Origin: Candidatus Poribacteria bacterium
GTDB taxonomy: Bacteria > Poribacteria > WGA-4E > WGA-3G
Direction: 5' to 3'
Length of the DNA stretch: 64,000 nucleotides
Assembly (NCBI GenBank): GCA_965197475.1
Contig: CBDANF010000003.1
Coordinates: forward strand, 3,296,001-3,360,000
The notes beneath the pieces were generated by a model, which worked only from the letters and a program-made list of their open reading frames with translations, made no database searches and had not been told where the DNA came from. Positions within the stretch are counted from its first letter, which is position 1, and each line of letters starts with the position of its first letter. This document shows, piece after piece, positions 1 to 64,000 of the stretch. The translations under genes and the position numbers were made by a program.

Positions 1-3000
1 TCCTCATCCGCATCTGTTGCTGCAACGGCAGGACCGATGTCTTCGCCGGAACTGGTTCCTTCCTGCACAGCGCGCGTTGTGCTGCTACCATCCGTGAACA
101 CGGGGGCGTTGTTTGCACCCTCCTCGGGTGGAATCGTGATATCTATGAATATACTCGGCTTCTTGAGCTTGAGCCTGCGGAGCGGTCCGTAATCCGAAAT
201 CGGGTTCACTTCAACATGTAAATGTGTGAGTGATGTCACATTTTCAACGGCAGACATATCACTGATTTTATTGCTTTGCAGGTCAAGTATTTTCAGTGCG
301 GTGTTATTGTCAAAAACACCCGATGGCAAAGAACTCAACTTGTTAGACGATAGGTTAAGGTCTTCTAGTGCGGTGTTATTGTCAAAAACACCCGATGGCA
401 AAGAACTCAACTGGTTAGTCCATAGGTTGAGGTTTTTTAGTGCGGTGAGTTCGTCAAAAATATCAGACGGCAGAGAATTCAACTGGTTACTCGAAAGGTC
501 AAGTTTTGTGAGTGCGGTGAGCCCATCAAAGACATCCGATGGCAAAGAACTCAAACTGTTGTCCCACATTTTGAGTTCTGTCAGTGAAGTGAGCTCGTCA
601 AGAATATCTGACGGCAAAGAACTCAAACTGTTTTTATCCAAGTCAAGTTTTGTGAGTTCGGTGAGCCCATCAAAGACATCCGATGGCAAAGAAGTCAGAC
701 TGGCTTGACGCAGGTTAAGGTTTTTCAGTGCAGTGTTATTGTCAAAAATATCTGATGGCAAAGACCCTAAACCGTTATTGTTCAGCCAGAGTGTCTCCAG
801 TGCGGTGTTATTGTCAAGAATACCTGATGGCAAGGAACTCAAACCGTTGTCTAACAAACTGAGTTCTGTCAGTGCGGTGAGTTCGTCAAAAATATCTGAC
901 GGCAAAGACCCTAACGACTGATTATTTTCTATCTCAAGTTTTGTCAGTCCTGTGAGTCCATTGAAATCACCGTCTTTCAGTCCTGTGAGCCCTACGCTAT
1001 TTATTTCAAGTTCGGTAATAGCGGCAAGGTGCGTCTCAGTCACATCATCTGCAGAAGTTACGCCCGGGACCGCAGCAATGATCGCATCTTGCACCTGTTG
1101 TGTGCGATCACTGATGGGGCTTATGTCATCGCTGCTCTCTGTGACGTTGATCCTCACAGTGATAGTATCGGTGCCCCCATTGCCATCGGAGACAGTGATT
1201 GTCACCGTGTAGGTGTTCTTCGTGTCATAATCAAGCGCAGCACTCGTTTGCAACTGTCCTGTTGTGTTGACAATACCAAACGATGCAGCATCTGTGCCAC
1301 CGAGCGTGTATGTCAACGTATCATTATTTTCATCTGTCGCCGCAACGGCAGTGCCGATATTTTCACCTGCACTTGTGTTTTCCGCAACGGAACGGGTTGT
1401 GCTGTCACCATCCGTGAACACGGGGGCACTGTTTGATTCTGGCTCTATTTGTTTGTCATCTCCGGGACGACTCTCCGTGACACTGATAGTGACGTTGATA
1501 GTATCGGTCCCCCCATTGCCATCAAAAACAGAGACGGTAACCGAATAGGAGGACTTGGTATCATAGTCAAGGGAGGCACTTGTTTGCAATTGCCCGGAAC
1601 TGCGAACAATACCAAACGAGGACGCATCTGTGCCACCGAGTGTATAGGTGAGCGTATCGTTATCCGCATCTGTGGCAGAGACGGGACTGCCGATGTTTTC
1701 ACCGGAGGCTGTGTTTTCAGCAATGGAACGGGTCGTGCTGCTACCATCGCTGAAGACAGGTGCCTCGTTGACATTTGTGACGTTTATCGTGACGGTAATA
1801 CTATCGCTACCACCATTCCCATCAGAAACAGTGATCGTTACCGAGTAGGATGTCTTCCTTTCATAGTCAAGAGCAGTGCTTGTGCGAAGTTGTCCGTTTG
1901 TGCTATTGATACCAAACGAGGACGCATCTGTGCCACTAAGGGTATAGGTCAAATCATCATTATCAGGGTCGGTTGCGGGGACGGCACTGCCGATGTTTTC
2001 ACCGGAGGCTGTGTTTTCAGCAATGGAACGGGTCGTGCTGCTACCATTGCTGAAGACAGGTGCCTCGTTGACATTTGTGACGTTTATTCTGACGGTAATG
2101 CGATCACTCCCGCCATTCCCATCAAAGACAGAGACGGTTACCGAATAGGATGTCTTGCTTTCATAATTGAGAGCTGCACTTGTGCGGAGTTGCCCGGTTG
2201 TGCTATCAATGCTAAATGAAGCATTATCCGTGCCACCGAGACTATATTCCAAAGTATCGTTATCCGCATCTGTAGCAGAGACGGCATTGCCGATGTTCAC
2301 ACCGGATCCTGTGTTCTCTGCAATGGGGCGTGTCGTGCTTTCACTGGCAAACGTTGGTGCGCGGTTCTCATCTACGTCTATGATAGTGATAGTGACGGCG
2401 ATCGTATCTGTGAGCGTGCCATCAGACACAGTGATTGTTACTGAATAGGATGTCTTGTTTTCATAGTCAAGGGGATCCTTGGTTCGCAACTGCCCGTTTG
2501 TGCTACCGATACTAAACGAACCCGCATCCGTGCCACTGAGGGTATATTCCAAAGTATCGTCATCCGCATCTGTAGCAGAGACAGCATCGCCTATGTCCAC
2601 GCCAGAGCCGGTATTCTCAGCGATGGAGCGGGTCGTGCTTTCACTGGCAAACGCTGGTGCGCGGTTCTCATCTACGTCTGTGACACTGATAGTGACACTA
2701 ATAGTATCGGTAAGCGTGCCATCAGAAACGGTGATTATTACCGAATAAGATGTTTTCCTTTCATAGTCAAGAGCTGCGCTTGTGCGCAACTGCCCGGTTG
2801 TGCTACCGATGCCAAACGATGACGCATCCGTGCCACCGAGGGTATATTCCAGCGTATCGCCATCATCCGGATCGGTTGCGGAGAGCGTGCCACCGATATT
2901 CACGCCTGCTGCCGTGTTCTCTGCGATAGACAAAGTTGTGTCGGTACTGTCCGCAATGACAGGTGCCTCATTCACATTCGTGACGTTTATCGTGACGGTG

Positions 3001-6000
3001 ATCGTATCTGTGCTGCTACCATCGGACACGGTGACCGTTACCGTATAGGAAGATTTCGCTTCATAATCAAGTGCAGCACTTGTTAGCAACTGCCCTGAGC
3101 TATCATCAACACTGAACGCAGACGCATCGTCTCCACTGAGAAAATACGCGAGTTTGTTGTTGTCTGCATCTGTGGCAGCGATAACAGCCCCGATGTTTGT
3201 GCCTGATGTGCTGTTTTCTGCAATGGAGCGTGTTGTGCTTTCACCATCTGCAAACTCCGGAGGGGTGTTTGCCGGTATTTCGTCAAGGTCTGTGACGTTG
3301 ATGGTGACCGTGATCGTGTCTGTCAGACTCCCATCCGAGACATTGATTGTTACCGAATAGGAGGTCTGCCTTTCAAAATCAAGATCAGCACTGGTCTTCA
3401 GTTGTCCGGTTGCATTATCAATGCTAAACGCTGCCACATCCGTGCCACCGAGCGTGTAAGTCAACGTATCGTTGTCTGGATCCGTAGCAGACACAGCACT
3501 GCCGATATTGATGCCTGCAGGTACGTTCTCAGCAATAACACGGGGCGTACTACTCCCATCCGAGAAAACAGGTGCCTCATTGACATCACTGACGTTGATT
3601 GTGACGGTGATGCTATCTGTGAGCGTGCCATCAGAGGCGATAACGGTTACCGAGTAAGAAGACTTGCTTTCATAGTCAAGAGCTGCCTTAGTTTGCAACT
3701 GCCCGGTTGTGCTATCAATACTGAACGATGACGCATCTGTGCCGCCGAGGCTATAGGTCAAGGTATCATTATCAGCATCTGTCGCAGTGATCACACTGCC
3801 GATATTGACTCCAGACCCTGTCCTTTCAGCAACGGTGAGGGTTGCGCTATCATCTGCAAACGCGGGCGCGGTGTTTGCGGGTGCCTCGTCCACATCGGTA
3901 ATACTAATCGTGACAGAGATACTATCACTACCGCCCTTGCCATCAGAGACGGTGATTGTCACCGAATAGGATGTCTTAGTTTCATAGTCAAGGGCTGCAC
4001 TTGTGCGCAGCTGCCCGGAGGTGCTATCAATGCTAAATGATGACGCATCCGTGCCACCGAGGCTATATTCCAACGTATCATTATCTGCATCCGTAGCAGA
4101 CACAGCTGTGCTAATATCTACACCAGACCCCGTGTTTTCAGCAATAGAGCGGGTCGCGCTATCGCCATCCGTGAACACGGGTGTGCTGTTCTCATCTATG
4201 TCCGTGACGGTGATGGTGACAGCGATCGTATCTGTGAGGCTACCATCGGACACAGTGATTGTTACCGAATAGGAGGTCTTCTTTTCATAGTCAAGAGCTG
4301 CACTTGTGCGCAACTGTCCGGTTGTGCTATCAATACTGAATGATGACGTATCCGTGCCACTCAGGCTATAGGTGAGCGTGTCGTTATCCGCATCGGTCGC
4401 AGAAATGGCTGAACTGATGTCTACACCCGCACCGGTATTCTCCGCTATAGAACGGGTTGTGCTGGTGCCTTCCGTGAACATAGGCGCATTGTTTGTAGAC
4501 GTGAGATCAGGTTCTTTCGTGGTAACATCACCGCCCGTTGCGGGTTTCTCTTCTATATCTGTGACGCTGATTGTGACACTAATCGTGTCTGTCATTTTTC
4601 CATCAGAGACGGTGATCGCTACTGAATAGGAGTTCTTCGTTTCATAATCTAAGGCTGCGTTTGTTTTGAGCTGCCCAGACTCTGTATCAATGGCAAATGC
4701 TGATGCGTCTGACCCACCGAGGCTATATGCCAAAGTATCGTTATCTGCATCAGTCGCAGAGATCGGTTCACCGATATTCTCACCCGATGCCGTGTTTTCT
4801 GCTATTGATCGCGTTGCACTTTCACCTTCCGTGAACACAGGCGCACGGTTCTCGTCTATGTCAATAACAGTAATAGTGACGGTGATGCTATCTGTGAGCG
4901 TGCCATCAGAGACGGTTAGCGTCACGGAATAAGAGTTTTTCGTTTCATAATCTAAGGCTGCTTTTGTTTGCAGTTGCCCCGATGTGTTGACAATATCAAA
5001 CGACGCTGCATCTGTCCCACTCAATGTCCAGGTAAGCGTGTCATTATCAGCATCTGTTGCAGCTATTGCATTCCCGATATTTGTGCCTGCTGCTGTATTT
5101 TCTGCTATGCTGCGGGTGGCACTTACTCCCGCTGTGAATACGGGTGCTACGTTTATGTCACTGAGAACTTCCAACGGCTGTTGATTAGATTTAACAAGCG
5201 CGTAGCCGGTATGCGTTGCAGGCAGACTTGGCAAGGTACCGATATCCACCGTGACAAGACCCGTCGTGCCGGCAGTGCGGAATAAGGGGAGAGGTTCGGT
5301 TTCCACACTGCCTCTGGGAACGGTAATGGTAGCACTACCATCAGCAATGCTCCCATTTTCGACGGTGACAGGCAGCACAATATCAAAAGGCGCGCCTGTC
5401 AAGGCAAGAACTTTGATCTGATTTACGCCAACCTTCTGGAGCGATATATTCAGAGGAAATGGGTCAACAGTATTACCACTCAAGTTGAGTTCTTGCAGCG
5501 ATACCAAGTCTCTGAAAATACCATCGGGTAAACTCGTCAGTTGATTATTCGCCAAATTGAGCGTTGTGAGAGACAACATCCCTGCGAAATCATCACTACT
5601 CAGCGCAGTGATCCCCTTGCCACTTAAGTCAAGGTTTGTGATTGTTGCAAGCTGGATGTCGCTTACATTACGGCAATCGGTTACATCCAGCACCGCAGCT
5701 GCGATCGCTTCTGCTACTTCAGGTGTGCGGTTACAGACGGTTGATTTAGAGAACGCGTAGCCGAAATGGTTCGGAGGTAGTCCGGGTAACGCGCCGATAT
5801 TCACGGTTGCCATATCAACGACGGTGAAGGGCGCACTTGTGAAGATGCCTTTCGGAATAGTGACCATCATCGCACCAATCGGTAACATAATATCAAACGG
5901 CGCACCTGTCGGGATGACGGCTTGGAACTGATTTGCATCAACTTGCTGTAGCGATACCATGAGCGGTAACGGATCAATCAAGTTTCTACCTAACCGAAGG

Positions 6001-7478
6001 CTTGTCAATGCGGTAAGTCCTGCAAAGATACCATTCGGCAGGCTGCTCAGCATGTTGTTGTATAGATTGAGACTTGTCAGTCCGGTCAATCCAGAAAAAT
6101 CACCTGTTTTCAGGGCTGAAATGCCAGCACCGCGAAGATTGAGGCTCGTAATTGCTGCAAGGTGTGCATCAGTCACAGCATTCGCTGAACTTACGCCCGG
6201 GACCGAAGCAACGATAGCGTCACGCACTTGCGGTGTCCGTTCGCTGACAGGAAGTGACATTGAGACTAAGACGGTATCAGCTGTATCAATAATACTGATG
6301 ATGACTCTTATTGTATCTGTAAGGTTACCATCAGAGACAGTGATTGATACCGAATAGACGCGCTTCGCTTCATAATCCAATGCTGCTTTTGTTGTCAACT
6401 GTCCGGTAGTAGAATCAATGTCAAACGCTGCTGCATCAATGCCACCAAGCGTCCAAGTCAAGGTATCGCTGGTATCCGCATCTGTTGCAGCGACCGCACT
6501 GCCGATGTTGACACCTGCTGCCGTGTTTTCTGCGACTATGCGGGTAGTGATATCGCCATCAGAAAACATCGGCGCAGTATTTGTTGGTGTTGGTGGGTCG
6601 GGGTCGGAAACTACCGGCGGGTCGGGGTCAGGAACTACCGGCGGGTCGGGGTCGGGAACTACCGGCGGGTCGGGGTCGGGAACTACCGGCGGGTCGGGGT
6701 CGGGAACTACCGGCGGGTCGGGGTCGGGAACTACCGGCGGGTCAGGGTCGGGAACTACCGGATGGTCAGGGTCTACCGGGATCGTGGTTACTTCACCGAT
6801 AACCTCAAGCGGAAGTGCGTCAGATTTGGATAGCACATAACCGTAATGGTGCAGCGGTAGACTCGGTAACGTGCCAATATCAACAGTGACAGCAGCGGTC
6901 GTGTCGGCTGTGCGGGATACTGTGAGGGCACTGCTCTCCGTGCTACCCTTAGATATAGTGATGTTGGTTGCCTCGCTCGCAATGCTGCCGTTCATGGCAC
7001 TGAGCGGTAGGACAATATCAAACGGCGCACCGGTCGGCACAACAACCTTGAACTGTCTATTATCAACCTTTTCTATTGATACAGTAATCGGTAACGGGTC
7101 AACAGTGTTGCCACCTAAACGGAGCGTTGTCAATGTAGTTAACCCTGCAAAAATGCCATCAGGCAGACTACTGAGTTCGTTGTTATACAGATTGAGATTG
7201 GTAAGCCCAGTCAAGCCAGAAAAATCGCCTGTTTTCAGTGCTGAAATACTGGCACCGCGTAGATCGAGACTCGTTATTGCTGCGAGATGTGTTTCAGTCA
7301 CATCGGCAGCAGCGTCCACGCCCGGCACAGCAGCTACGATTTCATCGCGCACTTGTGGTGTGCGATCGGTAACAGGCGTGACAGCCGCATAACTCGTGCC
7401 ATATGTGCCGAGAATAATTAAAAGAGATACTAAAATAGATAAGACATACTTTTGATTTAGAAATTGTGTTTTCAACAT
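1..7478 (-). CDS. Giant secreted surface protein/adhesin (>2490 aa, 3' end outside window): LRR blocks plus at least 14 cadherin-like repeats and a Pro/Asp linker
   Basis: Not in the ORF track (runs off the edge). AAGGAG RBS, then ATG at 7478: MLKTQFLNQKYVLSILVSLLIILGTYGTSYA (signal peptide). Same frame at position 5 (DIGPAVAATDADE). ~300-bp repeats APVFTDG...ATDAD..LTY.LGGTDA..F.I....GQL.T.AALDYE. LRRs of the LSSLPDGIF type at ~200-1100, 5460-5730, 5980-6260 and 7100-7380. Confidence 0.9.
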   Translation of the reverse strand, partial: MLKTQFLNQKYVLSILVSLLIILGTYGTSYAAVTPVTDRTPQVRDEIVAAVPGVDAAADVTETHLAAITSLDLRGASISALKTGDFSGLTGLTNLNLYNNELSSLPDGIFAGLTTLTTLRLGGNTVDPLPITVSIEKVDNRQFKVVVPTGAPFDIVLPLSAMNGSIASEATNITISKGSTESSALTVSRTADTTAAVTVDIGTLPSLPLHHYGYVLSKSDALPLEVIGEVTTIPVDPDHPVVPDPDPPVVPDPDPPVVPDPDPPVVPDPDPPVVPDPDPPVVPDPDPPVVSDPDPPTPTNTAPMFSDGDITTRIVAENTAAGVNIGSAVAATDADTSDTLTWTLGGIDAAAFDIDSTTGQLTTKAALDYEAKRVYSVSITVSDGNLTDTIRVIISIIDTADTVLVSMSLPVSERTPQVRDAIVASVPGVSSANAVTDAHLAAITSLNLRGAGISALKTGDFSGLTGLTSLNLYNNMLSSLPNGIFAGLTALTSLRLGRNLIDPLPLMVSLQQVDANQFQAVIPTGAPFDIMLPIGAMMVTIPKGIFTSAPFTVVDMATVNIGALPGLPPNHFGYAFSKSTVCNRTPEVAEAIAAAVLDVTDCRNVSDIQLATITNLDLSGKGITALSSDDFAGMLSLTTLNLANNQLTSLPDGIFRDLVSLQELNLSGNTVDPFPLNISLQKVGVNQIKVLALTGAPFDIVLPVTVENGSIADGSATITVPRGSVETEPLPLFRTAGTTGLVTVDIGTLPSLPATHTGYALVKSNQQPLEVLSDINVAPVFTAGVSATRSIAENTAAGTNIGNAIAATDADNDTLTWTLSGTDAASFDIVNTSGQLQTKAALDYETKNSYSVTLTVSDGTLTDSITVTITVIDIDENRAPVFTEGESATRSIAENTASGENIGEPISATDADNDTLAYSLGGSDASAFAIDTESGQLKTNAALDYETKNSYSVAITVSDGKMTDTISVTISVTDIEEKPATGGDVTTKEPDLTSTNNAPMFTEGTSTTRSIAENTGAGVDISSAISATDADNDTLTYSLSGTDTSSFSIDSTTGQLRTSAALDYEKKTSYSVTITVSDGSLTDTIAVTITVTDIDENSTPVFTDGDSATRSIAENTGSGVDISTAVSATDADNDTLEYSLGGTDASSFSIDSTSGQLRTSAALDYETKTSYSVTITVSDGKGGSDSISVTISITDVDEAPANTAPAFADDSATLTVAERTGSGVNIGSVITATDADNDTLTYSLGGTDASSFSIDSTTGQLQTKAALDYESKSSYSVTVIASDGTLTDSITVTINVSDVNEAPVFSDGSSTPRVIAENVPAGINIGSAVSATDPDNDTLTYTLGGTDVAAFSIDNATGQLKTSADLDFERQTSYSVTINVSDGSLTDTITVTINVTDLDEIPANTPPEFADGESTTRSIAENSTSGTNIGAVIAATDADNNKLAYFLSGDDASAFSVDDSSGQLLTSAALDYEAKSSYTVTVTVSDGSSTDTITVTINVTNVNEAPVIADSTDTTLSIAENTAAGVNIGGTLSATDPDDGDTLEYTLGGTDASSFGIGSTTGQLRTSAALDYERKTSYSVIITVSDGTLTDTISVTISVTDVDENRAPAFASESTTRSIAENTGSGVDIGDAVSATDADDDTLEYTLSGTDAGSFSIGSTNGQLRTKDPLDYENKTSYSVTITVSDGTLTDTIAVTITIIDVDENRAPTFASESTTRPIAENTGSGVNIGNAVSATDADNDTLEYSLGGTDNASFSIDSTTGQLRTSAALNYESKTSYSVTVSVFDGNGGSDRITVRINVTNVNEAPVFSNGSSTTRSIAENTASGENIGSAVPATDPDNDDLTYTLSGTDASSFGINSTNGQLRTSTALDYERKTSYSVTITVSDGNGGSDSITVTINVTNVNEAPVFSDGSSTTRSIAENTASGENIGSPVSATDADNDTLTYTLGGTDASSFGIVRSSGQLQTSASLDYDTKSSYSVTVSVFDGNGGTDTINVTISVTESRPGDDKQIEPESNSAPVFTDGDSTTRSVAENTSAGENIGTAVAATDENNDTLTYTLGGTDAASFGIVNTTGQLQTSAALDYDTKNTYTVTITVSDGNGGTDTITVRINVTESSDDISPISDRTQQVQDAIIAAVPGVTSADDVTETHLAAITELEINSVGLTGLKDGDFNGLTGLTKLEIENNQSLGSLPSDIFDELTALTELSLLDNGLSSLPSGILDNNTALETLWLNNNGLGSLPSDIFDNNTALKNLNLRQASLTSLPSDVFDGLTELTKLDLDKNSLSSLPSDILDELTSLTELKMWDNSLSSLPSDVFDGLTALTKLDLSSNQLNSLPSDIFDELTALKNLNLWTNQLSSLPSGVFDNNTALEDLNLSSNKLSSLPSGVFDNNTALKILDLQSNKISDMSAVENVTSLTHLHVEVNPISDYGPLRRLKLKKPSIFIDITIPPEEGANNAPVFTDGSSTTRAVQEGTSSGEDIGPAVAATDADE
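6594..6790 (-). repeat. Coding 24-bp tandem repeat, about 7-8 copies, encoding (VVPDPDPP)n
   Basis: GGCGGGTCGGGGTCGGGAACTACC units on the + strand. Confidence 0.95.
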
Positions 7479-7532
7479 AAACTCCTTTTTTGTTAGTTTC
7501 AGACGGTAGATGCGGTTTGCTAACCGAGATTC

Positions 7533-7680
7533 TGTCTGAACCAGGATTCACAGGATTATAGGATTTTCAGGATTACAGAAGATTACCCATCTAATGCTAA
7601 CCCTAATAAGAGACAACTTGCAATCAAAGAAACCCAATAATCCTGGAAATCTGGAAATCCTGAAAATCCTGGTTCAGACA
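7533..7680. repeat. MITE-like inverted-repeat element, family B
   Basis: TGTCTGAACCAGGATT...AATCCTGGTTCAGACA with internal 9-bp (CAGGATTWT-like) iterations. Other copies at 11203-11380 and a half copy at 50498-50531. Confidence 0.8.
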
Positions 7681-7685
7681 AGGCA

Positions 7686-10211
7686 TTACTTCAAAATAAC
7701 CATTTTACGCAGGAAGGACACACTGTCCGCCTGTAGTTGATAGAAATAGACCCCTGCCGCAACCTTCTCACCGAATTCGTTTTCACCATCCCAATAGGCA
7801 GCACGTTTTTTGCTCGTGTAGTACCCTGCAACCTGATGTCCTAAACTCAATTCCCGAACCACGACACCACGCGCATTGTAGATCGTCAATGTGACATTAG
7901 CGGGCTTGGATAAGTGATACGGTATCCACGTCTCAGGGTTGAACGGGTTGGGGAAGTTTGGCAAGAGTGCTGTCTCTTTCGGTGTCAACGCCTCAAGGAG
8001 TTGTTGTAAAAAGAGAATACCTTGTAACGACTTCGCATCCGTGAGACCCAACTGCTGTGCTTGGGAGAGCCACTGTTTGACATTTGCTGCCGTTAGTTTA
8101 TCAAGGGATTGGAGATGCAGAGAGGGTGCAGCGGCACTGGTGCCCAATGCGCCAGCAACGAGGACAAGGTCCTGAATATTGACAATCCCGTCGCCGTTGA
8201 CATCAGCACTATTTGCGCCTGATTGTCCTAAACGCCCGGCAACCAACACCAAATCTTGGATGTTAACAGCCCCATCATCGTTTACGTCCTCTGCAAGTTT
8301 GCGTGGCGGTGGTAGTTCCCCTCCAAAAATTAATCCAAAAAACTCATTATAGTTATGTTTAGAAGTATCTACCCATAGAGGCAAATAGCCTAAACGCCTT
8401 TCTAATTGTGCTTCATAAAGTGAATTGGGATGGACATTACTTCCAAAAAATTCTGAATATGTATTACTAAGACCAGATGCACCAACATACCCTATCAGAT
8501 TAGATTGTGTAATAAAATAATATTCAGGATTCGTTGTCCACATATCAAGTAATCTACTTTCTTCTGAAACATTATTCCATCTTGTCCAACCATCTAAATG
8601 ATGAGGTAATCTATTATATCGGCCACTACTACTTTCATGTGTTTGGCTATGATAATTATCAAGTAATGTATTACGTGGTTGGTTTCCATGTGTATCAGGT
8701 CCATCTATCACAGGGCCTCCAATTCCCCAAACAACATTTCCAGATGATTTTCCACTTATATTAATGCCATGTATAGCACCCAAATCCGTATGATCTTCTA
8801 ATAATCCGATTAGGCAATATGTTGCACTAGCTGCAGCAGCAGTATAATGACCGCGCCCACCATCTTGTATTACAGAAAGCACTGAACATGCATATCCGCT
8901 AATCCAAACTCCAATAGTACTATTAGAGAACCTACATCGCTGAACCCATGAATGTGCGACATGTCTCAATGCTATCCAACCACGACCCGGTTGCACATTA
9001 TGTTTATACGGTTCTTGAAGATTCCCATCGAAATGTATATCTTCAAACCCAATATTTGTTTGTAAATTTTTCCAATATACTGAATAATTAGAATTAAGCG
9101 GCGTTGTAGTAGGTGCTTTAATATAAACTCTATTATCTTCTATTCGGTCTATTTCATGAGATTCACGAACATCTATTCCGTTACTACGAATATTTGTAAA
9201 CCTATTGCTCATCTCATTTATTGAACGTGAAGAATGTTCTGCCCAATCATCATCAAACAATCCACTCGCTGTAATTATAATAAACTGCTTGTCCAAAAGT
9301 CGAGATGAATCCGCCACATCAAAGGACTTTGTGCCTCTTGGGAATTCACCTACAATTGGCGTTTTATGATCACTACCATTATGCTGCCATATACCTTCAA
9401 ATAAACAATCAAGATGATCCTCTAAATTTTCGTGCATTTTAATAGTAGTTCCATTCCTAATCGCCCCTTGAGCGCCACTACCCCTGAGAACAATATTTCC
9501 AGAACCACCACGCTTTCCTACATCAATCTTTTCAAGTGGCTCACCCTGAAGAAGAACATCATATTGTCCAGGAGGAAAGAATACAATCCCTCCATCTTCA
9601 GCAGCACTAAGAGCATCTTTAATTGCTTGAGTATCTGACATATTATCATTTGGAATAGCACCGTAAGAAGTCACATCATAGATTGTACCTGTAACATCAG
9701 GAATTGGTTCTTCACCATTCTTATATCCTGCATAAGAGTAATCTATAAGATTAGGCACATTACCAGGGACATCTTCTCCAATAAATTTCCGCCAGATATT
9801 TGGAGTTGATCCTGATGTTCGATCAAATATATCAGTAATAGGACGAATACCAGTCGCCCTCATTATTTTACCGTAATTTTTACCATCAACAGTTACTTTT
9901 ACTTCAACTGTATTTTCTCCTGCTTCAGGCCCAAGAATAAATGTTGATTTAATTCTGCCTGTGTTATCTGTTTTATCATTTGTAATAATAAGATATCCAC
10001 TACCAGAAAGTACTGTAAATTCTACTGGATGATTTGGTATACGGACTCCATCTTTTTCCACTTCAACATGCAAAGGGTTCGGCAGCGGATATCCAGCTGC
10101 ACCTATTTGATTATCGCTTGATATACTATCTATAGTAACTTGTGCTTGTGTTGTTAATAAAATTAAAAAACAGGTAAACATTATGGTTGAAAGTAAAACT
10201 AACCTTTTCAT
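7686..10211 (-). CDS. Secreted beta-helix (pectate-lyase-like/DUF4955-like) glycan-active protein with N-terminal Ig-like domain, dockerin-like repeat and FlgD/T9SS-like C-terminal domain; copy 1
   Basis: RBS AAGGAG, ATG 10211 (MKRLVLL signal peptide). Motifs LIDYSYAGY, YDVTSYGAIPND..SDT.AI, VFFPPGQY, VLRGSG; DVNDDGAVNIQDLVLVA twice; NPFNPETWIPY...RKMVILK. Confidence 0.8.
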   Translation of the reverse strand: MKRLVLLSTIMFTCFLILLTTQAQVTIDSISSDNQIGAAGYPLPNPLHVEVEKDGVRIPNHPVEFTVLSGSGYLIITNDKTDNTGRIKSTFILGPEAGENTVEVKVTVDGKNYGKIMRATGIRPITDIFDRTSGSTPNIWRKFIGEDVPGNVPNLIDYSYAGYKNGEEPIPDVTGTIYDVTSYGAIPNDNMSDTQAIKDALSAAEDGGIVFFPPGQYDVLLQGEPLEKIDVGKRGGSGNIVLRGSGAQGAIRNGTTIKMHENLEDHLDCLFEGIWQHNGSDHKTPIVGEFPRGTKSFDVADSSRLLDKQFIIITASGLFDDDWAEHSSRSINEMSNRFTNIRSNGIDVRESHEIDRIEDNRVYIKAPTTTPLNSNYSVYWKNLQTNIGFEDIHFDGNLQEPYKHNVQPGRGWIALRHVAHSWVQRCRFSNSTIGVWISGYACSVLSVIQDGGRGHYTAAAASATYCLIGLLEDHTDLGAIHGINISGKSSGNVVWGIGGPVIDGPDTHGNQPRNTLLDNYHSQTHESSSGRYNRLPHHLDGWTRWNNVSEESRLLDMWTTNPEYYFITQSNLIGYVGASGLSNTYSEFFGSNVHPNSLYEAQLERRLGYLPLWVDTSKHNYNEFFGLIFGGELPPPRKLAEDVNDDGAVNIQDLVLVAGRLGQSGANSADVNGDGIVNIQDLVLVAGALGTSAAAPSLHLQSLDKLTAANVKQWLSQAQQLGLTDAKSLQGILFLQQLLEALTPKETALLPNFPNPFNPETWIPYHLSKPANVTLTIYNARGVVVRELSLGHQVAGYYTSKKRAAYWDGENEFGEKVAAGVYFYQLQADSVSFLRKMVILK

Positions 10212-10251
10212 TGTTTTCTCCTTTAAGGTTCGGATTTCCAAGTATTGGCAA

Positions 10252-11061
10252 TTAGTGCTTTAAGCTGCCCCAAATAGTTGCAAACTTGCCACGCGCTTCA
10301 ACTGGCGTAACATTTAGACCAGATGCCAACCCGGCAATTTCGCCATCCTCAAGTCCTCTATCGTAAAGGTGAACTTCATCAATCAGGCCCTCCCATAACC
10401 TGCTTTCATTATCTTTGGCACCTTTACCGATGAGGAATTTTTCTACATCCGTGATCGCGCCTTCGGTAGCCTCCGTATTATCGGTGGGTTCATCAAGTTC
10501 ACCATCAATATAGAGCGCAAGTAGATTACCACTACTCCAGGTTAACACGAGGTGTTGCCATTCTGTGGTTTGGACCTCACTTACACTTTCATATTGCTGC
10601 TGTCCGCTTGTCGTACTAATGCCTGCTTTGATGACGTTCGTACCGCCTCCAGCCCAACCTTTAGCATCATATCGTAAGGTGAATATGTTGTCGCTACCGT
10701 CAGGGTCTATGCCGTGAATGATTCCTCTGTCGGAGTCTACCGATGTGGATTTTACCCAAACTGAGATCGAAAAAGCGGTGAGTCCATTGATGTAGTTGGC
10801 ACCGTTTGTATCTTCTGCAGTGCTGCCACTGCCATCAAGTGCCAACGCACCCCCAATTTTTCCACCTGTTGCTTCCCAACTGGCACTGCCGGTAAGAGTC
10901 GCGTTGTTAACATTTCCACTGCTATCCGCAGCGGTTTGTCCATTTGCCTCATCAAATGGATAATAGACAATTAAGCCATCTTGTAAACTTGCTGATGCAA
11001 TAGAACAGAAAACTACAACAATGACGAGGGTGAATAGTGAAGTTAAAAGTTTATTACGCAT
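10252..11061 (-). CDS. Secreted LamG/concanavalin A-like lectin domain protein
   Basis: Likely start MRNKLL at 11061. GLIVYYPFDE, FSISVWVK, WQHLVLTW, LYIDG, GLIDEVHLYDRGL; tail PVEARGKFATIWGSLKH. Confidence 0.85.
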   Translation of the reverse strand: MRNKLLTSLFTLVIVVVFCSIASASLQDGLIVYYPFDEANGQTAADSSGNVNNATLTGSASWEATGGKIGGALALDGSGSTAEDTNGANYINGLTAFSISVWVKSTSVDSDRGIIHGIDPDGSDNIFTLRYDAKGWAGGGTNVIKAGISTTSGQQQYESVSEVQTTEWQHLVLTWSSGNLLALYIDGELDEPTDNTEATEGAITDVEKFLIGKGAKDNESRLWEGLIDEVHLYDRGLEDGEIAGLASGLNVTPVEARGKFATIWGSLKH

Positions 11062-11202
11062 TTTGAATTTCTCTTTATGTTTAAATGACTGTGAACTTTT
11101 TTCGCTCACAGTTCGTAAGTCGGGTAGAAGCACCCGACAATTTAGCTTCTTATCTTTCTTGTGGGAGGGCTTTTCAAGCCCTATGTTACAAGATTTTCCA
11201 TT

Positions 11203-11380
11203 TGTCTGAACCAGGATTCACAAGATTATAGGATTTTCAGGATTATAGGGACATCTGAGATAAATAGCCCTTTTCAACAGATTACGCATCTAACGCTAAT
11301 CCTAATAAGAGCCAGACTCGCAATCAAGGAAACCCAATAATCCTGGAAATCTGTCCATCCTGAAAATCCTGGTTCAGACA
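11203..11380. repeat. MITE-like inverted-repeat element, family B
   Basis: Same termini as 7533-7680; 5 bp downstream of the paralog stop codon. Confidence 0.8.
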
Positions 11381-11385
11381 AGGTG

Positions 11386-13917
11386 TTACTTCAAAATAAC
11401 CATTTTGCGCAGGAGCGACATATTGTCTGCTTGTAGTTGATAGAAATAGAGACCACTCGCAACGCGCTCGCCGATTGCATTGCGTCCATCCCAATGTGCG
11501 GTGCGGCTTCGGTGGGTGTAATAGCCTTCCCGCTGATGCCCTAAATCCAATCGGCGGACAACGGTACCGCGCATATCATAAATCGTAATCTGCACATCAC
11601 TCGCTTTTGCAAGATAATAAGGTATCCACGTCTCTGGGTTGAACGGGTTCGGATAGTTCGGTAAAAGTGCTGTCTCTTTCGGGTTTGTCAGTGCGGCGAG
11701 GAGTTGTTGTAAAAAGAGAATACCTTGTAACGACTTCGCATCTGTCAGATCCAACTGCTGTGCTTCAGATAGCCACTTTTTGACATCTGCAGCCGTGAGC
11801 ATAGAGAAGTCTTTGGCATAAAGTGACGGTGCAGTGGCACTGCTGCCCAATGCGCCAGCAACGAGGACGAGGTCCTGAATGTTAACAACACCATCACCGT
11901 TGACATCAGCACTATTTGCGCCTGATTGCCCTAAACGCCCGGCAACTAACACTAAATCTTGGATGTTAACAGTCCTATCATCGTTTACGTCCTCTGCAAG
12001 TTTGCGTGGCGGTGGTAGTTCCCCTCCAAAAATTAATCCAAAAAACTCATTATAGTTATGTTTAGAAGTATCTACCCATAGAGGCAAATAGCCTAAACGC
12101 CTTTCTAATTGTGCTTCATAAAGTGAATTTGGATGGACATTACTTCCAGAAAATTCTGAATATGTATTACTAAGACCAGATGCACCAACATACCCTATCA
12201 GATTAGATTGTGTAATAAAATAATATTCAGGATTCGTTGTCCACATATCAAGTAATCTACTTTCTTCTGAAACATTATTCCATCTTGTCCAACCATCTAA
12301 ATGATGAGGTAATCTTCTATATTGTCCACTACTACTTTCATGTGTTTGGCTATGATAATTATCAAGTAATGTATTACGTGGTTGGTTTCCATGTGTATCA
12401 GGTCCATCTATCACAGGGCCTCCAATTCCCCAAGCAACATTTCCAGATGATTTTCCACTTATATTAATGCCATGTATAGCACCAAAATCAGTATGATCTT
12501 CTAATAATCCGATTAGGCAATATGTTGCACTAGCTGCAGCAGCAGTATAATGACCGCGCCTACCATCTTGTATTACAGAAAGCACTGAACATCCATATCC
12601 GCTAATCCAAACTCCAATAGTACTATTAGAGAACCTACATCGCTGAACCCATGAATGTGCGACATGTCTCAATGCTATCCAACCACGACCCGGTTGCACA
12701 TTATGTTTATACGGTTCTTGAAGATTCCCATCGAAATGTATATCTTCAAAACCAATATTTGTTTGTAAATTTTTCCAATATACTGAATAATTAGAATTAA
12801 GCGGTGTTGTAGTAGGTGCTTTAATATAAACCCTATTACCTTCTATCCTATCTATTTCATGGAATTCTTTAATATGTATTCCTCTGCTACGAATCTCTGT
12901 AAACCTATTGCTCATCTCATTTATTGAACGTGAAGAATGTTCTGCCCAATCATCATCAAACAATCCACTCGTTGTAATAATAATAAGAAACTGCTTGTCC
13001 AAAAGCCGAGATGAATCTGCTACATCAAAGGACTTTGTGCCTCTTGGGAATTCACCTACAATTGGCGTTGCATGATCACTACCATTATGCTGCCATATAC
13101 CTTCAAATAAACAATGAAGATGACCCTCTAAATTTTCGTGCATTTTAATAGTAGTTCCATTCCTAATCGCCCCTTGAGCGCCACTACCCCTGAGAACAAT
13201 ATTTCCAGAACCACCACGCCTTCCTACATCAATCTTTTCAAGGGGTTCACCCGGAAGAAGAACATCATATTGCCCAGGAGGAAAGAATACAATCCCTCCG
13301 TCTTCAGCAGCACTAAGAGTATCTTTAATTGCTTGAGTATCTGACAAATTATCATTTGGAATAGCACCGTAAGAAGTCACATCATAGATTGTACCCGTAA
13401 CATCAGGAATTGGTTCTTCACCATTCTTATATCCTGCATAAGAATAATCTATAAGATTAGGCACATCGCCAGGGACATCTTCTCCAATAAATTTCCGCCA
13501 GATATTTGGAGTTGATCCTGATGTTCGATCAAATATATCAGTAATAGGACGAATACCAGTCGCCCTCATTATTTTACCGTAATTTTTACCATCAACAGTT
13601 ACTTTTACTTCAACTGTATTTTCTCCTGCTTCAGGCCCAAGAATAAATGTTGATTTAATTCTGCCTGTGTTATCTGTTTTATCATTTGTAATAATAAGAT
13701 ATCCACTACCAGAAAGTACTGTAAATTCTACTGGATGATTTGGTATACGGACTCCATCTTTTTCCACTTCAACATGCAAAGGGTTCGGCAGCGGATATCC
13801 AGCTGCACCTATTTGATTATCGCTTGATATACTATCTATAGTAACTTGTGCTTGTGTTGTTGATAAAATTAAAAAACAGGTAAACATTATGGTTGAAAGT
13901 AAAACTAACCTTTTCAT
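11386..13917 (-). CDS. Secreted beta-helix (DUF4955-like) glycan-active protein; copy 2, near-identical paralog of 7686-10211
   Basis: RBS AAGGAG, ATG 13917. Same domains; nucleotide sequence nearly identical except the C-terminal domain. Confidence 0.8.
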   Translation of the reverse strand: MKRLVLLSTIMFTCFLILSTTQAQVTIDSISSDNQIGAAGYPLPNPLHVEVEKDGVRIPNHPVEFTVLSGSGYLIITNDKTDNTGRIKSTFILGPEAGENTVEVKVTVDGKNYGKIMRATGIRPITDIFDRTSGSTPNIWRKFIGEDVPGDVPNLIDYSYAGYKNGEEPIPDVTGTIYDVTSYGAIPNDNLSDTQAIKDTLSAAEDGGIVFFPPGQYDVLLPGEPLEKIDVGRRGGSGNIVLRGSGAQGAIRNGTTIKMHENLEGHLHCLFEGIWQHNGSDHATPIVGEFPRGTKSFDVADSSRLLDKQFLIIITTSGLFDDDWAEHSSRSINEMSNRFTEIRSRGIHIKEFHEIDRIEGNRVYIKAPTTTPLNSNYSVYWKNLQTNIGFEDIHFDGNLQEPYKHNVQPGRGWIALRHVAHSWVQRCRFSNSTIGVWISGYGCSVLSVIQDGRRGHYTAAAASATYCLIGLLEDHTDFGAIHGINISGKSSGNVAWGIGGPVIDGPDTHGNQPRNTLLDNYHSQTHESSSGQYRRLPHHLDGWTRWNNVSEESRLLDMWTTNPEYYFITQSNLIGYVGASGLSNTYSEFSGSNVHPNSLYEAQLERRLGYLPLWVDTSKHNYNEFFGLIFGGELPPPRKLAEDVNDDRTVNIQDLVLVAGRLGQSGANSADVNGDGVVNIQDLVLVAGALGSSATAPSLYAKDFSMLTAADVKKWLSEAQQLDLTDAKSLQGILFLQQLLAALTNPKETALLPNYPNPFNPETWIPYYLAKASDVQITIYDMRGTVVRRLDLGHQREGYYTHRSRTAHWDGRNAIGERVASGLYFYQLQADNMSLLRKMVILK

Positions 13918-14199
13918 TGTTTTCTCCTTAAATACATAGCATTTTAAAACTTTAATAGTTGATGTTATCACTACATTTATGTTAGCGTGATTAAAAGAAG
14001 ACAAGACGAATTAACTGCCGTTTCATAATTACTTACCCCTTTGCTGTGAAGCACAAACACGGTCAAAAAAAATTGATAATTCCATGTTAAATCTAATTTT
14101 AAGTATAGTATATTATATCATATTTATGATTTAATATGGAAATTATAATTCATTATAATCAATTTGTCAATAAATTCGTAAACCTGTAGAGCAATAATC

Positions 14200-14228
14200 T
14201 TGACCAAAAAAGGATTTCATGCTATTAT
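14200..14228 (+). promoter_or_regulatory. Putative sigma70 promoter with extended -10
   Basis: TTGACC-17 bp-TATTAT, with TGn before the -10 box. Confidence 0.5.
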
Positions 14229-14231
14229 GTA

Positions 14232-14355
14232 CAAGACTTACGCATTTCCTCTTAAAGTCCCCCTGATAAGGGGAATTGAGGGGTTAAAAACACTGAAATA
14301 ACGACTTTTTAAGTCCAATATGTGCCTTTCTGCTCAATTTGCGTAAGTCGTCCTG
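14232..14355. mobile_element. MITE family A, degenerate copy
   Basis: CAAGACTTACGCA...TGCGTAAGTC(GTC)CTG, flanks ATGTA/ATGTG; internal CCCCTGATAAGGGG hairpin. Confidence 0.75.
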
Positions 14356-14411
14356 ATGTGCCACCAATTCTCTAATGCGTGCCTGCTATATCACACTTCT
14401 TTTTAGAAACC

Positions 14412-17400
14412 ATGCAATCATTGAAAAATATTATTGAACGCTGCCATCAACGGCACAAGAAACCGCTTCGGCAACGAAAAACAATCATAACACCTGCGCC
14501 TTACAAAGGACTTCCTTATCATTTCACAGTCTATTGCGCATACAGATATCCTGTCAGGTTGTATGACTTGGAACAGGCAGCCATCTCTTTTATGCCAATA
14601 GGACGCGCCCCTAACAATGACCACGGTCCAAACCCTGTTGGCGGTGAAAGGTTCTTGAAACGCCAAACCGTAGATAATTGGGGAATAAGACGATGGAAAA
14701 CATCATGGGGAATTCAGGTGTATACAGGTATCCCCTCCGAACGCGATGAGGCACAATGGCACGACCTCAATTTTACATATCAGGCACTATGTGCTGCACC
14801 GGACGCTGTTTTGAACTGTATCGAGACACTTGTCAATGCTGTTGTAAACCCGTTGTTGACAATGTCAAAGTCTGGCGGATTGCGTTTTTCTTGTAGAGTC
14901 CCGGATTATCTGCATCCAAATACCCATGAGGCGAAGCAGTATATCTATAAGCACACACCGAGCACGGAAAATCCACATCAACGAGACGTGTATCTCGAAA
15001 TCTTCGGGAAAGAGAGTTACAACCGCTGGGATGCACGCTACGAAATACTGCTTGGAAATCTGTTAGACCCACCCGTGATTTCCGAAGAGGTACTTTTTAC
15101 CGTTATTGATAAACTTCGTGCTGAGATTCATGACCCTACACCACTTGGGCAGCAAACCCTGAAACCGGATCCCCAAGCCAGCACCGTTGTGCCGCCATCC
15201 CTCGGTTCAAATCTGCTTGATCTCGCAAAAGATGCGTTTTTGGAACACGGCTATTCTTATGTTAAACAGGAGGACAATTTTCACCAGTGGACCCGTCAGG
15301 GCAGCGAGGGTAGAGACATCTCTGTGTTATTATGGGAGGACCGCGGCACCGTGTGGGTCCGCGCGGCTACACCGAATACTGAATTCCCCATGAATGCCAC
15401 GTCTATCACAGATATCTGGGATGATACCGGCATTATACCACCGGTACCTGCTACCGGCCTGCCTGTATCCGATAAGGTGCTTGCTGTCCGGGCGGGAAAA
15501 CTGAGTCCATTGGCAATAAAACGCCTACCTCCTGTGCTGCGGAAGCCGGAACAGACGCAAAAGAATTACAACACACACGAACAGAATAAAGTTCAGATCC
15601 AACAAGTTTTTGACAGGACGGAACGCATTATTGGGCTCATTGCCGAAACAGGGGCAGGTAAAACTTATGCAGCCGGCTCCTATGTTCTCAACGGTGGGGC
15701 TATCAGTTTGAACGCGGGTTTTTGGACAGTAGAAGAGATAGCAAAACAATTTCAAAAGCGCAATGTGCAATCGGTCGCACGTTGGCGGTCGCGGAGATTC
15801 CGATGGGATCATGTGAAAGATATACCTGTTGACGTGCGGATGGCAACCCCCTTCCAACACGGAAATATGTGTGAGGATTATGAACGGTGCAGCACACTTG
15901 AGGCAAGGGGAGGCAACCCGAATGAAAGTATTTGCCCGCAATGCCCTATTCAGACAGAATGCCAGGATCGCGGCTATCTATCACAACCCGCCGCATTAAA
16001 ACGCGCCACAGCACAAATATCGGGAACACTTTATCAGTTTTACGATCCGCAATACTCGAAAATCGTAGCAGAGCTCCTTGAAAAAGTTGATGGGACAGAA
16101 CGGCTTTGTATCATTGATCAAATCCCACCGCAAGGTCTGTTTTTTGAATGTTATATGCCAAAAAGGATATTAGAAGAATGGAGTGTCAACTGGCAAAGGG
16201 AGATTTTGGGAAAGTTTGCCAAAGCGTTGTTGAACGCATTAGAAATCAAAACCGATCCGAATGATAATGCTGTTAGACGGATTCGCACTGCGGTGGAAGC
16301 GTTTCAACAATACGAAGCGGAACTCATCAGACAGATGTGTCAAGTGCCTGTGAAAGGGAAAGTCATCAATCGCGGATATGTTGATGCTGAAACCGGAAAG
16401 GAATTGGCGCAGTTCACCATCGAGTTTGAAGGCGGTGCTTCTGCTTACATTCCATTAGACAAAAACGCTAAAGGGACACTCACTGCAAAGGGGTTGCCAC
16501 TTTTTATCCCTAACTCTTTCGTGCTGAACGAAGACATGAAAATCCCTATGCAGATGGCAGAAGCTATTCAATTGGGCATCTTGAACACGGAGACCGTCCA
16601 GAGCATTCAGAAATTTCCCACTGTTTGTCGGTATCCGAACTGGACGTTCTGGCATCAGCTGAAACATTTCTTGGCATATTACACACAGGATGCGGATGCA
16701 CCGATGATATTGCATCACAACGTCTTGCATTTATGGATGCCGCCAGTGCTGCATTCAAGCGTCAAACGCTTGCTGTTAATGTCATCAACCTTTTCTGAGC
16801 GAGATTTACGGAAAGCGTTCCCGAATGAAGAGATCAAAGTCATTCGTGTTAAACCGGCAGCCTGGGTCAAGGGAAATCAGGTTTTTCAGATACGTACAGG
16901 CACCTATCCACGGGAAACAGTGTTAGAACATAACAAAAGTTGGAACGTTCTTGGCGTATCTAAAATGGGACAACGTTTTTTTCAAGGTATCCGATCAGAA
17001 ATTGCACGCGACCCAACCGTTAAGCATGCGATTGTTACCGACAGGTCAATTATCAAGCAATTGCCAGATGTCGCAGAAAGTGACAACGTCTGTTTCATCA
17101 CGGATTTCAAAGTATTAGAAGGGTTAGAGACCGCTTTTCAAGAAGCACAAGTCTTATGGATAGTCGACACACCGTATTGGGCACATGGTATCATTTGGCG
17201 AAGAGCACAGATTTTATATGGAAACAACGAAACACCGCTCTGCTATGAAATTGAAATGGAATCTCACCGGTATAAAGACCAACGTGTCCAGAACGTTTAT
17301 GAAACACTCGTTGGCGGTTTACTCAGTAAGATTATAGGACGGGCAGGCTTGACCTATTTGCCAAATAAGAAGGTTGTGCTGATCGCAAGTTTCCCATTGC

Positions 17401-17807
17401 CAGATATTACCGATAGACCTGAGACGCTTCTGTTTGACTGGGAAGATTTTGAGGTTGCAGGTGGGCTACACAAGTTGCCGGAGGTAATAACGACACGCGA
17501 GCGTTTTGAGGCTGAAAGTGCTGCAATAACTGCTGAAACCAGTAGAACAGAGGTGGAACGTATCTTGGGATGCTCTACAGCGCATGCAAACCGTTTGTTG
17601 AATAAACTGCGAGGAGGCAACATACCACGTGTCTCTTTCCGAGAGCAGATACTCTCTCTACTTGCGAATGGCGAGAAAAAAGCATCGGAACTCGCGGCAG
17701 CTATTGATGGAAATCCGAAATCAATAGATAATGAACTTAGGCGACTTGTAGATACGGGTGAGATTGTTAAGGTTCGGTGGGGTGTTTATGCGTTGCCGGA
17801 TGGGTAG
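14412..17807 (+). CDS. Large protein: putative AEP primase-like N-terminus, SF2 (DinG/XPD-like) helicase region with Cys cluster, C-terminal HTH/wHTH
   Basis: WHDLNF and SKSGGLRF (AEP-like); AETGAGKT Walker A; CEDYERC...CPQCPIQTEC; IIDQ; LLMSST; C-terminal KASELAAAIDGNPKSIDNELRRLVDTGEIVKVRWGVYAL. Start uncertain (GTG 14379 or ATG 14412). Confidence 0.6.
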   Translation: MQSLKNIIERCHQRHKKPLRQRKTIITPAPYKGLPYHFTVYCAYRYPVRLYDLEQAAISFMPIGRAPNNDHGPNPVGGERFLKRQTVDNWGIRRWKTSWGIQVYTGIPSERDEAQWHDLNFTYQALCAAPDAVLNCIETLVNAVVNPLLTMSKSGGLRFSCRVPDYLHPNTHEAKQYIYKHTPSTENPHQRDVYLEIFGKESYNRWDARYEILLGNLLDPPVISEEVLFTVIDKLRAEIHDPTPLGQQTLKPDPQASTVVPPSLGSNLLDLAKDAFLEHGYSYVKQEDNFHQWTRQGSEGRDISVLLWEDRGTVWVRAATPNTEFPMNATSITDIWDDTGIIPPVPATGLPVSDKVLAVRAGKLSPLAIKRLPPVLRKPEQTQKNYNTHEQNKVQIQQVFDRTERIIGLIAETGAGKTYAAGSYVLNGGAISLNAGFWTVEEIAKQFQKRNVQSVARWRSRRFRWDHVKDIPVDVRMATPFQHGNMCEDYERCSTLEARGGNPNESICPQCPIQTECQDRGYLSQPAALKRATAQISGTLYQFYDPQYSKIVAELLEKVDGTERLCIIDQIPPQGLFFECYMPKRILEEWSVNWQREILGKFAKALLNALEIKTDPNDNAVRRIRTAVEAFQQYEAELIRQMCQVPVKGKVINRGYVDAETGKELAQFTIEFEGGASAYIPLDKNAKGTLTAKGLPLFIPNSFVLNEDMKIPMQMAEAIQLGILNTETVQSIQKFPTVCRYPNWTFWHQLKHFLAYYTQDADAPMILHHNVLHLWMPPVLHSSVKRLLLMSSTFSERDLRKAFPNEEIKVIRVKPAAWVKGNQVFQIRTGTYPRETVLEHNKSWNVLGVSKMGQRFFQGIRSEIARDPTVKHAIVTDRSIIKQLPDVAESDNVCFITDFKVLEGLETAFQEAQVLWIVDTPYWAHGIIWRRAQILYGNNETPLCYEIEMESHRYKDQRVQNVYETLVGGLLSKIIGRAGLTYLPNKKVVLIASFPLPDITDRPETLLFDWEDFEVAGGLHKLPEVITTRERFEAESAAITAETSRTEVERILGCSTAHANRLLNKLRGGNIPRVSFREQILSLLANGEKKASELAAAIDGNPKSIDNELRRLVDTGEIVKVRWGVYALPDG

Positions 17808-17999
17808 TTTTGTGGATAAACCTAGTCACAGTCAAGTCAGAGGTCATTTGCTTTCCGTAATTTCAATTTTTACTGCCGGCGACTTCAAGATCGGTTTCAT
17901 CAAATAGGTAGGTCTCAGTCCTGTCCGTTATACTGGGCAGGTAATGTGCAGAAAGTATCACAACAGTGTAAGGCAAACGATTCAGCCGAGTGCGTCTAA

Positions 18000-18621
18000 T
18001 ACCAAATTAACTTGATCCCACTCGGTAGGTGCGGTTTGATGAAGATTAATTTATTAATTCGGTAATTTCTTGGTGAAGCCCGGTGCGGTTAGGAAACCGC
18101 ACCTACCAGGCCTGGGGCAATATAGAATTACCGAAATATTTTCTTAAACTTCATTAACCGCACCGGATTCTATAAGGAAACTGAAAATTACCCGATTAAA
18201 TTCTTAATCTTCATCTAACCGCACCTACCGGTCCTGTGGAAATCGGGATTACCGACTTAAATTCTTAATCTTCATCTAACCGCACCTAGTCCCAAGAAAA
18301 ATGAGATAAATCGCGTTAATTTGGTCCAATACCCAATTAACCCGATTTGTCCCGCGAGGTCCCCGTGCCTCGCAATGCTTGACTTTATCTGAAGACGTCG
18401 AATCAAGTTAATTTGGTATAATGTAATTTCTGTTTATACTTGATTTTTTCGATCATTTTTGTTTTAATGCAAACGATATGGTTTTACATTTATGAAGGTT
18501 TCTTGTCTGCAGTGTTCTTTTTCGTAGTCTTATACCGAATTAACGGGATTTGTAGCGCGAGGTCCCCGTGCCTCGCAATGCTAACCGCTATCAGAAAACT
18601 TCGAATCAAGTTAATTTGGTA
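18000..18621. repeat. Cluster of nested MITE/REP-like elements (families D and E)
   Basis: TACCVAATTAAC...GTTAATTTGGTA units at 18000-~18326, 18330-18418 and 18533-18621. GTAGGTGCGGTT/AACCGCACCTAC palindromes, with an ATGAAGATTAA...AAACTTCAT insert at 18039-18154. Confidence 0.8.
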
Positions 18622-18721
18622 TTATAGGTTGGACTGAACCTCACGAAACCCAACAAACCGACAATCAATCAACCGTACAATGACGTTAACCCCGCATATT
18701 ACGCATAAAGAGGATAACATA

Positions 18722-19039
18722 ATGATTAACGAACACGCCTATACCATTGAACCAATCAAGATTTCACCAATGAATATTAATGTAAAAGATGAAGAAGGCA
18801 TTAAGCAAACGATATTGAAACTCGCGCGTGGTCCCAAAAAAGGCGAAACTGAGATAGAGGTATTCAAAGTATTCGCCTCAAAGTTGGAACATGCGTTTGG
18901 AGCACAAATGTCTATGTTTAATTATCCATCAGAGGACTTCAATTATTGGAGGCTAATTCTTCCGAAAGATGGTAATTTTGATGCCACGCCTTCAAAGATA
19001 TCCGTGTCGTTTCATATCAAACGCGTTGAAAGTCGGTAA
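18722..19039 (+). CDS. Hypothetical protein (105 aa)
   Basis: AGAGGA RBS, ATG 18722; 22 bp upstream of the next gene. Confidence 0.6.
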   Translation: MINEHAYTIEPIKISPMNINVKDEEGIKQTILKLARGPKKGETEIEVFKVFASKLEHAFGAQMSMFNYPSEDFNYWRLILPKDGNFDATPSKISVSFHIKRVESR

Positions 19040-19061
19040 TTAATCCGATCAAGGAACTATT

Positions 19062-20037
19062 ATGTATAGCGTTCTACCCGGAATTAGTCTGCCTGAAGAT
19101 ACAGCCTTTCTATGGAAATATATGAGTCTTGAGAAATTTGTTAGTCTTTTAGGGACAAAAAGTTTATTCTTTACAAGAGCCGATAAGTTGGACGATCCTT
19201 TTGAAGGCTTTACGCCTCCGTCAGTAAAGTCGTTTTACCATGACACAGTCGCTGATATTAATACCTTAGAGAAGTTCCAAGAAAATTGGCCTAAGTATAC
19301 TTTGTGTAGCTGCTGGCATCATGCAGAGGAAGAATCCATGGCGATGTGGGAAAAATATCACATGCATAATAGTGGTATTGCCATCAAAACGACCTTCGGT
19401 GATTTTAAAGACTGCTTGAGCGAAGGTTATGAGGTATTTCTCGGCAAAATAGAATATATTAATCACTATGAATACCCGGTCCCACAAAATTTATCAGAAA
19501 TGAGTATGTTATATACTTGGTATTTCCACAAGAGAAAAACGTTTGAATACGAACAAGAATTCCGCGCTATTATAGCAAACCCTCAAACATTTTTTATGAA
19601 ATATATTGATAAGGATGGTAACTTTATCAGTTCAGAAACTATGCCAGAAATCATTTTAACAGGACTTACGCATTTTCTCTTAAAGTCCCCTTGATAAGGG
19701 GGACTTAGGGGGTTAAAAACACGGAAATAACGATTTTGAACTGCGGGATGGGCGCATAAGTGGTAGCATCCTTGATGGCATCTGCTTATTTAACCCCCCT
19801 AACCCCCCTTATCAAGGGGGAATGCGTAAGTCCTGTTTAAATAAAGAATTCCGAGATACTTGTAAAACTGGCATGTCTTTTAATGTTGATGTCAGGACAT
19901 TGATTGGTGAAGTCATCACATCACCATATAGTGACGACTGGGTTACAGAGACGGTCAGATCGGTTGTTAAACAATACGGATTTGATTTTGAGGTTAACGC
20001 CTCAACTTTATTAGATGAACCAATTGAAACAGTTTAG
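19062..20037 (+). pseudogene. DUF2971-like protein interrupted by a MITE
   Basis: LWKYMSLEKF, LFFTRADKLDDPFEG, SCWH...ESMAMWEKY, GIAIKT, KRKTFEYEQEFR. Removing 19660-19840 joins both halves in frame (...EIILNKEFRDTCKTG...EVITSPY), giving 264 aa. Confidence 0.85.
19660..19835. mobile_element. MITE family A (176 bp)
   Basis: TIR CAGGACTTACGCA/TGCGTAAGTCCTG; 5-bp target duplication TTTAA (19655-19659, 19836-19840). Confidence 0.92.
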
Positions 20038-20044
20038 TTTGTAA

Positions 20045-20132
20045 TACCCAATTAACGGGATTTGTAGCGCGAGGTCCCCGTGTCTCACAATCCTGACTTT
20101 ATCGGAAAACTTCTAATCAAGTTAATTTGGTA
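20045..20132. repeat. MITE-like family D copy
   Basis: TACCCAATTAACGGGATTTGTAGCGCGAGGTCCCCGTG...ATCAAGTTAATTTGGTA, near-identical to 18533-18621. Confidence 0.85.
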
Positions 20133-20158
20133 TTAGTCATTCGGGAGATATTATTCTA

Positions 20159-20291
20159 ACGTGAGTTTGGTAAAAACGAGACTTCGTGCTTCTCGTAGGG
20201 GCGAGCTCCCCTCGACCGTAGGGGTTAGGCAACCTAACCCCTACGAAAATGTCCGCATATTTTTAGAATTTGCCATATATCAAACTCACGT
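20159..20291. mobile_element. MITE family F carrying GTAGGGG-type REP hairpins
   Basis: TIR ACGTGAGTTTG/CAAACTCACGT, flanked by direct repeat TATTCTA (20152-20158, 20292-20298). Confidence 0.8.
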
Positions 20292-20466
20292 TATTCTATA
20301 TCAAATCAACGCCCAATGCGCGTTTAGCATGAGTCGCCTCTCCCAAGGCGAGACCTTGAGGTTAGAAGTTTCTCACCAGTCTTTTCCCATTTACGTAATG
20401 TGGCAGGCGTTGAACCAATGAGTTCTGCAGCCTCACCAATCTTTACTAATCTGTTTTCCATCGTTT

Positions 20467-20608
20467 GTAGGTGCGGTTAGATGAAGATAAAAAATAATTC
20501 GGTAATTTTCTTGCAATGCTCGGTGCGGTTAGGAAACCGCACCTACCGGTAATGGAGAAAATTAGAATTACCGAATTAATAAATTAATCTTCATGAAACC
20601 GCATCTAC
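20467..20608. repeat. REP-like palindrome interrupted by a 114-bp family E element (20481-20594)
   Basis: GTAGGTGCGGTTAG | ATGAAGAT...ATCTTCAT | GAAACCGCATCTAC. Confidence 0.8.
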
Positions 20609-20724
20609 TGTTTTGCGTTATTTATAGTTTGTATCAAATGACCCCATGAGTTATACTATTAGTATTCGTTAAACTAACGAGTAGATGTCCTCGGATCCCC
20701 GATAATCTATTCATGGAGGTCAAT

Positions 20725-21525
20725 ATGAACCGCAAGAAGGATACCGCTTACGGTATCACTCGGCTCGAATCCAAGAATGCCAGAGCCGCGATTATTCAGA
20801 AGATTTCAGCAGACTTTAATCTAATGCCTCTCGTTGCTGAAGCCTACTATAAACAGATTTCCACCTACTTTGAACAACACGCCGATGTGCACCTGACATC
20901 AGGGCAAATCTGCTACGAGGCAGTCGCCGCAGAGGAACCCGCAGGTAAACATATCGCTTTAGCGAAAAAAGTTTCCTGTCGGCTAACTCTCAATGACACA
21001 AACGCCGATCTTGAAGTCTTAGCGAATTATGGTCTCGCAGGACTCAGACGGCATCGGATCCTCCGATTGACCCAAGAAGCTTATGACCAAGATGCCTTAC
21101 TGAGCTACGAGGATTTAGCTGTATTATTAACCACCAGTCCTGCTACAGTCAAACGCGACATTCGACACTTGAAGCAGGATGGGTATTTCGTTATGACGCG
21201 CGGGACGAAACACGACATGGGCCCCGGCACTTCTCATAAAACCCAGGTCCTGGAGTTATATTTCAAAGCCTATACCTTCACCGAAATCGAGAAAAAGACG
21301 AACCACAGCGAACGAGCTGTCTACCGCTACTTGAAAGACTTTACACAAGTCGCTACGCTCCATCATCAAGGCTTTCCTAACGCACAGATACGCCTGATCA
21401 CCCATCTATCTGACCGGTTGATCCGCGAGTATCTCTCACTCTATGAGGAATACCAACACACAGATCGCATAACCCAACTCCTTCACCCAGAACCTGAGGA
21501 CACAAAAAAGGGGGACCTCTCATGA
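20725..21525 (+). CDS. DUF1670-like HTH protein A
   Basis: GGAGG RBS, ATG 20725. RILRLTQEAYDQDALLSYEDLAVLLTTSPATVKRDI...TRG..HDMGPGTSHK...HSERAVYRY. Confidence 0.8.
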   Translation: MNRKKDTAYGITRLESKNARAAIIQKISADFNLMPLVAEAYYKQISTYFEQHADVHLTSGQICYEAVAAEEPAGKHIALAKKVSCRLTLNDTNADLEVLANYGLAGLRRHRILRLTQEAYDQDALLSYEDLAVLLTTSPATVKRDIRHLKQDGYFVMTRGTKHDMGPGTSHKTQVLELYFKAYTFTEIEKKTNHSERAVYRYLKDFTQVATLHHQGFPNAQIRLITHLSDRLIREYLSLYEEYQHTDRITQLLHPEPEDTKKGDLS

Positions 21526-22406
21526 GCAAACCTCTAACCCGCACGCAAATCAACGAGAAGAAATTCAGACGCATCAACGATAAGTCCCTACGACAGTTGC
21601 TCATTCACCGCTTTCTCAATGACTATGGTTATGACAAAGGCGAAGTCACTGCCACCGCCATTGTTGATGATATTCTTAAGACCGTTGAAGACTATTTCGT
21701 GATTACCCTTCCTTTGGAGAAACTCGCCACCGGCGATCAACTCCCGGATGAGCGTTTCTTGAGTTATGGACAACTCGTTTGGATGGCCGTCCCTATTGAA
21801 GAGCATCCAGAAAGAGGAAAGTCCATCGTCAAAACCCGCATGAAACCCGTCATCCTGACTTACCTCGCCGCAGAGGATATTGAATCCTTTCGCAACGGTT
21901 TCACCTCCCGGCAATTGCGGATCAATCGCTTGGTCCGCTGGTGTCATCAAGCTTATGACCAAGGGGCATTATTGACACAACTCGACTTGGCAGTTTTGCT
22001 CAATGTCTGCGATGCCGTTGTCTGTGATTATGTTAATGAATGGCAAAAAACCACTGGAGAACTCTTGCCCACCCGTGGCAATATCCATGACTTATCGGGG
22101 GCTATTACCCATAAGAAAGAGATCATAACCCTCTATCTTCAAGGACATCTCACCCCCAGGATTGCCGCAAAGACCAAACACTCTAAGGAGGCAGTTGACC
22201 GATACATTCGCGATTATGAGAGCGTCAAAGTCGTTCGGAAAGCAACCGCAGATATTGATAAAATCTCACAGATTACACGACTTTCTAAACGCGTCATCTC
22301 TCAATATCTCGACCTCATACCGCAGCACCAACTCCAAGCCATAGATGCAGACCTTGCCAATTCAGACTCAAACGATGAAGCCACTCACCAAGGAGAAGCC
22401 CAATGA
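21522..22406 (+). CDS. DUF1670-like HTH protein B (paralog of A)
   Basis: ATGA overlap with A. RLVRWCHQAYDQGALLTQLDLAVLL...PTRGNIHDLSGAITHK...HSKEAVDRY. Confidence 0.8.
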   Translation: MSKPLTRTQINEKKFRRINDKSLRQLLIHRFLNDYGYDKGEVTATAIVDDILKTVEDYFVITLPLEKLATGDQLPDERFLSYGQLVWMAVPIEEHPERGKSIVKTRMKPVILTYLAAEDIESFRNGFTSRQLRINRLVRWCHQAYDQGALLTQLDLAVLLNVCDAVVCDYVNEWQKTTGELLPTRGNIHDLSGAITHKKEIITLYLQGHLTPRIAAKTKHSKEAVDRYIRDYESVKVVRKATADIDKISQITRLSKRVISQYLDLIPQHQLQAIDADLANSDSNDEATHQGEAQ

Positions 22407-22473
22407 GACCCTAATCCTATGTTCCCGACGAACTTTACTTCGCAAAACCGGGGCAGGTGCCTTGAAAATATGG

Positions 22474-22502
22474 TTGACAACCGCTACTGGTTTTGCTATA
22501 CT
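22474..22502 (+). promoter_or_regulatory. Near-consensus sigma70 promoter in the right end of the DUF1670 element
   Basis: TTGACA (22474-22479)-17 bp-TATACT (22497-22502), with TGn extended -10. Confidence 0.7.
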
Positions 22503-22508
22503 TTAGAC

Positions 22509-22634
22509 ACGTTTATCGCTAAACGCATCATTTCTCAAAGAGGATGCTCGCGATCCCAACGCAACCCACTCATCAACGATCGCTGGGAAGCCAATAAACA
22601 TCAGCCTTCCAGCTATCCTATGGTCATTTGATAC
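22509..22634 (+). ncRNA. Candidate structured ncRNA (~125 nt)
   Basis: Directly downstream of the promoter; four consecutive hairpins; no credible ORF or RBS. Confidence 0.4.
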
Positions 22635-22882
22635 TATTTCAGAATCAACATTTTGCGCGTAGCCGTGTAATCCCCAGCTTTGAGCATATAGAAATAAACA
22701 CCACTCGCCACGCGTTCACCGATTTCGTTTCTGCCATTCCAATGGATAGCACGGGCACGGCTCCGATACATACCCGCAGGCTGATGCCCTAACGTTATCT
22801 CCCGCACCACGATGCCACGCATATTGAAAATCGTCAGCGACACCTTCGCAGGTTTTGCAAGCTGATAAGGTATCCACGTTTC
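22634..22882 (-). pseudogene. Orphan remnant of a FlgD/T9SS-like C-terminal domain
   Basis: ETWIPYQLAKPAKVSLTIFNMRG...VASGVYFY...TRKMLILK*, preceded in frame by TAG, with no start or RBS. Confidence 0.8.
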
Positions 22883-22901
22883 CTACCGCTATTGTTAGAA
22901 A

Positions 22902-24242
22902 TTATTCTTGCACTTTCAAATCTGCCCAACTTGTAGTCCGTTTACCTTTCGCAGACACAAGACCTTTTAATCGAACAGTTGCTAACCGTTCCTGTTCCCC
23001 AGCATGCGACACATCTTCTATCCGATAATAGTAGAAGGTATTCGGTTTAGCGGTGGTATCTGTCCACGTGTATTCATTGCGTTCACCTGTAGTGCCAGCA
23101 CCTTGAATGAGTTCGGTGTTGACAACTTTGAATTCACCGTCCTTTGTTGGACTGCGGTAGATGTAAAAACCCGCGTTATCTACCTCCGACTCCGTTGTCC
23201 ATTTGAGGATAATGCCTGCATCGGTGTGTTCGGCACTGAAATGGGATAGGGTAACTGGCAATGCTTCCCTGCGACTTTTAAGATAGATTTTTATACCCGG
23301 ATTCTGTTCCAATAGCGCGAGGAGCGGTTTTCGGTTCTTAATCGGATTGTCGTAAACGTATAATGTTTTGAGATTTGTGAGTTCTGTGAGGGGACTCACA
23401 TCACTAATTTGGTTGCCATAAAGCCTTAAACTCGTGAGATTTGTCAACGCAGCGAGTGGGCTAATGTCCGTGATTTGATTGTTAGCAAGATCTAAACTTG
23501 TCAGATTTGTCAACGCAGCGAGTGGGCTAATGTCCGTGTCCGTGAGTTGATTTTTAGAAAGACCTAATCCTGTCAGATTTGTCAACGCAGTGAGTGTGCT
23601 AATGTCCGTGAGTTGGTTGCCATCAAGCCATAAACCTGTCAGATTTGTCAACTCAGTGAGAGGATTTATGTCTGCGATTTGATTATGACGAAGCAATAAA
23701 CTTGTCAGATTTGTCAACTCGGCGAGCGGACTGATGTCCGTGATTTGATTAGTGCTAAGGTATAATGTTGTTAATTTTGTTAGCCCTGATAGTGGTGTGA
23801 GATCACTCACGTTATTGCCTCCCATTTGTATATACTCCAGATTTATCAATTCTGCCAAGGGTTTGATGTCCATGATTTCATTAGAAGCCATCTGTAAGTA
23901 TGTTAATTTTGTTAGCCCTGATAGTGGCGTTATATCGCTAACTTCCGTACGATGGATGTCAAGTCTTGTCAAATTAATTGCGTATTCAAGCCCTATAATG
24001 TTTTTTTCTCTGTCAGCACCGGGCTTAAGGACAACGATGTCAAGTTCCGTTAACCTTTCCATATCCTGTTTTGTGATTATGCAATTAGATGGCTTATTAA
24101 ATACTTTACAAAGTCTCGCTTTTAAAGTTGGGTCCGGTATTGAAATCTCTTGGGCTGCCGTTTCTGACACAAAACCGTTTGGTACAAACGCAAGTGTTAC
24201 AAAGATGAGGAGTGTCAATGTGAAATAGCGTTTCGTTTTCAT
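22902..24242 (-). CDS. Secreted internalin-like LRR protein with C-terminal Ig/FN3-like domain
   Basis: AAGGAG RBS; signal peptide; 22-aa repeats NQITDISPLAALTNLTSLxL; LPVTLSHF...WTTESEVDNAGF; tail KGKRTTSWADLK. Confidence 0.9.
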   Translation of the reverse strand: MKTKRYFTLTLLIFVTLAFVPNGFVSETAAQEISIPDPTLKARLCKVFNKPSNCIITKQDMERLTELDIVVLKPGADREKNIIGLEYAINLTRLDIHRTEVSDITPLSGLTKLTYLQMASNEIMDIKPLAELINLEYIQMGGNNVSDLTPLSGLTKLTTLYLSTNQITDISPLAELTNLTSLLLRHNQIADINPLTELTNLTGLWLDGNQLTDISTLTALTNLTGLGLSKNQLTDTDISPLAALTNLTSLDLANNQITDISPLAALTNLTSLRLYGNQISDVSPLTELTNLKTLYVYDNPIKNRKPLLALLEQNPGIKIYLKSRREALPVTLSHFSAEHTDAGIILKWTTESEVDNAGFYIYRSPTKDGEFKVVNTELIQGAGTTGERNEYTWTDTTAKPNTFYYYRIEDVSHAGEQERLATVRLKGLVSAKGKRTTSWADLKVQE

Positions 24243-24425
24243 GTGTTAGTTCTCCTTTTGGAAACTGTTATACCATATCTAATTGACAAATTGTCATAGT
24301 AACTTGTAGGGAATCAACGCCTCATCCGCGTATGGCATTTGGCGTTGATTCAAAGGATTGGGTTTTGTGCCGAAAACTTGATAAAACGTTAGAGTAGGTG
24401 GGACAGAAAATTTGGGCGAGTTCGA

Positions 24426-25301
24426 TTAGCAATCTACCTCTTTTCCCTCACTCCCGTACACTTCCATCCGTTCTTGTGTGGTAATATCTTCCGAACTTGC
24501 AGGTTTATAATGAAACTGCAATGCGCGGCGGCGTTGCGAGGAGTGGTTAACAGGACTTCCGTGATGGGTCAATCCGTGCCAGAATAGACAACCTCCCGGT
24601 TGAAGCGGCACCATCGTATCGCGAGCAACAGGAACATCTGTATCGCAGATCTGCCAATCTCGCCTTTTGAAGTGAATCATCGGTCCCTCGCTATGAGACC
24701 GAGGAATGATGTGCATGCACCCGTTTTCAGGTGTAGCTTCGTCTAAGGCGATCCACACGCCGACAACAGTTGTTCCGTGTTCCAAATTAAAATAGGCACA
24801 ATCTTGATGCCACGGTTTTTCGGAACCGAAACGCGGCGGCTTAACCAACGCCATGTCTTGAAAAAGCGCAGGTTTGTCATCCATAATTCGTTCCAGCACA
24901 TTGAGAAGTCCGGAGTGTGCTGCCATAGCGTTCAGACGTGGCTCATAATTTACGTAGTTGAAAATTTTTCTGATCGCATCGCGGCGTTTATCAGCGTTCA
25001 TCTCATCCTTGAGTTTCGCGAGTTTTGGCTCAAATTGGATTGCTCGAAAGTCGGAGTTTTTTCCATCCATCAGATGCACCATACCTGCTATAGCATCCTG
25101 GACTTCATCCGGGGTAAAGGCATCTTCAATGACAAGGTATCCGTGCTGATGAAAATATTCGATACCCGCATCGGTTACCCCTGCAAAACTGCCAGAGATG
25201 CTATTGGCTACTGTATCAAAGTGATATAGGTCATCGGGATACAGAATTGGTGTTAGTGTCGTAGCAACGTCTTGCGGTTTATCTATTTCTTGATGATTCA
25301 T
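24426..25301 (-). CDS. Phytanoyl-CoA dioxygenase (PhyH) family Fe(II)/2OG dioxygenase
   Basis: KPWHQD, VWIALDEATPENGCM..IPRSH, HGLTHHGS..N.S...RRA. Confidence 0.9.
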   Translation of the reverse strand: MNHQEIDKPQDVATTLTPILYPDDLYHFDTVANSISGSFAGVTDAGIEYFHQHGYLVIEDAFTPDEVQDAIAGMVHLMDGKNSDFRAIQFEPKLAKLKDEMNADKRRDAIRKIFNYVNYEPRLNAMAAHSGLLNVLERIMDDKPALFQDMALVKPPRFGSEKPWHQDCAYFNLEHGTTVVGVWIALDEATPENGCMHIIPRSHSEGPMIHFKRRDWQICDTDVPVARDTMVPLQPGGCLFWHGLTHHGSPVNHSSQRRRALQFHYKPASSEDITTQERMEVYGSEGKEVDC

Positions 25302-25312
25302 AGAATTACTCC

Positions 25313-26326
25313 TTAAATTTCGCCTTGACCTTCGCGTTCAAGTGATGTCAAGAAATCGTTAACTCGATTGACAGCGGCTTGTGCGCGTTCGCGCGCTGAT
25401 TCGCTTTTCTCCTCTTCAGCCACCCACTGCTGTCGTTTTGGAAGCCATCCGGTTTGGAGATAATTAAGCTGATTCATGAAATGCGGGTCTTCTGTCTCAC
25501 TGACAAAATACTCAATGATACCGAGTAATCCGTATTTGCGATTGATCTCCATATCCTCTAATTCACCCACCATTTGGGCAAAGAGTTGCTGATTCCGATC
25601 TTGTCGGGCTTGCGCGACTTCACGTGACGACTCGGTTAGCAGTTTGTCAACAAATTCCTGCTTGGAATTAATCCAACGTGGCAAATTTCTGACATACTCC
25701 TCTAAATCAAAATTTCCGCGTTGAAGTGCGAAATACGCGTGGATATGGATATTACGGAAAAAGCCGGTATATCCAATATTTGGATCCATGGTATCTGCAT
25801 CATATAGAATCTGGTTTTCGATGCTGCTATACAACAGCTTAAAGTCTTCAGCAGTCAGATTCATCGGCTTCAGGTGTGCCAAAACGACAGATGTTGCGGC
25901 TTCCACAAACGCCGGTTCAAAATCGTACATCGCCAAAATGTTTTCAGTGATCACTGCCCCAGATTCGTGATGTACCTTTCCGTGAAGATTGTGTTTATTG
26001 TAAAGTTCTGTGACAATGTTTTTTCCCGCCGGAGTAAGCATTTCGTTTAGCCAGAAGCCGTTATGGTCAAGAATACGTTTTCCGTTGTCATCCGTCAAGA
26101 TAACACCATCGTAACGTTTCGTGATGTCGTGTAGGGTTCCAGCGACCTCCAGCAGCTTGACATCACCGCCTTCGCGTCTACCGAGTTCCATGCTCATTGC
26201 GCGGACGCGCATTGTGTGGTTCCACGTATAGTGCCGCCATTGGAATCCAACTCGGTTATGTTCCCAAAGACCAAAAGTTTCAGTTACCAGTGTTTCCAAT
26301 TCATTCAAGACTTGGGCGTAATTCAT
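25313..26326 (-). CDS. HD-domain protein
   Basis: HTMRV...LHDITK...HH..G...H...LYDADTMD. Confidence 0.8.
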   Translation of the reverse strand: MNYAQVLNELETLVTETFGLWEHNRVGFQWRHYTWNHTMRVRAMSMELGRREGGDVKLLEVAGTLHDITKRYDGVILTDDNGKRILDHNGFWLNEMLTPAGKNIVTELYNKHNLHGKVHHESGAVITENILAMYDFEPAFVEAATSVVLAHLKPMNLTAEDFKLLYSSIENQILYDADTMDPNIGYTGFFRNIHIHAYFALQRGNFDLEEYVRNLPRWINSKQEFVDKLLTESSREVAQARQDRNQQLFAQMVGELEDMEINRKYGLLGIIEYFVSETEDPHFMNQLNYLQTGWLPKRQQWVAEEEKSESARERAQAAVNRVNDFLTSLEREGQGEI

Positions 26327-26343
26327 AAAGACCTCATTTTTTA

Positions 26344-27099
26344 TTAGTCGTTGTACTCAACACGGATAAGTGACAACCCGTGTGCCGGGGCTGATGCACC
26401 CGCTAATGCTCTGTCCTTTGCTTCTAAAATGCTGTGGAACTGAGCACATGCATTATCCAAATTGCCAGAAGCGTGTTTCACGCATTTCAGGATTGTGCCG
26501 ACAATAGCACGAACCATGCCTCGCAAAAACGAATCCGCTTCAATTTCAAAGTAAACGTATTTATCTACCTTCCAACAGCAAGCTTCAAAAATCTCACACA
26601 CAGGGTTCAACCTATCACTCCCGGTTTTTTGGAAAGAAGAAAAATCGCATTTTCCAACGATGCTTTGGCAGAGGGCATCTGCTGACTTCACGTCAATTGC
26701 CGCGGGGTAGAAATAAGCAGTGTGCCGCAAAAGTGCTGAAGGGTACGCTCGATTTAAAATCGTATACCGATACCGCCGACTTGTTGCACTAAACCGCGCA
26801 TGAAAATCTGCTGACACCTCTATTGCTGAAGAAACAACAATGTCACGCGGTAAAAGGGCATTAAGCCCTTTCTGAAAAGCAATAATCGGAATTTGTGAAT
26901 CTGTATGAAAGTTTGCTACCTGTCCCTCAGCGTGAACACCAGTATCTGTTCTGCCCGCTCCGATAATTTGTATCTGCGTTTTGGTTAACTGTGTCAATGC
27001 CTTCTCAACTGTACCCTGTACAGTCGGAAGATTCGGTTGCGTCTGCCATCCGTGGTAATTGGTGCCATCATATTCAAGCACAAGTTTAATATTTCGCAT
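26344..27099 (-). CDS. truA: tRNA pseudouridine(38-40) synthase
   Basis: EYDGTNYHGWQ, GAGRTDTGVHA, FHARFSA, FLRGMVR. Confidence 0.97.
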   Translation of the reverse strand: MRNIKLVLEYDGTNYHGWQTQPNLPTVQGTVEKALTQLTKTQIQIIGAGRTDTGVHAEGQVANFHTDSQIPIIAFQKGLNALLPRDIVVSSAIEVSADFHARFSATSRRYRYTILNRAYPSALLRHTAYFYPAAIDVKSADALCQSIVGKCDFSSFQKTGSDRLNPVCEIFEACCWKVDKYVYFEIEADSFLRGMVRAIVGTILKCVKHASGNLDNACAQFHSILEAKDRALAGASAPAHGLSLIRVEYND

Positions 27100-27241
27100 T
27101 ATGTCACGCTAAACGTTGAAGCACGCTAATACATACAGATTATCACATACTGTATTTAGGTGTCAAATCAAATTTTTAATTTTGGCAATCTGTTATCGCA
27201 TAGGAAATGGGTGCATCTATTATGGATATATGATACGATAA

Positions 27242-27571
27242 TACCATTTCTAAGAGATTGTGTTGCATTATTTCGTCCGTCGGGTAGAGCTTGCGGTACC
27301 CTTATGCGTCAATTTTAGTGTTATGCGGTGGAAAAAATGGACACCTGTCGCCCCTCTGGGGCTTGGTAAACACAGACATCAGCTGCTGGACACCTCATGC
27401 AGCATGCCATACGCGCATGCTGCCTCTCCGAGGCTATAGTCAATCGTATCTCAGCACCAGCGGTGCGGAAGGTGTATAGAAAAGTATACCACAAGAAACC
27501 AAGCACCAGCGGTGCGAAAGGTGTATGGTATAAAACAAGCTATTATGATATTTTGTCAATTAGATATGGTA
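27242..27571. mobile_element. MITE family C (330 bp)
   Basis: TACCATTTCTAA...TTAGATATGGTA flanked by TAA/TAA; near-identical copy at 52658-52937. Confidence 0.85.
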
Positions 27572-27615
27572 TAAGAACATATTCAGAGAATTTACTGCTG
27601 GAGGTTAAAAACATA

Positions 27616-28708
27616 ATGAGCCGCGTAAAGATTGGTGTTATCGGGTGTGGTGCAATTGCACAGGTTCATCATTTGCCGAACCTAACCCAACTTCACCGTG
27701 AGTTTGAAGTCCCGATTGTGTGTGACCTGTCGCCCGGAGCAGCGCAAGCAGCAGCGAAGAGATTCCATATTCCTGAATTCGTAACAGATTATAGCAAACT
27801 CTTAGACAGTGATGTTGATGCGGTGCTGCTGTGTCATGGAGACCCGAAAACGGAAGTTGCACTTGCGGCGTTTGAAGCAGGGAAGCATGTCTTTATTGAG
27901 AAACCGGTTTGCTTTTCATTGCAAGAGGTTGATGCGATGATTGATGCACAACAAAAAGCGGGAACAGTTGGACAAGCGGGTTATATGAAGGTGCATGACC
28001 CGGCATTTCAACTCGCTAAACAGGAAGTTGATACAATGGAAAGTTATCGGTTTGTTCAGATAAATCACTTGCATCCGAACAATCGATTGCACCTTAGCCA
28101 ATTTGACGTGGAACGTTTCGACGATTTGCCACCAGATGCGTTCGCCCCTGCACATGCTGCGCGTGAAGTAGCACGCTCAGAAGCGATTGGCGATGTATCG
28201 CCAGAAGCACAACGTGCATTTTTTTTTGCTGTCTGGCAGTATGATTCACGATATCTACAGCTTGCGCGTGATGCTTGGTTCACCGAGTGAAGTGATAAGT
28301 GCTGAAGTATGGTCTGGTGGGCAAGGCGTGTGCATTGTTTTTGGCTTTCCGAACGGTGCGCGTTGCATTGCTACTTGGGTAGACCTGCCTGATCTGTGGG
28401 ACTTTAAAGAGACATTAGAAATCTACGGCGATAACAAACGAGTATTAGTGTCTTATCCAACCGGTTTTTCACGAGGAATTTTGTCGGAGGTGACAATACA
28501 AGGTATAGATGCAGATGGAACAACTTATAGTAAAACACCTGCTATTGAATGGGAGAGCGCGTTTGTGCGGGAACTCCGCCATTTTCATACGTGTATCACG
28601 GAAGGTGAGGCGTGTTATACTCCTCTTGAATCTGCGCGTAAAGATATTGAACTCATTATTAACATTGTCAAATGTTATGTGGATCGGTCACCAATAAGAT
28701 GTGAATAG
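27616..28708 (+). pseudogene. Gfo/Idh/MocA oxidoreductase, frameshifted in a T9 run (28219-28227)
   Basis: MSRVKIGVIGCGAIA...GKHVFIEKP. T8 would fuse it to ...FFLLSGSMIHD...ELRHF. Confidence 0.85.
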
Positions 28709-28774
28709 CATCTGTAATCGGGTTTACATATACCTACTTCAAGAACTCAAAATCAAAAATTGGATAGTGGAATG

Positions 28775-28808
28775 AAATATGGGCAGGCACTATGACCTGC
28801 CCATATTT
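28775..28808. terminator. Hairpin between convergent genes
   Basis: AAATATGGGCAGG-cactatga-CCTGCCCATATTT. Confidence 0.75.
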
Positions 28809-28828
28809 AGGATAAATGTGCGTTACTA

Positions 28829-30889
28829 TTATTCAACTTCAGGATCAATTTCAGGATCAATTTCAACTGCAGCAGGTTGAACTTCTATTTCAATCTCTGT
28901 ATCACCTGTTACGATGAAGCGGTAGACAACAAGCGCAGTTCCAGTAATAGGTATCGGACGCGGGGTTGGTGCAAGGTCATCCATCAACTCTTCTTGATCA
29001 ACCATTTCAATCATTTCACCATCTTCAGGTGGGGTTTCACCATCTTCAGGTGGGGTTTCACCATCTTCAGGTGGGGTTTCACCATCTTCAGGTGGGGTTT
29101 CACCATCTTCAGGTGAGGTTTCACCATCTTCAGGTAAGTTTTCAAATAAGGCAGTGAAAAACTCTTCGAAGAACTTTTCGAAAATTCCTTCTAAAGAAGG
29201 ATCTATCGGTTCAGGCTCCTCCTCCAATGCAGCAAGCGTTACGAGGATTAAGCCTTTGTCAAACTGCGTATCTTTCAGTTGTCCAATCAGTTGATCCAAA
29301 TTCTCTGGGGATGGGACGAATGGATTACTGAACGGATTAAAGCCATATTCAGTTGCAGCGGCTATAGATAAGCTAGCTGGACCAGCAATGAAATTCTCAG
29401 GTACCCGAAGTTTCACTTCTCTATACATTTTGCGGCTCTGTCCAGCAGCACTCCAGTGGGGCAGCATCTCAAGAACGAACGTAGCTTCTTCACCTTGCTT
29501 AACTTCCCCAATAACATGAATGTCCGTAATCTCTGTATGGAGAATATAGGGCAGGTCTGCTATAGAGATGTGGATTTCATCTATGGTTGCTCTGCCAGCA
29601 CCATTTGCAAGTATATTTGTAAATGACTCAACTATATAATCCATGTTTGCCAATACACTTTCATACGGATCGGATGAGATGGACCGGAACGATTCTGTAT
29701 AGACGTTTTTAGTCTCTTTAAAACTGATGGCTACGTTTGCCTCAATAGTTCCAGGACTAACCTCCATTCGGATTGCATCAAGGGTCGTTGCCGCAACAAT
29801 TGGAATAGCCCATTCTTGTCCATAAGCAACTTTATGGTGTTTCTGAATTGGTTCAGGACTATTGACAGGTTGATAAGTAACTGTTACAGGAATCGTTGGA
29901 GGTAATTTACCAAGTTCGCCAACAATCCCAGGTCTAAGGTCTTTGGTAATTGTGCCGATTGGATTTCCATAAGCACTTGCGGACTTGTATGCTATCTCTG
30001 TACTGGGAACGATTCCATCTACGACAGCTCTATATACAGGTAATGATGCTTTGCCATCAAGGAACATGTCATGACCAAAGGCAACGAATTTGTCGCCATA
30101 AACTTGTGTCACAGTTCCAAATCCCATAGTATTAACAACGTCTCCAGTTACGATAGCAACACCAATCATGTCCCCTGCTGACAGATTTAGGGAAGCATTA
30201 GCAGGCGGTGCTGCAGGGGCTCCACCGATCCGTGAGAAGAATTCAACAGAATTGAATCGTGTGCCTTCAAGGTGTGAAGAAAGTTGTTGTAGTCTGTTAG
30301 AGTCAATTCCAGAAATCGTAACAGGTGTTTTTACTGCTGTATAAGTAGCATTGACGACAGCACCCGGTGCGGCTGGTGCGGGGTCCAGGAATTCACCAAA
30401 AGTATTATGGTCAAGCGTAGCCTCCATCGCATCAATGGGTGTTACCCAGAACCGATGTGGAGCTTTTGCCCATGCATCACCATACGCAAGTGCACCGAAA
30501 ACACGTCCAGCAGTTCCAACAGGACTTCCAGACATCCCTTGTGCCAGACCACCCATAGCGGTAACTGCCTCATCTGTCAACACACACTCGTAAAGTGGAA
30601 ATCCAAAACCGGAGGTTTGAACTCTACGGAATTCAGCCTCAACTATTACCTTACTTGTACCTTCAATGGCGGTAATAATTTCAATTGGCGTTTTTGTTGC
30701 AAGCCTGCGGACTTCATCTTCATACATGCTTTCGAGTTCAACCTCACCAACTATTGGGGCAGCATTAAACTCACCTATTGCATCAACTATTGCAGGATTC
30801 TCAATTCGTGCTTGCTCTTCATCAGAGGAACAACTCAACTGACATAGAATTACGATTGCGATCCCTGCTAAAACAAAAAAACGTTTCAC
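28829..30889 (-). CDS. SpoIVB/peptidase S55 domain lipoprotein with acidic C-terminus
   Basis: Lipobox-like QLSC; QGMSGSPV...GALAYG; GTVT...AFGH. Confidence 0.8.
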   Translation of the reverse strand: MKRFFVLAGIAIVILCQLSCSSDEEQARIENPAIVDAIGEFNAAPIVGEVELESMYEDEVRRLATKTPIEIITAIEGTSKVIVEAEFRRVQTSGFGFPLYECVLTDEAVTAMGGLAQGMSGSPVGTAGRVFGALAYGDAWAKAPHRFWVTPIDAMEATLDHNTFGEFLDPAPAAPGAVVNATYTAVKTPVTISGIDSNRLQQLSSHLEGTRFNSVEFFSRIGGAPAAPPANASLNLSAGDMIGVAIVTGDVVNTMGFGTVTQVYGDKFVAFGHDMFLDGKASLPVYRAVVDGIVPSTEIAYKSASAYGNPIGTITKDLRPGIVGELGKLPPTIPVTVTYQPVNSPEPIQKHHKVAYGQEWAIPIVAATTLDAIRMEVSPGTIEANVAISFKETKNVYTESFRSISSDPYESVLANMDYIVESFTNILANGAGRATIDEIHISIADLPYILHTEITDIHVIGEVKQGEEATFVLEMLPHWSAAGQSRKMYREVKLRVPENFIAGPASLSIAAATEYGFNPFSNPFVPSPENLDQLIGQLKDTQFDKGLILVTLAALEEEPEPIDPSLEGIFEKFFEEFFTALFENLPEDGETSPEDGETPPEDGETPPEDGETPPEDGETPPEDGEMIEMVDQEELMDDLAPTPRPIPITGTALVVYRFIVTGDTEIEIEVQPAAVEIDPEIDPEVE
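29015..29135 (-). repeat. Coding 21-bp tandem repeat, about 6 copies, (PEDGETP)n
   Basis: TTTCACCATCTTCAGGTGGGG units. Confidence 0.95.
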
Positions 30890-31250
30890 TATATCTTCTC
30901 CTAAATAGAGTTTTTCTAAATTTTAAAAATGGTTTCGACTTGAGTTAATCTGAATCTATTTCAAAAATAGGCATGCTATTCAGTAATGAAATAATTTCTG
31001 TTGGCTTAATTGCAATTTTACCCAGAACGACAATTATTTACCGTCCCATCGTTTAAATCTCATGCAGTCGAAATTAAACACAATTCTTTATAATAAACAG
31101 TTAAATTATAATCTATTATTAAACGATATTTCAAGAAAAATTACGAAATATCAGTGTAAGTTCAATAAGAAAGTGGAATGGTTATAAAACAGAAGATAAG
31201 TACCGCTTGATAACATTTTCCCACTAACTAAAAATTGATGTAGTTGTAAA

Positions 31251-32015
31251 CTACCATGCAACCCAACCACCATCAACAGCGATAGTTTGTCCTGTAACCC
31301 AATTTGCTGCATCCGAGGCTAAGAACAGAACAGCACCAACAACCTCATCTACCTCGCCAACACGTCCCATGGGAATGCGGCGGACAACATCCTCGTAGAA
31401 TTCTTTTCGTTGCAGCAAAACATCTGCAAGTGGTGTGCGGGTGAATGCCGGAGCGACTGCATTGACAGTGACGTTATGAGGTGCCCACTCTACTGCGAGC
31501 CCTTTGGTTAACAAAACAACCCCACCCTTACTACCTGAGTAAGCAGTACGTAGCGGTCCCCCCACTAAACCCATAGTGGAGGAGATGTTGATAATTTTTC
31601 CGCTCTCCCGCTCGATCATCGGTTTGACAAGTGTTTGCGTTAAAAAGAATAGACCTTTTAGATTGAGATCATAGATGGCATCCCAATCCTCTTCAGTCAG
31701 TTCCAAGGCAGGTTTGGGTCGATTGGTCCCTGCATTGTTAACGAGAACATCAACTCTTCCCCATACGTCAACAGCGGCTTGTGCGCCTTCTGCTGCAGAT
31801 TTCATATCGCTCACATCAAACACGACAGGTTCCGCTTCACCACCGTTCGCTTGAATCTCTGCTGCAACCTCGTCAAGATCAGAACGTGTGCGGCTATTCA
31901 AGACAATCTTCGCCCCCATCTGAGATGCAGCGAGCGCGATGCCCCTACCGATACCTTTGCCGGAACCGGTAATCAACATTATCTTATTATTCAATTCAAA
32001 TCCTGGAAATGCCAT
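31251..32015 (-). CDS. Short-chain dehydrogenase/reductase (gluconate 5-dehydrogenase-like)
   Basis: TGSGKGIG, NNAG, YSGSK, VDGG. Confidence 0.92.
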   Translation of the reverse strand: MAFPGFELNNKIMLITGSGKGIGRGIALAASQMGAKIVLNSRTRSDLDEVAAEIQANGGEAEPVVFDVSDMKSAAEGAQAAVDVWGRVDVLVNNAGTNRPKPALELTEEDWDAIYDLNLKGLFFLTQTLVKPMIERESGKIINISSTMGLVGGPLRTAYSGSKGGVVLLTKGLAVEWAPHNVTVNAVAPAFTRTPLADVLLQRKEFYEDVVRRIPMGRVGEVDEVVGAVLFLASDAANWVTGQTIAVDGGWVAW

Positions 32016-32125
32016 AAATATCCTCCAATTGTCTGAGACTATTAGATTTCTATGATTTTCAAAATCCTAATGGAAAAGAAACACAAATTGAAAGAATAGC
32101 ATGGATAGCCGTGACCTGAAACTAT

Positions 32126-32956
32126 CTATTTCTTTGCTAACTTCAGTGTATTTTCCAACAACATTGCCCGTGTTAACGGACCTACACCTCCTGGGACTGG
32201 CGTAATAAAACCTGCAATCTCTTTAACTTCATCAAATTTGACATCACCGACAAGACGACCGTCAACGGAATTAATACCAACATCAATGACGGTTGTCCCT
32301 GGTTTAACCATGTCCGCAGTTATCAATTCAGGCTTCCCAACAGCTGCTACAAGAATATCCGCTTGCTTTATCACTTCAGCGAGATTTTTGGTGCGTGAAT
32401 GGCAGTAAGTGACGGTAGCGTTGCGGTTGAGAAGCATCACTCCCACTGGCTTCCCGATAAGATGGCTTCTACCTACACACACAGCGTGTTTACCTTCAAT
32501 TGGTTTGCCTGTTAATTCAATGAGTCGAATAATCCCTGTGGGGGTGCAAGGGGTAACCGCTGCCCGATTGATAAATAGATTACCTAAATTGAAGGGTGTC
32601 AAGCCATCTGCATCCTTATGAGGGACAATAGCATCTATAACTGCTTGTTCGTCAATTGTATCTGGCAGCGGCATTTGCACCAAAATACCGTGTATGTCTT
32701 GACGATCATTTAATTCAGCAACTTGGTCAATGAGTGCTCGTTGCGTTATCTCAGCAGGTAGTCGGGTGACTTCTGAATGGAAGTGGACTTTTTCACAATC
32801 GCGCTGTTTGTGTTTGATATAGAGGGTTGATGCGGGATCATCACCGACTTGAATAACAGCGAGTCCAGGAGTAAACGTGAGTTTTTTGACTTGCTTTCGG
32901 ATTTTGCTACGAATGTGCTGCGCGAGGCGAGTGCCATTAAGGATTTCAGCTGACAA
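32126..32956 (-). CDS. folD: Bifunctional methylene-THF dehydrogenase/cyclohydrolase
   Basis: HGILVQMPLP, KDADG, PCTP, GRSHLIGKP, TPVPGGVGP. Confidence 0.97.
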   Translation of the reverse strand: MSAEILNGTRLAQHIRSKIRKQVKKLTFTPGLAVIQVGDDPASTLYIKHKQRDCEKVHFHSEVTRLPAEITQRALIDQVAELNDRQDIHGILVQMPLPDTIDEQAVIDAIVPHKDADGLTPFNLGNLFINRAAVTPCTPTGIIRLIELTGKPIEGKHAVCVGRSHLIGKPVGVMLLNRNATVTYCHSRTKNLAEVIKQADILVAAVGKPELITADMVKPGTTVIDVGINSVDGRLVGDVKFDEVKEIAGFITPVPGGVGPLTRAMLLENTLKLAKK

Positions 32957-33271
32957 ATGCCTTTTCCTCCAGTTTACAGGTGTTGAACGAATTTCACTAT
33001 GGGATTAGGTGCCTTGACGCATTTGTAAAACGGTGCCAAATCCCTTGTTTGGTATGACATTTATTATAACAGATTACATCGTTTTTGTCTATGGGTTACA
33101 GTGTAGTCCAAAATACTTATACATTTTTTGTGAGTTTGCTGCGTTTGTAGTCGCGCAATTCACGCGCCTCTTACATTCCGGGGAAGGTATTGGAATAGTC
33201 ATTGGACCAAAATGTCTCAATTAATTATACGCCTTATTATAAATTTGCATACACTTTTCTACTTGTGAACG

Positions 33272-35248
33272 CTACTCGGACTTAAGGCGTTTTTGACGAT
33301 CACTTAAGAAACTTAGGACAGTATCTGAACTTTGAAATCCGAGAGTGCCTGCTTCGTCTATGACCATCTGCATCTGGATAGGATTATTAGCAAGCATCAT
33401 CTCCGCTTTTTGGTAATAATCTGCTGCGGTATCCTTCTCTCCGCTTTCATGGTGCATAACTGCTAAGTAGATATGCGCGGCAGCGGACCGTGGCGATCCG
33501 GTACGGCTCTTGATAAACTCTTCAAAAGCGAAGCGCGCATCAGTATAACGTTGGTCTTCAAAATGAACCCTGCCGATACGAAATTGTGCTCTATCTGCAA
33601 AACTATCTTTATATCCGCCAGGAAGATAGAGTTCACGTTCAGGGTATCCGATTGTCGTCTGATAGGCTTCCAACGCCTCTTCAAATCGTTGGAGTTTCCT
33701 ATAGATTTCACCGACTTGGAAGGTTGCCATCATTGCTTGCAGGGTATTCGGATGGTGTGTGATTATTGCGTTGAAAGTTTGGAGTGCAGAATTCGGTTTT
33801 TCAAGTATATCTGCATAAATGATGCCGATGCGATAGCGTGCTTCAGCAGCATAAGGCGATTTAGGATGCTCCTTTACTACTTTTCTATATGCATCAACCG
33901 CTTTGGAATAATCAAGCAATTCGCGTTCATAGATAGTAGCAATCTGCAGTTGAGTTCTGACTTTTTCGGCAGTGTTTAATCGATTGTCCTGAATTTGTGT
34001 GCGTAGATTTTGAATTGTTGCACGATGTTTGATGGAACGTAGTTGCGATGCAGCACGTTTGGCAAATTGTGAATTCGTGGCGGTGATGATAAGGTTACGC
34101 GCAATTGTTAATGCCTTATCGTAGTGCCCATCTTCCACAGCCTTTTCAAGTTTTTCGAATTCGTGCTTTGGTATCAGTTGTGTTAACGTCTCAATTTTTG
34201 TGTGAAGCAGCTTGGTCACTTCTGCAACACTTTTATTATACATCGCAATCTGCCCAAGGTACACCGGATCAAGATTGGGAAGGTAAACTTTAAGAAATGT
34301 GGTAAAAGCACTAAGTGCTTCGGTATAGTTCTGAATTTTCTCATGGCAGATGCCTGACCAATAAAAAACCGCGTGCATATTCCAGAAGTTAGGGTATTGC
34401 TCAGCGATTGTATCGTATACAGTGAGTGCCAGTTGATATTCTTCCACTTCGCGATGGATACTTGCAATATGAAAGAGTGCTTCCGCAGCAAAATTGCTGG
34501 TTGGATAATTGTCTGCTACTCTCTTGTAGGCATCAACGGCTGACTGCGATTGATGAAACACTGTGTGCCTTAAATGCGCGATCCGCCATTGTGCTTCAGC
34601 AGCTAACTTGTCAGTAGGGTGTTTTTCAAGTAATACTTGATATGCTGCGATTGCTTGTTCAGGTTGATTGAGTTGAGAGTGAGTTCGATAGAGTTCAGCA
34701 ATCTGAAATTGGGCAACTGCCTCAAGCGGGGTGCCTTTGTAGGTACGTACAATCTCTTCCTGAATCTGTAGGTTTTTTAGTGCAGTTCGAATGTCTCGTA
34801 TTTTCTGTAATCCGATTTTATATACGAAATGTATTTCTGGTGCCGTGCCAACGAGCGTGCGGAAACTATGAATAGCCTTCTCATATTCTCCCATCCTACT
34901 GTACACATCACCAATCTTTATATACGAGAGAAAAATCTCAGCGATGGGCAACCCATCGGCTCTCATACTGAGAATTTTTTTATATGCCTTGAGTGCCTCT
35001 GGATATTGCTGTGTATAGTTGTAATAGATCTCGCCGAGTTGGTAGTAACACCAACTCTGGGTTTCAATATCTTTGGCAGATTCCGCGAGTTTTTTCAGCT
35101 TGGCGGTAGCTTCTGGATAGCGTCTTTCCTGAACTAAGGAGGTTACCTCATCACGCTGCGCGTGTGCAGTGGATAAAACCGCAAGCATCAATAGCAAGAT
35201 ACCTGAAACGCAAAAATAGATTAGAAAAGTAAACTTCAATTTTCCCAC
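33272..35248 (-). CDS. Secreted TPR-repeat protein (BamD/YbgF-like repeats)
   Basis: Signal peptide; repeated YP.S..AAEA.F.I...Y units. Confidence 0.85.
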   Translation of the reverse strand: MGKLKFTFLIYFCVSGILLLMLAVLSTAHAQRDEVTSLVQERRYPEATAKLKKLAESAKDIETQSWCYYQLGEIYYNYTQQYPEALKAYKKILSMRADGLPIAEIFLSYIKIGDVYSRMGEYEKAIHSFRTLVGTAPEIHFVYKIGLQKIRDIRTALKNLQIQEEIVRTYKGTPLEAVAQFQIAELYRTHSQLNQPEQAIAAYQVLLEKHPTDKLAAEAQWRIAHLRHTVFHQSQSAVDAYKRVADNYPTSNFAAEALFHIASIHREVEEYQLALTVYDTIAEQYPNFWNMHAVFYWSGICHEKIQNYTEALSAFTTFLKVYLPNLDPVYLGQIAMYNKSVAEVTKLLHTKIETLTQLIPKHEFEKLEKAVEDGHYDKALTIARNLIITATNSQFAKRAASQLRSIKHRATIQNLRTQIQDNRLNTAEKVRTQLQIATIYERELLDYSKAVDAYRKVVKEHPKSPYAAEARYRIGIIYADILEKPNSALQTFNAIITHHPNTLQAMMATFQVGEIYRKLQRFEEALEAYQTTIGYPERELYLPGGYKDSFADRAQFRIGRVHFEDQRYTDARFAFEEFIKSRTGSPRSAAAHIYLAVMHHESGEKDTAADYYQKAEMMLANNPIQMQMVIDEAGTLGFQSSDTVLSFLSDRQKRLKSE

Positions 35249-35292
35249 GAAAAACCCTATTAATTTGAGAGATCGTCTAAGTATTCAGACGT

Positions 35293-35904
35293 TCAGAGTT
35301 TTGAATTAACACGTTTTAGGTGTTTGTTGGCAATAATTGCCAAATCGGTACCTTGGGCTCGGTCTTTGACGCGATTCAGTTGACTGACTGTATCCCAATC
35401 ATCTGAATTACGTAGATGCTTATTTCGCAGTACATCATCCAAGCTGCGTTGAATGCCCTGATGTCTGTACTGTTCAATACGCGCGGCCGCTGACTCGGGT
35501 TCATCCTTAGGTGGTCCGGGACGGAACGGATTTCCAACAAAAAATGCGACAGTAATTACCGCAACAGTGAAAAGACAGATGCTGGCCACTTTCTGTTCCT
35601 GCAAAACTAATAGGATATTTGACGAAAAATCTGATAAGCGCGAACGTAGTGAAGGCTTATCAGGTGGCACCGCAGCGAGTCGCTTGTACAGTTTCATCTG
35701 CAGGTTGTGTGGAGCAATCGCATGAGGAGCTAATTCTTCCTCTGCTTCATCCACAAGGTGAAGCACATATTTAAAAGCGGTGACCTGTCTAACGCAACGA
35801 TCACATGTCGTAAGATGCCGTTCAAAATCCACAACTTGTGATGCGTCTAACTCACCATATAAATAATCAATGGCTTGTGCTTCAGATCTATTACATTTAG
35901 GCAT
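35293..35904 (-). CDS. Zinc-binding (zf-HC2) anti-sigma factor
   Basis: YLYGEL...FERHLTTCDRC plus a TM segment; directly downstream of the ECF sigma. Confidence 0.88.
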   Translation of the reverse strand: MPKCNRSEAQAIDYLYGELDASQVVDFERHLTTCDRCVRQVTAFKYVLHLVDEAEEELAPHAIAPHNLQMKLYKRLAAVPPDKPSLRSRLSDFSSNILLVLQEQKVASICLFTVAVITVAFFVGNPFRPGPPKDEPESAAARIEQYRHQGIQRSLDDVLRNKHLRNSDDWDTVSQLNRVKDRAQGTDLAIIANKHLKRVNSKL

Positions 35905-35915
35905 GAACGTACCTC

Positions 35916-36497
35916 CTATATTTCGTTATTTTCCCATAAGGGTCGTAGTATAGTTTGTAACTTTTTGATTGCGCGGTGAAGATGAATCTTTACTGTCCCT
36001 TCAGCCATTCCGAGTGTCGCGGCAACTTCCTTAATCTGTAGACCTTCATATCGTGTTAACATAAAAACTGCCTTCTGTTTTGAGGAGAGTTCGTCAACAG
36101 CTTCTCGGATGATGCGTCCACGTTCTTTATCTTCAAGTTGTTTTTCGGGGTTGCTTGAGATGTCTGTAGCCACGAGTCTCGTTTCAATGACATCTTCATC
36201 TTCAAACGTAAAAACAGGTTGTCGGGATTTAGAACGGTGATAATCAATAGATAGATTAGAGGCAATTGTGTATAGCCATGTGGAAAATTTTGCTTTTGGT
36301 TCCCATGAATTGAGCGCGCGATATGCCTTGAAAAAGACTTCAAGCGTTAACTCTTCGGCATCTTCGTAATTTCTAACAGAACGCAGAAGATACCCGAAGA
36401 TTCTACGTTCATAGCGTTTCATCAATTCATCAAAAGCCTTCTGGCTACCGGATTTGAACTGTGCAACAAGCATTTCATCGTCAATCAATTTGTCCAT
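35916..36497 (-). CDS. ECF RNA polymerase sigma factor
   Basis: DAEEL..EVF.KA, KFSTWLYTIASN..IDY.R, GTVKIHLHRA. Confidence 0.95.
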   Translation of the reverse strand: MDKLIDDEMLVAQFKSGSQKAFDELMKRYERRIFGYLLRSVRNYEDAEELTLEVFFKAYRALNSWEPKAKFSTWLYTIASNLSIDYHRSKSRQPVFTFEDEDVIETRLVATDISSNPEKQLEDKERGRIIREAVDELSSKQKAVFMLTRYEGLQIKEVAATLGMAEGTVKIHLHRAIKKLQTILRPLWENNEI

Positions 36498-36829
36498 AAT
36501 TTCTGCCAGACTTTCGTTCAGTTTGTGACAACTTACTTCTTTAACGTAGATGTGTTTTATTAAGTTTACAGAAATTTCGGTTTTGTGTCAAATTTTGTCA
36601 ATTTCATTCTCAGTAGGTGCAGTTTCCAAACCGCAACGTTTTTCTTAAATTGATATCTATAGTGTGGTTTCCTAACCGCACCCGGCATGATGGTTATGGA
36701 ATTACCCAATTATTTTTAATCTTCATACAGATTGTGTTATAAATAAAGTCAATAGATGCCAATTTAAGTGGATTTTTGAAGAAAATTAAGGTAAAATGAT
36801 AACAGTAAAAACCAACGGAGGTATTTTCA

Positions 36830-37861
36830 GTGGCACACGCACATTCTAATTCTCATACAACACCCTTAGTAATCCCAGCTTCAGAAACAGCAGAACGGAT
36901 GGCACAGGCAGCAGTGAATTTTCTGGACGTTTTGCCTCCTACTTTACGCGAAAAAGCGTGCCAACCATTTGATGGAAATGAACGGTTTCGATGGCACTAC
37001 ATTCCAATTGAAATGTGGGAACGGCAAGGTGTTTCACTCAAAGAACTAAATACGAAACAACAAGAAGCGGCGTTTGCACTGATGGAAAGTGGGTTAAGTG
37101 CTAATGGATATCAGAAAGCCCGTGCAATCATTAATTTAGAGACCACACTCGGCGAAATTGAGAATACAAACGGAGAAGGAAGACTCAAACGTGATCCTGA
37201 ATTCTACTTTTTCACCGTCTTTGGTGATCCAACAGGGAATAGTGCGTGGGGGTGGCGCACTGAAGGGCATCATGTCTCTCTTAACTTTACGGTTGTCAAT
37301 CGCGAGTTGATTTCTCCCAACCCTTTTTTCTTTGGTTCAAACCCTGCAGAAGTGCCACAAGGTGAAAAGAAGGGTTTAAGAGTCCTTTTCGCTGAGGAAG
37401 ATTTGGCACGTCAACTCTTAGCGAGTCTAACGCCGTATCAAAAAACTCACGCCCTCATCAATACGGAAGCACCGCCCGATATTCTGACGCGTAACGCCCC
37501 CAAAGTTGATTTTGAGGCAGTTGAAGGATTAGCAGTTGAAATGATGCAAACGTATCAACGCGAACTTCTGGTTCAATTGATTCATGAATATATTGATCGA
37601 CTTCCGGATGAGGTTGCAAAGATCGAACGCCGTAAACTACGTGACAGCAGTGTTAATGACATTCACTTTGCCTGGGCAGGTGGTGAAGAACGTAGGACAC
37701 CTCACTACTACCGAGTTCATGGACCACTATTCTTTGTAGAGTATGACAACACGCAGAACAATGCGAATCATATTCATTCTGTGTGGCGACATATTGAAGA
37801 TGATTTTGGTGTTGATCTGCTTCGGTTACACTACCATAAAACTGACCATCACGATCATTAA
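36830..37861 (+). CDS. DUF3500 family protein
   Basis: WGWRTEGHHVSLNF, HFAWAG, HYYRVHGP..FVEYDNTQNNANHIHSVWR...DFG. Confidence 0.88.
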   Translation: MAHAHSNSHTTPLVIPASETAERMAQAAVNFLDVLPPTLREKACQPFDGNERFRWHYIPIEMWERQGVSLKELNTKQQEAAFALMESGLSANGYQKARAIINLETTLGEIENTNGEGRLKRDPEFYFFTVFGDPTGNSAWGWRTEGHHVSLNFTVVNRELISPNPFFFGSNPAEVPQGEKKGLRVLFAEEDLARQLLASLTPYQKTHALINTEAPPDILTRNAPKVDFEAVEGLAVEMMQTYQRELLVQLIHEYIDRLPDEVAKIERRKLRDSSVNDIHFAWAGGEERRTPHYYRVHGPLFFVEYDNTQNNANHIHSVWRHIEDDFGVDLLRLHYHKTDHHDH

Positions 37862-37951
37862 CCCAAGTTGCTGCGGACAAGATTTTAGACATGCATACAC
37901 CGTTTTAATCGAAAATAGTTCATTATATGCTAAGATTTCGGAGAGTATTGG

Positions 37952-38680
37952 TTAAATAATGATATTCATGTTTTCTATTCCGTCGAGTTTTAAAATGTCA
38001 AACACGTTGCCATTGACACGAAATCGTGCGAACAAAGCAATCGTCAAATCCACCATTTCTATGCTTTTGGAAACAATAATGGACTTGCGCTTGAAGCGTC
38101 CGAACCAGTGGCGCATCCGACCATTGTTGCGTTCAATGCGATGCGTCTCCGCTTTATCCTGAACATGTTTTACGGCAGGTAGGACCGACTCATAGACCTG
38201 CCATTTGTCTGTGTAATATATCTTAGCATTGAGGGTTGAGAGCCTTGCCGTGAGTTTTTCAAGGGTTTGTTTATCACGCCCACCACATTCCCAGTCAATG
38301 AGGTATCCTGTGTTTCTGTCAAGTGCCTTCCATATCCAGAGTTTGTTTTTCTTGTTCCCAATATAGTGCCACATCTCATCAAGTTCCAAGCAGACGGTGG
38401 TGCCGGGTGTGAGTGTTTGTTTCGGTGCCTGTTTTTTAGCAAAGGTGCGTATCCATTGAAGCACAGTTGTTACGTGGCATCCGACAAGTTTTGAGATAGC
38501 ATTCATTGAGATGCCGTGGCAATATAAGAGAACGGCGAGAGTTTTCTGTGCTTGTGGTTTCCCCCGGGGTGTTGTGCGCGTCCATTGATAACCGCAGTTT
38601 TTGCATTTATAGCGTTGTTTAGTTTTGACGAACCCGTTTTTGACGAAGTGAGTGTGTTGACATCTTGGGCAATTCTTCAT
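37952..38680 (-). CDS. IS1-family transposase
   Basis: CPRC..KNG...QRYKCKNCG, HTH, ELDEMWHY, YYTDKW..Y, IERNN...R. Confidence 0.95.
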   Translation of the reverse strand: MKNCPRCQHTHFVKNGFVKTKQRYKCKNCGYQWTRTTPRGKPQAQKTLAVLLYCHGISMNAISKLVGCHVTTVLQWIRTFAKKQAPKQTLTPGTTVCLELDEMWHYIGNKKNKLWIWKALDRNTGYLIDWECGGRDKQTLEKLTARLSTLNAKIYYTDKWQVYESVLPAVKHVQDKAETHRIERNNGRMRHWFGRFKRKSIIVSKSIEMVDLTIALFARFRVNGNVFDILKLDGIENMNIII

Positions 38681-38716
38681 GGTGTCCTCTATAGAGCAGC
38701 GAGTTTGTTTTCAATA

Positions 38717-38803
38717 AGGATATAGGTTTTAGATACATCTGTCAATCAAAATCAGTTTATTAGTTTGATTTTGATTGACAATTTTTGTCATAAGTGTTAT
38801 CAT
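38717..38803. promoter_or_regulatory. Back-to-back sigma70 promoters inside the IS1
   Basis: Minus strand TTGACA(38745-38740)-17-TATCCT; plus strand TTGACA(38775-38780)-17-TATCAT. Confidence 0.65.
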
Positions 38804-38907
38804 TAACTCTACTCTAATTGAAATGTGATGCAGAGCGGTTCAGAGGGTATCCCGCTAATTCTTGCATCATTATTTAACCAATACCCTCTAAAAAAGGAGA
38901 TAAACTT

Positions 38908-39696
38908 ATGTTTTACCGTTTGTTTGCATGGTTCTGTATTTTGAACCTCGTTTTGAGCGTAATGGCTGTAGAAGCTGCTAAAATTGCTGTTGTTGATTTT
39001 GCTGACCCGTGGACAGAGGTTGATGCGTTGCGTCAGACACTGAATGAATTCAAAGTTGAGTACGATGATCTGACAGAGGCACTTGAAGGTGGGGAGCTAC
39101 CTCTCAAAGCGGAAAATAGAATTTTCTTAATCGGTAGCATGACAACTAACAATGCTGGATTGCACCAAAACCTTGACAAGAATGCAAAAGCGATTCAGGA
39201 TTTCGTCGTAAATGGTGGTGTCGTCTGGGAACCGACCCAAGCTGATCAGAACGAAGCGAATGTGGATTGGTTGCCGCCTGAATTGAGTTGTGTTCGGGGT
39301 GACTCTGATAGTGCATCTTTTAAAATATTAGACGCGGACCATCCGCTCTTTAACGAACCAAACCGTATGAGTGAGGATACGTTTAAAGACTGGGGATTAA
39401 AAGGCTGGCCTACTGTTTGGGAAGCCATCGCTTCTCAGACAGGATTTGACGTGCTGGGGGAAGTTGAAAATTCGGGACAACCTGTCATTATGGAAGCGGA
39501 ATACGGGAAAGGTAAGTTCCTGATGATGGCAATTGCACCTGATGCATACTATATTGCAGGTAAAGATGACCATACGAAAGACATGGCAAAGCTTTTCATG
39601 GAGAATTTGCTGAACTATGTTGAAGAATTTGTATTTGCTGCTGTTGAATCAGATGGGAAGCTCACAACGAGGTGGGCGAATCTGAAAATGCGATAA
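38908..39696 (+). CDS. Secreted protein, class I glutamine amidotransferase-like fold (putative)
   Basis: Signal peptide; IQDFVVNGGVV, HPLFNEPN, EAEYGKGK, FMENLLNY; tail AVESDGKLTTRWANLK. Confidence 0.65.
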   Translation: MFYRLFAWFCILNLVLSVMAVEAAKIAVVDFADPWTEVDALRQTLNEFKVEYDDLTEALEGGELPLKAENRIFLIGSMTTNNAGLHQNLDKNAKAIQDFVVNGGVVWEPTQADQNEANVDWLPPELSCVRGDSDSASFKILDADHPLFNEPNRMSEDTFKDWGLKGWPTVWEAIASQTGFDVLGEVENSGQPVIMEAEYGKGKFLMMAIAPDAYYIAGKDDHTKDMAKLFMENLLNYVEEFVFAAVESDGKLTTRWANLKMR

Positions 39697-39757
39697 ATGG
39701 AATATTGGGCATTATCTCCCGGTTTTCCTCTTCCTCTAATTTGATTGACAACATATC

Positions 39758-39799
39758 TTTTCCATTATAGTGGTCCGTATGAACCACTATAATGGAAAA
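39758..39799. terminator. Hairpin between convergent genes
   Basis: TTTTCCATTATAGTGGT...ACCACTATAATGGAAAA. Confidence 0.75.
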
Positions 39800-39820
39800 A
39801 TATTGACAAATGCAAAACCA

Positions 39821-40672
39821 CTATCGGACAGACTTTAAGTTGCCCCAGGTAGTAGTTAATTTATCCGCTGGTTCAACGGCAGTTACAGCTTCACTGCTAA
39901 GGACAACAAGGCCGGTCTTTTCAGGATTTTTCCCGTGGACAATAGCATGCGGATACCATCCACTCCAACCTTTTTGACCAGGAGCGTCATTATCGCCATC
40001 ATTGACACAGATGCTTAACCCAAATTCAAGTCCTTCACTAAGTGTGATATCAAGACCGAAATTCGCAGGAACGAATTTAAATTCATAATAGGTTTTCTTG
40101 GCACTCTCGTCTCGGATAATAGCAACATCCTCACCAGCAACGAGTCCAGGGTTGTTGTGGGTCCTCTCATTCATGTTCTGTGTGATGATGTTCTCTGCAC
40201 CATTGTCTAACGCTCCATTATACAGGAACTGAGGTTGTTGTGATGCCCGCTCGCCACCAAGTGTAAAGGTGAGTTGTGCGCCATCTCCTTCCCATGGATT
40301 TGCTCCGCCGTGTTCATGTTCGTCATCGGTAACCTCAAGCGCAAGATAGACCGCATCGGCATTCCACACAATCATGAAACAGGTCTCATGGTCTTCGGGA
40401 CCGCTCCAAGTGCCCCCTAAGTCTTCCCAAACTTTAACTACACTATCCCTTCCTTCAAATTCAACACCGCAAAACGTGCTGCCGTCGGTGCCTGTAACTG
40501 AGTCCATCACACCTGCCCATTCGTCAAGATTTCCATCAATTGTAACGTCAATACCAGTAGGGGCATTGTAAACATCGTGTGTTTCGCTGCGCCACTGTGC
40601 ATCTGCGATATTAATTGCGAATAATGATACTGCTGCGAATAGCGCAGCCAGTACAAAAACATATTTTGTCAT
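39821..40672 (-). CDS. Secreted CBM9/DOMON-like sugar-binding protein
   Basis: TIDGNLDEW, WNADAVYLALEVTDD, WEGDGAQL, YYEFK, VNDGD; tail AVEPADKLTTTWGNLK. Confidence 0.78.
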   Translation of the reverse strand: MTKYVFVLAALFAAVSLFAINIADAQWRSETHDVYNAPTGIDVTIDGNLDEWAGVMDSVTGTDGSTFCGVEFEGRDSVVKVWEDLGGTWSGPEDHETCFMIVWNADAVYLALEVTDDEHEHGGANPWEGDGAQLTFTLGGERASQQPQFLYNGALDNGAENIITQNMNERTHNNPGLVAGEDVAIIRDESAKKTYYEFKFVPANFGLDITLSEGLEFGLSICVNDGDNDAPGQKGWSGWYPHAIVHGKNPEKTGLVVLSSEAVTAVEPADKLTTTWGNLKSVR

Positions 40673-40760
40673 CTAATTTCCCTCTCTTTTTTAATATTAA
40701 TTGTTTCCACCTTGGTGGAACTTTCAATAATGCAACAACGTTGCTTAATTTGTTAGTAAT

Positions 40761-40786
40761 TTTTGGGCAGGCATTTCTGCCCAAAA
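40761..40786. terminator. Intrinsic terminator-like hairpin
   Basis: TTTTGGGCAG-gcattt-CTGCCCAAAA. Confidence 0.55.
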
Positions 40787-40797
40787 GTAACGTTTAT

Positions 40798-40917
40798 CAG
40801 GACTTACGCAGTTGGTTTAGAAGTCCCCTTGATAAGGGGGTTAGGGGGTTAAAAGCACCAAATTCTGCCTATTTAACCCCCTAACCCCCTTATCAAGGGG
40901 GGAATGCGTAAGTCCTG
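40798..40917. mobile_element. MITE family A (120 bp)
   Basis: TIR CAGGACTTACGCA; 6-bp direct repeat GTTTAT on both sides. Confidence 0.9.
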
Positions 40918-41024
40918 GTTTATAATAAAATAAAACACGAGTACACTTCCGCAAGCGCGCTTACAAAGCGCGCCTACTACAATTTTCCAAAACCACGGAT
41001 ATAGATTGAAGCATGTCAAAACCT

Positions 41025-41852
41025 TTATCGGACTGATTTTAACCTACCCCATGTTGTCGTTAACTTGTTTTTAGCTTCAACAGCGAGAGTTTCATCTGTG
41101 AGTTTGACGAGACCTGTTTTTTCAGAATTCTTTCCGTGGACAATAGAATGTGGATACCATCCACTCCAACCTTTTTGACCAGGAGCGTCTTTATCGCCAT
41201 CATTGACACAGATGCCAAGCCCGAATTCGAAACCCTCAGTGAATTTATCGCCCCCATTCAATTCATCAGCAGAGAATCTGATTTCATAATAAGTTTCTTT
41301 CTCATTTTCATTTCGGACGATGGCAAAATCCTCACCTGCAGTGAGACCATTTTTTGCGGGTATCTCATTACCGGTAATTAAATTTTCAGCTTTATCGTCT
41401 AAGGCAACGTTATAGTGCCACATGGCTAAATCGTCACCTCGTTTTCCAGTCATTTCAAAAATAAGTTGAGTACTATCACCCTTCCAAGCACCACCACCAG
41501 AATGTTGATGCTCGTCATCAGTAACGCCTAGTGCAATATAAACAGCATCGGCATCCCACACAATCATGAAACAGGTTTCGTGGTCATCTGCTCCGTTCCA
41601 CTTTCCACCCTGATTTTCAAAAGCACCAAGGTTTTCAAATTCAACACCACAGAATGGTTCACCATCGGTACCTGTAACTGTTTCAATAACACCTTCCCAT
41701 CCCTCTTCATTATCAAGTTCGCCATCAATGGTAATGTCAGCAGGTTTTTGAAGCGCATTGTAAACGTCATGCGTATCGCTACGCCACTGTGCATCTGCTG
41801 CAACGCTTGTTAAAAATAGCAATAGTGTAATTGCAATCAAAAACTTTTTCAT
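41025..41852 (-). CDS. Secreted CBM9/DOMON-like protein, paralog of 39821-40672
   Basis: Shared AQWRS.THDVYNA, DHETCFMIVW, APGQKGWSGWYPH; tail AVEAKNKLTTTWGRLK. Confidence 0.78.
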   Translation of the reverse strand: MKKFLIAITLLLFLTSVAADAQWRSDTHDVYNALQKPADITIDGELDNEEGWEGVIETVTGTDGEPFCGVEFENLGAFENQGGKWNGADDHETCFMIVWDADAVYIALGVTDDEHQHSGGGAWKGDSTQLIFEMTGKRGDDLAMWHYNVALDDKAENLITGNEIPAKNGLTAGEDFAIVRNENEKETYYEIRFSADELNGGDKFTEGFEFGLGICVNDGDKDAPGQKGWSGWYPHSIVHGKNSEKTGLVKLTDETLAVEAKNKLTTTWGRLKSVR

Positions 41853-41978
41853 CTTATATTCTCCTTGTTAGAAGTTAAATTTTATTATCCGAAAACTCCG
41901 TGTACATAATTCACACTCAATGTATTTTAAGATAATTATAACAAAATTTCAAGGTAATTTTGTAAACTGACCAAATTG

Positions 41979-43514
41979 TTAACGATCACCAATAGTTTGA
42001 ACAGAATCTTTGCCACCCAAGCAGAAAATATATCTGTCACTTGAGCCGATATATAGTTTACCGTTTGCGATAGCTGGCGAAGAATACAATTTCAACCCAT
42101 ACTCAATATCTTGCGTACCATATTCCCATTGGATGCTACCATCTTCAATATTTAGTGCGTAGATGCTACCGGATCCCGTTGCAGCGTAAACTGTATCTTG
42201 TGTAACAGCAGGTGATGATACGACGACTCCCTTGAGATAAGTTTTCCAATGGAGTTCTCCATCCGCAGCCGCGAGTGTATAGACAAAACCGTCGCGAGAT
42301 CCGAACGTAACATAATTGTTGTGGACAGCAATCGCTGTGAGAACAGCATCCCCTGCTTCGTATTCCCACACCGTGTCGCCAGTTTCGGCGTTTACAGCGA
42401 TGGCTTTTCCTCTTGGAATAGACGCACTTTCAGAAAAATCTCCTGTACCTAAGCCGAAAAAGACCAAGTTTTCGTGCGCGCTTGGGCTTCCCCAAACAGG
42501 ATACGGCATCGGTTGAGACCAGATTTCCTCACCTGTTTGTGCATCCACAGCATATAATTTATGCTGACCGTAACCGGTCCCAAAGTAGACCTTACCGTCT
42601 TTGACTAATGGGGACATATCCGCATGCACAGCAGGAAAATGCCAAATCTGTTCACCTGCGAGTGCGTCAACACAGTAGACACCATCTGCCCCTGCAGTGA
42701 AGTAAAGTCTTCCTTGGGTAATAAACGGGGTTGACTCAACATGACTTGCAGTTTTGAAACTCCAGAAAGGTTCACCCGTCTTAGCGTCAAGGCATCTGAG
42801 CCTACAGCCACTATCTAAATGAAAACCTTCACCGATGTAAACTCTACCTGCGACAACGGCGGGTGAAGAAAAGATTGGTATTTCTGAGTTGTTCTCCCAG
42901 ATGACTTTCTGCGTATCTGTATCAATACAGTAAGTTGCACCGCTAACAGAAAAAACTGCACCGCGAGTAGCACCAATATAAAGACGATTACCAACGATAG
43001 TAGGTGATGAAAGGAATTGAACCGTTTTCATACCCTTAGCTTTGAAAACCCAGGAAGGCGTTCCGCTTGTTGGACCGGGTAAGTCATCAACATGACCAGT
43101 ACGGTTTGCATTACTTCGGAACGTTGTCCATGCCGTGAGATTTCTCACATTTTCCGTACCAGTTTGCTGAGTGCCTCCATCAATTGTAGGGGTGCTTTGA
43201 TTGATTCCCTTCCCGACAAATTGAAAGGTTAAAACCGCGAGACCAATTAGCACAACCAGGCTAACAACAGAGACAATAATTCTCCGGAAAGTAAGGAAGT
43301 CTTGCACTTTGTAAAAAAGCATCTTGGTTGTGTCACGTGCAAATACAAGTGAAGTGAGAATAGCAACACCTACAAATGCAAGAATTTGCGGGATAATGCT
43401 AAGCAGCGCAGTGAGAGGCCCAAGAAGCTGTGGTATAACTGCATGCGCAGCCGTTGTGAAACAGACAAAAACCGATATGAGACTTAAAGTCAGTGTCCAT
43501 GTGGTTTTTCTCAT
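41979..43514 (-). CDS. Membrane-anchored PQQ-like beta-propeller repeat protein (BamB-like)
   Basis: N-terminal TM segments; WTTFRSNANRTG; repeats SSPAV..G.VY.G...LDA.TGE..W. Confidence 0.88.
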   Translation of the reverse strand: MRKTTWTLTLSLISVFVCFTTAAHAVIPQLLGPLTALLSIIPQILAFVGVAILTSLVFARDTTKMLFYKVQDFLTFRRIIVSVVSLVVLIGLAVLTFQFVGKGINQSTPTIDGGTQQTGTENVRNLTAWTTFRSNANRTGHVDDLPGPTSGTPSWVFKAKGMKTVQFLSSPTIVGNRLYIGATRGAVFSVSGATYCIDTDTQKVIWENNSEIPIFSSPAVVAGRVYIGEGFHLDSGCRLRCLDAKTGEPFWSFKTASHVESTPFITQGRLYFTAGADGVYCVDALAGEQIWHFPAVHADMSPLVKDGKVYFGTGYGQHKLYAVDAQTGEEIWSQPMPYPVWGSPSAHENLVFFGLGTGDFSESASIPRGKAIAVNAETGDTVWEYEAGDAVLTAIAVHNNYVTFGSRDGFVYTLAAADGELHWKTYLKGVVVSSPAVTQDTVYAATGSGSIYALNIEDGSIQWEYGTQDIEYGLKLYSSPAIANGKLYIGSSDRYIFCLGGKDSVQTIGDR

Positions 43515-43531
43515 ACGTTGTAACTCCCGTA

Positions 43532-44710
43532 CTATTTGGATTTTTCCAAGAATTGGACGGCAAAATGCATAAGATTCTCAAGCATAGGGCCGTTTTGAGC
43601 TGTATTTTCTTTACTATCGTTGCGAAGGTTTGTGATGAGATACATACCTTTCCCATATCTCAATTTAGCAACAACAATTTCTTTGCCGCTATTGGTAGTC
43701 GCGAGCACCTCATACTTATCGTTCCATCCATTCCATGAGTCGTCAAGTGAAAGATGTCCTGAACGGATACGGTGCGGTGCTTTAAAGAGGTCACCTGCTT
43801 TTGAAGTGGGTTGAAAATCATTCCGGTGGTCGCTTTCTACACCTTTGAGTGGCTCAGGTAACCAACCGGAACCACAGGGGCGGTTTGGATCGCTGTCTTG
43901 CCCAGAAACAATGACAATCCCGCCCTCTTTCACAAAATCTTTAATCCGTTTCTCACGGTGCTGATTTAGGAGGTACCTGCCATCATCAATTGCGCGGTAG
44001 CCGAGCCATAATATGTCAGTTTTACTGAGTCCCGGTAGATCACGATCCGTTGTCTGCTTACAAGCGATCCAACGTTTTCCCGCCTTATTAATGTTGGAGA
44101 TAACAGGAAGTTCTTCTTGATAGTTCTTTCTGTTCAGAAGAAAGAGTCGGATTACACCTCCATCAAGTATTGCGCGTACCTCTTTCTGGAATTCGGGTGT
44201 TGAATCTCTTCTCGAAACCTTATCCTTATTGAGGTATTTCTCAAAGTGAGTAAAACCCCATCTACCCCAACCTCGTTCCGGATCTTTTGTGAGTTGTAGT
44301 TGAAACCATTTCCCTCTTGTGTGCGCGAGTGCGTCAATTCGTCCTTTTTCTTGTAGGTAACAAACCACGATCGGTTCGCCTTGTTTTAGAAATCGTGCGA
44401 TCTCTCCCCTATGGTCCTCATCGCCTTTAAAGATATCAAAACGAATTCTAATCACTTCAAATTCGCTTTTACCTTTGAGGTTTTTTTCTACCTTAATATT
44501 AGCGGTCTTTCGGTTAGTGTTGACTTCTGTGATAGTTCCAAAGACAATGTTAGTACTCTCATTGGCAATTTGTGGGATGGTATAACGTACAGAAATGTAG
44601 CCATGAGCACTCAACTGTGTCAATATAAAAATACTTGCAGCAAGTACCCCTATCAAGTTATAACGTTTGCGTTTTATATTTTGTTTATATACCGATTTTA
44701 GATTTTGCAC
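43532..44710 (-). CDS. Secreted hypothetical protein; C-terminal domain related to 38908-39696
   Basis: IKDFVKEGGIV...GWLPEPL...YGKGMYL...LENLMHFA. Confidence 0.65.
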   Translation of the reverse strand: MQNLKSVYKQNIKRKRYNLIGVLAASIFILTQLSAHGYISVRYTIPQIANESTNIVFGTITEVNTNRKTANIKVEKNLKGKSEFEVIRIRFDIFKGDEDHRGEIARFLKQGEPIVVCYLQEKGRIDALAHTRGKWFQLQLTKDPERGWGRWGFTHFEKYLNKDKVSRRDSTPEFQKEVRAILDGGVIRLFLLNRKNYQEELPVISNINKAGKRWIACKQTTDRDLPGLSKTDILWLGYRAIDDGRYLLNQHREKRIKDFVKEGGIVIVSGQDSDPNRPCGSGWLPEPLKGVESDHRNDFQPTSKAGDLFKAPHRIRSGHLSLDDSWNGWNDKYEVLATTNSGKEIVVAKLRYGKGMYLITNLRNDSKENTAQNGPMLENLMHFAVQFLEKSK

Positions 44711-44762
44711 TGAAATTCCCTCCTAAGAAATTCTGTTTTTAGTTGCGATTTTATGTTTGTTA

Positions 44763-44883
44763 CAGGACTTACGCATTCCCCCTTGATAAGGGGGTTAGGG
44801 GGGTTAAATAAGCAGAATTTTGGTATTTTAACCCCCCTAACCCCCTTATCAGGGGGACTTTAAGAGGAAATGCGTAAGTCCTG
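44763..44883. mobile_element. MITE family A (121 bp)
   Basis: TIR CAGGACTTACGCA; 5-bp direct repeat TGTTA. Confidence 0.9.
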
Positions 44884-44987
44884 TGTTATAGTAAACAATT
44901 GATTATAGGACTTACAAAATTTGGAGTGCATGCAAATTGTGCGTGCATTCAAAGAACCTGCGAAAGCAGCAGAGAGATAAGTCCAAT

Positions 44988-45307
44988 TTATTTAAGCTTA
45001 ACAGCAGTTCCGGTTGCTGTTACCATCAGCATGCCGTTACTGGCACAAGCACCTGATAGTCAATGTCAATACCGACGACAGCGTCTGCCCCTTGACGTTG
45101 CGCTATCTCCTGCATTTCTCGGATTGCGGTCTCACGTGCATCAGCAAGTTTACTTTCATAAGTTTTGGATCGTCCGCCAATCATATCTGTAATGCCAGCG
45201 AGAAAATCACGAAAGATATTCGCGCCCATAATCGCCTCACCTGTCACTAAACCAAGATATTGTCCGATTTGCCTGCCTTCAATCGTATTGGTCGTTGTTG
45301 TGATCAT
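44988..45307 (-). pseudogene. YbjQ/UPF0145 family protein with a 1-nt deletion near 45045
   Basis: [11 protein letters not shown]...GANIFRD...GGRS..YE..L..AR...[15 protein letters not shown]. The canonical end [18 protein letters not shown] lies in the shifted frame. Confidence 0.85.
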
Positions 45308-46416
45308 TATTGTGCTCTCCCTCTTGCGGTAATTTCCCACACAGATTCGACAATGTCGTTTCGGAGGCCGTAATATTTGTCGTGAAGATTAACAGTTGTA
45401 CAACAGTGAGTAGGTAATATTTCCAGTTTCTCCCCCGGTATCAGAGGAATATTTGTATCGGTAGCCTGCATTTTGCCATGCTCTTCGGAAAGTCCGGTCA
45501 TTTCAAGACCTTGAATCCCAATCGGTTGCGGAATACCGAACTCCTTCGTAAGCACTTTCAGGCCTGCATCTACAATAATGCGGTTTTGTTCGGGACGACT
45601 GACGACGGTCGCCAAAACTGATAAGGCACAATTGAACTTCTCCCCAACACCTTCAACATTGCGATAAGTAGAATCCATAAAGACGTATGAACCTGCCTGC
45701 ACCTCTGTCATTTCGGGAATGCTCCCTGTAATATCAAAGGTCCCAGTGCCACCCCCGCTCATAATTGAAACTTCTATTCCATGCTTTTCAAGAAAATGTT
45801 TTGTTTCAATCAAGTGTTGCATTGATTCGCGTGTTGAAACCTCCCGCTCAGTTCGGTTTGGATTTGCGACGGTATGTCCCTCATATCCCATCAATCCTTC
45901 AAACTTCAAGTTTGGACTCTTGCACACTTGATGTGCCAACTCAAGTGTTGCTTTACCGGGTTCAACGCCACACCGCTTCATGCCGATGTTGACTTCCACT
46001 AAAATTCTTATCGTTACACCTTTTGCTAATGCGGCTTCGGAAATTGCTTGCACATTCTGTGCGTTATCCACAGCAACCATAATTTCCGAGTGCTTTGCGA
46101 GATTGATGAGGCGCGCTATTTTTTGTGTGCCAACAATCTGATTGGCAATTAGAACATCTCGGATGCCAGCATGAACGACTGCCTCTGCTTCCCCCAATTT
46201 TGCGCATGTAACGCCGATAGCACCTGCAGCAATCTGTTTATGCGCGATAATCGGTGTTTTATGTGTTTTGAGGTGAGGTCTCAAGTCCGCGTTGACAGAC
46301 GTGAAATAATCCGCCATCTTCCGGATATTGGCTTCCATTTTATCCAGATCAATTAACAACGCAGGCGTATCCAATTCCGTTTTGTGCCTACCGATATATG
46401 GCACACTGTTTTGCAT
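45307..46416 (-). CDS. DSD1/D-threonine aldolase family PLP-dependent enzyme
   Basis: [47 protein letters not shown]. Confidence 0.92.
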
Positions 46417-46445
46417 ACATCACCCCTCTGGCATACAACACCTCT

Positions 46446-47399
46446 TTAGAGTTGTTTCACAGGATTCAAAAGCGTACCGAAACCTTCAACTTCAATTTGC
46501 ACGACATCGTTCGGGGCAAGCGGCAAATCATTTGGAACGATAATTCCGGTACCAGTGGAAACGACAGTGCCAAACGGGATCGGGTTATCACGCATCAAAA
46601 ACTCAGTGAGTTGTTCAAACTTCCAGTTAATTTGGGACGTGTTTACTTCACCTACGTAAATCTCTTTTTCTTCACGAAGGATAGTACACTTCATCTGCAG
46701 ACTGTATGGATTATCTACTTCAGAAGTCGTTAGGAACATGGGACCGAGTGCACAACATCCATAATATATTTTTGATTGCGGCAGATAGAGTGGATTGTCG
46801 CTCTCAATATCCCAAGCAGACACATCGTTGCAGAGGGTGTATCCGATGATGTCACCGTCGGCACCAAGAATATAAGCGATCTCTGGTTCTGCTGCTGTCA
46901 GAACAGAATCACTGCGGATACCTATAAAACCGTTTGGCCCAACACAACGTGGTGGTGTCGCTTTGAAAAAGATTTCAGGTCTATCAGCGTAGTAAACACG
47001 GCTGTAAATATCTTGTTCGCTATCGTCGTCGCGCATATCCGCGCTGCGTTTGTAGGTAACTCCACATCCCCATACCTCAGGGGCATCTATTGGGACCAGT
47101 AAGTGCGGAATTTTTTCATCAGGTGAAACGTCCAATTTCTCTAAGGTCAATCCATTATCTTCGTCTGATGTTGGTTCAGCACCGTGGAGTGCGGTAAACC
47201 GCATCGGTGGTGGCGGTGATACCTTTTCTTGGATATCTGCCAAAAGCACGCCCAGAGTCACCCGTTCTTTATAGGCGAGTTCCAACACCTCTAATACACC
47301 GGGTGATTCGTCACTCGTCACGTCAATAACTTCGTTTTCACGGGTGACAATCCCGACTCGCTTACCTAAGTTAGGTAAGTGAAATTGGATCAGTTTCAT
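46446..47399 (-). CDS. Fumarylacetoacetate hydrolase family protein (2-keto-3-deoxy-pentonate dehydratase-like)
   Basis: EVWGCGVTYKRS, RPEIFFKA, EPE, NDVSAWDIE..NPLYLPQSK, TGTGIIVP. Confidence 0.88.
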   Translation of the reverse strand: MKLIQFHLPNLGKRVGIVTRENEVIDVTSDESPGVLEVLELAYKERVTLGVLLADIQEKVSPPPPMRFTALHGAEPTSDEDNGLTLEKLDVSPDEKIPHLLVPIDAPEVWGCGVTYKRSADMRDDDSEQDIYSRVYYADRPEIFFKATPPRCVGPNGFIGIRSDSVLTAAEPEIAYILGADGDIIGYTLCNDVSAWDIESDNPLYLPQSKIYYGCCALGPMFLTTSEVDNPYSLQMKCTILREEKEIYVGEVNTSQINWKFEQLTEFLMRDNPIPFGTVVSTGTGIIVPNDLPLAPNDVVQIEVEGFGTLLNPVKQL

Positions 47400-47477
47400 A
47401 ATTCTCCAAACATTTCCGATGATTTTTGCGAAGCAAGCGTGTCATTACATCAAGTGGCTTCGTAGATTTACTTAAGG

Positions 47478-48095
47478 TTAATTTTCCGATGGGACCAAAG
47501 CCGTTTTCTCAAGAAACCTAATAACCTTCAGTGCGGATTCAAAAACAGACAGTTCTGCAGTGTTCACAACAACCTCCGGCTTGTGAGGTGCTTCATAGGG
47601 AGCACTGATACCAGTAAATTCTTTAATTTCTCCAGAACGTGCTTTTTTGTATAGACCTTTCGGGTCGCGTTCTTCGCAAACATCAAGCGGACACTCAACA
47701 AAGACTTCAACGAACCTATTTTCAGCAATGAGACCTCTTGCTTGGTCACGGTCGGCGCGGTATGGCGAAATGAATGCTGTCATAACGATAGTGCCTGCAT
47801 CGACAAAAAGTTTTGCCACTTCACCGACTCGGCGAATATTTTCTTCACGGTCTTCCGGAGAGAAGCCTAAATTTTTGTTCAATCCATGGCGGACATTGTC
47901 GCCATCTAAGACATAAGTGTGATGCTTGCGCTCATGTAATAGGTGCGCCACTGCATTTGCCAATGTTGATTTTCCTGAACCGGAGAGGCCTGTAAACCAT
48001 ACGACACAACCTTTTTGGTTGAGGAGTTCTTCCCTGTCTTCCACTGTGACAGTAGTTTCATGCCACGTAATATTAGTTGCTTTCTGTTCTGGCAA
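47478..48095 (-). CDS. cysC: Adenylyl-sulfate kinase
   Basis: [41 protein letters not shown]. Confidence 0.97.
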
Positions 48096-48434
48096 TCGAT
48101 TGTTCCTCGTGATTTCGTGATAGTAAAAGGGTTATCAATTTTCCCAAAATGCTTTACGGGTATTGCCCTTGAATCATATTTTGTAAAAAGAATACACTTG
48201 CAGTATAGTATATCAGAAGTTGGTATGAAGTGCAAACTTTTATTGAGAGATTATGTTTCATTAATTATACGACCCCAAAATCGTGAATTGCAACAGTTTT
48301 TAAGGCATTTTCAAACCTTCTTGGATATAATTTGTAGAACAATTGCATAAATCGTAATAGAATGGTTTTTGGCAACTAGTTGTCTTCAGTTCTTCAGTAA
48401 AACTGTTGAGATAATCTTCAAAGAGAGGACATAA

Positions 48435-50285
48435 ATGTTTGACGATGATCCTAATTCTCATAACATAGAATCAGAATCTCGCACTTCTGCACTAAAGACA
48501 CTACGACGCTTTTTCTTCGTCGCTTGGAAGGTCAGCCCCGTTAGAACGATTGCACAAGTTCTTTTTTCACTCGTAGATGGGTGTTTTCCTATTGGCACGC
48601 TCTGGGCAAGCCGCGGGTTGGTGAATGTGATTGTTGCGATCCTCGCGAACGAGGCGGCACCGAGTCTACAGACAGCAGCACCTTGGGTCATCGCTTTAGT
48701 TGTTTTGGCACTCGCGCGAAGTCTTACGGGGACATGCGCGGGATACGTGACGTGGCAGTTGCAGCACAGAATTGAAAACTATCATCACCGTGTCTTAATT
48801 GAAGCCGCGACCCAGATTAATTTCGTTGTTTTTGATCAACCACAGACGTATGATTTGATACAACGCGCACGCAAAGCCTTTGAACACCGTCTCACCAATC
48901 TCCTGCTATTTCTAACGGAAATTGGCAAACTCTTTGCAACGCTTGTGGGGTACGGTGTGATTCTATGGATCGTGGACCCGATTCTTGTGTTGGTGGTGTT
49001 ACCGGCGATTCCATCCGCTTGGCTGAAAATTAGGGCTGCCCAAACGGGATATATCTACGATTATGACGCGACACCGATCCGTCGTATGATGCGGTACATA
49101 CTTGATCTTCTATTGGGTCCTGCTTCTGGACAAGAAGTCCGGCTATTCGGTCTTTTCGATCGACTTTGGGGACGATAGCGGACAAACCATCAAACGTGGC
49201 GGAAAGAGGAGTTTGGGAAGATATGGACAGAGATAAGGGCTTCTATCGGCACAACCGTTGCTGAACTCGCTGCCTACTCGGTTGCTATTTTTATTCTTGC
49301 GGCTCAAATTGTTGATGGGCAGTTAACGCTTGGAGATTATGTTGTTCTCACCGCTGCCGCAACAAGTTTTCAAGGTATTCTTGCGGGGTTGCTTCGGGAA
49401 ATAGAACACATTTTTCAGGATTTGCCGTTGCTTCGCGATTTGCATCTCTTTCTTGAAAGTGCCGAAAAGAATCGCTCACAGGCAGGGACTGAAAGGTTTC
49501 CTAAGCCACTACAAGAGGGTGTGACGGTGCGTAATCTCCGATTCCGATATCCGAAATCGGACGACGATGTGCTACAGGACATAAACTTTCATGTGCGTCC
49601 CGGTGAGATTATTAGCATCGTGGGAGCAAACGGTGCTGGGAAGTCAACGCTTATTAAACTATTGCTCGGTCTATATCAGCCAGATGATGGGGCGATCTGC
49701 TACGATGGGGTAGATGTCGTGTCTATTGCGCCCGATCAGTTTGCGCGCAACTGTGCAGCTGTTTTCCAAGATTTTACGCGGTTTCGGCATCCTGTGCGGG
49801 AGGAACTTGTCCCAGGTCCCCCGAACTTCCATATCAACGACGACGCGCTTTGGGATGTCGTGAATGCACTCGGGTTGGCGGATCGCTTTAAAACTTTCCC
49901 GCGCGGTTTAGATACATTCCTTGACCCTTCGCTCGGTGAAGAGGGTGATGGTGCTGAACTGTCTGGTGGGGAATGGCAAAAGATTGCACTCGCGCGGGCG
50001 TTGGTACGAAATCCGCAGGTACTTGTCCTCGATGAACCGACTGCCGCACTGGACCCTGAGGCTGAGGTCGAACTCTATCAGCAGTTCCTTCAACTCGTTG
50101 GGGGGCGGATGACGTTTCTTATTTCGCATCGGATTGGCTCTACCCGTCTTGCAGACCGTATCTTGATATTGGACGGTGGCAGGATTGTTGAAGATGGCAC
50201 ACATGAAGAATTGCTTGCTGAAAATGGACTCTATACGCGCTTTTTTAAGGCACAAGCACGTTGGTACCAGAAGGATTCTCGTTGA
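48435..50285 (+). pseudogene. ABC exporter (permease + ATPase) with a single in-frame TAG at 49176-49178
   Basis: Frame stays open across the stop to GANGAGKS, LSGGEWQK, VLDEPT. The neighbouring paralog has Trp at the equivalent place (IARWQ). Confidence 0.85.
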
Positions 50286-50289
50286 TTTA

Positions 50290-50565
50290 AAGGTAGCAGG
50301 CACACGCCGTAGGTCTCCGTCCGTTTCTCTTGTAGGAGGTGTTTGCAACGCAGATTTCTTCTGTAGGCAATCTGTTAGATTGCGTTCAATTATGTTGGGT
50401 TTCGCATGCTCTACCAACCTACAGACTGCAATAGGGAGTCGTTTTCGCAAGATTACCGGAATATGCATTGACAGTACCGAGAAAGTCAACCGTCAACAAT
50501 CCTGAAAATCCTGAAAATCCTGGTTCAGACAAAAGAGGCGAGGCACAGAGACCCTGTCCTACAAT
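50290..50565. repeat. Cluster of GTAG REP-like fragments plus a half family B element
   Basis: GTAGCAGGCAC..., GTAGGAGGT..., GTTGGGTTTC...CCAACCTAC, AATCCTGGTTCAGACA. Confidence 0.55.
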
Positions 50566-50603
50566 GTTAACCGTATTCTGATAGTCATTCAAAAGGTATA
50601 ACA

Positions 50604-52475
50604 ATGCAAAAAGGAACAGAACAGACAGGAAAATGGTGGCGAGCTGCGAAGGAAGGGATACGCGCCTACGCACGCACTTTTGGTATCATTTGGAAGAGTG
50701 GTGCGCTAATCCTCTTGTTCCTGTTGATCATCACACTCATAATGGGGGTTCTGCCTGCTGGCGAGTTCTTCGTGATTGAGCATTTGGTCAATGCTATTAC
50801 CGACGCGATCGGTGATCCAAAATGGTGGCAACAAGTGGTCCCCTGGTTACTCGGAATGGTAGGTCTCCAACTTTTTAGACTTTTTGTGAGCCATTTAAAA
50901 GAACCACTGAGTACCCACCTCAGAGAAAAAATAGAAGTGATGATTAACGAAGGGATCGCCCGCAAAGCAGATGCTACTGAATTGGTGGAATTACAGACAG
51001 GAGAATTTCAGAACACGTTGGCACGTGCGCGTTCCATTTCGGGTCTCAATTTTGATGAAGTTCTATGGAATCTCGTTGAGAGCCTTCAAGACTTAATTAG
51101 TGTGGTGACACTTGGTATTGTGCTCTGGAATTATCATCCATTGCTGACGTTTCTGCCCGCGTTTTCGGGCATTGTTTCTTGGTGGAGTCGTTTGCGTTTT
51201 GCAGCAGATCATTACATTTTCATGGTCGGACATACGCCGCATGAGCGAGAACGGGGCGCATTGGAAGGGCTTCTGACGGATCGCGGTGCTGGCAAGGAAG
51301 TTCGGTTATACCAAACGCAGGAGATTTGGATTGCGCGGTGGCAAAAGTTGTGGGATATGTTGATACAAGGGAAAGGCGCAATTGAAAGGCGTAAGTTCTT
51401 CGCACATCTTTCCCTCGACATTCTACGAGGTGTTTTGTATGCGGGGTCCCTTATTTTTCTGTTGCAGCCTGTCTTCCGTGGAGGACTAACGCTCGGCACC
51501 TATATTGCCGCCGCCGCCGCTACGCTTCAATTGGAGGGTCTCTGGAACAGCATCGCCATGTATTTTAATTGGATAGCAGATGATATGCGCCGATTATCCG
51601 GTGATTTGTATCCATTTTTAGACAAAGAATTAGACACCGCGTCGCAGAAAGATGATTTATCAACATCAAAAGGGAAAGTTCCATCTGCTGTGGAACCTCA
51701 GTCTGACATTGCTTCAACACATTTTCCGGCAACACAAGGTATTGTGTTAGAGAATGTTTCGTTCTTCTATCCCAATGCCCGAGAATCGGCATTGAATAAC
51801 ATAACGTTGACATTCAAAGTCGGTGAACGCGTCGCACTCGTTGGACCTAACGGGGCAGGGAAAACTACATTAGCTCGATTATTGCTCGGGCTCTACCGTC
51901 CGCACACCGGCATCATTCGTATAGGAGATGTGCCATTAGATACAGAAAATCGTCCCGATTGGATGAAACATTGTAGTGCGGTGTTTCAGGATTTCACGAA
52001 GTATCATCTCACTGTAAACGAGAATATTGTCTTTGGGGATATAGAACATCCGGATCGGATGGAGGTGGCTGCTGCATCCGGTGGTGCTGTTTCGGTTATT
52101 GACGGGCTTTCGGATGGGTATGACACAATGCTCGGACCCACATTCGGTGGACGCGACCTTTCTGGTGGCGAATGGCAGCGGATCGCGACTGCCCGAAGTT
52201 TTATGCGGGAAACGCCGTGGATCGTCGTGCTTGATGAACCTACCGCCGCACTTGACCCGTTAGCGGAACAAGCGGTTTATGAACAATTTATTGAACGCGG
52301 TGTCGGGCGGGCATCGGTATTGATTTCGCACCGTTTATCTTCGGTACGCACCTGCGATCGGATTCTTGTGCTTGATAACGGCACCATTGTTGAGGATGGC
52401 AGCCATGTGACGTTATTGGAAAATGATGGGCTGTATGCCCGGCTTTTTAATGCGCAAGCACAATGGTACGTTTAA
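50604..52475 (+). CDS. ABC exporter ATP-binding/permease protein
   Basis: TM helices; KEVRLY; GPNGAGKT, LSGGEWQR, LDEPTAALD, ISHR. Confidence 0.93.
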   Translation: MQKGTEQTGKWWRAAKEGIRAYARTFGIIWKSGALILLFLLIITLIMGVLPAGEFFVIEHLVNAITDAIGDPKWWQQVVPWLLGMVGLQLFRLFVSHLKEPLSTHLREKIEVMINEGIARKADATELVELQTGEFQNTLARARSISGLNFDEVLWNLVESLQDLISVVTLGIVLWNYHPLLTFLPAFSGIVSWWSRLRFAADHYIFMVGHTPHERERGALEGLLTDRGAGKEVRLYQTQEIWIARWQKLWDMLIQGKGAIERRKFFAHLSLDILRGVLYAGSLIFLLQPVFRGGLTLGTYIAAAAATLQLEGLWNSIAMYFNWIADDMRRLSGDLYPFLDKELDTASQKDDLSTSKGKVPSAVEPQSDIASTHFPATQGIVLENVSFFYPNARESALNNITLTFKVGERVALVGPNGAGKTTLARLLLGLYRPHTGIIRIGDVPLDTENRPDWMKHCSAVFQDFTKYHLTVNENIVFGDIEHPDRMEVAAASGGAVSVIDGLSDGYDTMLGPTFGGRDLSGGEWQRIATARSFMRETPWIVVLDEPTAALDPLAEQAVYEQFIERGVGRASVLISHRLSSVRTCDRILVLDNGTIVEDGSHVTLLENDGLYARLFNAQAQWYV

Positions 52476-52657
52476 GGCATTGATTCACTGGTCACGACTG
52501 TATACACGCGCCTGTCTGAATCGCGGATTTCTTAAGAAGAACGCGTTTGTAGTCGCGCAATTCATTGCGCCTGTTTTTAACACTTTTTTAGGTATTTTCT
52601 TACGCATTTAGATTATGAAAACTGATAACTGAATGGTTTCTGGGAAAAGTAGGCTAA

Positions 52658-52937
52658 TACCATTTCTAAGAGATTGTATTGCATTATTTCGTCCGTCGGG
52701 TAGAGCTTGCGATACCCTTATGCGTCAATTTTAGTGTTATGCGGTGGAAAAATGGACACCTGTCGCCCCTCTGGGGCTTGGTAAACACAGACATCAGCTG
52801 CTGGACACCTCATGCAGCATGCCATACGCGCATGCTGCATCTCCGAGGCTATAGTCAATCGTATCTGAGCACCAGCGGTGCGAAAGGTGTATGGTATAAA
52901 ACAAGCTATTATGATATGTTGTCAATTAGATATGGTA
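52658..52937. mobile_element. MITE family C (280 bp)
   Basis: Same termini and TAA flanks as 27242-27571; lacks that copy's ~50-bp internal duplication. Confidence 0.85.
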
Positions 52938-53038
52938 TAACATTCGGAAAATGGTATAATTTCTTAGCCTTTAAAACCCTGAGCAGATAAAAGTTGAACA
53001 TCCAACCTAAACGCATTGTAAAAGGAGATAGCATTCAG

Positions 53039-53881
53039 ATGGCTAATAACCAAATTAAAGTCGCAGCGTGCCAACTGCTTACAAGTAAAGATGTCCATGC
53101 AAGCACTACAAAAGTACTACAGCAAATTGAAGCGTGTGCAGAAAACAATATCCAGATTGTAGCATTTCCTGAGGGATGTCTATTCGGTTACTGCTGTGAT
53201 ACTGATTATTGGGAACAGGTGTCGCCACAGGTATTTAAGGAGGCGGAGGCAAAAATCGCTGAAGCCGCACACCGCTACAAAATGGCAGTAATCATTGGTT
53301 CTGCACATCACGATGGCGAAAATTGGCACAACGACTTAGCCATATTTGATCAGCAAGGTAGCCTTAAATACCGTTATGGGAAGACGTTCCTTGCTGGGGA
53401 GAAGTGGTGTGCGAATAATCGCGGTAAACTGCCAATTGTGCAGTTAGCAGATGTTGCATGTTGCTTTATCATCTGCCACGATGTTCGCTATCCTGAACTC
53501 GTGAAACTGCCTGCTGCGATGGGGGCGCAAATCTGCTTCTTTTGCTCTTGTGAATCGGGATTGCTATCCGAACATAAACTCTCTGCCTATCGTGCTATGC
53601 CGATTTCGCGCGCAACGGAAAACGGGATTTATCTTGTGATGGCAAACACACCCGCGAATCCAGATGATCTAAAGGCTACAGGGTCGTCACATGGCAACTC
53701 CAAAATTGTTCATCCGAACGGTAATGTACTCAAAGAAGCAGGATTTTTCGGTGATGAAATCGTTTCAGCTACAATTGATCTTTCACAAGCAACAGGTTCG
53801 CAGGCAAAACGCACTTACAATGAAAATACGATTTTTCGGGAGTGGTTTCAGCAGGGATGTGGGTTTGTAGTAAAGGTCTAA
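53039..53881 (+). CDS. Carbon-nitrogen hydrolase (nitrilase superfamily)
   Basis: AAGGAG RBS; FPEG, YGKTFL, ICHDVRYPE, RATENG. Confidence 0.92.
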   Translation: MANNQIKVAACQLLTSKDVHASTTKVLQQIEACAENNIQIVAFPEGCLFGYCCDTDYWEQVSPQVFKEAEAKIAEAAHRYKMAVIIGSAHHDGENWHNDLAIFDQQGSLKYRYGKTFLAGEKWCANNRGKLPIVQLADVACCFIICHDVRYPELVKLPAAMGAQICFFCSCESGLLSEHKLSAYRAMPISRATENGIYLVMANTPANPDDLKATGSSHGNSKIVHPNGNVLKEAGFFGDEIVSATIDLSQATGSQAKRTYNENTIFREWFQQGCGFVVKV

Positions 53882-53894
53882 AGACTTTTGAGAA

Positions 53895-55331
53895 CTACCG
53901 CTCTCTGTCAGACACAAGCAGATCATACGAATTGCTCTGCCATCCACCTTCTATAACGATATTATCTCTTGTTTCACGTAACCGTTTGACCATACGTTCT
54001 TTCATGCGGCGAAGTACGTGTTTGTATCCGAGATGTGTTGCGAGATTGTGAAGTTCATACGGGTCGCTCTGCATATCGTAGAGTTCGTCTTCACTGTATG
54101 GATTGTAGACGTATTTCCACGAATCGGTGCGTACCATTCGCACAGTTGCAAGCGTTGCTTCGTATCCATGAAATTCAGCAAAAACATCATTCGGCCAATC
54201 TGATACCGTTTCGCCTCTGAGTAGTGGCACAATAGACCTCCCATCAAGATTGTCAGGTATTGTTGCACGACCAATTTCCAAAAATGTCGGCATAAGGTCA
54301 ACAAGGTTCACAAATTCATTACAGGTCGTTCCAGGTGAAGTTACTCCAGGCCACCGAATCACAAGTGGAATGTGATGTGTCTCCTCGTACATGTGAAATC
54401 CCTTGTTGAAAAGTCGATGGCTACCGAGCATGTCACCGTGGTCAGTTGAAAAGATGAGGATAGTGTTTTCTGCCAAACCGTTTTCTTCAAGGCAACCAAT
54501 TATTCGTTGAACTTGGTCGTCAATGAAGGTGCAAAATCCCCAATACGCAGCAATAACTTTCTGCCAATCCTGCCATGTCAAATGACTGGAGTTCCATCGG
54601 AGCATCTCTTTTTGCTGGATAAGCGGTTTGTTGATGAACTGTTCATCAAAGTTGCCCCAACGTTCGACAGAATCTGGGTCGTACATCGTATCGTAAGGCT
54701 CTGGAACAGCATAAGGAAAATGTGGTCCGAAGAAATTGGCGGCAATCATAAACGGTTGATCAGAATTGGTATAGTTGTTGATTAATTCAATCGTTTTATC
54801 TGCTGTCCACGCCTCCATCGTTCGTTCAGCAGGGAGTGGAAGCCTCCCGTAGAAAGGTGCTTCTCCTCCCCATTCAAAAGGTTGCACCGCATCTCGGTCA
54901 ATCCTAAAATCAATCCCATCATTTCGCAGCCACTGATGCCATTCGCTATACGGATGCCATTTGTCGTAGCCCCAGAACTCGGTATCACCTTGTTTTGCAA
55001 GATGCCATTTTCCGACGCACGCCACGTTATATCCAGCGGCTTTCAGTAGTTGTGGATATGCGGGTTTGTTGAGAATCTGATCTGAGAATACCGCGTTGAA
55101 ATTCCCCATGTTTGAGAGTTGCCCATGGTTATGCGGATAGAGTCCAGTGAGTAAAGACCCGCGTGCAGGTGAGCAAAGTGCTATCGGTGTATACGCTTTT
55201 GTGAAACGCATGCCTGTTGCAGCGATGATGTCTACTGCAGACGTTTTGCAAACGGGGGCACCGTTGCAACCCAACGAATCAAAACGTTGCTGATCGGTAA
55301 GTAAAAATAAGATATTGGGTTGTTGTGACAT
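53895..55331 (-). CDS. Sulfatase (formylglycine-dependent, S1)
   Basis: PNILFLLTDQQR, CSPARGSLLTG (CxPxR), GKWH, PHFPY, TDHG. Confidence 0.95.
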   Translation of the reverse strand: MSQQPNILFLLTDQQRFDSLGCNGAPVCKTSAVDIIAATGMRFTKAYTPIALCSPARGSLLTGLYPHNHGQLSNMGNFNAVFSDQILNKPAYPQLLKAAGYNVACVGKWHLAKQGDTEFWGYDKWHPYSEWHQWLRNDGIDFRIDRDAVQPFEWGGEAPFYGRLPLPAERTMEAWTADKTIELINNYTNSDQPFMIAANFFGPHFPYAVPEPYDTMYDPDSVERWGNFDEQFINKPLIQQKEMLRWNSSHLTWQDWQKVIAAYWGFCTFIDDQVQRIIGCLEENGLAENTILIFSTDHGDMLGSHRLFNKGFHMYEETHHIPLVIRWPGVTSPGTTCNEFVNLVDLMPTFLEIGRATIPDNLDGRSIVPLLRGETVSDWPNDVFAEFHGYEATLATVRMVRTDSWKYVYNPYSEDELYDMQSDPYELHNLATHLGYKHVLRRMKERMVKRLRETRDNIVIEGGWQSNSYDLLVSDRER

Positions 55332-55343
55332 AGTGAATCCTTT

Positions 55344-55925
55344 TTATGTTGAGTGAGATGAATAATTTACCTGCATATTATCCGCTATTGATGTCCACCA
55401 TGTATCGTCTGCGTTGACGCGTAAGACATGCGTATTGCGCGGTGCATCATTCGCTCTTAAACTCTTTTCGATTATCTGTGTATCTGCATTATGTTCAAGG
55501 AATTCAGCAATTGTATATTCCAACCGTTCAGGAGAGCGAATTGCGATAATGTTGATTATCTCAGTTAATTCTAAATCCAACAAAAAATCGATGTTCCAGA
55601 ACAATTTTTTACCGCTTTTTGGTAGTGGGTCGGGCGGTCCCAAACCGCATTCAAGGAATTGTTTTACCATTTCTTCTCTGATAGCGTGTGGCGGTTTATC
55701 ACTGCTTCGCGTTGCGTGTCGAACAAGTCGGCGGGCGAGTGAGGTAGCACCTTTTTCTGAAAGCGCAGAACCTACATAAGTATAGTCGCCCGCGGGTAAT
55801 GAAATTAGTTTACCTTTCTTAAATCGTCCGAATTGTAATTCGGTATCTTCTTTAAGTCGAATTCGCAATATATATGTTCCTGCTTGTGAATTTTCTCCGA
55901 TAATAAAAATGTTTGGAATTTTCAC
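55344..55925 (-). CDS. DUF123 / GIY-YIG-like nuclease family protein
   Basis: GGAGG RBS, GTG 55925; GTYILRIRL...G.YTYVGSA...RLVRH...FWNIDFLL. Confidence 0.75.
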   Translation of the reverse strand: MKIPNIFIIGENSQAGTYILRIRLKEDTELQFGRFKKGKLISLPAGDYTYVGSALSEKGATSLARRLVRHATRSSDKPPHAIREEMVKQFLECGLGPPDPLPKSGKKLFWNIDFLLDLELTEIINIIAIRSPERLEYTIAEFLEHNADTQIIEKSLRANDAPRNTHVLRVNADDTWWTSIADNMQVNYSSHST

Positions 55926-56116
55926 TGTCCCTCCAATACGCTTCTGTGTAAGTTTAATCTCATGTAATACATTTTTGATCCACTGTGAGTATAACGTTTC
56001 TAGGGTGTGTAAAGTTTTTGGCATAAAAATGAATTGAGTGGGCCTTGCGAAGTATTTATAAAAATGGTATCCTCACCTAATAAACTATATACTCATATAG
56101 GAGGATACCAATGTTT

Positions 56117-56145
56117 AGTATATCATCAAAAAGTTGTGAAGTCAA
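56117..56145 (-). promoter_or_regulatory. sigma70 promoter for the DUF123-sulfatase genes
   Basis: TTGACT-17-TATACT with TGn; followed by inverted repeat TGGTATCCTC/GAGGATACCA. Confidence 0.55.
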
Positions 56146-56531
56146 TGAACATAAAGAACAGGCAGGGCTATTTAGTTCTCCGAATATTTAGATTTTCAAT
56201 TTAAGACTTTCCGCTGTCCGAGCGATCTCCGAATCGCGACTTTTCGGATAAACTGGACAAAAAGTCTAAAACTAAACGGAATAAGTAGTTTCGGACATTA
56301 GATTTCTCATTTTTTTCTCCACTTTTTTCAAAATTCCCACCTTTAACTTGACATTCCCCTTCTTAAAATTGTAGAATTCTTAACAGACCAAACTATAACA
56401 CCATTGGACTATGGGTATCCCATATCTAATGTAAGTTAGGTGTTATGGTTTGGTCACCAGGGATGCCCACTTCTTTTGTGGAGAAGTTGGGATTTACTGG
56501 ATGACCAAACCTACAATTTAAGGGGTACAAT

Positions 56532-56819
56532 ATGATAATTTTCAGTGTCTTTGTTATCATCGTAGTATTTTTTATGGTAACACATCTTCGAGCTGACAAA
56601 GAAAAGATGGATCAATCAAGCGATGAACATACTAAAAAGATGTGGAAAATGTATGTTAATGCTATTGAAAACGAACATTTCCTGTATCCACTCACTTCAG
56701 ATTTAAGAAATTGGGTTCTTTCCAATCAAGAATTCGGGTGGACTACCCTCGACACTTCAATGCCAAAAGAAATCCGACATCAGTTTGGCGTGTTTATAAT
56801 CGAACATGCCAACAAATAG
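56532..56819 (+). CDS. Small membrane-anchored hypothetical passenger protein
   Basis: AAGGGG RBS; hydrophobic N-terminus MIIFSVFVIIVVFFMV. Confidence 0.6.
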   Translation: MIIFSVFVIIVVFFMVTHLRADKEKMDQSSDEHTKKMWKMYVNAIENEHFLYPLTSDLRNWVLSNQEFGWTTLDTSMPKEIRHQFGVFIIEHANK

Positions 56820-56830
56820 GGAAGAAAACC

Positions 56831-57115
56831 ATGAAATCCACCAGACAAGCAGCTGAGTTAATCCGACTTAGCCTCAATGAATTCAGAACAGGTAATTTTG
56901 TTGATGCCCTCGCTTATGTAGAAACAGCATTAGAAATTAACCCCAAAGATGTCCGTGCCTTACAGATTCGACCACTTTGTAAATGCTGTTTGATCGTTGA
57001 AAGCGGTGCAATTCCACCAAATCTCCAAACTGATATACAAAATATCATCTCAGATTTAAAAGTATCAATAGAAACTTTAGACGATATGATTAGGGTTGCT
57101 CGGACGAACACTTAA
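56831..57115 (+). CDS. Small TPR-like passenger protein (94 aa)
   Basis: ATG 56831; GNFVDALAYVETALEINPKD is a TPR-like motif. Confidence 0.6.
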   Translation: MKSTRQAAELIRLSLNEFRTGNFVDALAYVETALEINPKDVRALQIRPLCKCCLIVESGAIPPNLQTDIQNIISDLKVSIETLDDMIRVARTNT

Positions 57116-57257
57116 TTTTTTCGGATATATTCCCTAAATCTTCCATTCCATATTGCTTTAATTGGTTCAATAGGTCTACCATCTGTTTTTTTTTACAGGT
57201 AGGCGGGCCTTTTTGTTTCCACATTCTTGGCAGACTTGTTTTTCTTTAGTCATTTTT

Positions 57258-58160
57258 TCACCTCATACTTTCATTAACAAATTTCCAGAATATGCTATCC
57301 ACATTCCGGTAGTTATATTTATAGCAAGCCTCAGCCACATATAGCGGGATATACCCAGTAGAGTAGTGGTGATGCTGTCCATACCATGCGCGTTTCAACA
57401 ACGCCCAAAAACCTTCAATAGTGTTCGTGTGGGTATCCCCATCAGCGAACTGTTCTTTGTGATTGATAACCCGATGTTTTATCTGCTTTCCGATCTCATT
57501 GTAAGCAGCATATTCATCGGTTATCAGTTCGGATTCATCTATTTTGACAGCATCCCGAATAAACGCCAGGATACCCCTTCCCGTTAAATCATCAGCAAGT
57601 TTAGCTACTACCTTACCTCCACGCTCAACTGCGCCAAGAATAGCGGATTTTGATGTTCCCCTTCCTCTTTTGGCGGGTTCATCGTCCTCGCGCTTGTTCT
57701 TTTTCCGAGGTTTGCCTCCTATATAAGTCTCATCTGCCTCAATAATACCCTTCAGCAGAGTTTGACCTTTAGTAGCCATTTCAGCACGAATGCGTTGCAT
57801 CATAAACCAAGCCGTCTTCTGATTCAGGTCTAAATCACGACTCAACTGATAACTGGACAAGCTCTTCTTTGCGTTTCCCATTAGTGAAATAGCCAGAAAC
57901 CACTTTTGAAGTGCGATCTTAGCCCCGTGAAACACTGTGCCTTGAGTAACCTTGAAGGTTGCCTTACAACCATTACAATTCCAACGACCAATCCGACCAG
58001 TTGCCGTCTCATTACGCCTGAAAACATCGGTAATCCCACAATGTGGGCAATGAGGCTTACCTTTCCATCGTATCTTCTCAAGATACTCAATACAGGATGA
58101 CTGGTCTGGGAATCTCTCCATAACCTTGATTAAATCCATCAGAATACTCCTATATGTCAA
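57258..58160 (-). CDS. IS1595-family transposase
   Basis: RW...PHCPHCG..CNGCK..F.VT.GTVFH zinc ribbon; IEADETYIGG, KRGRG, LITDEY..Y, HTNTIEGFWALLKR. Confidence 0.95.
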   Translation of the reverse strand: MTYRSILMDLIKVMERFPDQSSCIEYLEKIRWKGKPHCPHCGITDVFRRNETATGRIGRWNCNGCKATFKVTQGTVFHGAKIALQKWFLAISLMGNAKKSLSSYQLSRDLDLNQKTAWFMMQRIRAEMATKGQTLLKGIIEADETYIGGKPRKKNKREDDEPAKRGRGTSKSAILGAVERGGKVVAKLADDLTGRGILAFIRDAVKIDESELITDEYAAYNEIGKQIKHRVINHKEQFADGDTHTNTIEGFWALLKRAWYGQHHHYSTGYIPLYVAEACYKYNYRNVDSIFWKFVNESMR

Positions 58161-58262
58161 AAGGAGTTGCTTTATTCTGAAAGATTGTGCTATACTATCT
58201 TAATATGATATAGATAAGATAGATGAAGTGCTACCGTTTATTCAGACCAAAATTTAGCAAAG

Positions 58263-59093
58263 TTAAGACAAGTTTTTTTGCTCAAATTCCACAGGTGTCA
58301 AATACCCTAACGCAGAGTGAGGGCGTTTGTGATTATACACTTGTGTAATAAAATGCCCAATGCGGGTTCTTGCTTCGTGGATGTCCTCATAGTCATTGAG
58401 ATGAACTTCTTCTTCCTTGAGCGTGTGGATAAGTCTTTCAGCATATCCGTTCTCCCAAGGACACCCTCTCCGGGCGACTGAAATCTCAATCCCATGATGC
58501 CTAAGCAGTGAGATGGACGCATTTGAAAGATATTGAACGCCTTGATCAGAATGATGGATCTCTGGGACACTTTGACATAATGCTGTCTCCAAGGGTTTCA
58601 ACGTCAGAGATTGCGTCAAGTGTTGACTGATATGCCACCCTCTGATCATGCGAGTGAAGACATCCATGAGCAGACAAACATAGATAAAGTGTCCTTTGAG
58701 GCGGACGTAGGTAATATCGCCCACCCAGACCTGATTACATCGGGAGACATCAAGGTTTTCAAGGCGATTGCTCCAGGGACGCACACCCGCAACGGATGTC
58801 GTGGTTTGACAGACACGCTTGACAGAAACCGAGAGGTTGGCGGACTTCATCAATCGGGCAACACGTTTATACCCGATGGTGTATCCGCTACGCACCAACA
58901 ACTGTGTGGGACGCCTATATCCGTATGTTGGATATAGCAAAGATAACGTCTCTATTTCATCCTGGAGGCCCGCTTCACACGGGGCCTGCTTGGAGTGATA
59001 ATAGAGGTTGCTTCGGTTGAAACCGAGTGTCTCACATATCTGCCGAACCGAAAAGTCTGTCCGTAATGCCGTAACCATTTCTCGCTGCTCCAT
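58263..59093 (-). CDS. IS3-family transposase OrfB (DDE integrase core)
   Basis: YGYRR, WVGDITYV, HHSDQGVQY, PWENGYAER..TLKEE, YNHKRPHSALGYLTP. Confidence 0.95.
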   Translation of the reverse strand: MEQREMVTALRTDFSVRQICETLGFNRSNLYYHSKQAPCEAGLQDEIETLSLLYPTYGYRRPTQLLVRSGYTIGYKRVARLMKSANLSVSVKRVCQTTTSVAGVRPWSNRLENLDVSRCNQVWVGDITYVRLKGHFIYVCLLMDVFTRMIRGWHISQHLTQSLTLKPLETALCQSVPEIHHSDQGVQYLSNASISLLRHHGIEISVARRGCPWENGYAERLIHTLKEEEVHLNDYEDIHEARTRIGHFITQVYNHKRPHSALGYLTPVEFEQKNLS

Positions 59094-59098
59094 CGAGG

Positions 59099-59389
59099 CT
59101 AACTCAAGTAAGTTGAGGCTTTTTTTTGGATGTCAAGTGCCAAGGTCAACCGCCCAACGAGTTGCTCAAGTTGGGCGATCCGCTCCGCAGAGGCATCAGA
59201 CTGTTTATCAGCGGGTTCAAAGAGGGTCGCCGCTTTTTCAAGAAGCTGTCGCTTCCACTTTGAAAGTTGTTCATCGCTGAGGTTATGTCGCCGACACACT
59301 TCTGCTTGGGAACTTTCAACGCTGAGAACCTCAAGAACAACTTCGGCTTTAAACTCGGGGGTGAAGTTTCTTCGTTTTCGTTTCGCCAT
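59099..59389 (-). CDS. IS3-family transposase OrfA with -1 frameshift site
   Basis: RRNFTPEFKAEVV HTH; A8G slippery run (59120-59127) followed by hairpin CTCAA-cttac-TTGAG. Confidence 0.92.
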   Translation of the reverse strand: MAKRKRRNFTPEFKAEVVLEVLSVESSQAEVCRRHNLSDEQLSKWKRQLLEKAATLFEPADKQSDASAERIAQLEQLVGRLTLALDIQKKASTYLS

Positions 59390-59505
59390 CGGATACTCCT
59401 TTCAAGGAGATGGATATTATACCATAATCTTGTCTTAGAGAGTGGCCCGAATTTCCGGTGGCAGTACATTTCCTCTTTTAACTCAAATAAAAGGAGGTGA
59501 TAGTT

Positions 59506-59628
59506 ATGTATAACCAAAATAATCAGTTCCTGCTCAACGAAATAAAAGCAGGACAAAACGTGATAGAATCGCGTTTAATTATGATGATTATTGAAAATTA
59601 TCTACTTAAGATTAAACACAATCTATAA
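59506..59628 (+). CDS. Putative 40-aa peptide
   Basis: Perfect SD AAGGAGGTGA; MYNQNNQFLLNEIKAGQNVIESRLIMMIIENYLLKIKHNL*. Confidence 0.45.
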   Translation: MYNQNNQFLLNEIKAGQNVIESRLIMMIIENYLLKIKHNL

Positions 59629-60184
59629 CCAATTCCCATCAAAAGAAATGGTCTAACAATTATCTTCCTCGTCAGGAAGCCCTTACGATGTCAGTCTATG
59701 TCTGATTTTATGCTGTTTTTCTTATGTCCAAAACTACTTATTCCGTAAATATATAGGCATTGACAGAAGCGATGCTTATATAAAAATGACGTGTGACAGA
59801 TTAGATAATCCTCGCAGTGAAATGCCTAAAATCCAAGAGGAACTCGCGTTGCATGTGGTGGATACATCCTTTAAGGAACGGAAAGCAAAAGGCAAGAATG
59901 TAGGGAAATTTCGCCCCACAGATGAAAATGACATTGAACAACTGCAACTACTAGAAACCCAAAATAAGAATAACGAATGAACCACCCACATCTCGGTGCC
60001 CTGGTTAAGTCACTTCTACTCAATTCATCATGCTGTTGAATTTGTTCGCAGCACGACCTAAAACTAATCAAAATATACAAAACTTTTTAGCTAATTGATA
60101 TACCATGTTAGTATTGTCTGTAGGTGCCCTAATGAATGAGGTGCCTGTTCACTCTCTCCACTATTCCTACATGGAGGTCTTTTA

Positions 60185-63100
60185 ATGTTCGGACGAGGAA
60201 GAAGTTTAATTGTCGTTTGTTTGTTGTATCTTTTTGTCTCCACGCTATTTCTTTCCGCACTCGCCTTTGCCCAAGATGAAGCGAACGATCAAAAAATCAT
60301 TGAACGTTATAAGCTTATGCTTAGCCGTAAACCGAAAGAAGGAAGTACATTTGACCGAGTCTATCAATTTTATCTTGAAGGTGCTGGGTTAGACGCAATG
60401 CTCAGCGATTATCAGACTGAGGCGAAAGCCAAACCCAACGATTCTAACCTCCAACTTATTTTAGGACACATATACAAACGTCTTGGTAAAGACGCTGAAG
60501 CAATCACTGCATATCAACGCGCAGTTGAACTCGCTCCGAACAATTATTATTCCCATTTTGCTTTGGGACAGATGCATGGGGCTTTGCGTCAACATGAGGA
60601 AGCAATCCAAAAGTTGACAAAAGCTGCAACATTGTCGGAACAATCACAGGATGTGCCACCGGAAGAGTTAACGGCAATCTATAAGGCACTCGGCAACGCT
60701 CATTTCCGTCGTGACAGAGTGGACGAAGCAATTCAGGCATGGAGAAAAATATCTGAATTTGATCCGCAGGACATCTTTGCACGTATTGAACTTGCAGACC
60801 TTTTCCGTGAGCAGGAACTATACGAACAGGCAATCGCACAACACAAGGCGATTATTGAACTGAAAAAGGACGACCCGTATCGGATCTGTTTGAGTCATAG
60901 GGAAATTGGCAATATCCATGAATCGAAAGGCAACTATGAGAATGCGATCCAAAGTTACGATACGGCACTTGCGCTAACAGCTCCGGGCAACTGGCTGCGT
61001 AAAGACCTTCAACACCGTATTATCGGTATCTTCGCGGCTGACAGCAATTGGGAAGGCTTAATCGAATACTACCAAGGTAAACTTGAAGCAACACCAAATG
61101 AACCGGAACTTCTCGGTTTGCTTGCTGCCGCATATATTGAGAATCAGCAGCTTGAAGAAGGTATCAGCACGTATCGAAAAGGATTAGAACTTGCCCCAAC
61201 CGATGCAAACCTACGTTTAAATCTTATCGCGTCCCTCCGCAATGTGGAAAAGTTTGAAGATGCTGCTGCGGAATACGAAGTACTTAGTCAACAAGATCCT
61301 GACGATTTTGGTATCTACCGCGAACTCGGTGAGTTGTATCTACAGCTTGGAAATCAGGACAAAGCTAAAACGGTATATCAGAAAATGATTGACCGTGATC
61401 CAAACAACGCTGGCACACATCTCATTCTTGCTGAAATTTACGCTGGACATGAATGGGTGGACGATGCTGCTGCACAATATGAAAAAGCAATCTCGCTTGC
61501 ACCTAATAATTTTGAGTATATTGAATATTTTGGTGAATTTTACTTACGGCAAGGAAATCGTGATAAGGCTATAGAAACCTGGAATCGAATGGTCGCTGAC
61601 GATAAAGCGATCGCTGCGAATTATGATCGACTGGCCCAACTGTTCAAGGCAAAAAATTTCAAAACTGAGGCTGTTGCTGCAATCCGAAAAGCCGTTGAAT
61701 TAATGCCCGATGAATATCGCTATCGCGAAGCATTGGCTAAGCACCTCATGGAGAACAGAGATTATGATGCGGCACTCACGGAATACACAGCGGCGATGAA
61801 ACTTGCGCCGAATGCGTTTTTTGCCGAGAAAATGGATGATAAAAGGATTGAACTCTACCGTAGACAAGGCACCCTTTTAGATAAAATCGAACTGCTGGAA
61901 ACTGAACTTGACAAACCTGGGTTAGCAGCTGCGGAGGTATTTTCACACCAAAAACAACTTGCCAAAATGTATCTCAAGTTGGGCAATATTACTTATGCAT
62001 TGGAAGTTCTTTTGAAAGCCAAACAACTCAAGTCTAATGACGTGGGTGTGAATCGGTGGCTCGCGGAGGTATACACCCGGCAAGGTAGACGCGATGAGGC
62101 AAATGCCATCTACATATTTCTAATTGAGATAGACAGCGCAAATGCTCGTGAATACCACGCGAACATCGCAAAGTCGTACCTGAACGTGATGGATTTTGAG
62201 GCGGCCACAGCATCCGCAAAGCGCGTTATTGCGCATAGTCCACGCAATCCTGAGGGACATCAACTGCTTGCACAAATTGCGAAACAATCCAAAAACTATG
62301 ATACCGCTATAGACAGTCTAAAACAGGCGATTCGTCTGCGACCCGAAGCGATTGACACACGCGCTGAATTGGCAGCTGTTTATAAACTTTCAGGAAAACT
62401 TCAACAAGCACTCGCTCAGTATTGGCGGTGTTGGAACTTGATCGATAATGTTAGTGATAAACTCACTTTTGTCAAACCCCTCTCTGAAGTATATTATGAC
62501 CTCGGCAGACGTGGGGAGTTTGAAGAAAAATTAAAGCAGCTGGCAAAATCAAATACCTCTTGGGTGGCACCTGTTCTTGCGCTTGCCGAACTCCACCGGA
62601 TGGAGGGGGACCTGCCGAGTGCTCGCTTCCAATTGGCACAGGCATTAAACAAACAGCGCGAAAATCCAGAACTCTTGGACCACCTAGTACGAATCAGTGT
62701 GGAACTTGGAGATATACAGGATGCTCTTACTTATCAACAACGGCTTGTCAAAGCAGACCCTGATCCGACTCACCAACAGAAACTTGGAGAATTGTTGTTT
62801 GATGTCGGACGTGAACAGGAAGCAATTCAAGCATGGACAAAACTGCTTCATGCTAAAAATCAGACACTTGAGGCGGAAGTTAAACTTGCAGCCTTACTGC
62901 TTCGGCACGGGTTGTCTGAAGAAGCATTTTTTGTGCTTGAACGCGCATCTGAGAAAATCGCTGGAACTGATGCACACCTCCCACTTTATCGGTTGGGATC
63001 TATGTTGGTTGGAATGAATGAAGCAGAACGTGCTCGGGTCTATTTCCGTCGGATTCTTGACATGTCTGAACCCCCTGGAAATATGGCAAAGCGCGGGACT

Positions 63101-64000
63101 ACAAAATCAACAATTTTTGCTTATTCTGCCATCCCCGGAATTGATATAAACAAATTTGAGATTTCGCGTGGAAGCATCGGACAGATCCAAAGTAAACCAA
63201 CATTTGCGGGTGGTAGTATGCCATGGATGCCGAAAACTTTTGAAGAGGCACAAGCTGGTGCTCTTGTCCATTTGACCACAATCGCGCAGCAGCAGGGAAA
63301 ACTTACTGAATTCGTTACACAATTTGAGGAAGATGCCGAAGTTAATCCTACAGATGTCAAGACACTTGAAACCTTGGCGAGGCTCTATACTTTGATCCAA
63401 TACAACGAAAAGGCTAAAGAAGTTTTTGACAAGTTGATTGAAATTTCACCCAATGATTTGGCATACCAACCGATACGATTGCAACGCGTAATGCAGGAAA
63501 ACGGCAATTATGAAACGTTGAAAAAATTACTTGAGGGTATACCTGGGTTGGCTCCCGAGGCGCGGGTCAGATATATTGCGGAATACGCCGAATTACTTTA
63601 TTATGAGGACAAAAAAGAGGATGCGACAAAACTTTTAAGTGAAATTGAAGATGTAAATGTCACTGATATTGATACCGGTTTTAAGTTAGTTTCTGCTTTC
63701 CATCTGGTTGAAAAGACAGATATTGCGGAAAGAATCCTTGTTAATCTACCTCTCCCTCCGCAAGCGAAGCAGCGGGAGTATAGATATCTGTTTCAGGACC
63801 TCACAGACACGTACATTCGTCAAGGAGAACCCGATAAAGCGGTTGCGCTTTTCTGGACTTTCTGTGAGCGCACAAAACCCGATTCTGCGAATCCAAGGCG
63901 TATTACTGCACTTACACAGTCATCATACTCTTACGGAGGCTATAGACCTGTCCATGCCAGTTATCCTACAGCAACAGCATACTTCAATCAAGAGCGTTTA
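60185..64000 (+). CDS. Very large secreted TPR-repeat protein (>1270 aa, 3' end outside window)
   Basis: Not in the ORF track. GGAGG RBS, ATG 60185, MFGRGRSLIVVCLLYLFVSTLFLSALAFAQ. Many TPRs (LGHIYKRLGKDAEAITAYQRAVELAPNN). Same frame at 64000. Confidence 0.9.
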   Translation, partial: MFGRGRSLIVVCLLYLFVSTLFLSALAFAQDEANDQKIIERYKLMLSRKPKEGSTFDRVYQFYLEGAGLDAMLSDYQTEAKAKPNDSNLQLILGHIYKRLGKDAEAITAYQRAVELAPNNYYSHFALGQMHGALRQHEEAIQKLTKAATLSEQSQDVPPEELTAIYKALGNAHFRRDRVDEAIQAWRKISEFDPQDIFARIELADLFREQELYEQAIAQHKAIIELKKDDPYRICLSHREIGNIHESKGNYENAIQSYDTALALTAPGNWLRKDLQHRIIGIFAADSNWEGLIEYYQGKLEATPNEPELLGLLAAAYIENQQLEEGISTYRKGLELAPTDANLRLNLIASLRNVEKFEDAAAEYEVLSQQDPDDFGIYRELGELYLQLGNQDKAKTVYQKMIDRDPNNAGTHLILAEIYAGHEWVDDAAAQYEKAISLAPNNFEYIEYFGEFYLRQGNRDKAIETWNRMVADDKAIAANYDRLAQLFKAKNFKTEAVAAIRKAVELMPDEYRYREALAKHLMENRDYDAALTEYTAAMKLAPNAFFAEKMDDKRIELYRRQGTLLDKIELLETELDKPGLAAAEVFSHQKQLAKMYLKLGNITYALEVLLKAKQLKSNDVGVNRWLAEVYTRQGRRDEANAIYIFLIEIDSANAREYHANIAKSYLNVMDFEAATASAKRVIAHSPRNPEGHQLLAQIAKQSKNYDTAIDSLKQAIRLRPEAIDTRAELAAVYKLSGKLQQALAQYWRCWNLIDNVSDKLTFVKPLSEVYYDLGRRGEFEEKLKQLAKSNTSWVAPVLALAELHRMEGDLPSARFQLAQALNKQRENPELLDHLVRISVELGDIQDALTYQQRLVKADPDPTHQQKLGELLFDVGREQEAIQAWTKLLHAKNQTLEAEVKLAALLLRHGLSEEAFFVLERASEKIAGTDAHLPLYRLGSMLVGMNEAERARVYFRRILDMSEPPGNMAKRGTTKSTIFAYSAIPGIDINKFEISRGSIGQIQSKPTFAGGSMPWMPKTFEEAQAGALVHLTTIAQQQGKLTEFVTQFEEDAEVNPTDVKTLETLARLYTLIQYNEKAKEVFDKLIEISPNDLAYQPIRLQRVMQENGNYETLKKLLEGIPGLAPEARVRYIAEYAELLYYEDKKEDATKLLSEIEDVNVTDIDTGFKLVSAFHLVEKTDIAERILVNLPLPPQAKQREYRYLFQDLTDTYIRQGEPDKAVALFWTFCERTKPDSANPRRITALTQSSYSYGGYRPVHASYPTATAYFNQERL

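Follow-up and report, generated by a model that had tools for sequence, protein, structure and literature searches.

The prokaryotic transposases known to us fall into the DDE, DEDD, HUH, serine and tyrosine classes only. Elements of the IS200/IS605 group encode a Y1 HUH transposase, TnpA, of about 150 amino acids, and they insert without target duplication, in strict orientation, 3′ of a short motif of 4–5 nt, carrying dissimilar subterminal hairpins. IS110/IS1111 elements combine a DEDD transposase with a bridge RNA, and for some of them REP or attC sites are the target. Large serine recombinases and those of the IS607 type, as well as tyrosine-recombinase integrative elements, integrate conservatively and site-specifically, with an asymmetric core that sets the orientation. 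Integrative elements that exploit host Xer recombinases also exist and may encode a helix-turn-helix (HTH) activator, and Cbp1 is a multi-HTH protein that binds repeats.

The element described here lies in a window of 64,000 nt (the whole stretch of DNA analysed) from a Candidatus Poribacteria genome. Its principal parts are as follows.

20624..22639, plus strand: whole element, 2016 bp, found as 18 full-length and 2 deleted copies, its junction set by empty REP-like sites in the sister genus
20624..20643, plus strand: left end, ATAGTTT (20624–20630) followed by the 13-bp left inverted repeat GTATCAAATGACC (20631–20643), invariant in the g1, G035, G026 and G034 elements (alignment A1)
20725..21525, plus strand: ORF A, a DUF1670 protein of 266 aa from the likely start at 20725 (270 aa from the ATG at 20713); Pfam PF07900 E 4e-62, HTH_11 E 1e-6
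21522..22406, plus strand: ORF B, a paralogous DUF1670 protein of 294 aa, translationally coupled to A (ATGA), candidate target selector; Pfam PF07900 E 1.2e-61
22622..22639, plus strand: right end, made up of the right inverted repeat of 13 bp, GGTCATTTGATAC (22622–22634), and the terminal TATTT (22635–22639), which comes after the repeat in 20/20 copies of this genome

As in IS200/IS605, insertion is oriented and leaves no duplication, and hairpin loops can be targets; the left flank carries a motif, YTAYTT/ (a slash marks the junction), and the element's right end a target-like CTATTT/. Unlike IS200/IS605, the element has no HUH/Y1 domain or fold, its ends are inverted repeats, it encodes two HTH proteins, and the target it recognizes is much longer than 4–5 nt. 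With IS110/IS1111 it shares sequence-specific, oriented insertion into repeated sequences with no or minimal duplication, and an outward promoter that could act across a circle junction; however, it possesses inverted repeats and lacks a DEDD/RuvC-like domain, a conserved structured RNA and an Rfam match. Conservative site-specific integration without duplication is likewise the mode of IS607-type and large serine recombinases and of tyrosine-recombinase elements, yet neither a Resolvase nor a Phage_integrase domain or fold is present here, and the target is conserved on one side only. Small element-encoded HTH proteins that direct recombination or bind repeats recall the Xer-exploiting elements and Cbp1, whereas the targets in this case are gene ends and REP-like loops, not a dimer-resolution site, and homology lies below threshold. 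Both proteins are full-length members of the Pfam family DUF1670 (PF07900), which has no assigned function and which the present analysis ties to a mobile element whose ends and target are defined.

The two exact, perfect inverted repeats enclose no cargo other than two paralogous DUF1670 genes, whose ORFs (20713–21525 and 21522–22406) are joined by an ATGA overlap, as an earlier note on this DNA had described. That note placed the limits of the unit at the outer edges of the repeats (20631–22634), and its repeats were right. Its ends, however, fell short by 7 nt on the left and 5 nt on the right, because the ATAGTTT and TATTT that lie outside the repeats are shared by all 20 copies; the unit is therefore 20624–22639. 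The genome holds 18 full-length copies (92.1–100% identity) and 2 that are internally deleted, so that further copies with identical ends, which the note proposed to look for, do exist. End points are the same in 20/20 copies and flanks differ between them, and this recurrence excludes chance as an account of the 2004-bp unit. An internally deleted derivative of 432 bp (C3:94120–94551) keeps both ends. No other element with the same ends was found in this genome, the remaining 9-mer matches all lying in unrelated contexts, and a tblastn search of a plasmid collection gave no match. Multiple copies, identical ends, varied contexts, inverted repeats and empty sites are marks of an insertion sequence that the unit bears, the DUF1670 pair being its only candidate for a transposase of its own; the multi-copy state is also seen in other genomes.

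Each end is a pseudo-palindromic 12–13-mer, and joined ends would give two inverted arms with a 12-nt spacer. Across phyla, the right end is the most conserved DNA of the element, reading CTATTT in 60 of 61 relatives and CTATTG in the other; at the left-end position, ignavibacterial relatives read AAAGTTTAGGTCATATGACC. On the minus strand, the C and the TATTT of the right end read AAA TAG, a replacement Lys-stop.

The insertion point lies just before the final Lys codon of genes that carry a type IX secretion sorting domain at their end, and insertion is always in one orientation only. The target of the present copy is represented by two features.

20618..20623, minus strand: target-derived hexamer TTATTT, outside the element; its minus strand, AAATAA, is the original Lys and stop of the interrupted gene, and it varies among copies as unoccupied gene ends do
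22634..22843, minus strand: target, the 3′ end of a C-terminal sorting-domain gene (...YTATRKMLILK-stop), whose stop now comes from the element's last bases; Pfam FlgD_ig, 32.1 bits

The right end of the element thus supplies a new Lys-stop to the interrupted gene, while the displaced hexamer at the left keeps the character of the target. Across the 20 copies the hexamer reads AAGTAA in 9, AAGTAG in 3, AAATAG in 3, AAATAA in 2, AAGTGA in 2 and an odd form in 1, and unoccupied sorting-domain gene ends (n = 20) read AAGTAA in 8, AAATAA in 4 and AAGTAG in 3, besides others. Of 37 sorting-domain gene ends defined by a regular expression, the element occupies 17, each of which reads AAATAG; the expression missed 3 of this genome's 20 copies. 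Por_Secre_tail scored above its cut-off in 4/4 other targets tested. Conservation of the target is confined to one side of the insertion point; variable 3′ untranslated DNA lies on the other. Strict target specificity did not figure in the earlier note.

Removal of the element leaves ...GCGTTATTT/CAGAATC..., which in the sense of the gene reads CTG AAA TAA. The TAA stop is indeed restored, as had been claimed, but by another route, since the junction originally given, ...TTTATAGTTT/TATTTCAG..., was wrong. A 3-bp target duplication was considered and ruled out, the left flank ending in CTT against TTT on the right in some copies, and a 2-bp duplication is ruled out by KSB1 elements that end in CTATTG; empty and occupied hairpin sites likewise fit no duplication, in agreement with the original reading of this locus. 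An orthologous empty site for this copy was not found in 40 genomes of the genus, the best matches outside being 78–81% identical and covering part of the query. Paralogous and hairpin empty sites were used instead, because the flanking gene family is too paralogous for an orthologous one.

DUF1670 is distributed patchily among relatives: apart from the present genome, 10 of 40 related ones have it, and full elements in these genomes always carry the A and B pair, with 1–4 pairs per genome. Methanosarcina, used as a control in these searches, scored positive for DUF1670. The target ...RKMLI[LR]K-stop is found at 59 of the 69 relatives' loci with both ends (80 loci minus 11 without one detectable end), including Ignavibacteria, Bacteroidetes and KSB1. 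In a sister lineage, 5 of 6 copies lie inside the loop of a REP-like palindrome, that is, a hairpin. The palindrome pattern has 71 and 37 matches in two sister-lineage genomes and 0 with a reversed-pattern control, and most of the palindrome matches listed have the empty form, AACCGAGTTTTTT/CTTCAAAACTCGGTT. The existence of these empty sites fixes the insertion junction in the sister lineage. A second, more diverged pair in an Ignavibacteriales genome has other inverted repeats and the same Lys-stop position, and a lineage about 34% identical (cluster representative) is present at 4 loci that differ in their flanks, with imperfect inverted repeats peculiar to it. Multiple copies, varied flanks, patchy occurrence among relatives and empty sites all agree with the mobility that the earlier note had proposed. 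Mobility, the limits of the element, the absence of target duplication and the specificity for target and orientation are established.

The assignment of both genes to DUF1670, also made before, is confirmed by PF07900 scores of 209.9 and 208.3 bits, above the 25-bit gathering cut-off. A and B share 35% identity across 192 aa. ORF A probably starts at its second ATG (20725), because GGAGG lies six nt upstream, homologues have 266 aa, and M5 is nearly invariant. Values of dN/dS are 0.10–0.13 between subfamilies for ORF A (0.29 in one near-identical pair with 4 differences) and 0.03–0.07 for ORF B; this range, 0.03–0.13 between subfamilies, indicates that purifying selection acts on both genes. 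Both ORFs are intact in 15 of the 18 full-length copies, A and B are fused in frame in 1, and A is broken in 2. The DUF1670 family comprises more than 1000 clusters at 50% identity; its longer members are only A-B or triple DUF1670 fusions, including one protein with a C-terminal zinc ribbon, and no fused catalytic domain occurs among them. Neither 'DUF1670' nor 'PF07900' turned up in a body of 8.4 million papers.

Besides its helical N-terminal region, the ORF A protein has a winged HTH, a conserved loop and an HTH_23-like module. The AlphaFold2 models (pLDDT 81.9 for A, 84.9 for B) are both almost wholly helical, with a single beta hairpin. Foldseek returned 0 matches at E ≤ 0.001 for either model (best E 0.044 for A and 0.94 for B); the best matches were winged-HTH repressors, and only HTH or winged-HTH DNA-binding proteins were matched. 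On their face, the modelled A and B look like DNA binders, not enzymes. A prediction of the A/B complex gave a score of 0.23 against a mark of 0.32 and speaks neither for nor against the complex.

No transposase or recombinase family was found in A or B with Pfam, NCBIfam, PADLOC (0 families) or PHROGs, where the sole match was 'transcriptional regulator' (1.2e-5). The PDB profile search gave one irrelevant match (E 0.7), the ESM Atlas gave HTH_23 clusters only, below 0.9, and NCBIfam gave a sub-threshold Cbp1 match for B (E 0.064). Pfam, NCBIfam and Foldseek show no DDE/rve-type domain or RNase H-like fold, the only match to an IS model being IS1 (E 0.056; 13.4 bits, cut-off 100). There is no HUH/Y1 match in Pfam, and the models, helical with a single beta hairpin, are not alpha/beta. 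No Resolvase catalytic domain was detected with Pfam or NCBIfam, the Foldseek link being to the HTH part of one resolvase entry (E 1.7), and no DEDD domain with the same two libraries; nor was a conserved structured non-coding RNA found. The proteins thus have no recognizable DDE, DEDD, HUH, serine or tyrosine recombinase domain, which supports the earlier note where it saw no DDE, DEDD, HUH or serine-recombinase motifs.

Conservation within the proteins is pronounced. In B, H197, H220 and Y228 are invariant across 70 sequences at 25–59% identity, and R139, R185, G186, D190, G192 and K198 are present in at least 90% of them. The motif TRGxxHD lies in the loop after the winged HTH, and HSxxAVxRY on the third helix of the HTH_23-like module. 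In fused proteins, a profile-based alignment shows that the conserved residues behave as a set, present in strong repeats and gone from weak or degenerate ones. Conservation of the Tyr and the second His, which the models place on an HTH recognition-type helix, could be structural.

The 3′ non-coding part contains one further feature.

22474..22502, plus strand: sigma-70-like promoter pointing out of the element (TTGACA-17-TATACT, extended −10 TG), some 137 nt in from the right end; 11/12 consensus matches

This is the sole coding-strand site scoring 11/12; the search showed nothing promoter-like ahead of ORF A. The promoter is kept in Poribacteria elements despite different 3′ lengths; Ignavibacteria and KSB1 relatives lack it and have a terminator-like hairpin in its place. 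Between lineages the 3′ non-coding region varies in length from 16 to 292 nt, and it is not conserved across phyla. Here the 228-nt 3′ part shows 0–4 differences between copies whose coding dS is 0.05–0.45. Because divergence between copies is blocky, identical copy ends may reflect recombination between them. The plus strand of the 3′ part folds with a z of −2.16, and the minus strand with an unremarkable −1.03. Nothing relevant was matched in Rfam, where the one match, below threshold, was to a plant miRNA over a neighbouring repeat. Neither the gene-end nor the hairpin type of target shares complementarity of at least 8 nt with the element, shared k-mers reaching 7-mers only.

We regard it as somewhat probable, from comparative sequence evidence, that the unit is an autonomous insertion sequence, of a family new to the libraries searched (which did not include ISfinder), with the DUF1670 A and B pair as its recombinase. 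Family members span about 1.75–2.0 kb and have short inverted repeats a few bases in from each end. In this model, A and B together would form the recombinase and bind the pseudo-palindromic repeats at both ends, while one protein, probably B through its winged HTH, would read a target of about 10–20 bp on one side of the insertion point. We infer catalysis by A and B, an active site composed of the conserved Arg/Asp/His/Lys/His/Tyr set, and selection of the target by B. The pair would cut and rejoin DNA conservatively, directly after TT, and the proposed reaction involves no repair synthesis, which would account for the lack of target duplication. Insertion is oriented and in most lineages falls between the penultimate codon and the final Lys codon of type IX sorting-domain genes; the host protein keeps its end through the Lys-stop that the right end of the element brings with it. 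The reaction is likely to pass through a circular or head-to-tail intermediate, across whose junction the outward promoter would read into A and B.

The alternative that deserves most weight, though we consider it unlikely, is that A and B are architectural, site-selecting binders and that a ubiquitous host enzyme, such as a chromosomal Xer-type tyrosine recombinase, exchanges the strands. Both models look like pure multi-HTH binders that lack any known catalytic fold, joining of the ends would create the two inverted arms with a 12-nt spacer, insertion is conservative, oriented and free of duplication, and the element's presence in several phyla is what a universal host enzyme would allow. 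However, the one-sided conservation of the target leaves no two-armed host recombination site evident, and the strict conservation of the Arg/Asp/His/Lys/His/Tyr set, with its joint loss, exceeds the needs of simple binding. A non-autonomous unit moved in trans by a conventional transposase, with A and B as passenger regulators, would fit the lack of a catalytic domain within the unit and the 432-bp derivative with both ends. We nevertheless judge it very improbable: the ends are unique to this element in the genome; A and B are constant in Poribacteria, Ignavibacteria, KSB1, the second diverged type and the approximately 34%-identical lineage, each with its own ends; the strong purifying selection on both genes is expected if the element itself needs them; and the B sequence changes with the target.

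Two further readings are more doubtful still. Target choice or catalysis could be guided by an RNA of about 135 nt transcribed from the outward promoter, much as bridge RNAs or guide RNAs do in IS110 or IS200/IS605. The near-consensus promoter retained in Poribacteria, the near-identity of the 3′ part despite coding divergence and its plus-strand fold would suit such an RNA, yet the variable 3′ length, the terminator-like hairpin that replaces the promoter outside Poribacteria, the lack of a relevant Rfam match and of complementarity to either target type, the ordinary minus-strand fold and the possible origin of identical ends in inter-copy recombination make it a remote prospect. The slimmest chance is given to the kinship suggested by the earlier note, in which A and B would belong, as divergent members, to the tyrosine recombinase superfamily. 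The conserved Arg, His, Lys, His and C-terminal-side Tyr, the mostly helical models and the conservative insertion without duplication all recall that superfamily. The idea nonetheless finds no integrase match in Pfam or NCBIfam, nothing relevant among PDB profiles and no Foldseek match at E ≤ 0.001; the structural comparison that the note had proposed placed winged-HTH repressors at the top and showed no recombinase catalytic domain for either protein, and the Tyr sits within an HTH module.

If the A and B pair is the recombinase, a broader view follows that we hold tentatively, as a possibility a little less secure than the insertion-sequence reading itself. DUF1670 proteins may be transposases or site-specific recombinases of a sixth mechanistic type, built wholly of HTH repeats and acting as A/B hetero-oligomers or as chains fused two- or threefold. 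Their active site would bring together the invariant His, His and Tyr and the conserved Arg, Asp and Lys, between and on the HTH modules, while a few residues in the winged HTH of B would decide the target. Were this correct, the system would be protein-programmable and scar-free, with no duplication and a restored stop.

An element that is precise and found across phyla, without any known transposase class, implies either a new DNA-breaking and -joining enzyme in DUF1670 or a new way of borrowing host enzymes. The result provides a testable function for a widespread orphan family and suggests a compact integration system that leaves no scar and might be re-targeted. The target strategy is itself unusual, in that the last codon of sorting-domain genes, with the Lys-stop restored, offers an abundant, harmless and long-conserved landing site. 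The element also accounts for many breaks of about 2 kb between contigs in metagenome assemblies.

Residues exclusive to the hairpin-targeting group number 13 in B (clusters 117–135 and 163–169) against 2 in A, a count based on six loci grouped by inspection, in a grouping that is phylogenetically confounded, with the fused or incomplete L104 and L105 checked separately. The correlation between B residues and target amounts to one or two evolutionary events. A distant hairpin-targeting lineage carries the same E131, H135, R163, P165 and E169 in B.

The DUF1670 gene pair is carried by a multi-copy mobile element. In the window's own genome (5.7 Mb, 3 contigs), the unit first delimited as 2004 bp (window 20631-22634) is present as 18 full-length copies of 92.1-100% identity and 2 internally deleted copies, one reduced to 432 bp with both ends preserved and the other lacking positions 68-301. 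The copies have identical ends, lie at different target genes and have empty counterpart sites. The earlier note's proposal of a mobile element is thus correct, and stronger than its author knew. The features of the window copy are as follows.

20624-22639: complete element, corrected limits (2016 bp)
20631-20643: left 13-bp inverted repeat, GTATCAAATGACC, read in the sequence
20713-21525, plus strand: ORF A, Pfam DUF1670, E 4e-62
21522-22406, plus strand: ORF B, Pfam DUF1670, E 1.2e-61
22622-22634: right 13-bp inverted repeat, GGTCATTTGATAC, read in the sequence

The exact inverted repeats and the paralogous gene pair described from sequence are both present, with full-length DUF1670 matches, an ATGA overlap and 35% identity between A and B across 192 aa. 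The element ends proposed with them were wrong. Flank alignment shows that ATAGTTT to the left of the left repeat and TATTT to the right of the right repeat are common to all copies, while the six bases left of ATAGTTT vary, reading on the other strand AAGTAA (9), AAGTAG (3), AAATAG (3), AAATAA (2), AAGTGA (2) and one odd form. Comparable gene ends without an insertion in this genome show the same spectrum of Lys-plus-stop hexamers (AAGTAA 8, AAATAA 4, AAGTAG 3, others); the hexamer is therefore target DNA, and the element extends from 20624 to 22639. The empty-site sequence given earlier also needed correction.

The right end of every copy abuts the 3' end of an opposite-strand gene ending in ...TRKMLI[LR]K-stop. 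What these genes encode at this end is a type IX secretion C-terminal sorting domain: all 4 targets tested (Poribacteria, Ignavibacteriales) scored above the Por_Secre_tail cut-off, and the window's own target remnant passes the FlgD_ig cut-off. The element thus enters after the penultimate codon, directly ahead of the Lys codon, and the displaced Lys-stop is replaced by the last six bases of the element, CTATTT, which read AAA TAG on the gene strand. A strict regular expression, outside which 3 of the 20 copies fall, finds 37 such gene ends in the genome, 17 occupied and 20 empty; all 17 occupied ends read AAATAG.

On the minus strand of the window (22634-24242), a gene for a 446-aa leucine-rich-repeat protein (22902-24242) and a 69-aa sorting-domain ORF (22634-22843) are out of frame with each other and separated by a stop, so that the target gene is either a frameshifted pseudogene or affected by an assembly error. 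Directly left of the insertion site lies an internally palindromic MITE- or REP-like repeat of about 157 bp (20462-20618), found as 49 BLAST pieces across the genome; Rfam returned only a sub-threshold plant miRNA model (E 0.18), reflecting just the hairpin. Beyond it, a 45-aa minus-strand ORF (20324-20461) encodes nothing beyond the N-terminal HTH of a MerR-type regulator (Pfam MerR, 29.6 bits) and looks like a truncated gene.

The earlier note's view that insertion leaves no target duplication held. A sister genus carries a 77% identical element with the same termini, in which 5 of 6 copies lie in the loop of a REP-like palindrome. The palindrome pattern has 71 and 37 matches in the two genomes and none in a reversed control, and most of the matches listed have the empty form AACCGAGTTTTTTCTTCAAAACTCGGTT, which, together with the empty gene ends, supplies unoccupied sites. 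Occupied sites read ...GAGTTTTTT + ATAG...CTATTT + CTTC..., and the junction is fixed by the empty palindromes. The gene-end sites rule out a 3-bp duplication, since CTT on the left stands against TTT on the right in most copies. A 2-bp TT duplication is ruled out by two KSB1 elements ending in CTATTG: for them a canonical ...K-stop gene end is regained only if no duplication is assumed. In one sister-genus genome the target palindrome is also regularly arrayed, at intervals of about 159, 193 and 352 bp (for example C1:3456490-3457154, 1894820-1895426 and 2032412-2033496). One Poribacteria copy (L091, positions ~2909-2929) lies directly against an 18-nt remnant that looks like a right end of the element itself, which suggests repeated insertion into a target regenerated by the right end of the resident copy.

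DUF1670 occurs in 10 of 40 related genomes besides the window's own; where the element is full, its genes are always an A+B pair, with 1-4 pairs per genome. Scanning species-representative genomes gave 133 confirmed relatives, from which the best 80 loci were kept. Among these, many Poribacteria genomes are multi-copy, and Ignavibacteria, KSB1, Bacteroidetes, Phycisphaeraceae, Verrucomicrobia and a Pseudomonadota bin also carry relatives, with 61-68% protein identity. Both ends were detectable at 69 loci: 59 at a sorting-domain-like gene end, 7 at a hairpin or related ...YTCGG site, and 3 at other sites or contig ends. Many homologues lie on contigs of about element size, as expected because repeats break assemblies. 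Terminal inverted repeats are also found at other DUF1670 pairs, as the first reading had proposed to check. One Ignavibacteriales genome holds five copies of the window's element type, together with a more diverged pair whose inverted repeats differ and which is present as two copies 99.7% identical to each other. These two likewise occupy the Lys-stop position of sorting-domain genes; the proximal sequence is AAATAA in both and the distal one AAATAA or AAATAG, and, unlike in the window's type, their genes run in the same direction as the target gene. A lineage about 34% identical to B, compared through a cluster representative, is represented by four metagenome loci with different flanks, each a ~1.75-kb unit with an A'/B' pair as its sole genes and its own imperfect inverted repeats.

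Target choice may lie with B. Two relatives of about 90% DNA identity, L099 (gene-end target) and L094 (hairpin target), differ sharply at element positions 1201-1300, inside B. The six loci that target a hairpin or YTCGG site have 13 residues of their own in B (F15I, T62R, A117P, F123Y, R124Y, N125S, T128S, Q131E, N135H, C163R, A165P, D169E/A and G193A) and 2 in A. E131, H135, R163, P165 and E169 recur in a distant hairpin-targeting lineage (L104, L105), and positions 163-169 form the start of the third helix of a winged HTH according to Pfam and the predicted model. That B reads the target is a lead from this correlation, which has few independent events behind it.

Both ORFs are intact in 15 of 18 full-length copies, the others comprising one in-frame A-B fusion and two with a broken A. 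In comparisons between subfamilies, dN/dS lies at 0.10-0.13 for A and at 0.03-0.07 for B; a value of 0.29 for A comes from a single near-identical pair with only 4 differences. Judged by these substitution patterns, both proteins matter to the element. Divergence among copies is blocky, with the first ~300 and last ~300 nt near-identical, which looks like the outcome of recombination or gene conversion between element lineages and does not prove that the whole non-coding part functions. Positions 300-1300 and 1600-1700 form a mosaic in which the diverged blocks vary from copy to copy. Two copies (C2:1160548-1162551 and C3:845190-847193) share the element and 4.4 kb of left flank at 99.1% identity, including a glutamyl-tRNA synthetase-like gene read by its N-terminal sequence alone, and diverge exactly at the right end; this reflects either rearrangement at the element or strain variants assembled twice, on which the genome's contamination estimate of 6.97% bears. 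About 300 bp of right flank is common to another two copies (C2:1472043 and C3:49950).

Duplication-free, site-specific insertion characterizes the IS200/IS605, IS110/IS1111 and IS607 families, to which the element's behaviour appears closest by analogy. Like IS200/IS605, it inserts by a short motif kept on one flank, with a far end that mimics the motif. In contrast, every defining domain of these families that was tested is absent from its proteins in the Pfam, NCBIfam and PDB-based searches, and the machinery matches none of them. The absence of a known transposase, noted from sequence, was borne out by Pfam (no transposase or recombinase family), NCBIfam, which holds IS transposase models for genome annotation (nothing near any cut-off), PADLOC (no match) and PHROGs (only 'transcriptional regulator'). 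The suggested kinship with tyrosine recombinases found no support. Weaker Pfam matches are to the HTH families HTH_11, HTH_23, HTH_28 and HTH_29, and AlphaFold2 models from alignments of 70 and 50 sequences are confident (pLDDT 84.9 for B, 81.9 for A) and almost all helical, with one beta hairpin. In Foldseek neither protein had a PDB match at E <= 0.001, the top hits being winged-HTH repressors, a paired domain and GerE-type HTHs, and a profile search of PDB sequences returned nothing relevant. The literature searched held no mention of 'DUF1670' or 'PF07900', and titles and abstracts on sorting-domain targets, Poribacteria IS elements or new HTH-type IS families yielded nothing relevant.

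Across 70 sequences of 25-59% identity, B residues H197, H220 and Y228 are invariant and R139, R185, G186, D190, G192 and K198 are at least 90% conserved; the set is also present in A. Database proteins with two (~520-560 aa) or three (~930-950 aa) DUF1670 repeats exist, and in fused proteins G, D, G, H, H and Y are kept together in strong repeats and lost together in weak ones. This all-or-none pattern, in a family whose members bind differing DNA ends, is more suggestive of a functional site than of base recognition, though it is no proof of catalysis. On balance, the DUF1670 pair is somewhat favoured as the recombinase itself. That the pair guides a host enzyme that does the chemistry is an appreciably less probable reading, and trans-mobilisation or an RNA guide has small odds. 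No homologue examined is fused to a known catalytic domain, the sole non-HTH fusion seen being a C-terminal CHC2 (DnaG-type) zinc ribbon in a 400-aa metagenome protein (P0216). In-frame A-B fusions, forming one protein of ~564 aa, occur at C3:685919-687923 in the window's genome and in the distant Poribacteria element L104.

On the coding strand, the sole strong promoter-like site (TTGACA-17-TATACT, extended -10; window 22474-22502) faces outward through the right end, and none was detected upstream of ORF A. In a circle or head-to-tail dimer, transcription from this promoter would run into A and B; in an integrated copy it would enter the host gene in the antisense direction. The site is kept in Poribacteria elements with different 3' lengths and is absent in Ignavibacteria and KSB1 relatives.

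Follow-up and report, generated by a model that had tools for sequence, protein, structure and literature searches.

A Conserved, Outward-Facing Promoter Sequence in the Right End of an IS-like DUF1670 Element of Candidatus Poribacteria

Organization and Boundaries of the DUF1670 Element

The locus was analyzed within a window of 64,000 nucleotides originating from the genome of a sponge-associated Candidatus Poribacteria bacterium (assembly GCA_965197475.1, contig CBDANF010000003.1, positions 3,296,001 to 3,360,000); all coordinates given below refer to this window. An insertion sequence (IS)-like DUF1670 element of 2,014 bp occupies positions 20624–22637 on the plus strand and reads ATAG...CTAT from end to end. 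It contains only two conserved open reading frames, namely orfA (20713–21525, 270 aa) and orfB (21522–22406, 294 aa), both encoding DUF1670 proteins on the plus strand. The right subterminal end of the element, located at 22442–22634, is the subject of this study. An initial annotation of the window had already assigned this stretch to the right end of a DUF1670 element, which agrees with the own-genome copies, the ends and the terminal repeats described in the following.

Element boundaries were defined as the points of flank divergence among aligned copies from the same genome. A genome search yielded 19 near-full copies and one 430-bp deletion derivative, which are 90–100% identical. In the junction alignment, homology across copies begins with ATAGTTTGTATCAAATGACC directly after ...A[C/T]TT and stops with GGTCATTTGATACTAT directly before TT. 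The element ends in terminal inverted repeats consisting of a perfect 13-nt inverted match, GTATCAAATGACC at 20631–20643 and GGTCATTTGATAC at 22622–22634, both annotated on the plus strand. This repeat is common to several phyla in the form GTATCA[AT][AT]TGACC. Exact matches to it occur 38 times in the own genome, all of them paired approximately 2 kb apart or within the 430-bp derivative. A larger master element sharing the terminal repeats was also considered and was ruled out by this pairing. As is characteristic of insertion sequences, the element is present in multiple copies with identical ends and differing flanks, and it combines terminal inverted repeats with a target-site duplication.

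Beyond the terminal repeat, the only motifs found to be common to both ends were 9-mers with one mismatch and one 12-nt direct repeat (22413–22424 versus 22614–22625), the latter not being kept in relatives. The element seems to be undescribed so far, as full-text literature searches returned nothing on DUF1670, PF07900 or insertion sequences of Poribacteria.

Features of the DUF1670 Proteins A and B

The proteins A and B are paralogues sharing 35% identity, and both match DUF1670 (PF07900) with E-values of about 1e-62 each (4e-62 for A and 1.2e-61 for B). Apart from DUF1670, the Pfam scan assigned only weak helix-turn-helix (HTH) families to the two proteins, and no match to the DEDD transposase family was obtained for either of them. 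A search for relatives of B at E <= 0.001 gave 1,017 clusters at the 50% identity level; fused double and triple forms are among them. The AlphaFold2 model of B, with a pLDDT of 85, consists of helices and a single small beta hairpin. Comparison of this model with the PDB by means of Foldseek gave no match at E <= 0.001; the weak rows correspond to HTH regulators, paired domains and the Tc3 DNA-binding domain. At the sequence level, a single weak row (E 1.4e-5) connected A/B to solved structures. According to sequence profiles and the structural model, A and B are predicted to be devoid of a recognisable catalytic domain.

The invariant residues R/H/K/H/Y of B were also considered in terms of a tyrosine-recombinase-like active site. 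This assignment was rejected because the residues are located in Pfam-matched HTH motifs and, moreover, because the model is without an alpha/beta catalytic domain.

Target Site, Duplication and Distribution of the Element

In 17 of the 20 own-genome copies, the window included, the right flank represents the reverse complement of the 3' end of a sorting-domain gene in one and the same register, and overall this pattern was present in 58 of 72 unique right flanks (regex count). The target gene end encodes a FlgD_ig-like/T9SS type A sorting domain, and insertion takes place at the last sense codon. In the window, the host target is the C-terminal sorting domain encoded by the minus-strand ORF 22634–22843 (PF13860, E 1.2e-7), which ends with ...KMLILK and has its stop codon at 22634–22636. 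Its TIGR04183 score amounts to 23.5 bits at a cut-off of 23, while the uninterrupted paralog, ending with ...RKMVILK, reaches 28.3 bits.

On the opposite side, the left flanks of the own-genome copies terminate in a reverse-complemented stop codon (TTA, CTA or TCA) followed by CTT or TTT, so that the original last Lys codon of the host and its stop codon stay on the left. In the window, the left copy of the duplicated TT (20622–20623) forms, together with the preceding bases, this original codon and stop on the minus strand. The right copy of TT lies at 22638–22639, as deduced from junction comparison. A 2-bp TT/TT target duplication was recorded in 63 of 63 element rows counted. A CG/CG duplication was found in L153 and L155, which are Eisenbacteria-type loci with Arg as the last codon, and L154 shows one mismatch (CG versus CT). 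Since the duplicated dinucleotide at the last codon is TT or CG, the entry point lies behind the second base of the final sense codon. Its own terminus CTAT (22634–22637), read on the minus strand, supplies an A followed by TAG and in this way completes the last codon of the host gene and provides a stop. The element is thus predicted to rebuild the last codon and the stop of its host gene and to leave the encoded host protein unchanged.

Elements with B proteins that are 59–66% identical were found in records named Gemmatimonadota, Zixibacteria, Eisenbacteria, Ignavibacteria and Bacteroidetes. These relatives, representing at least five named phyla, keep the terminal repeat, the target and the register. 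Seven distant-phylum flanks were tested; in each, the reading frame stays open as far as the junction and TIGR04183 is matched to profile position 70–71 of 72, with four scoring above the cut-off. The right non-coding ends of the distant relatives are 69–200 nt long and not alignable by eye with that of the window, and the block composed of the promoter and hairpins H1–H4 described below is not recognisable in them. Furthermore, a subfamily at 76–80% identity (G035, G026) occupies one constant position within the loop of a palindromic repeat. Judged by these comparisons, target choice appears to be independent of the 22442–22634 stretch.

A Conserved Sigma-70-Type Promoter in the Right End

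The right end carries a sigma-70-type promoter on the plus strand (22474–22502), consisting of TTGACA (22474–22479), a 17-nt spacer and TATACT (22497–22502). It was also described by the initial annotation and corresponds to TTGACA-17-TGCTATACT, matching 11 of 12 consensus positions plus a TG preceding the -10 box (extended -10); hexamers and spacer are of the sigma-70 type with 16–18 nt spacing. This site is the best of four promoter-like sites within 20400–22900, a region whose shuffled versions contained 3.8 sites on average at the lower threshold of the tool. The strict pattern TTG[AG]NA-(16-18)-TGnTATACT was detected in 60 of 62 complete Poribacterial elements, mostly at 134–136 nt from the element end, and a loose version in all 62. 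In alignment A4 (34 sequences, mean identity 63%), the columns of the -10 box are invariant, and the promoter represents the most conserved feature besides the terminal repeat. Among 37 right ends selected for a -10-like motif, which is present in 58 of 101 unique right ends of 190 nt, the -35 box matched in at least four of six positions in 33, TGn was found in 35 and TATACT in 35. The -10 box lies 134–139 nt from the element end in 27 of these 37 and 102–106 nt from it in seven, which form one subfamily; the remaining three have distances of 81, 122 and 132 nt. We consider the conserved sigma-70 promoter to be real on the strength of its sequence, and it is presumably active.

The promoter has the same orientation as orfA and orfB and faces out of the element, the last ~135 nt of which lie ahead of it. 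No same-strand gene is located 3' of it, as had been noted before; the next gene is the convergent minus-strand ORF 22634–22843. At the left end, a weak promoter-like site (TTGTAT-17-TATACT) was read by eye and is absent from the promoter scan list. Among the three distant elements scanned, two (L154 and L155) showed no outward sigma-70-like promoter at the threshold of the tool. The Gemmatimonadota element possesses an outward TTGAAA-17-TATATT located 39 nt from its end, a position that suits an outward promoter better than a structured RNA of 125 nt.

The -35 box is bracketed by the inverted pair GCAAAACCGG/CTGGTTTTGC (22442–22451 and 22487–22496, plus strand). The overlap of this pair with the promoter, previously compared to an operator, is indeed present, with 8 nt pairing exactly and nine of ten positions plus one G-T over the full arms. 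According to the alignment read by eye, the pair is kept with mismatches in subfamilies of at least 83% identity, and only an A-run and a T-run are left in more distant ones.

The stretch had been described as non-coding. In accordance with this, it gave no family match, and an ORF of at least 60 aa was found in only three of 62 related elements. The description is incomplete insofar as a 70-aa ORF (22419–22631, plus strand), the frame of which is open in the window, covers the stretch. We attach next to no credence to the assumption that this ORF encodes a protein: neither Pfam nor NCBIfam contains a match, the ORF starts upstream of the promoter and has the promoter inside it, and its frame is disrupted by one-base indels among homologs.

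Hairpins and Conservation of the Predicted Fold

The initial annotation had proposed four consecutive hairpins downstream of the promoter, namely H1 (CGTTTA/TAAACG), H2 (GCATC/GATGC), H3 (GCGATC/GATCGC) and a fourth stem, H4. Each of these stems pairs as claimed in the window sequence. G22525 belongs to both H1 and H2, and GC at 22582–22583 to both H3 and H4; hence, the four stems cannot all fully form together. The 130–132-nt stretch folds at -27.8 kcal/mol with z-scores of -2.1 to -2.3, and 8 and 4 of 200 shuffles, respectively, fold as well. In the minimum free energy (MFE) fold, the four hairpins are replaced by one long 5' hairpin (22509–22561, plus strand), covering the region of H1 and H2 and the 5' arm of H3, with H2 inside, and by H4. 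The long hairpin is a feature of the subfamily to which the window copy belongs. H4 (22578–22617) is an imperfect palindrome, GAT.GCTGG.AAG/CTTCCAGC.ATC, enclosing the conserved loop CCAATAAACATCAG.

Conservation was assessed using right ends gathered from relatives in the same order, from miniature inverted-repeat transposable elements (MITEs), from solo ends and from named Poribacteria records. RNAalifold returned no consensus structure, with energies of -0.42 and -0.12 kcal/mol for 21 and 34 diverged right ends, respectively. In the 34-sequence alignment, 72.6% of the cells are paired for H1, 78.5% for H2 and 58.3% for H3, and for H1–H3 together 68.1% are paired versus 64.3% in shuffles. 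Double-change cells in H1–H3 number 29 versus 16.7 in shuffles (reached in 0 of 500), a count that is inflated by kinship among the sequences. A few compensatory changes were observed in H1 and H2; in H1, the pair 61–69 is UA in 17 sequences, GC in four and CG in one. The subfamily L112–L124 is without H1–H3 and features a different hairpin just after the promoter.

H4 was predicted in 13 of 13 single-sequence folds, with ~80–84% of its cells paired, showing no excess over column shuffles and no excess of double changes. Its ratio of G-U to A-C cells is 12:25 or 34:24 depending on the register, which indicates no strand preference. H4 and the terminal repeat are still present in MITEs and solo ends, from which the promoter is often missing: G023 MITEs retain only 78–113 nt of the right end and no intact promoter, and solo ends are reduced down to the last ~27–35 nt. 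MITEs and solo ends without an intact promoter, as well as a palindrome without strand preference, speak for signals acting at the DNA level. Overall, the four-hairpin fold proposed initially appears not to be conserved, and only H4 seems to persist, in the form of an imperfect palindrome.

Further searches concerned known RNA families and transcription terminators. An Rfam scan of 19500–23500 at E <= 1 gave no match, and within 22578–22640 the scan identified no intrinsic terminator on either strand, nor is there a U-tract. Folding was also compared between the strands. For H4, the median z-score over 66 non-redundant right ends is -1.88 for the plus strand and -1.23 for the minus strand, both better than shuffles. 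In absolute energy, the minus strand gives the more stable fold in 55 of these 66 right ends. Among the diverged transcripts, nine of 13 fold with z <= -1.87. An assignment of hairpin 4 to the minus strand on the basis of this energy advantage was discarded, as the advantage is an effect of base composition and is gone when compared with strand-specific shuffles.

A role of H4 on the minus strand has to be considered nevertheless. Because the element supplies the stop codon of the host gene, its right end becomes the 3' UTR of that gene. Lying ~20 nt beyond the stop, H4 would act there by stabilising or terminating the host mRNA and by protecting orfB and orfA from antisense read-in. This function could coexist with the explanation preferred below. 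It would fit the host stop codon within the element terminus, the more stable minus-strand folds in 55 of 66 right ends and the retention of the palindrome in solo ends attached to sorting-domain genes. However, the median z-score against strand-specific shuffles is weaker on the minus strand (-1.23) than on the plus strand (-1.88), a U-tract and a terminator-like site are missing, and elements in other phyla are without the palindrome. We therefore regard this function as unlikely.

A more probable alternative, which we hold with low confidence, is that the promoter produces a discrete non-coding RNA of ~100–135 nt, comprising a 5' hairpin, H4 and the terminal repeat, which would regulate or scaffold transposition without choosing the target. 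Such an RNA might bind A/B or pair with transcripts carrying the complementary left terminal repeat. A strong conserved promoter without an ORF behind it, the near-constant distance from promoter to end, the folding of nine of 13 transcripts at z <= -1.87, some compensatory changes in H1 and the presence of a hairpin right after the promoter even in the subfamily without H1–H3 are consistent with it. The folding of these transcripts, the compensatory changes in H1 and the double-change excess in H1–H3 likewise count against the explanation preferred below. On the other hand, a consensus fold was not obtained, H3 is only 58% paired, pairing of H4 reflects column conservation without strand bias, no terminator follows, Rfam gave no match, and MITEs move or persist without the promoter.

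Transcription of the Right End and Search for Circle Junctions

Contigs assembled from four metatranscriptome runs span the whole element, with comparable depth over the two ORFs and the right end and an approximately tenfold drop in the flank. Contigs extending from 22481/22484 to 22632/22639 were present in three of the four runs and stop where the copies differ from one another. Coverage of 22481–22639 in three of four runs would be compatible with the regulatory or scaffold RNA, but contig depth over the right end, 72–439 per bin, does not exceed that over the ORFs; assembled contigs of this kind give no strand, RNA starts, ends or level, and may include DNA carry-over. The transcript of the host gene itself would also cross the right end of the element.

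Regarding excised forms, no backward ('goes back') joint was encountered in the four RNA contig sets. A pattern search for abutted ends in 151 genomes returned one case, which is a right-end remnant of ~20 nt beside a left end and no circle.

Evaluation of a Guide RNA within the Stretch

The initial annotation had interpreted the stretch as encoding a guide RNA analogous to those of IS110/IS1111 elements, with loops pairing with the target and the element ends. A non-coding end with its own promoter, highly specific insertion and the lack of a recognised catalytic domain in A/B would agree with this, and a precedent exists in the form of bridge and seek RNAs (PMC11187229, PMC11208160). Two complementarities had been put forward in particular. 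The loop motif AACGCAA and its complement TTGCGTT just outside the left end are both present, but the TTGCGTT flank differs in all other copies; since this left flank is unique to the window copy, the match is attributable to chance. The motif ACTCAT (22567–22572, plus strand) is likewise present together with ATGAGT at 20646–20651, and its C, T and A are (nearly) invariant in A4. As the motif occurs in both ends in inverted orientation, with the inverted twin adjoining the left terminal repeat, the complementarity represents end symmetry.

Exact matches between non-coding ends and flanks or targets had a maximal length of 5–8 nt, shorter split or wobble matches lying outside the reach of this test. 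Only two end-flank matches reached p < 0.05 (0.015 and 0.035), and both involve the unique left flank of the window copy. The suggested covariation of loops with insertion sites was contradicted from two sides: relatives with shorter, unrelated right ends use the same target in the same register, and L143 (in a palindromic repeat) and L066 (a MITE at a sorting-domain gene end) have near-identical H4 loops at different targets. A non-coding region changing with the target, as in bridge and seek RNA systems, was thus not observed. Moreover, neither the Pfam scan of A/B, which gave no DEDD match, nor the helical model of B revealed a DEDD (RuvC-like) recombinase. Instead of insertion without duplication and a circle with abutted ends, the element shows a 2-bp duplication and terminal inverted repeats. 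Taken together, an IS110/IS1111-like guide RNA inside the stretch is considered very improbable. The initial annotation had named an outward or circle-junction promoter as the consequence if homologs shared no conserved structure or if loops were unrelated to targets, and the results point to such a promoter.

A related reading places the guide outside the element. Here, an RNA from the right end would run across the terminus into the flank, and its 3' part, copied from the neighbouring target and representing the antisense of the sorting-domain gene end or of the palindromic repeat, would guide the DUF1670 proteins to paralogous targets. We judge this to be very unlikely. If true, it would explain the self-perpetuating target class across phyla and its abrupt switch in G035 and G026, as well as the absence of a guide inside the element, and it would amount to RNA-guided transposition by HTH proteins lacking any known nuclease or recombinase fold.

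Proposed Function of the Right End

The explanation preferred here, in which we have about even confidence, is that the stretch constitutes an IS end with an outward or junction promoter, followed by end signals at the DNA level. The sigma-70 promoter with extended -10 would fire outward through the final ~135 nt. From an integrated copy, the transcript would leave the element and enter the convergent host gene in antisense orientation. In a circular or head-to-tail form, the promoter would read over the joined ends into orfA, which is then located about 230 nt downstream, and expression of A/B would be raised only in the transposition intermediate. The outward promoter may also oppose host transcription reading into the element. 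The ACTCAT motif, the H4 palindrome with its A-rich loop and the terminal repeat would act as cis-acting DNA signals of the transposon end, putatively and most likely bound by the element's own HTH proteins.

It speaks against this explanation that no circle junction was seen and that L154 and L155 are without an outward promoter at threshold. The location of both boxes ~135 nt inside the terminus, at a nearly fixed distance, also counts against it, being at odds with a classical junction promoter; the fixed length between promoter and end hints at a constraint on the transcript or on the end architecture.

The DUF1670 element is unusual for its insertion at the last codon of genes encoding T9SS-secreted proteins in at least five named phyla. 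Knowledge of whether the promoter gives rise to a functional RNA would tell if targets are recognised by protein alone or with the help of RNA in this new transposon family, and it would also reveal whether insertions alter the expression of secreted proteins in sponge symbionts.

Comparison with Known Transposition Systems

IS630/Tc1-mariner elements duplicate a 2-bp TA target, end in short terminal inverted repeats, bind DNA through a bipartite HTH arrangement and encode a DDE transposase. The DUF1670 element resembles them in its 2-bp duplication, its short terminal inverted repeats and its bipartite HTH arrangement, the resemblance in fold being confined to the weak Tc3 row. It differs in that no DDE domain was found in A/B, in its duplication of TT or CG instead of TA, and in possessing two paralogous HTH proteins.

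IS200/IS605 TnpB and IscB elements encode right-end (omega/re) RNAs. An RNA of the DUF1670 element would similarly start inside the right end and cross the terminus into the flank. In contrast to these systems, the DUF1670 element is without TnpB/RuvC or HUH transposase and has terminal inverted repeats and a duplication.

For IS110/IS1111 systems, PMC11187229 describes a DEDD enzyme, insertion without duplication and RNA segments complementary to both target strands. Measured against that description, the DUF1670 element shares a long non-coding region downstream of its genes, as in IS1111, and a highly site-specific insertion, with palindromic repeats as one target class. It deviates from the systems described there by the lack of a DEDD recombinase, by terminal inverted repeats and by the 2-bp duplication, and no loop-target complementarity was found in it. 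Furthermore, the target of DUF1670 elements is the same across phyla, whereas in IS110/IS1111 elements it is a different site for each IS or close group.

Insertion into palindromic repeats provides another point of comparison. IS1397 inserts into palindromic repeats. Likewise, ISPpu9 inserts into REP sequences (PMC12288879). The 76–80% subfamily (G035, G026) in the loop of a palindromic repeat resembles these elements, but the DUF1670 proteins belong to another protein family and the main DUF1670 target is the end of a coding sequence.

The closest parallels to the promoter itself are outward-facing or junction promoters such as those of IS911, IS30 and IS10 (pOUT). In classical junction promoters, the -35 and -10 boxes are split between the two terminal repeats, and junction promoters in other IS families raise transposase expression in the transposition intermediate. 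Pjunc of ISEc11, cited in PMC11187229, is a further junction promoter of an insertion sequence. The promoter of the DUF1670 element corresponds to these in its location in the element end and its outward orientation, and if the element were circular or in tandem, transcription from it would enter the element's genes. It differs from them in that both boxes are located together ~135 nt inside the right end, at a distance that is conserved, and make up a complete promoter instead of a hybrid of the two terminal repeats. In view of these comparisons, the stretch itself most likely represents an IS-end promoter with binding signals, which is a known kind of feature, and the DUF1670 element is a more interesting object than its right end.

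Insertion target and register

The insertion point of the DUF1670 element was located in the last sense codon of genes encoding T9SS type A sorting domains, after the second base of this codon (window 20622-22639; relatives' loci L150, L153-L155 and L158-L160). The third codon base and a TAG stop are provided by the element terminus, and the host protein therefore remains unchanged. Target and register were identical in these records, which represent at least five named phyla. For the 73-80% subfamily (L026, L143, L041-L043 in the relative's genome G035, and L028 in G026), a fixed position within the loop of a palindromic repeat featuring the arms GAAACCGAGTTTT and AAAACTCGGTTTC was observed instead of a gene end.

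Copy junctions, derivatives and remnants

At two loci, namely L161 (genome G065) and L128, the left end of a full element is adjoined by a short right-end remnant, with a TT spacer in between. Such an arrangement would result if the same TT were hit by a second insertion. Furthermore, two copies residing on contigs 2 and 3 of the source genome (L015 and L016) share an identical 60-nt left flank, while featuring different right flanks, which suggests that either the two copies recombined or the assembly is chimeric.

Many relatives (e.g., L046-L048 in G023 and L066 in G040) and also the source genome (L020) contain MITE-like derivatives (330-460 bp) and solo right ends (approximately 27-180 nt) that are still joined to sorting-domain gene ends. 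Genome G023 contains MITE-like derivatives/solo right ends, and the full element was not found therein.

Genomic surroundings of the window element

The host LRR gene (22902-24242, minus strand) is separated from its sorting-domain ORF (22634-22843, minus strand) by stops in all three frames (22844-22901, minus strand), where a paralog reads ...NFPNPFNPETWIPY. The host gene is either decayed or contains assembly errors. Directly left of the element, a separate MITE-like palindromic repeat (20467-20610) was identified, many copies of which are present in the source genome. Summed RNA-contig depth in the 20488-20581 bin amounted to 2,100-2,900, approximately ten times that of the DUF1670 element. 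Moreover, a G/C-run inverted repeat (~19690-19820) with the arms CCCCTTGATAAGGGGGACTTAGGGGGTT ... AACCCCCCTAACCCCCCTTATCAAGGGGG encloses approximately 60 nt located between two small ORFs.

Fused DUF1670 proteins and outward promoter-like site

Two or three DUF1670 stretches were detected within single proteins of approximately 520 aa and 930-950 aa (P0133, P0135, P0141, P0143, P0183, P0239 and P0261), indicating that fused forms of the paralogous A/B pair exist. The Gemmatimonadota relative L150 possesses an outward promoter-like site, TTGAAA-17-TATATT (L150:3285-3313), located only 39 nt from the right end; in the window element, CCTTGAAAA is also present upstream of the -35 box.
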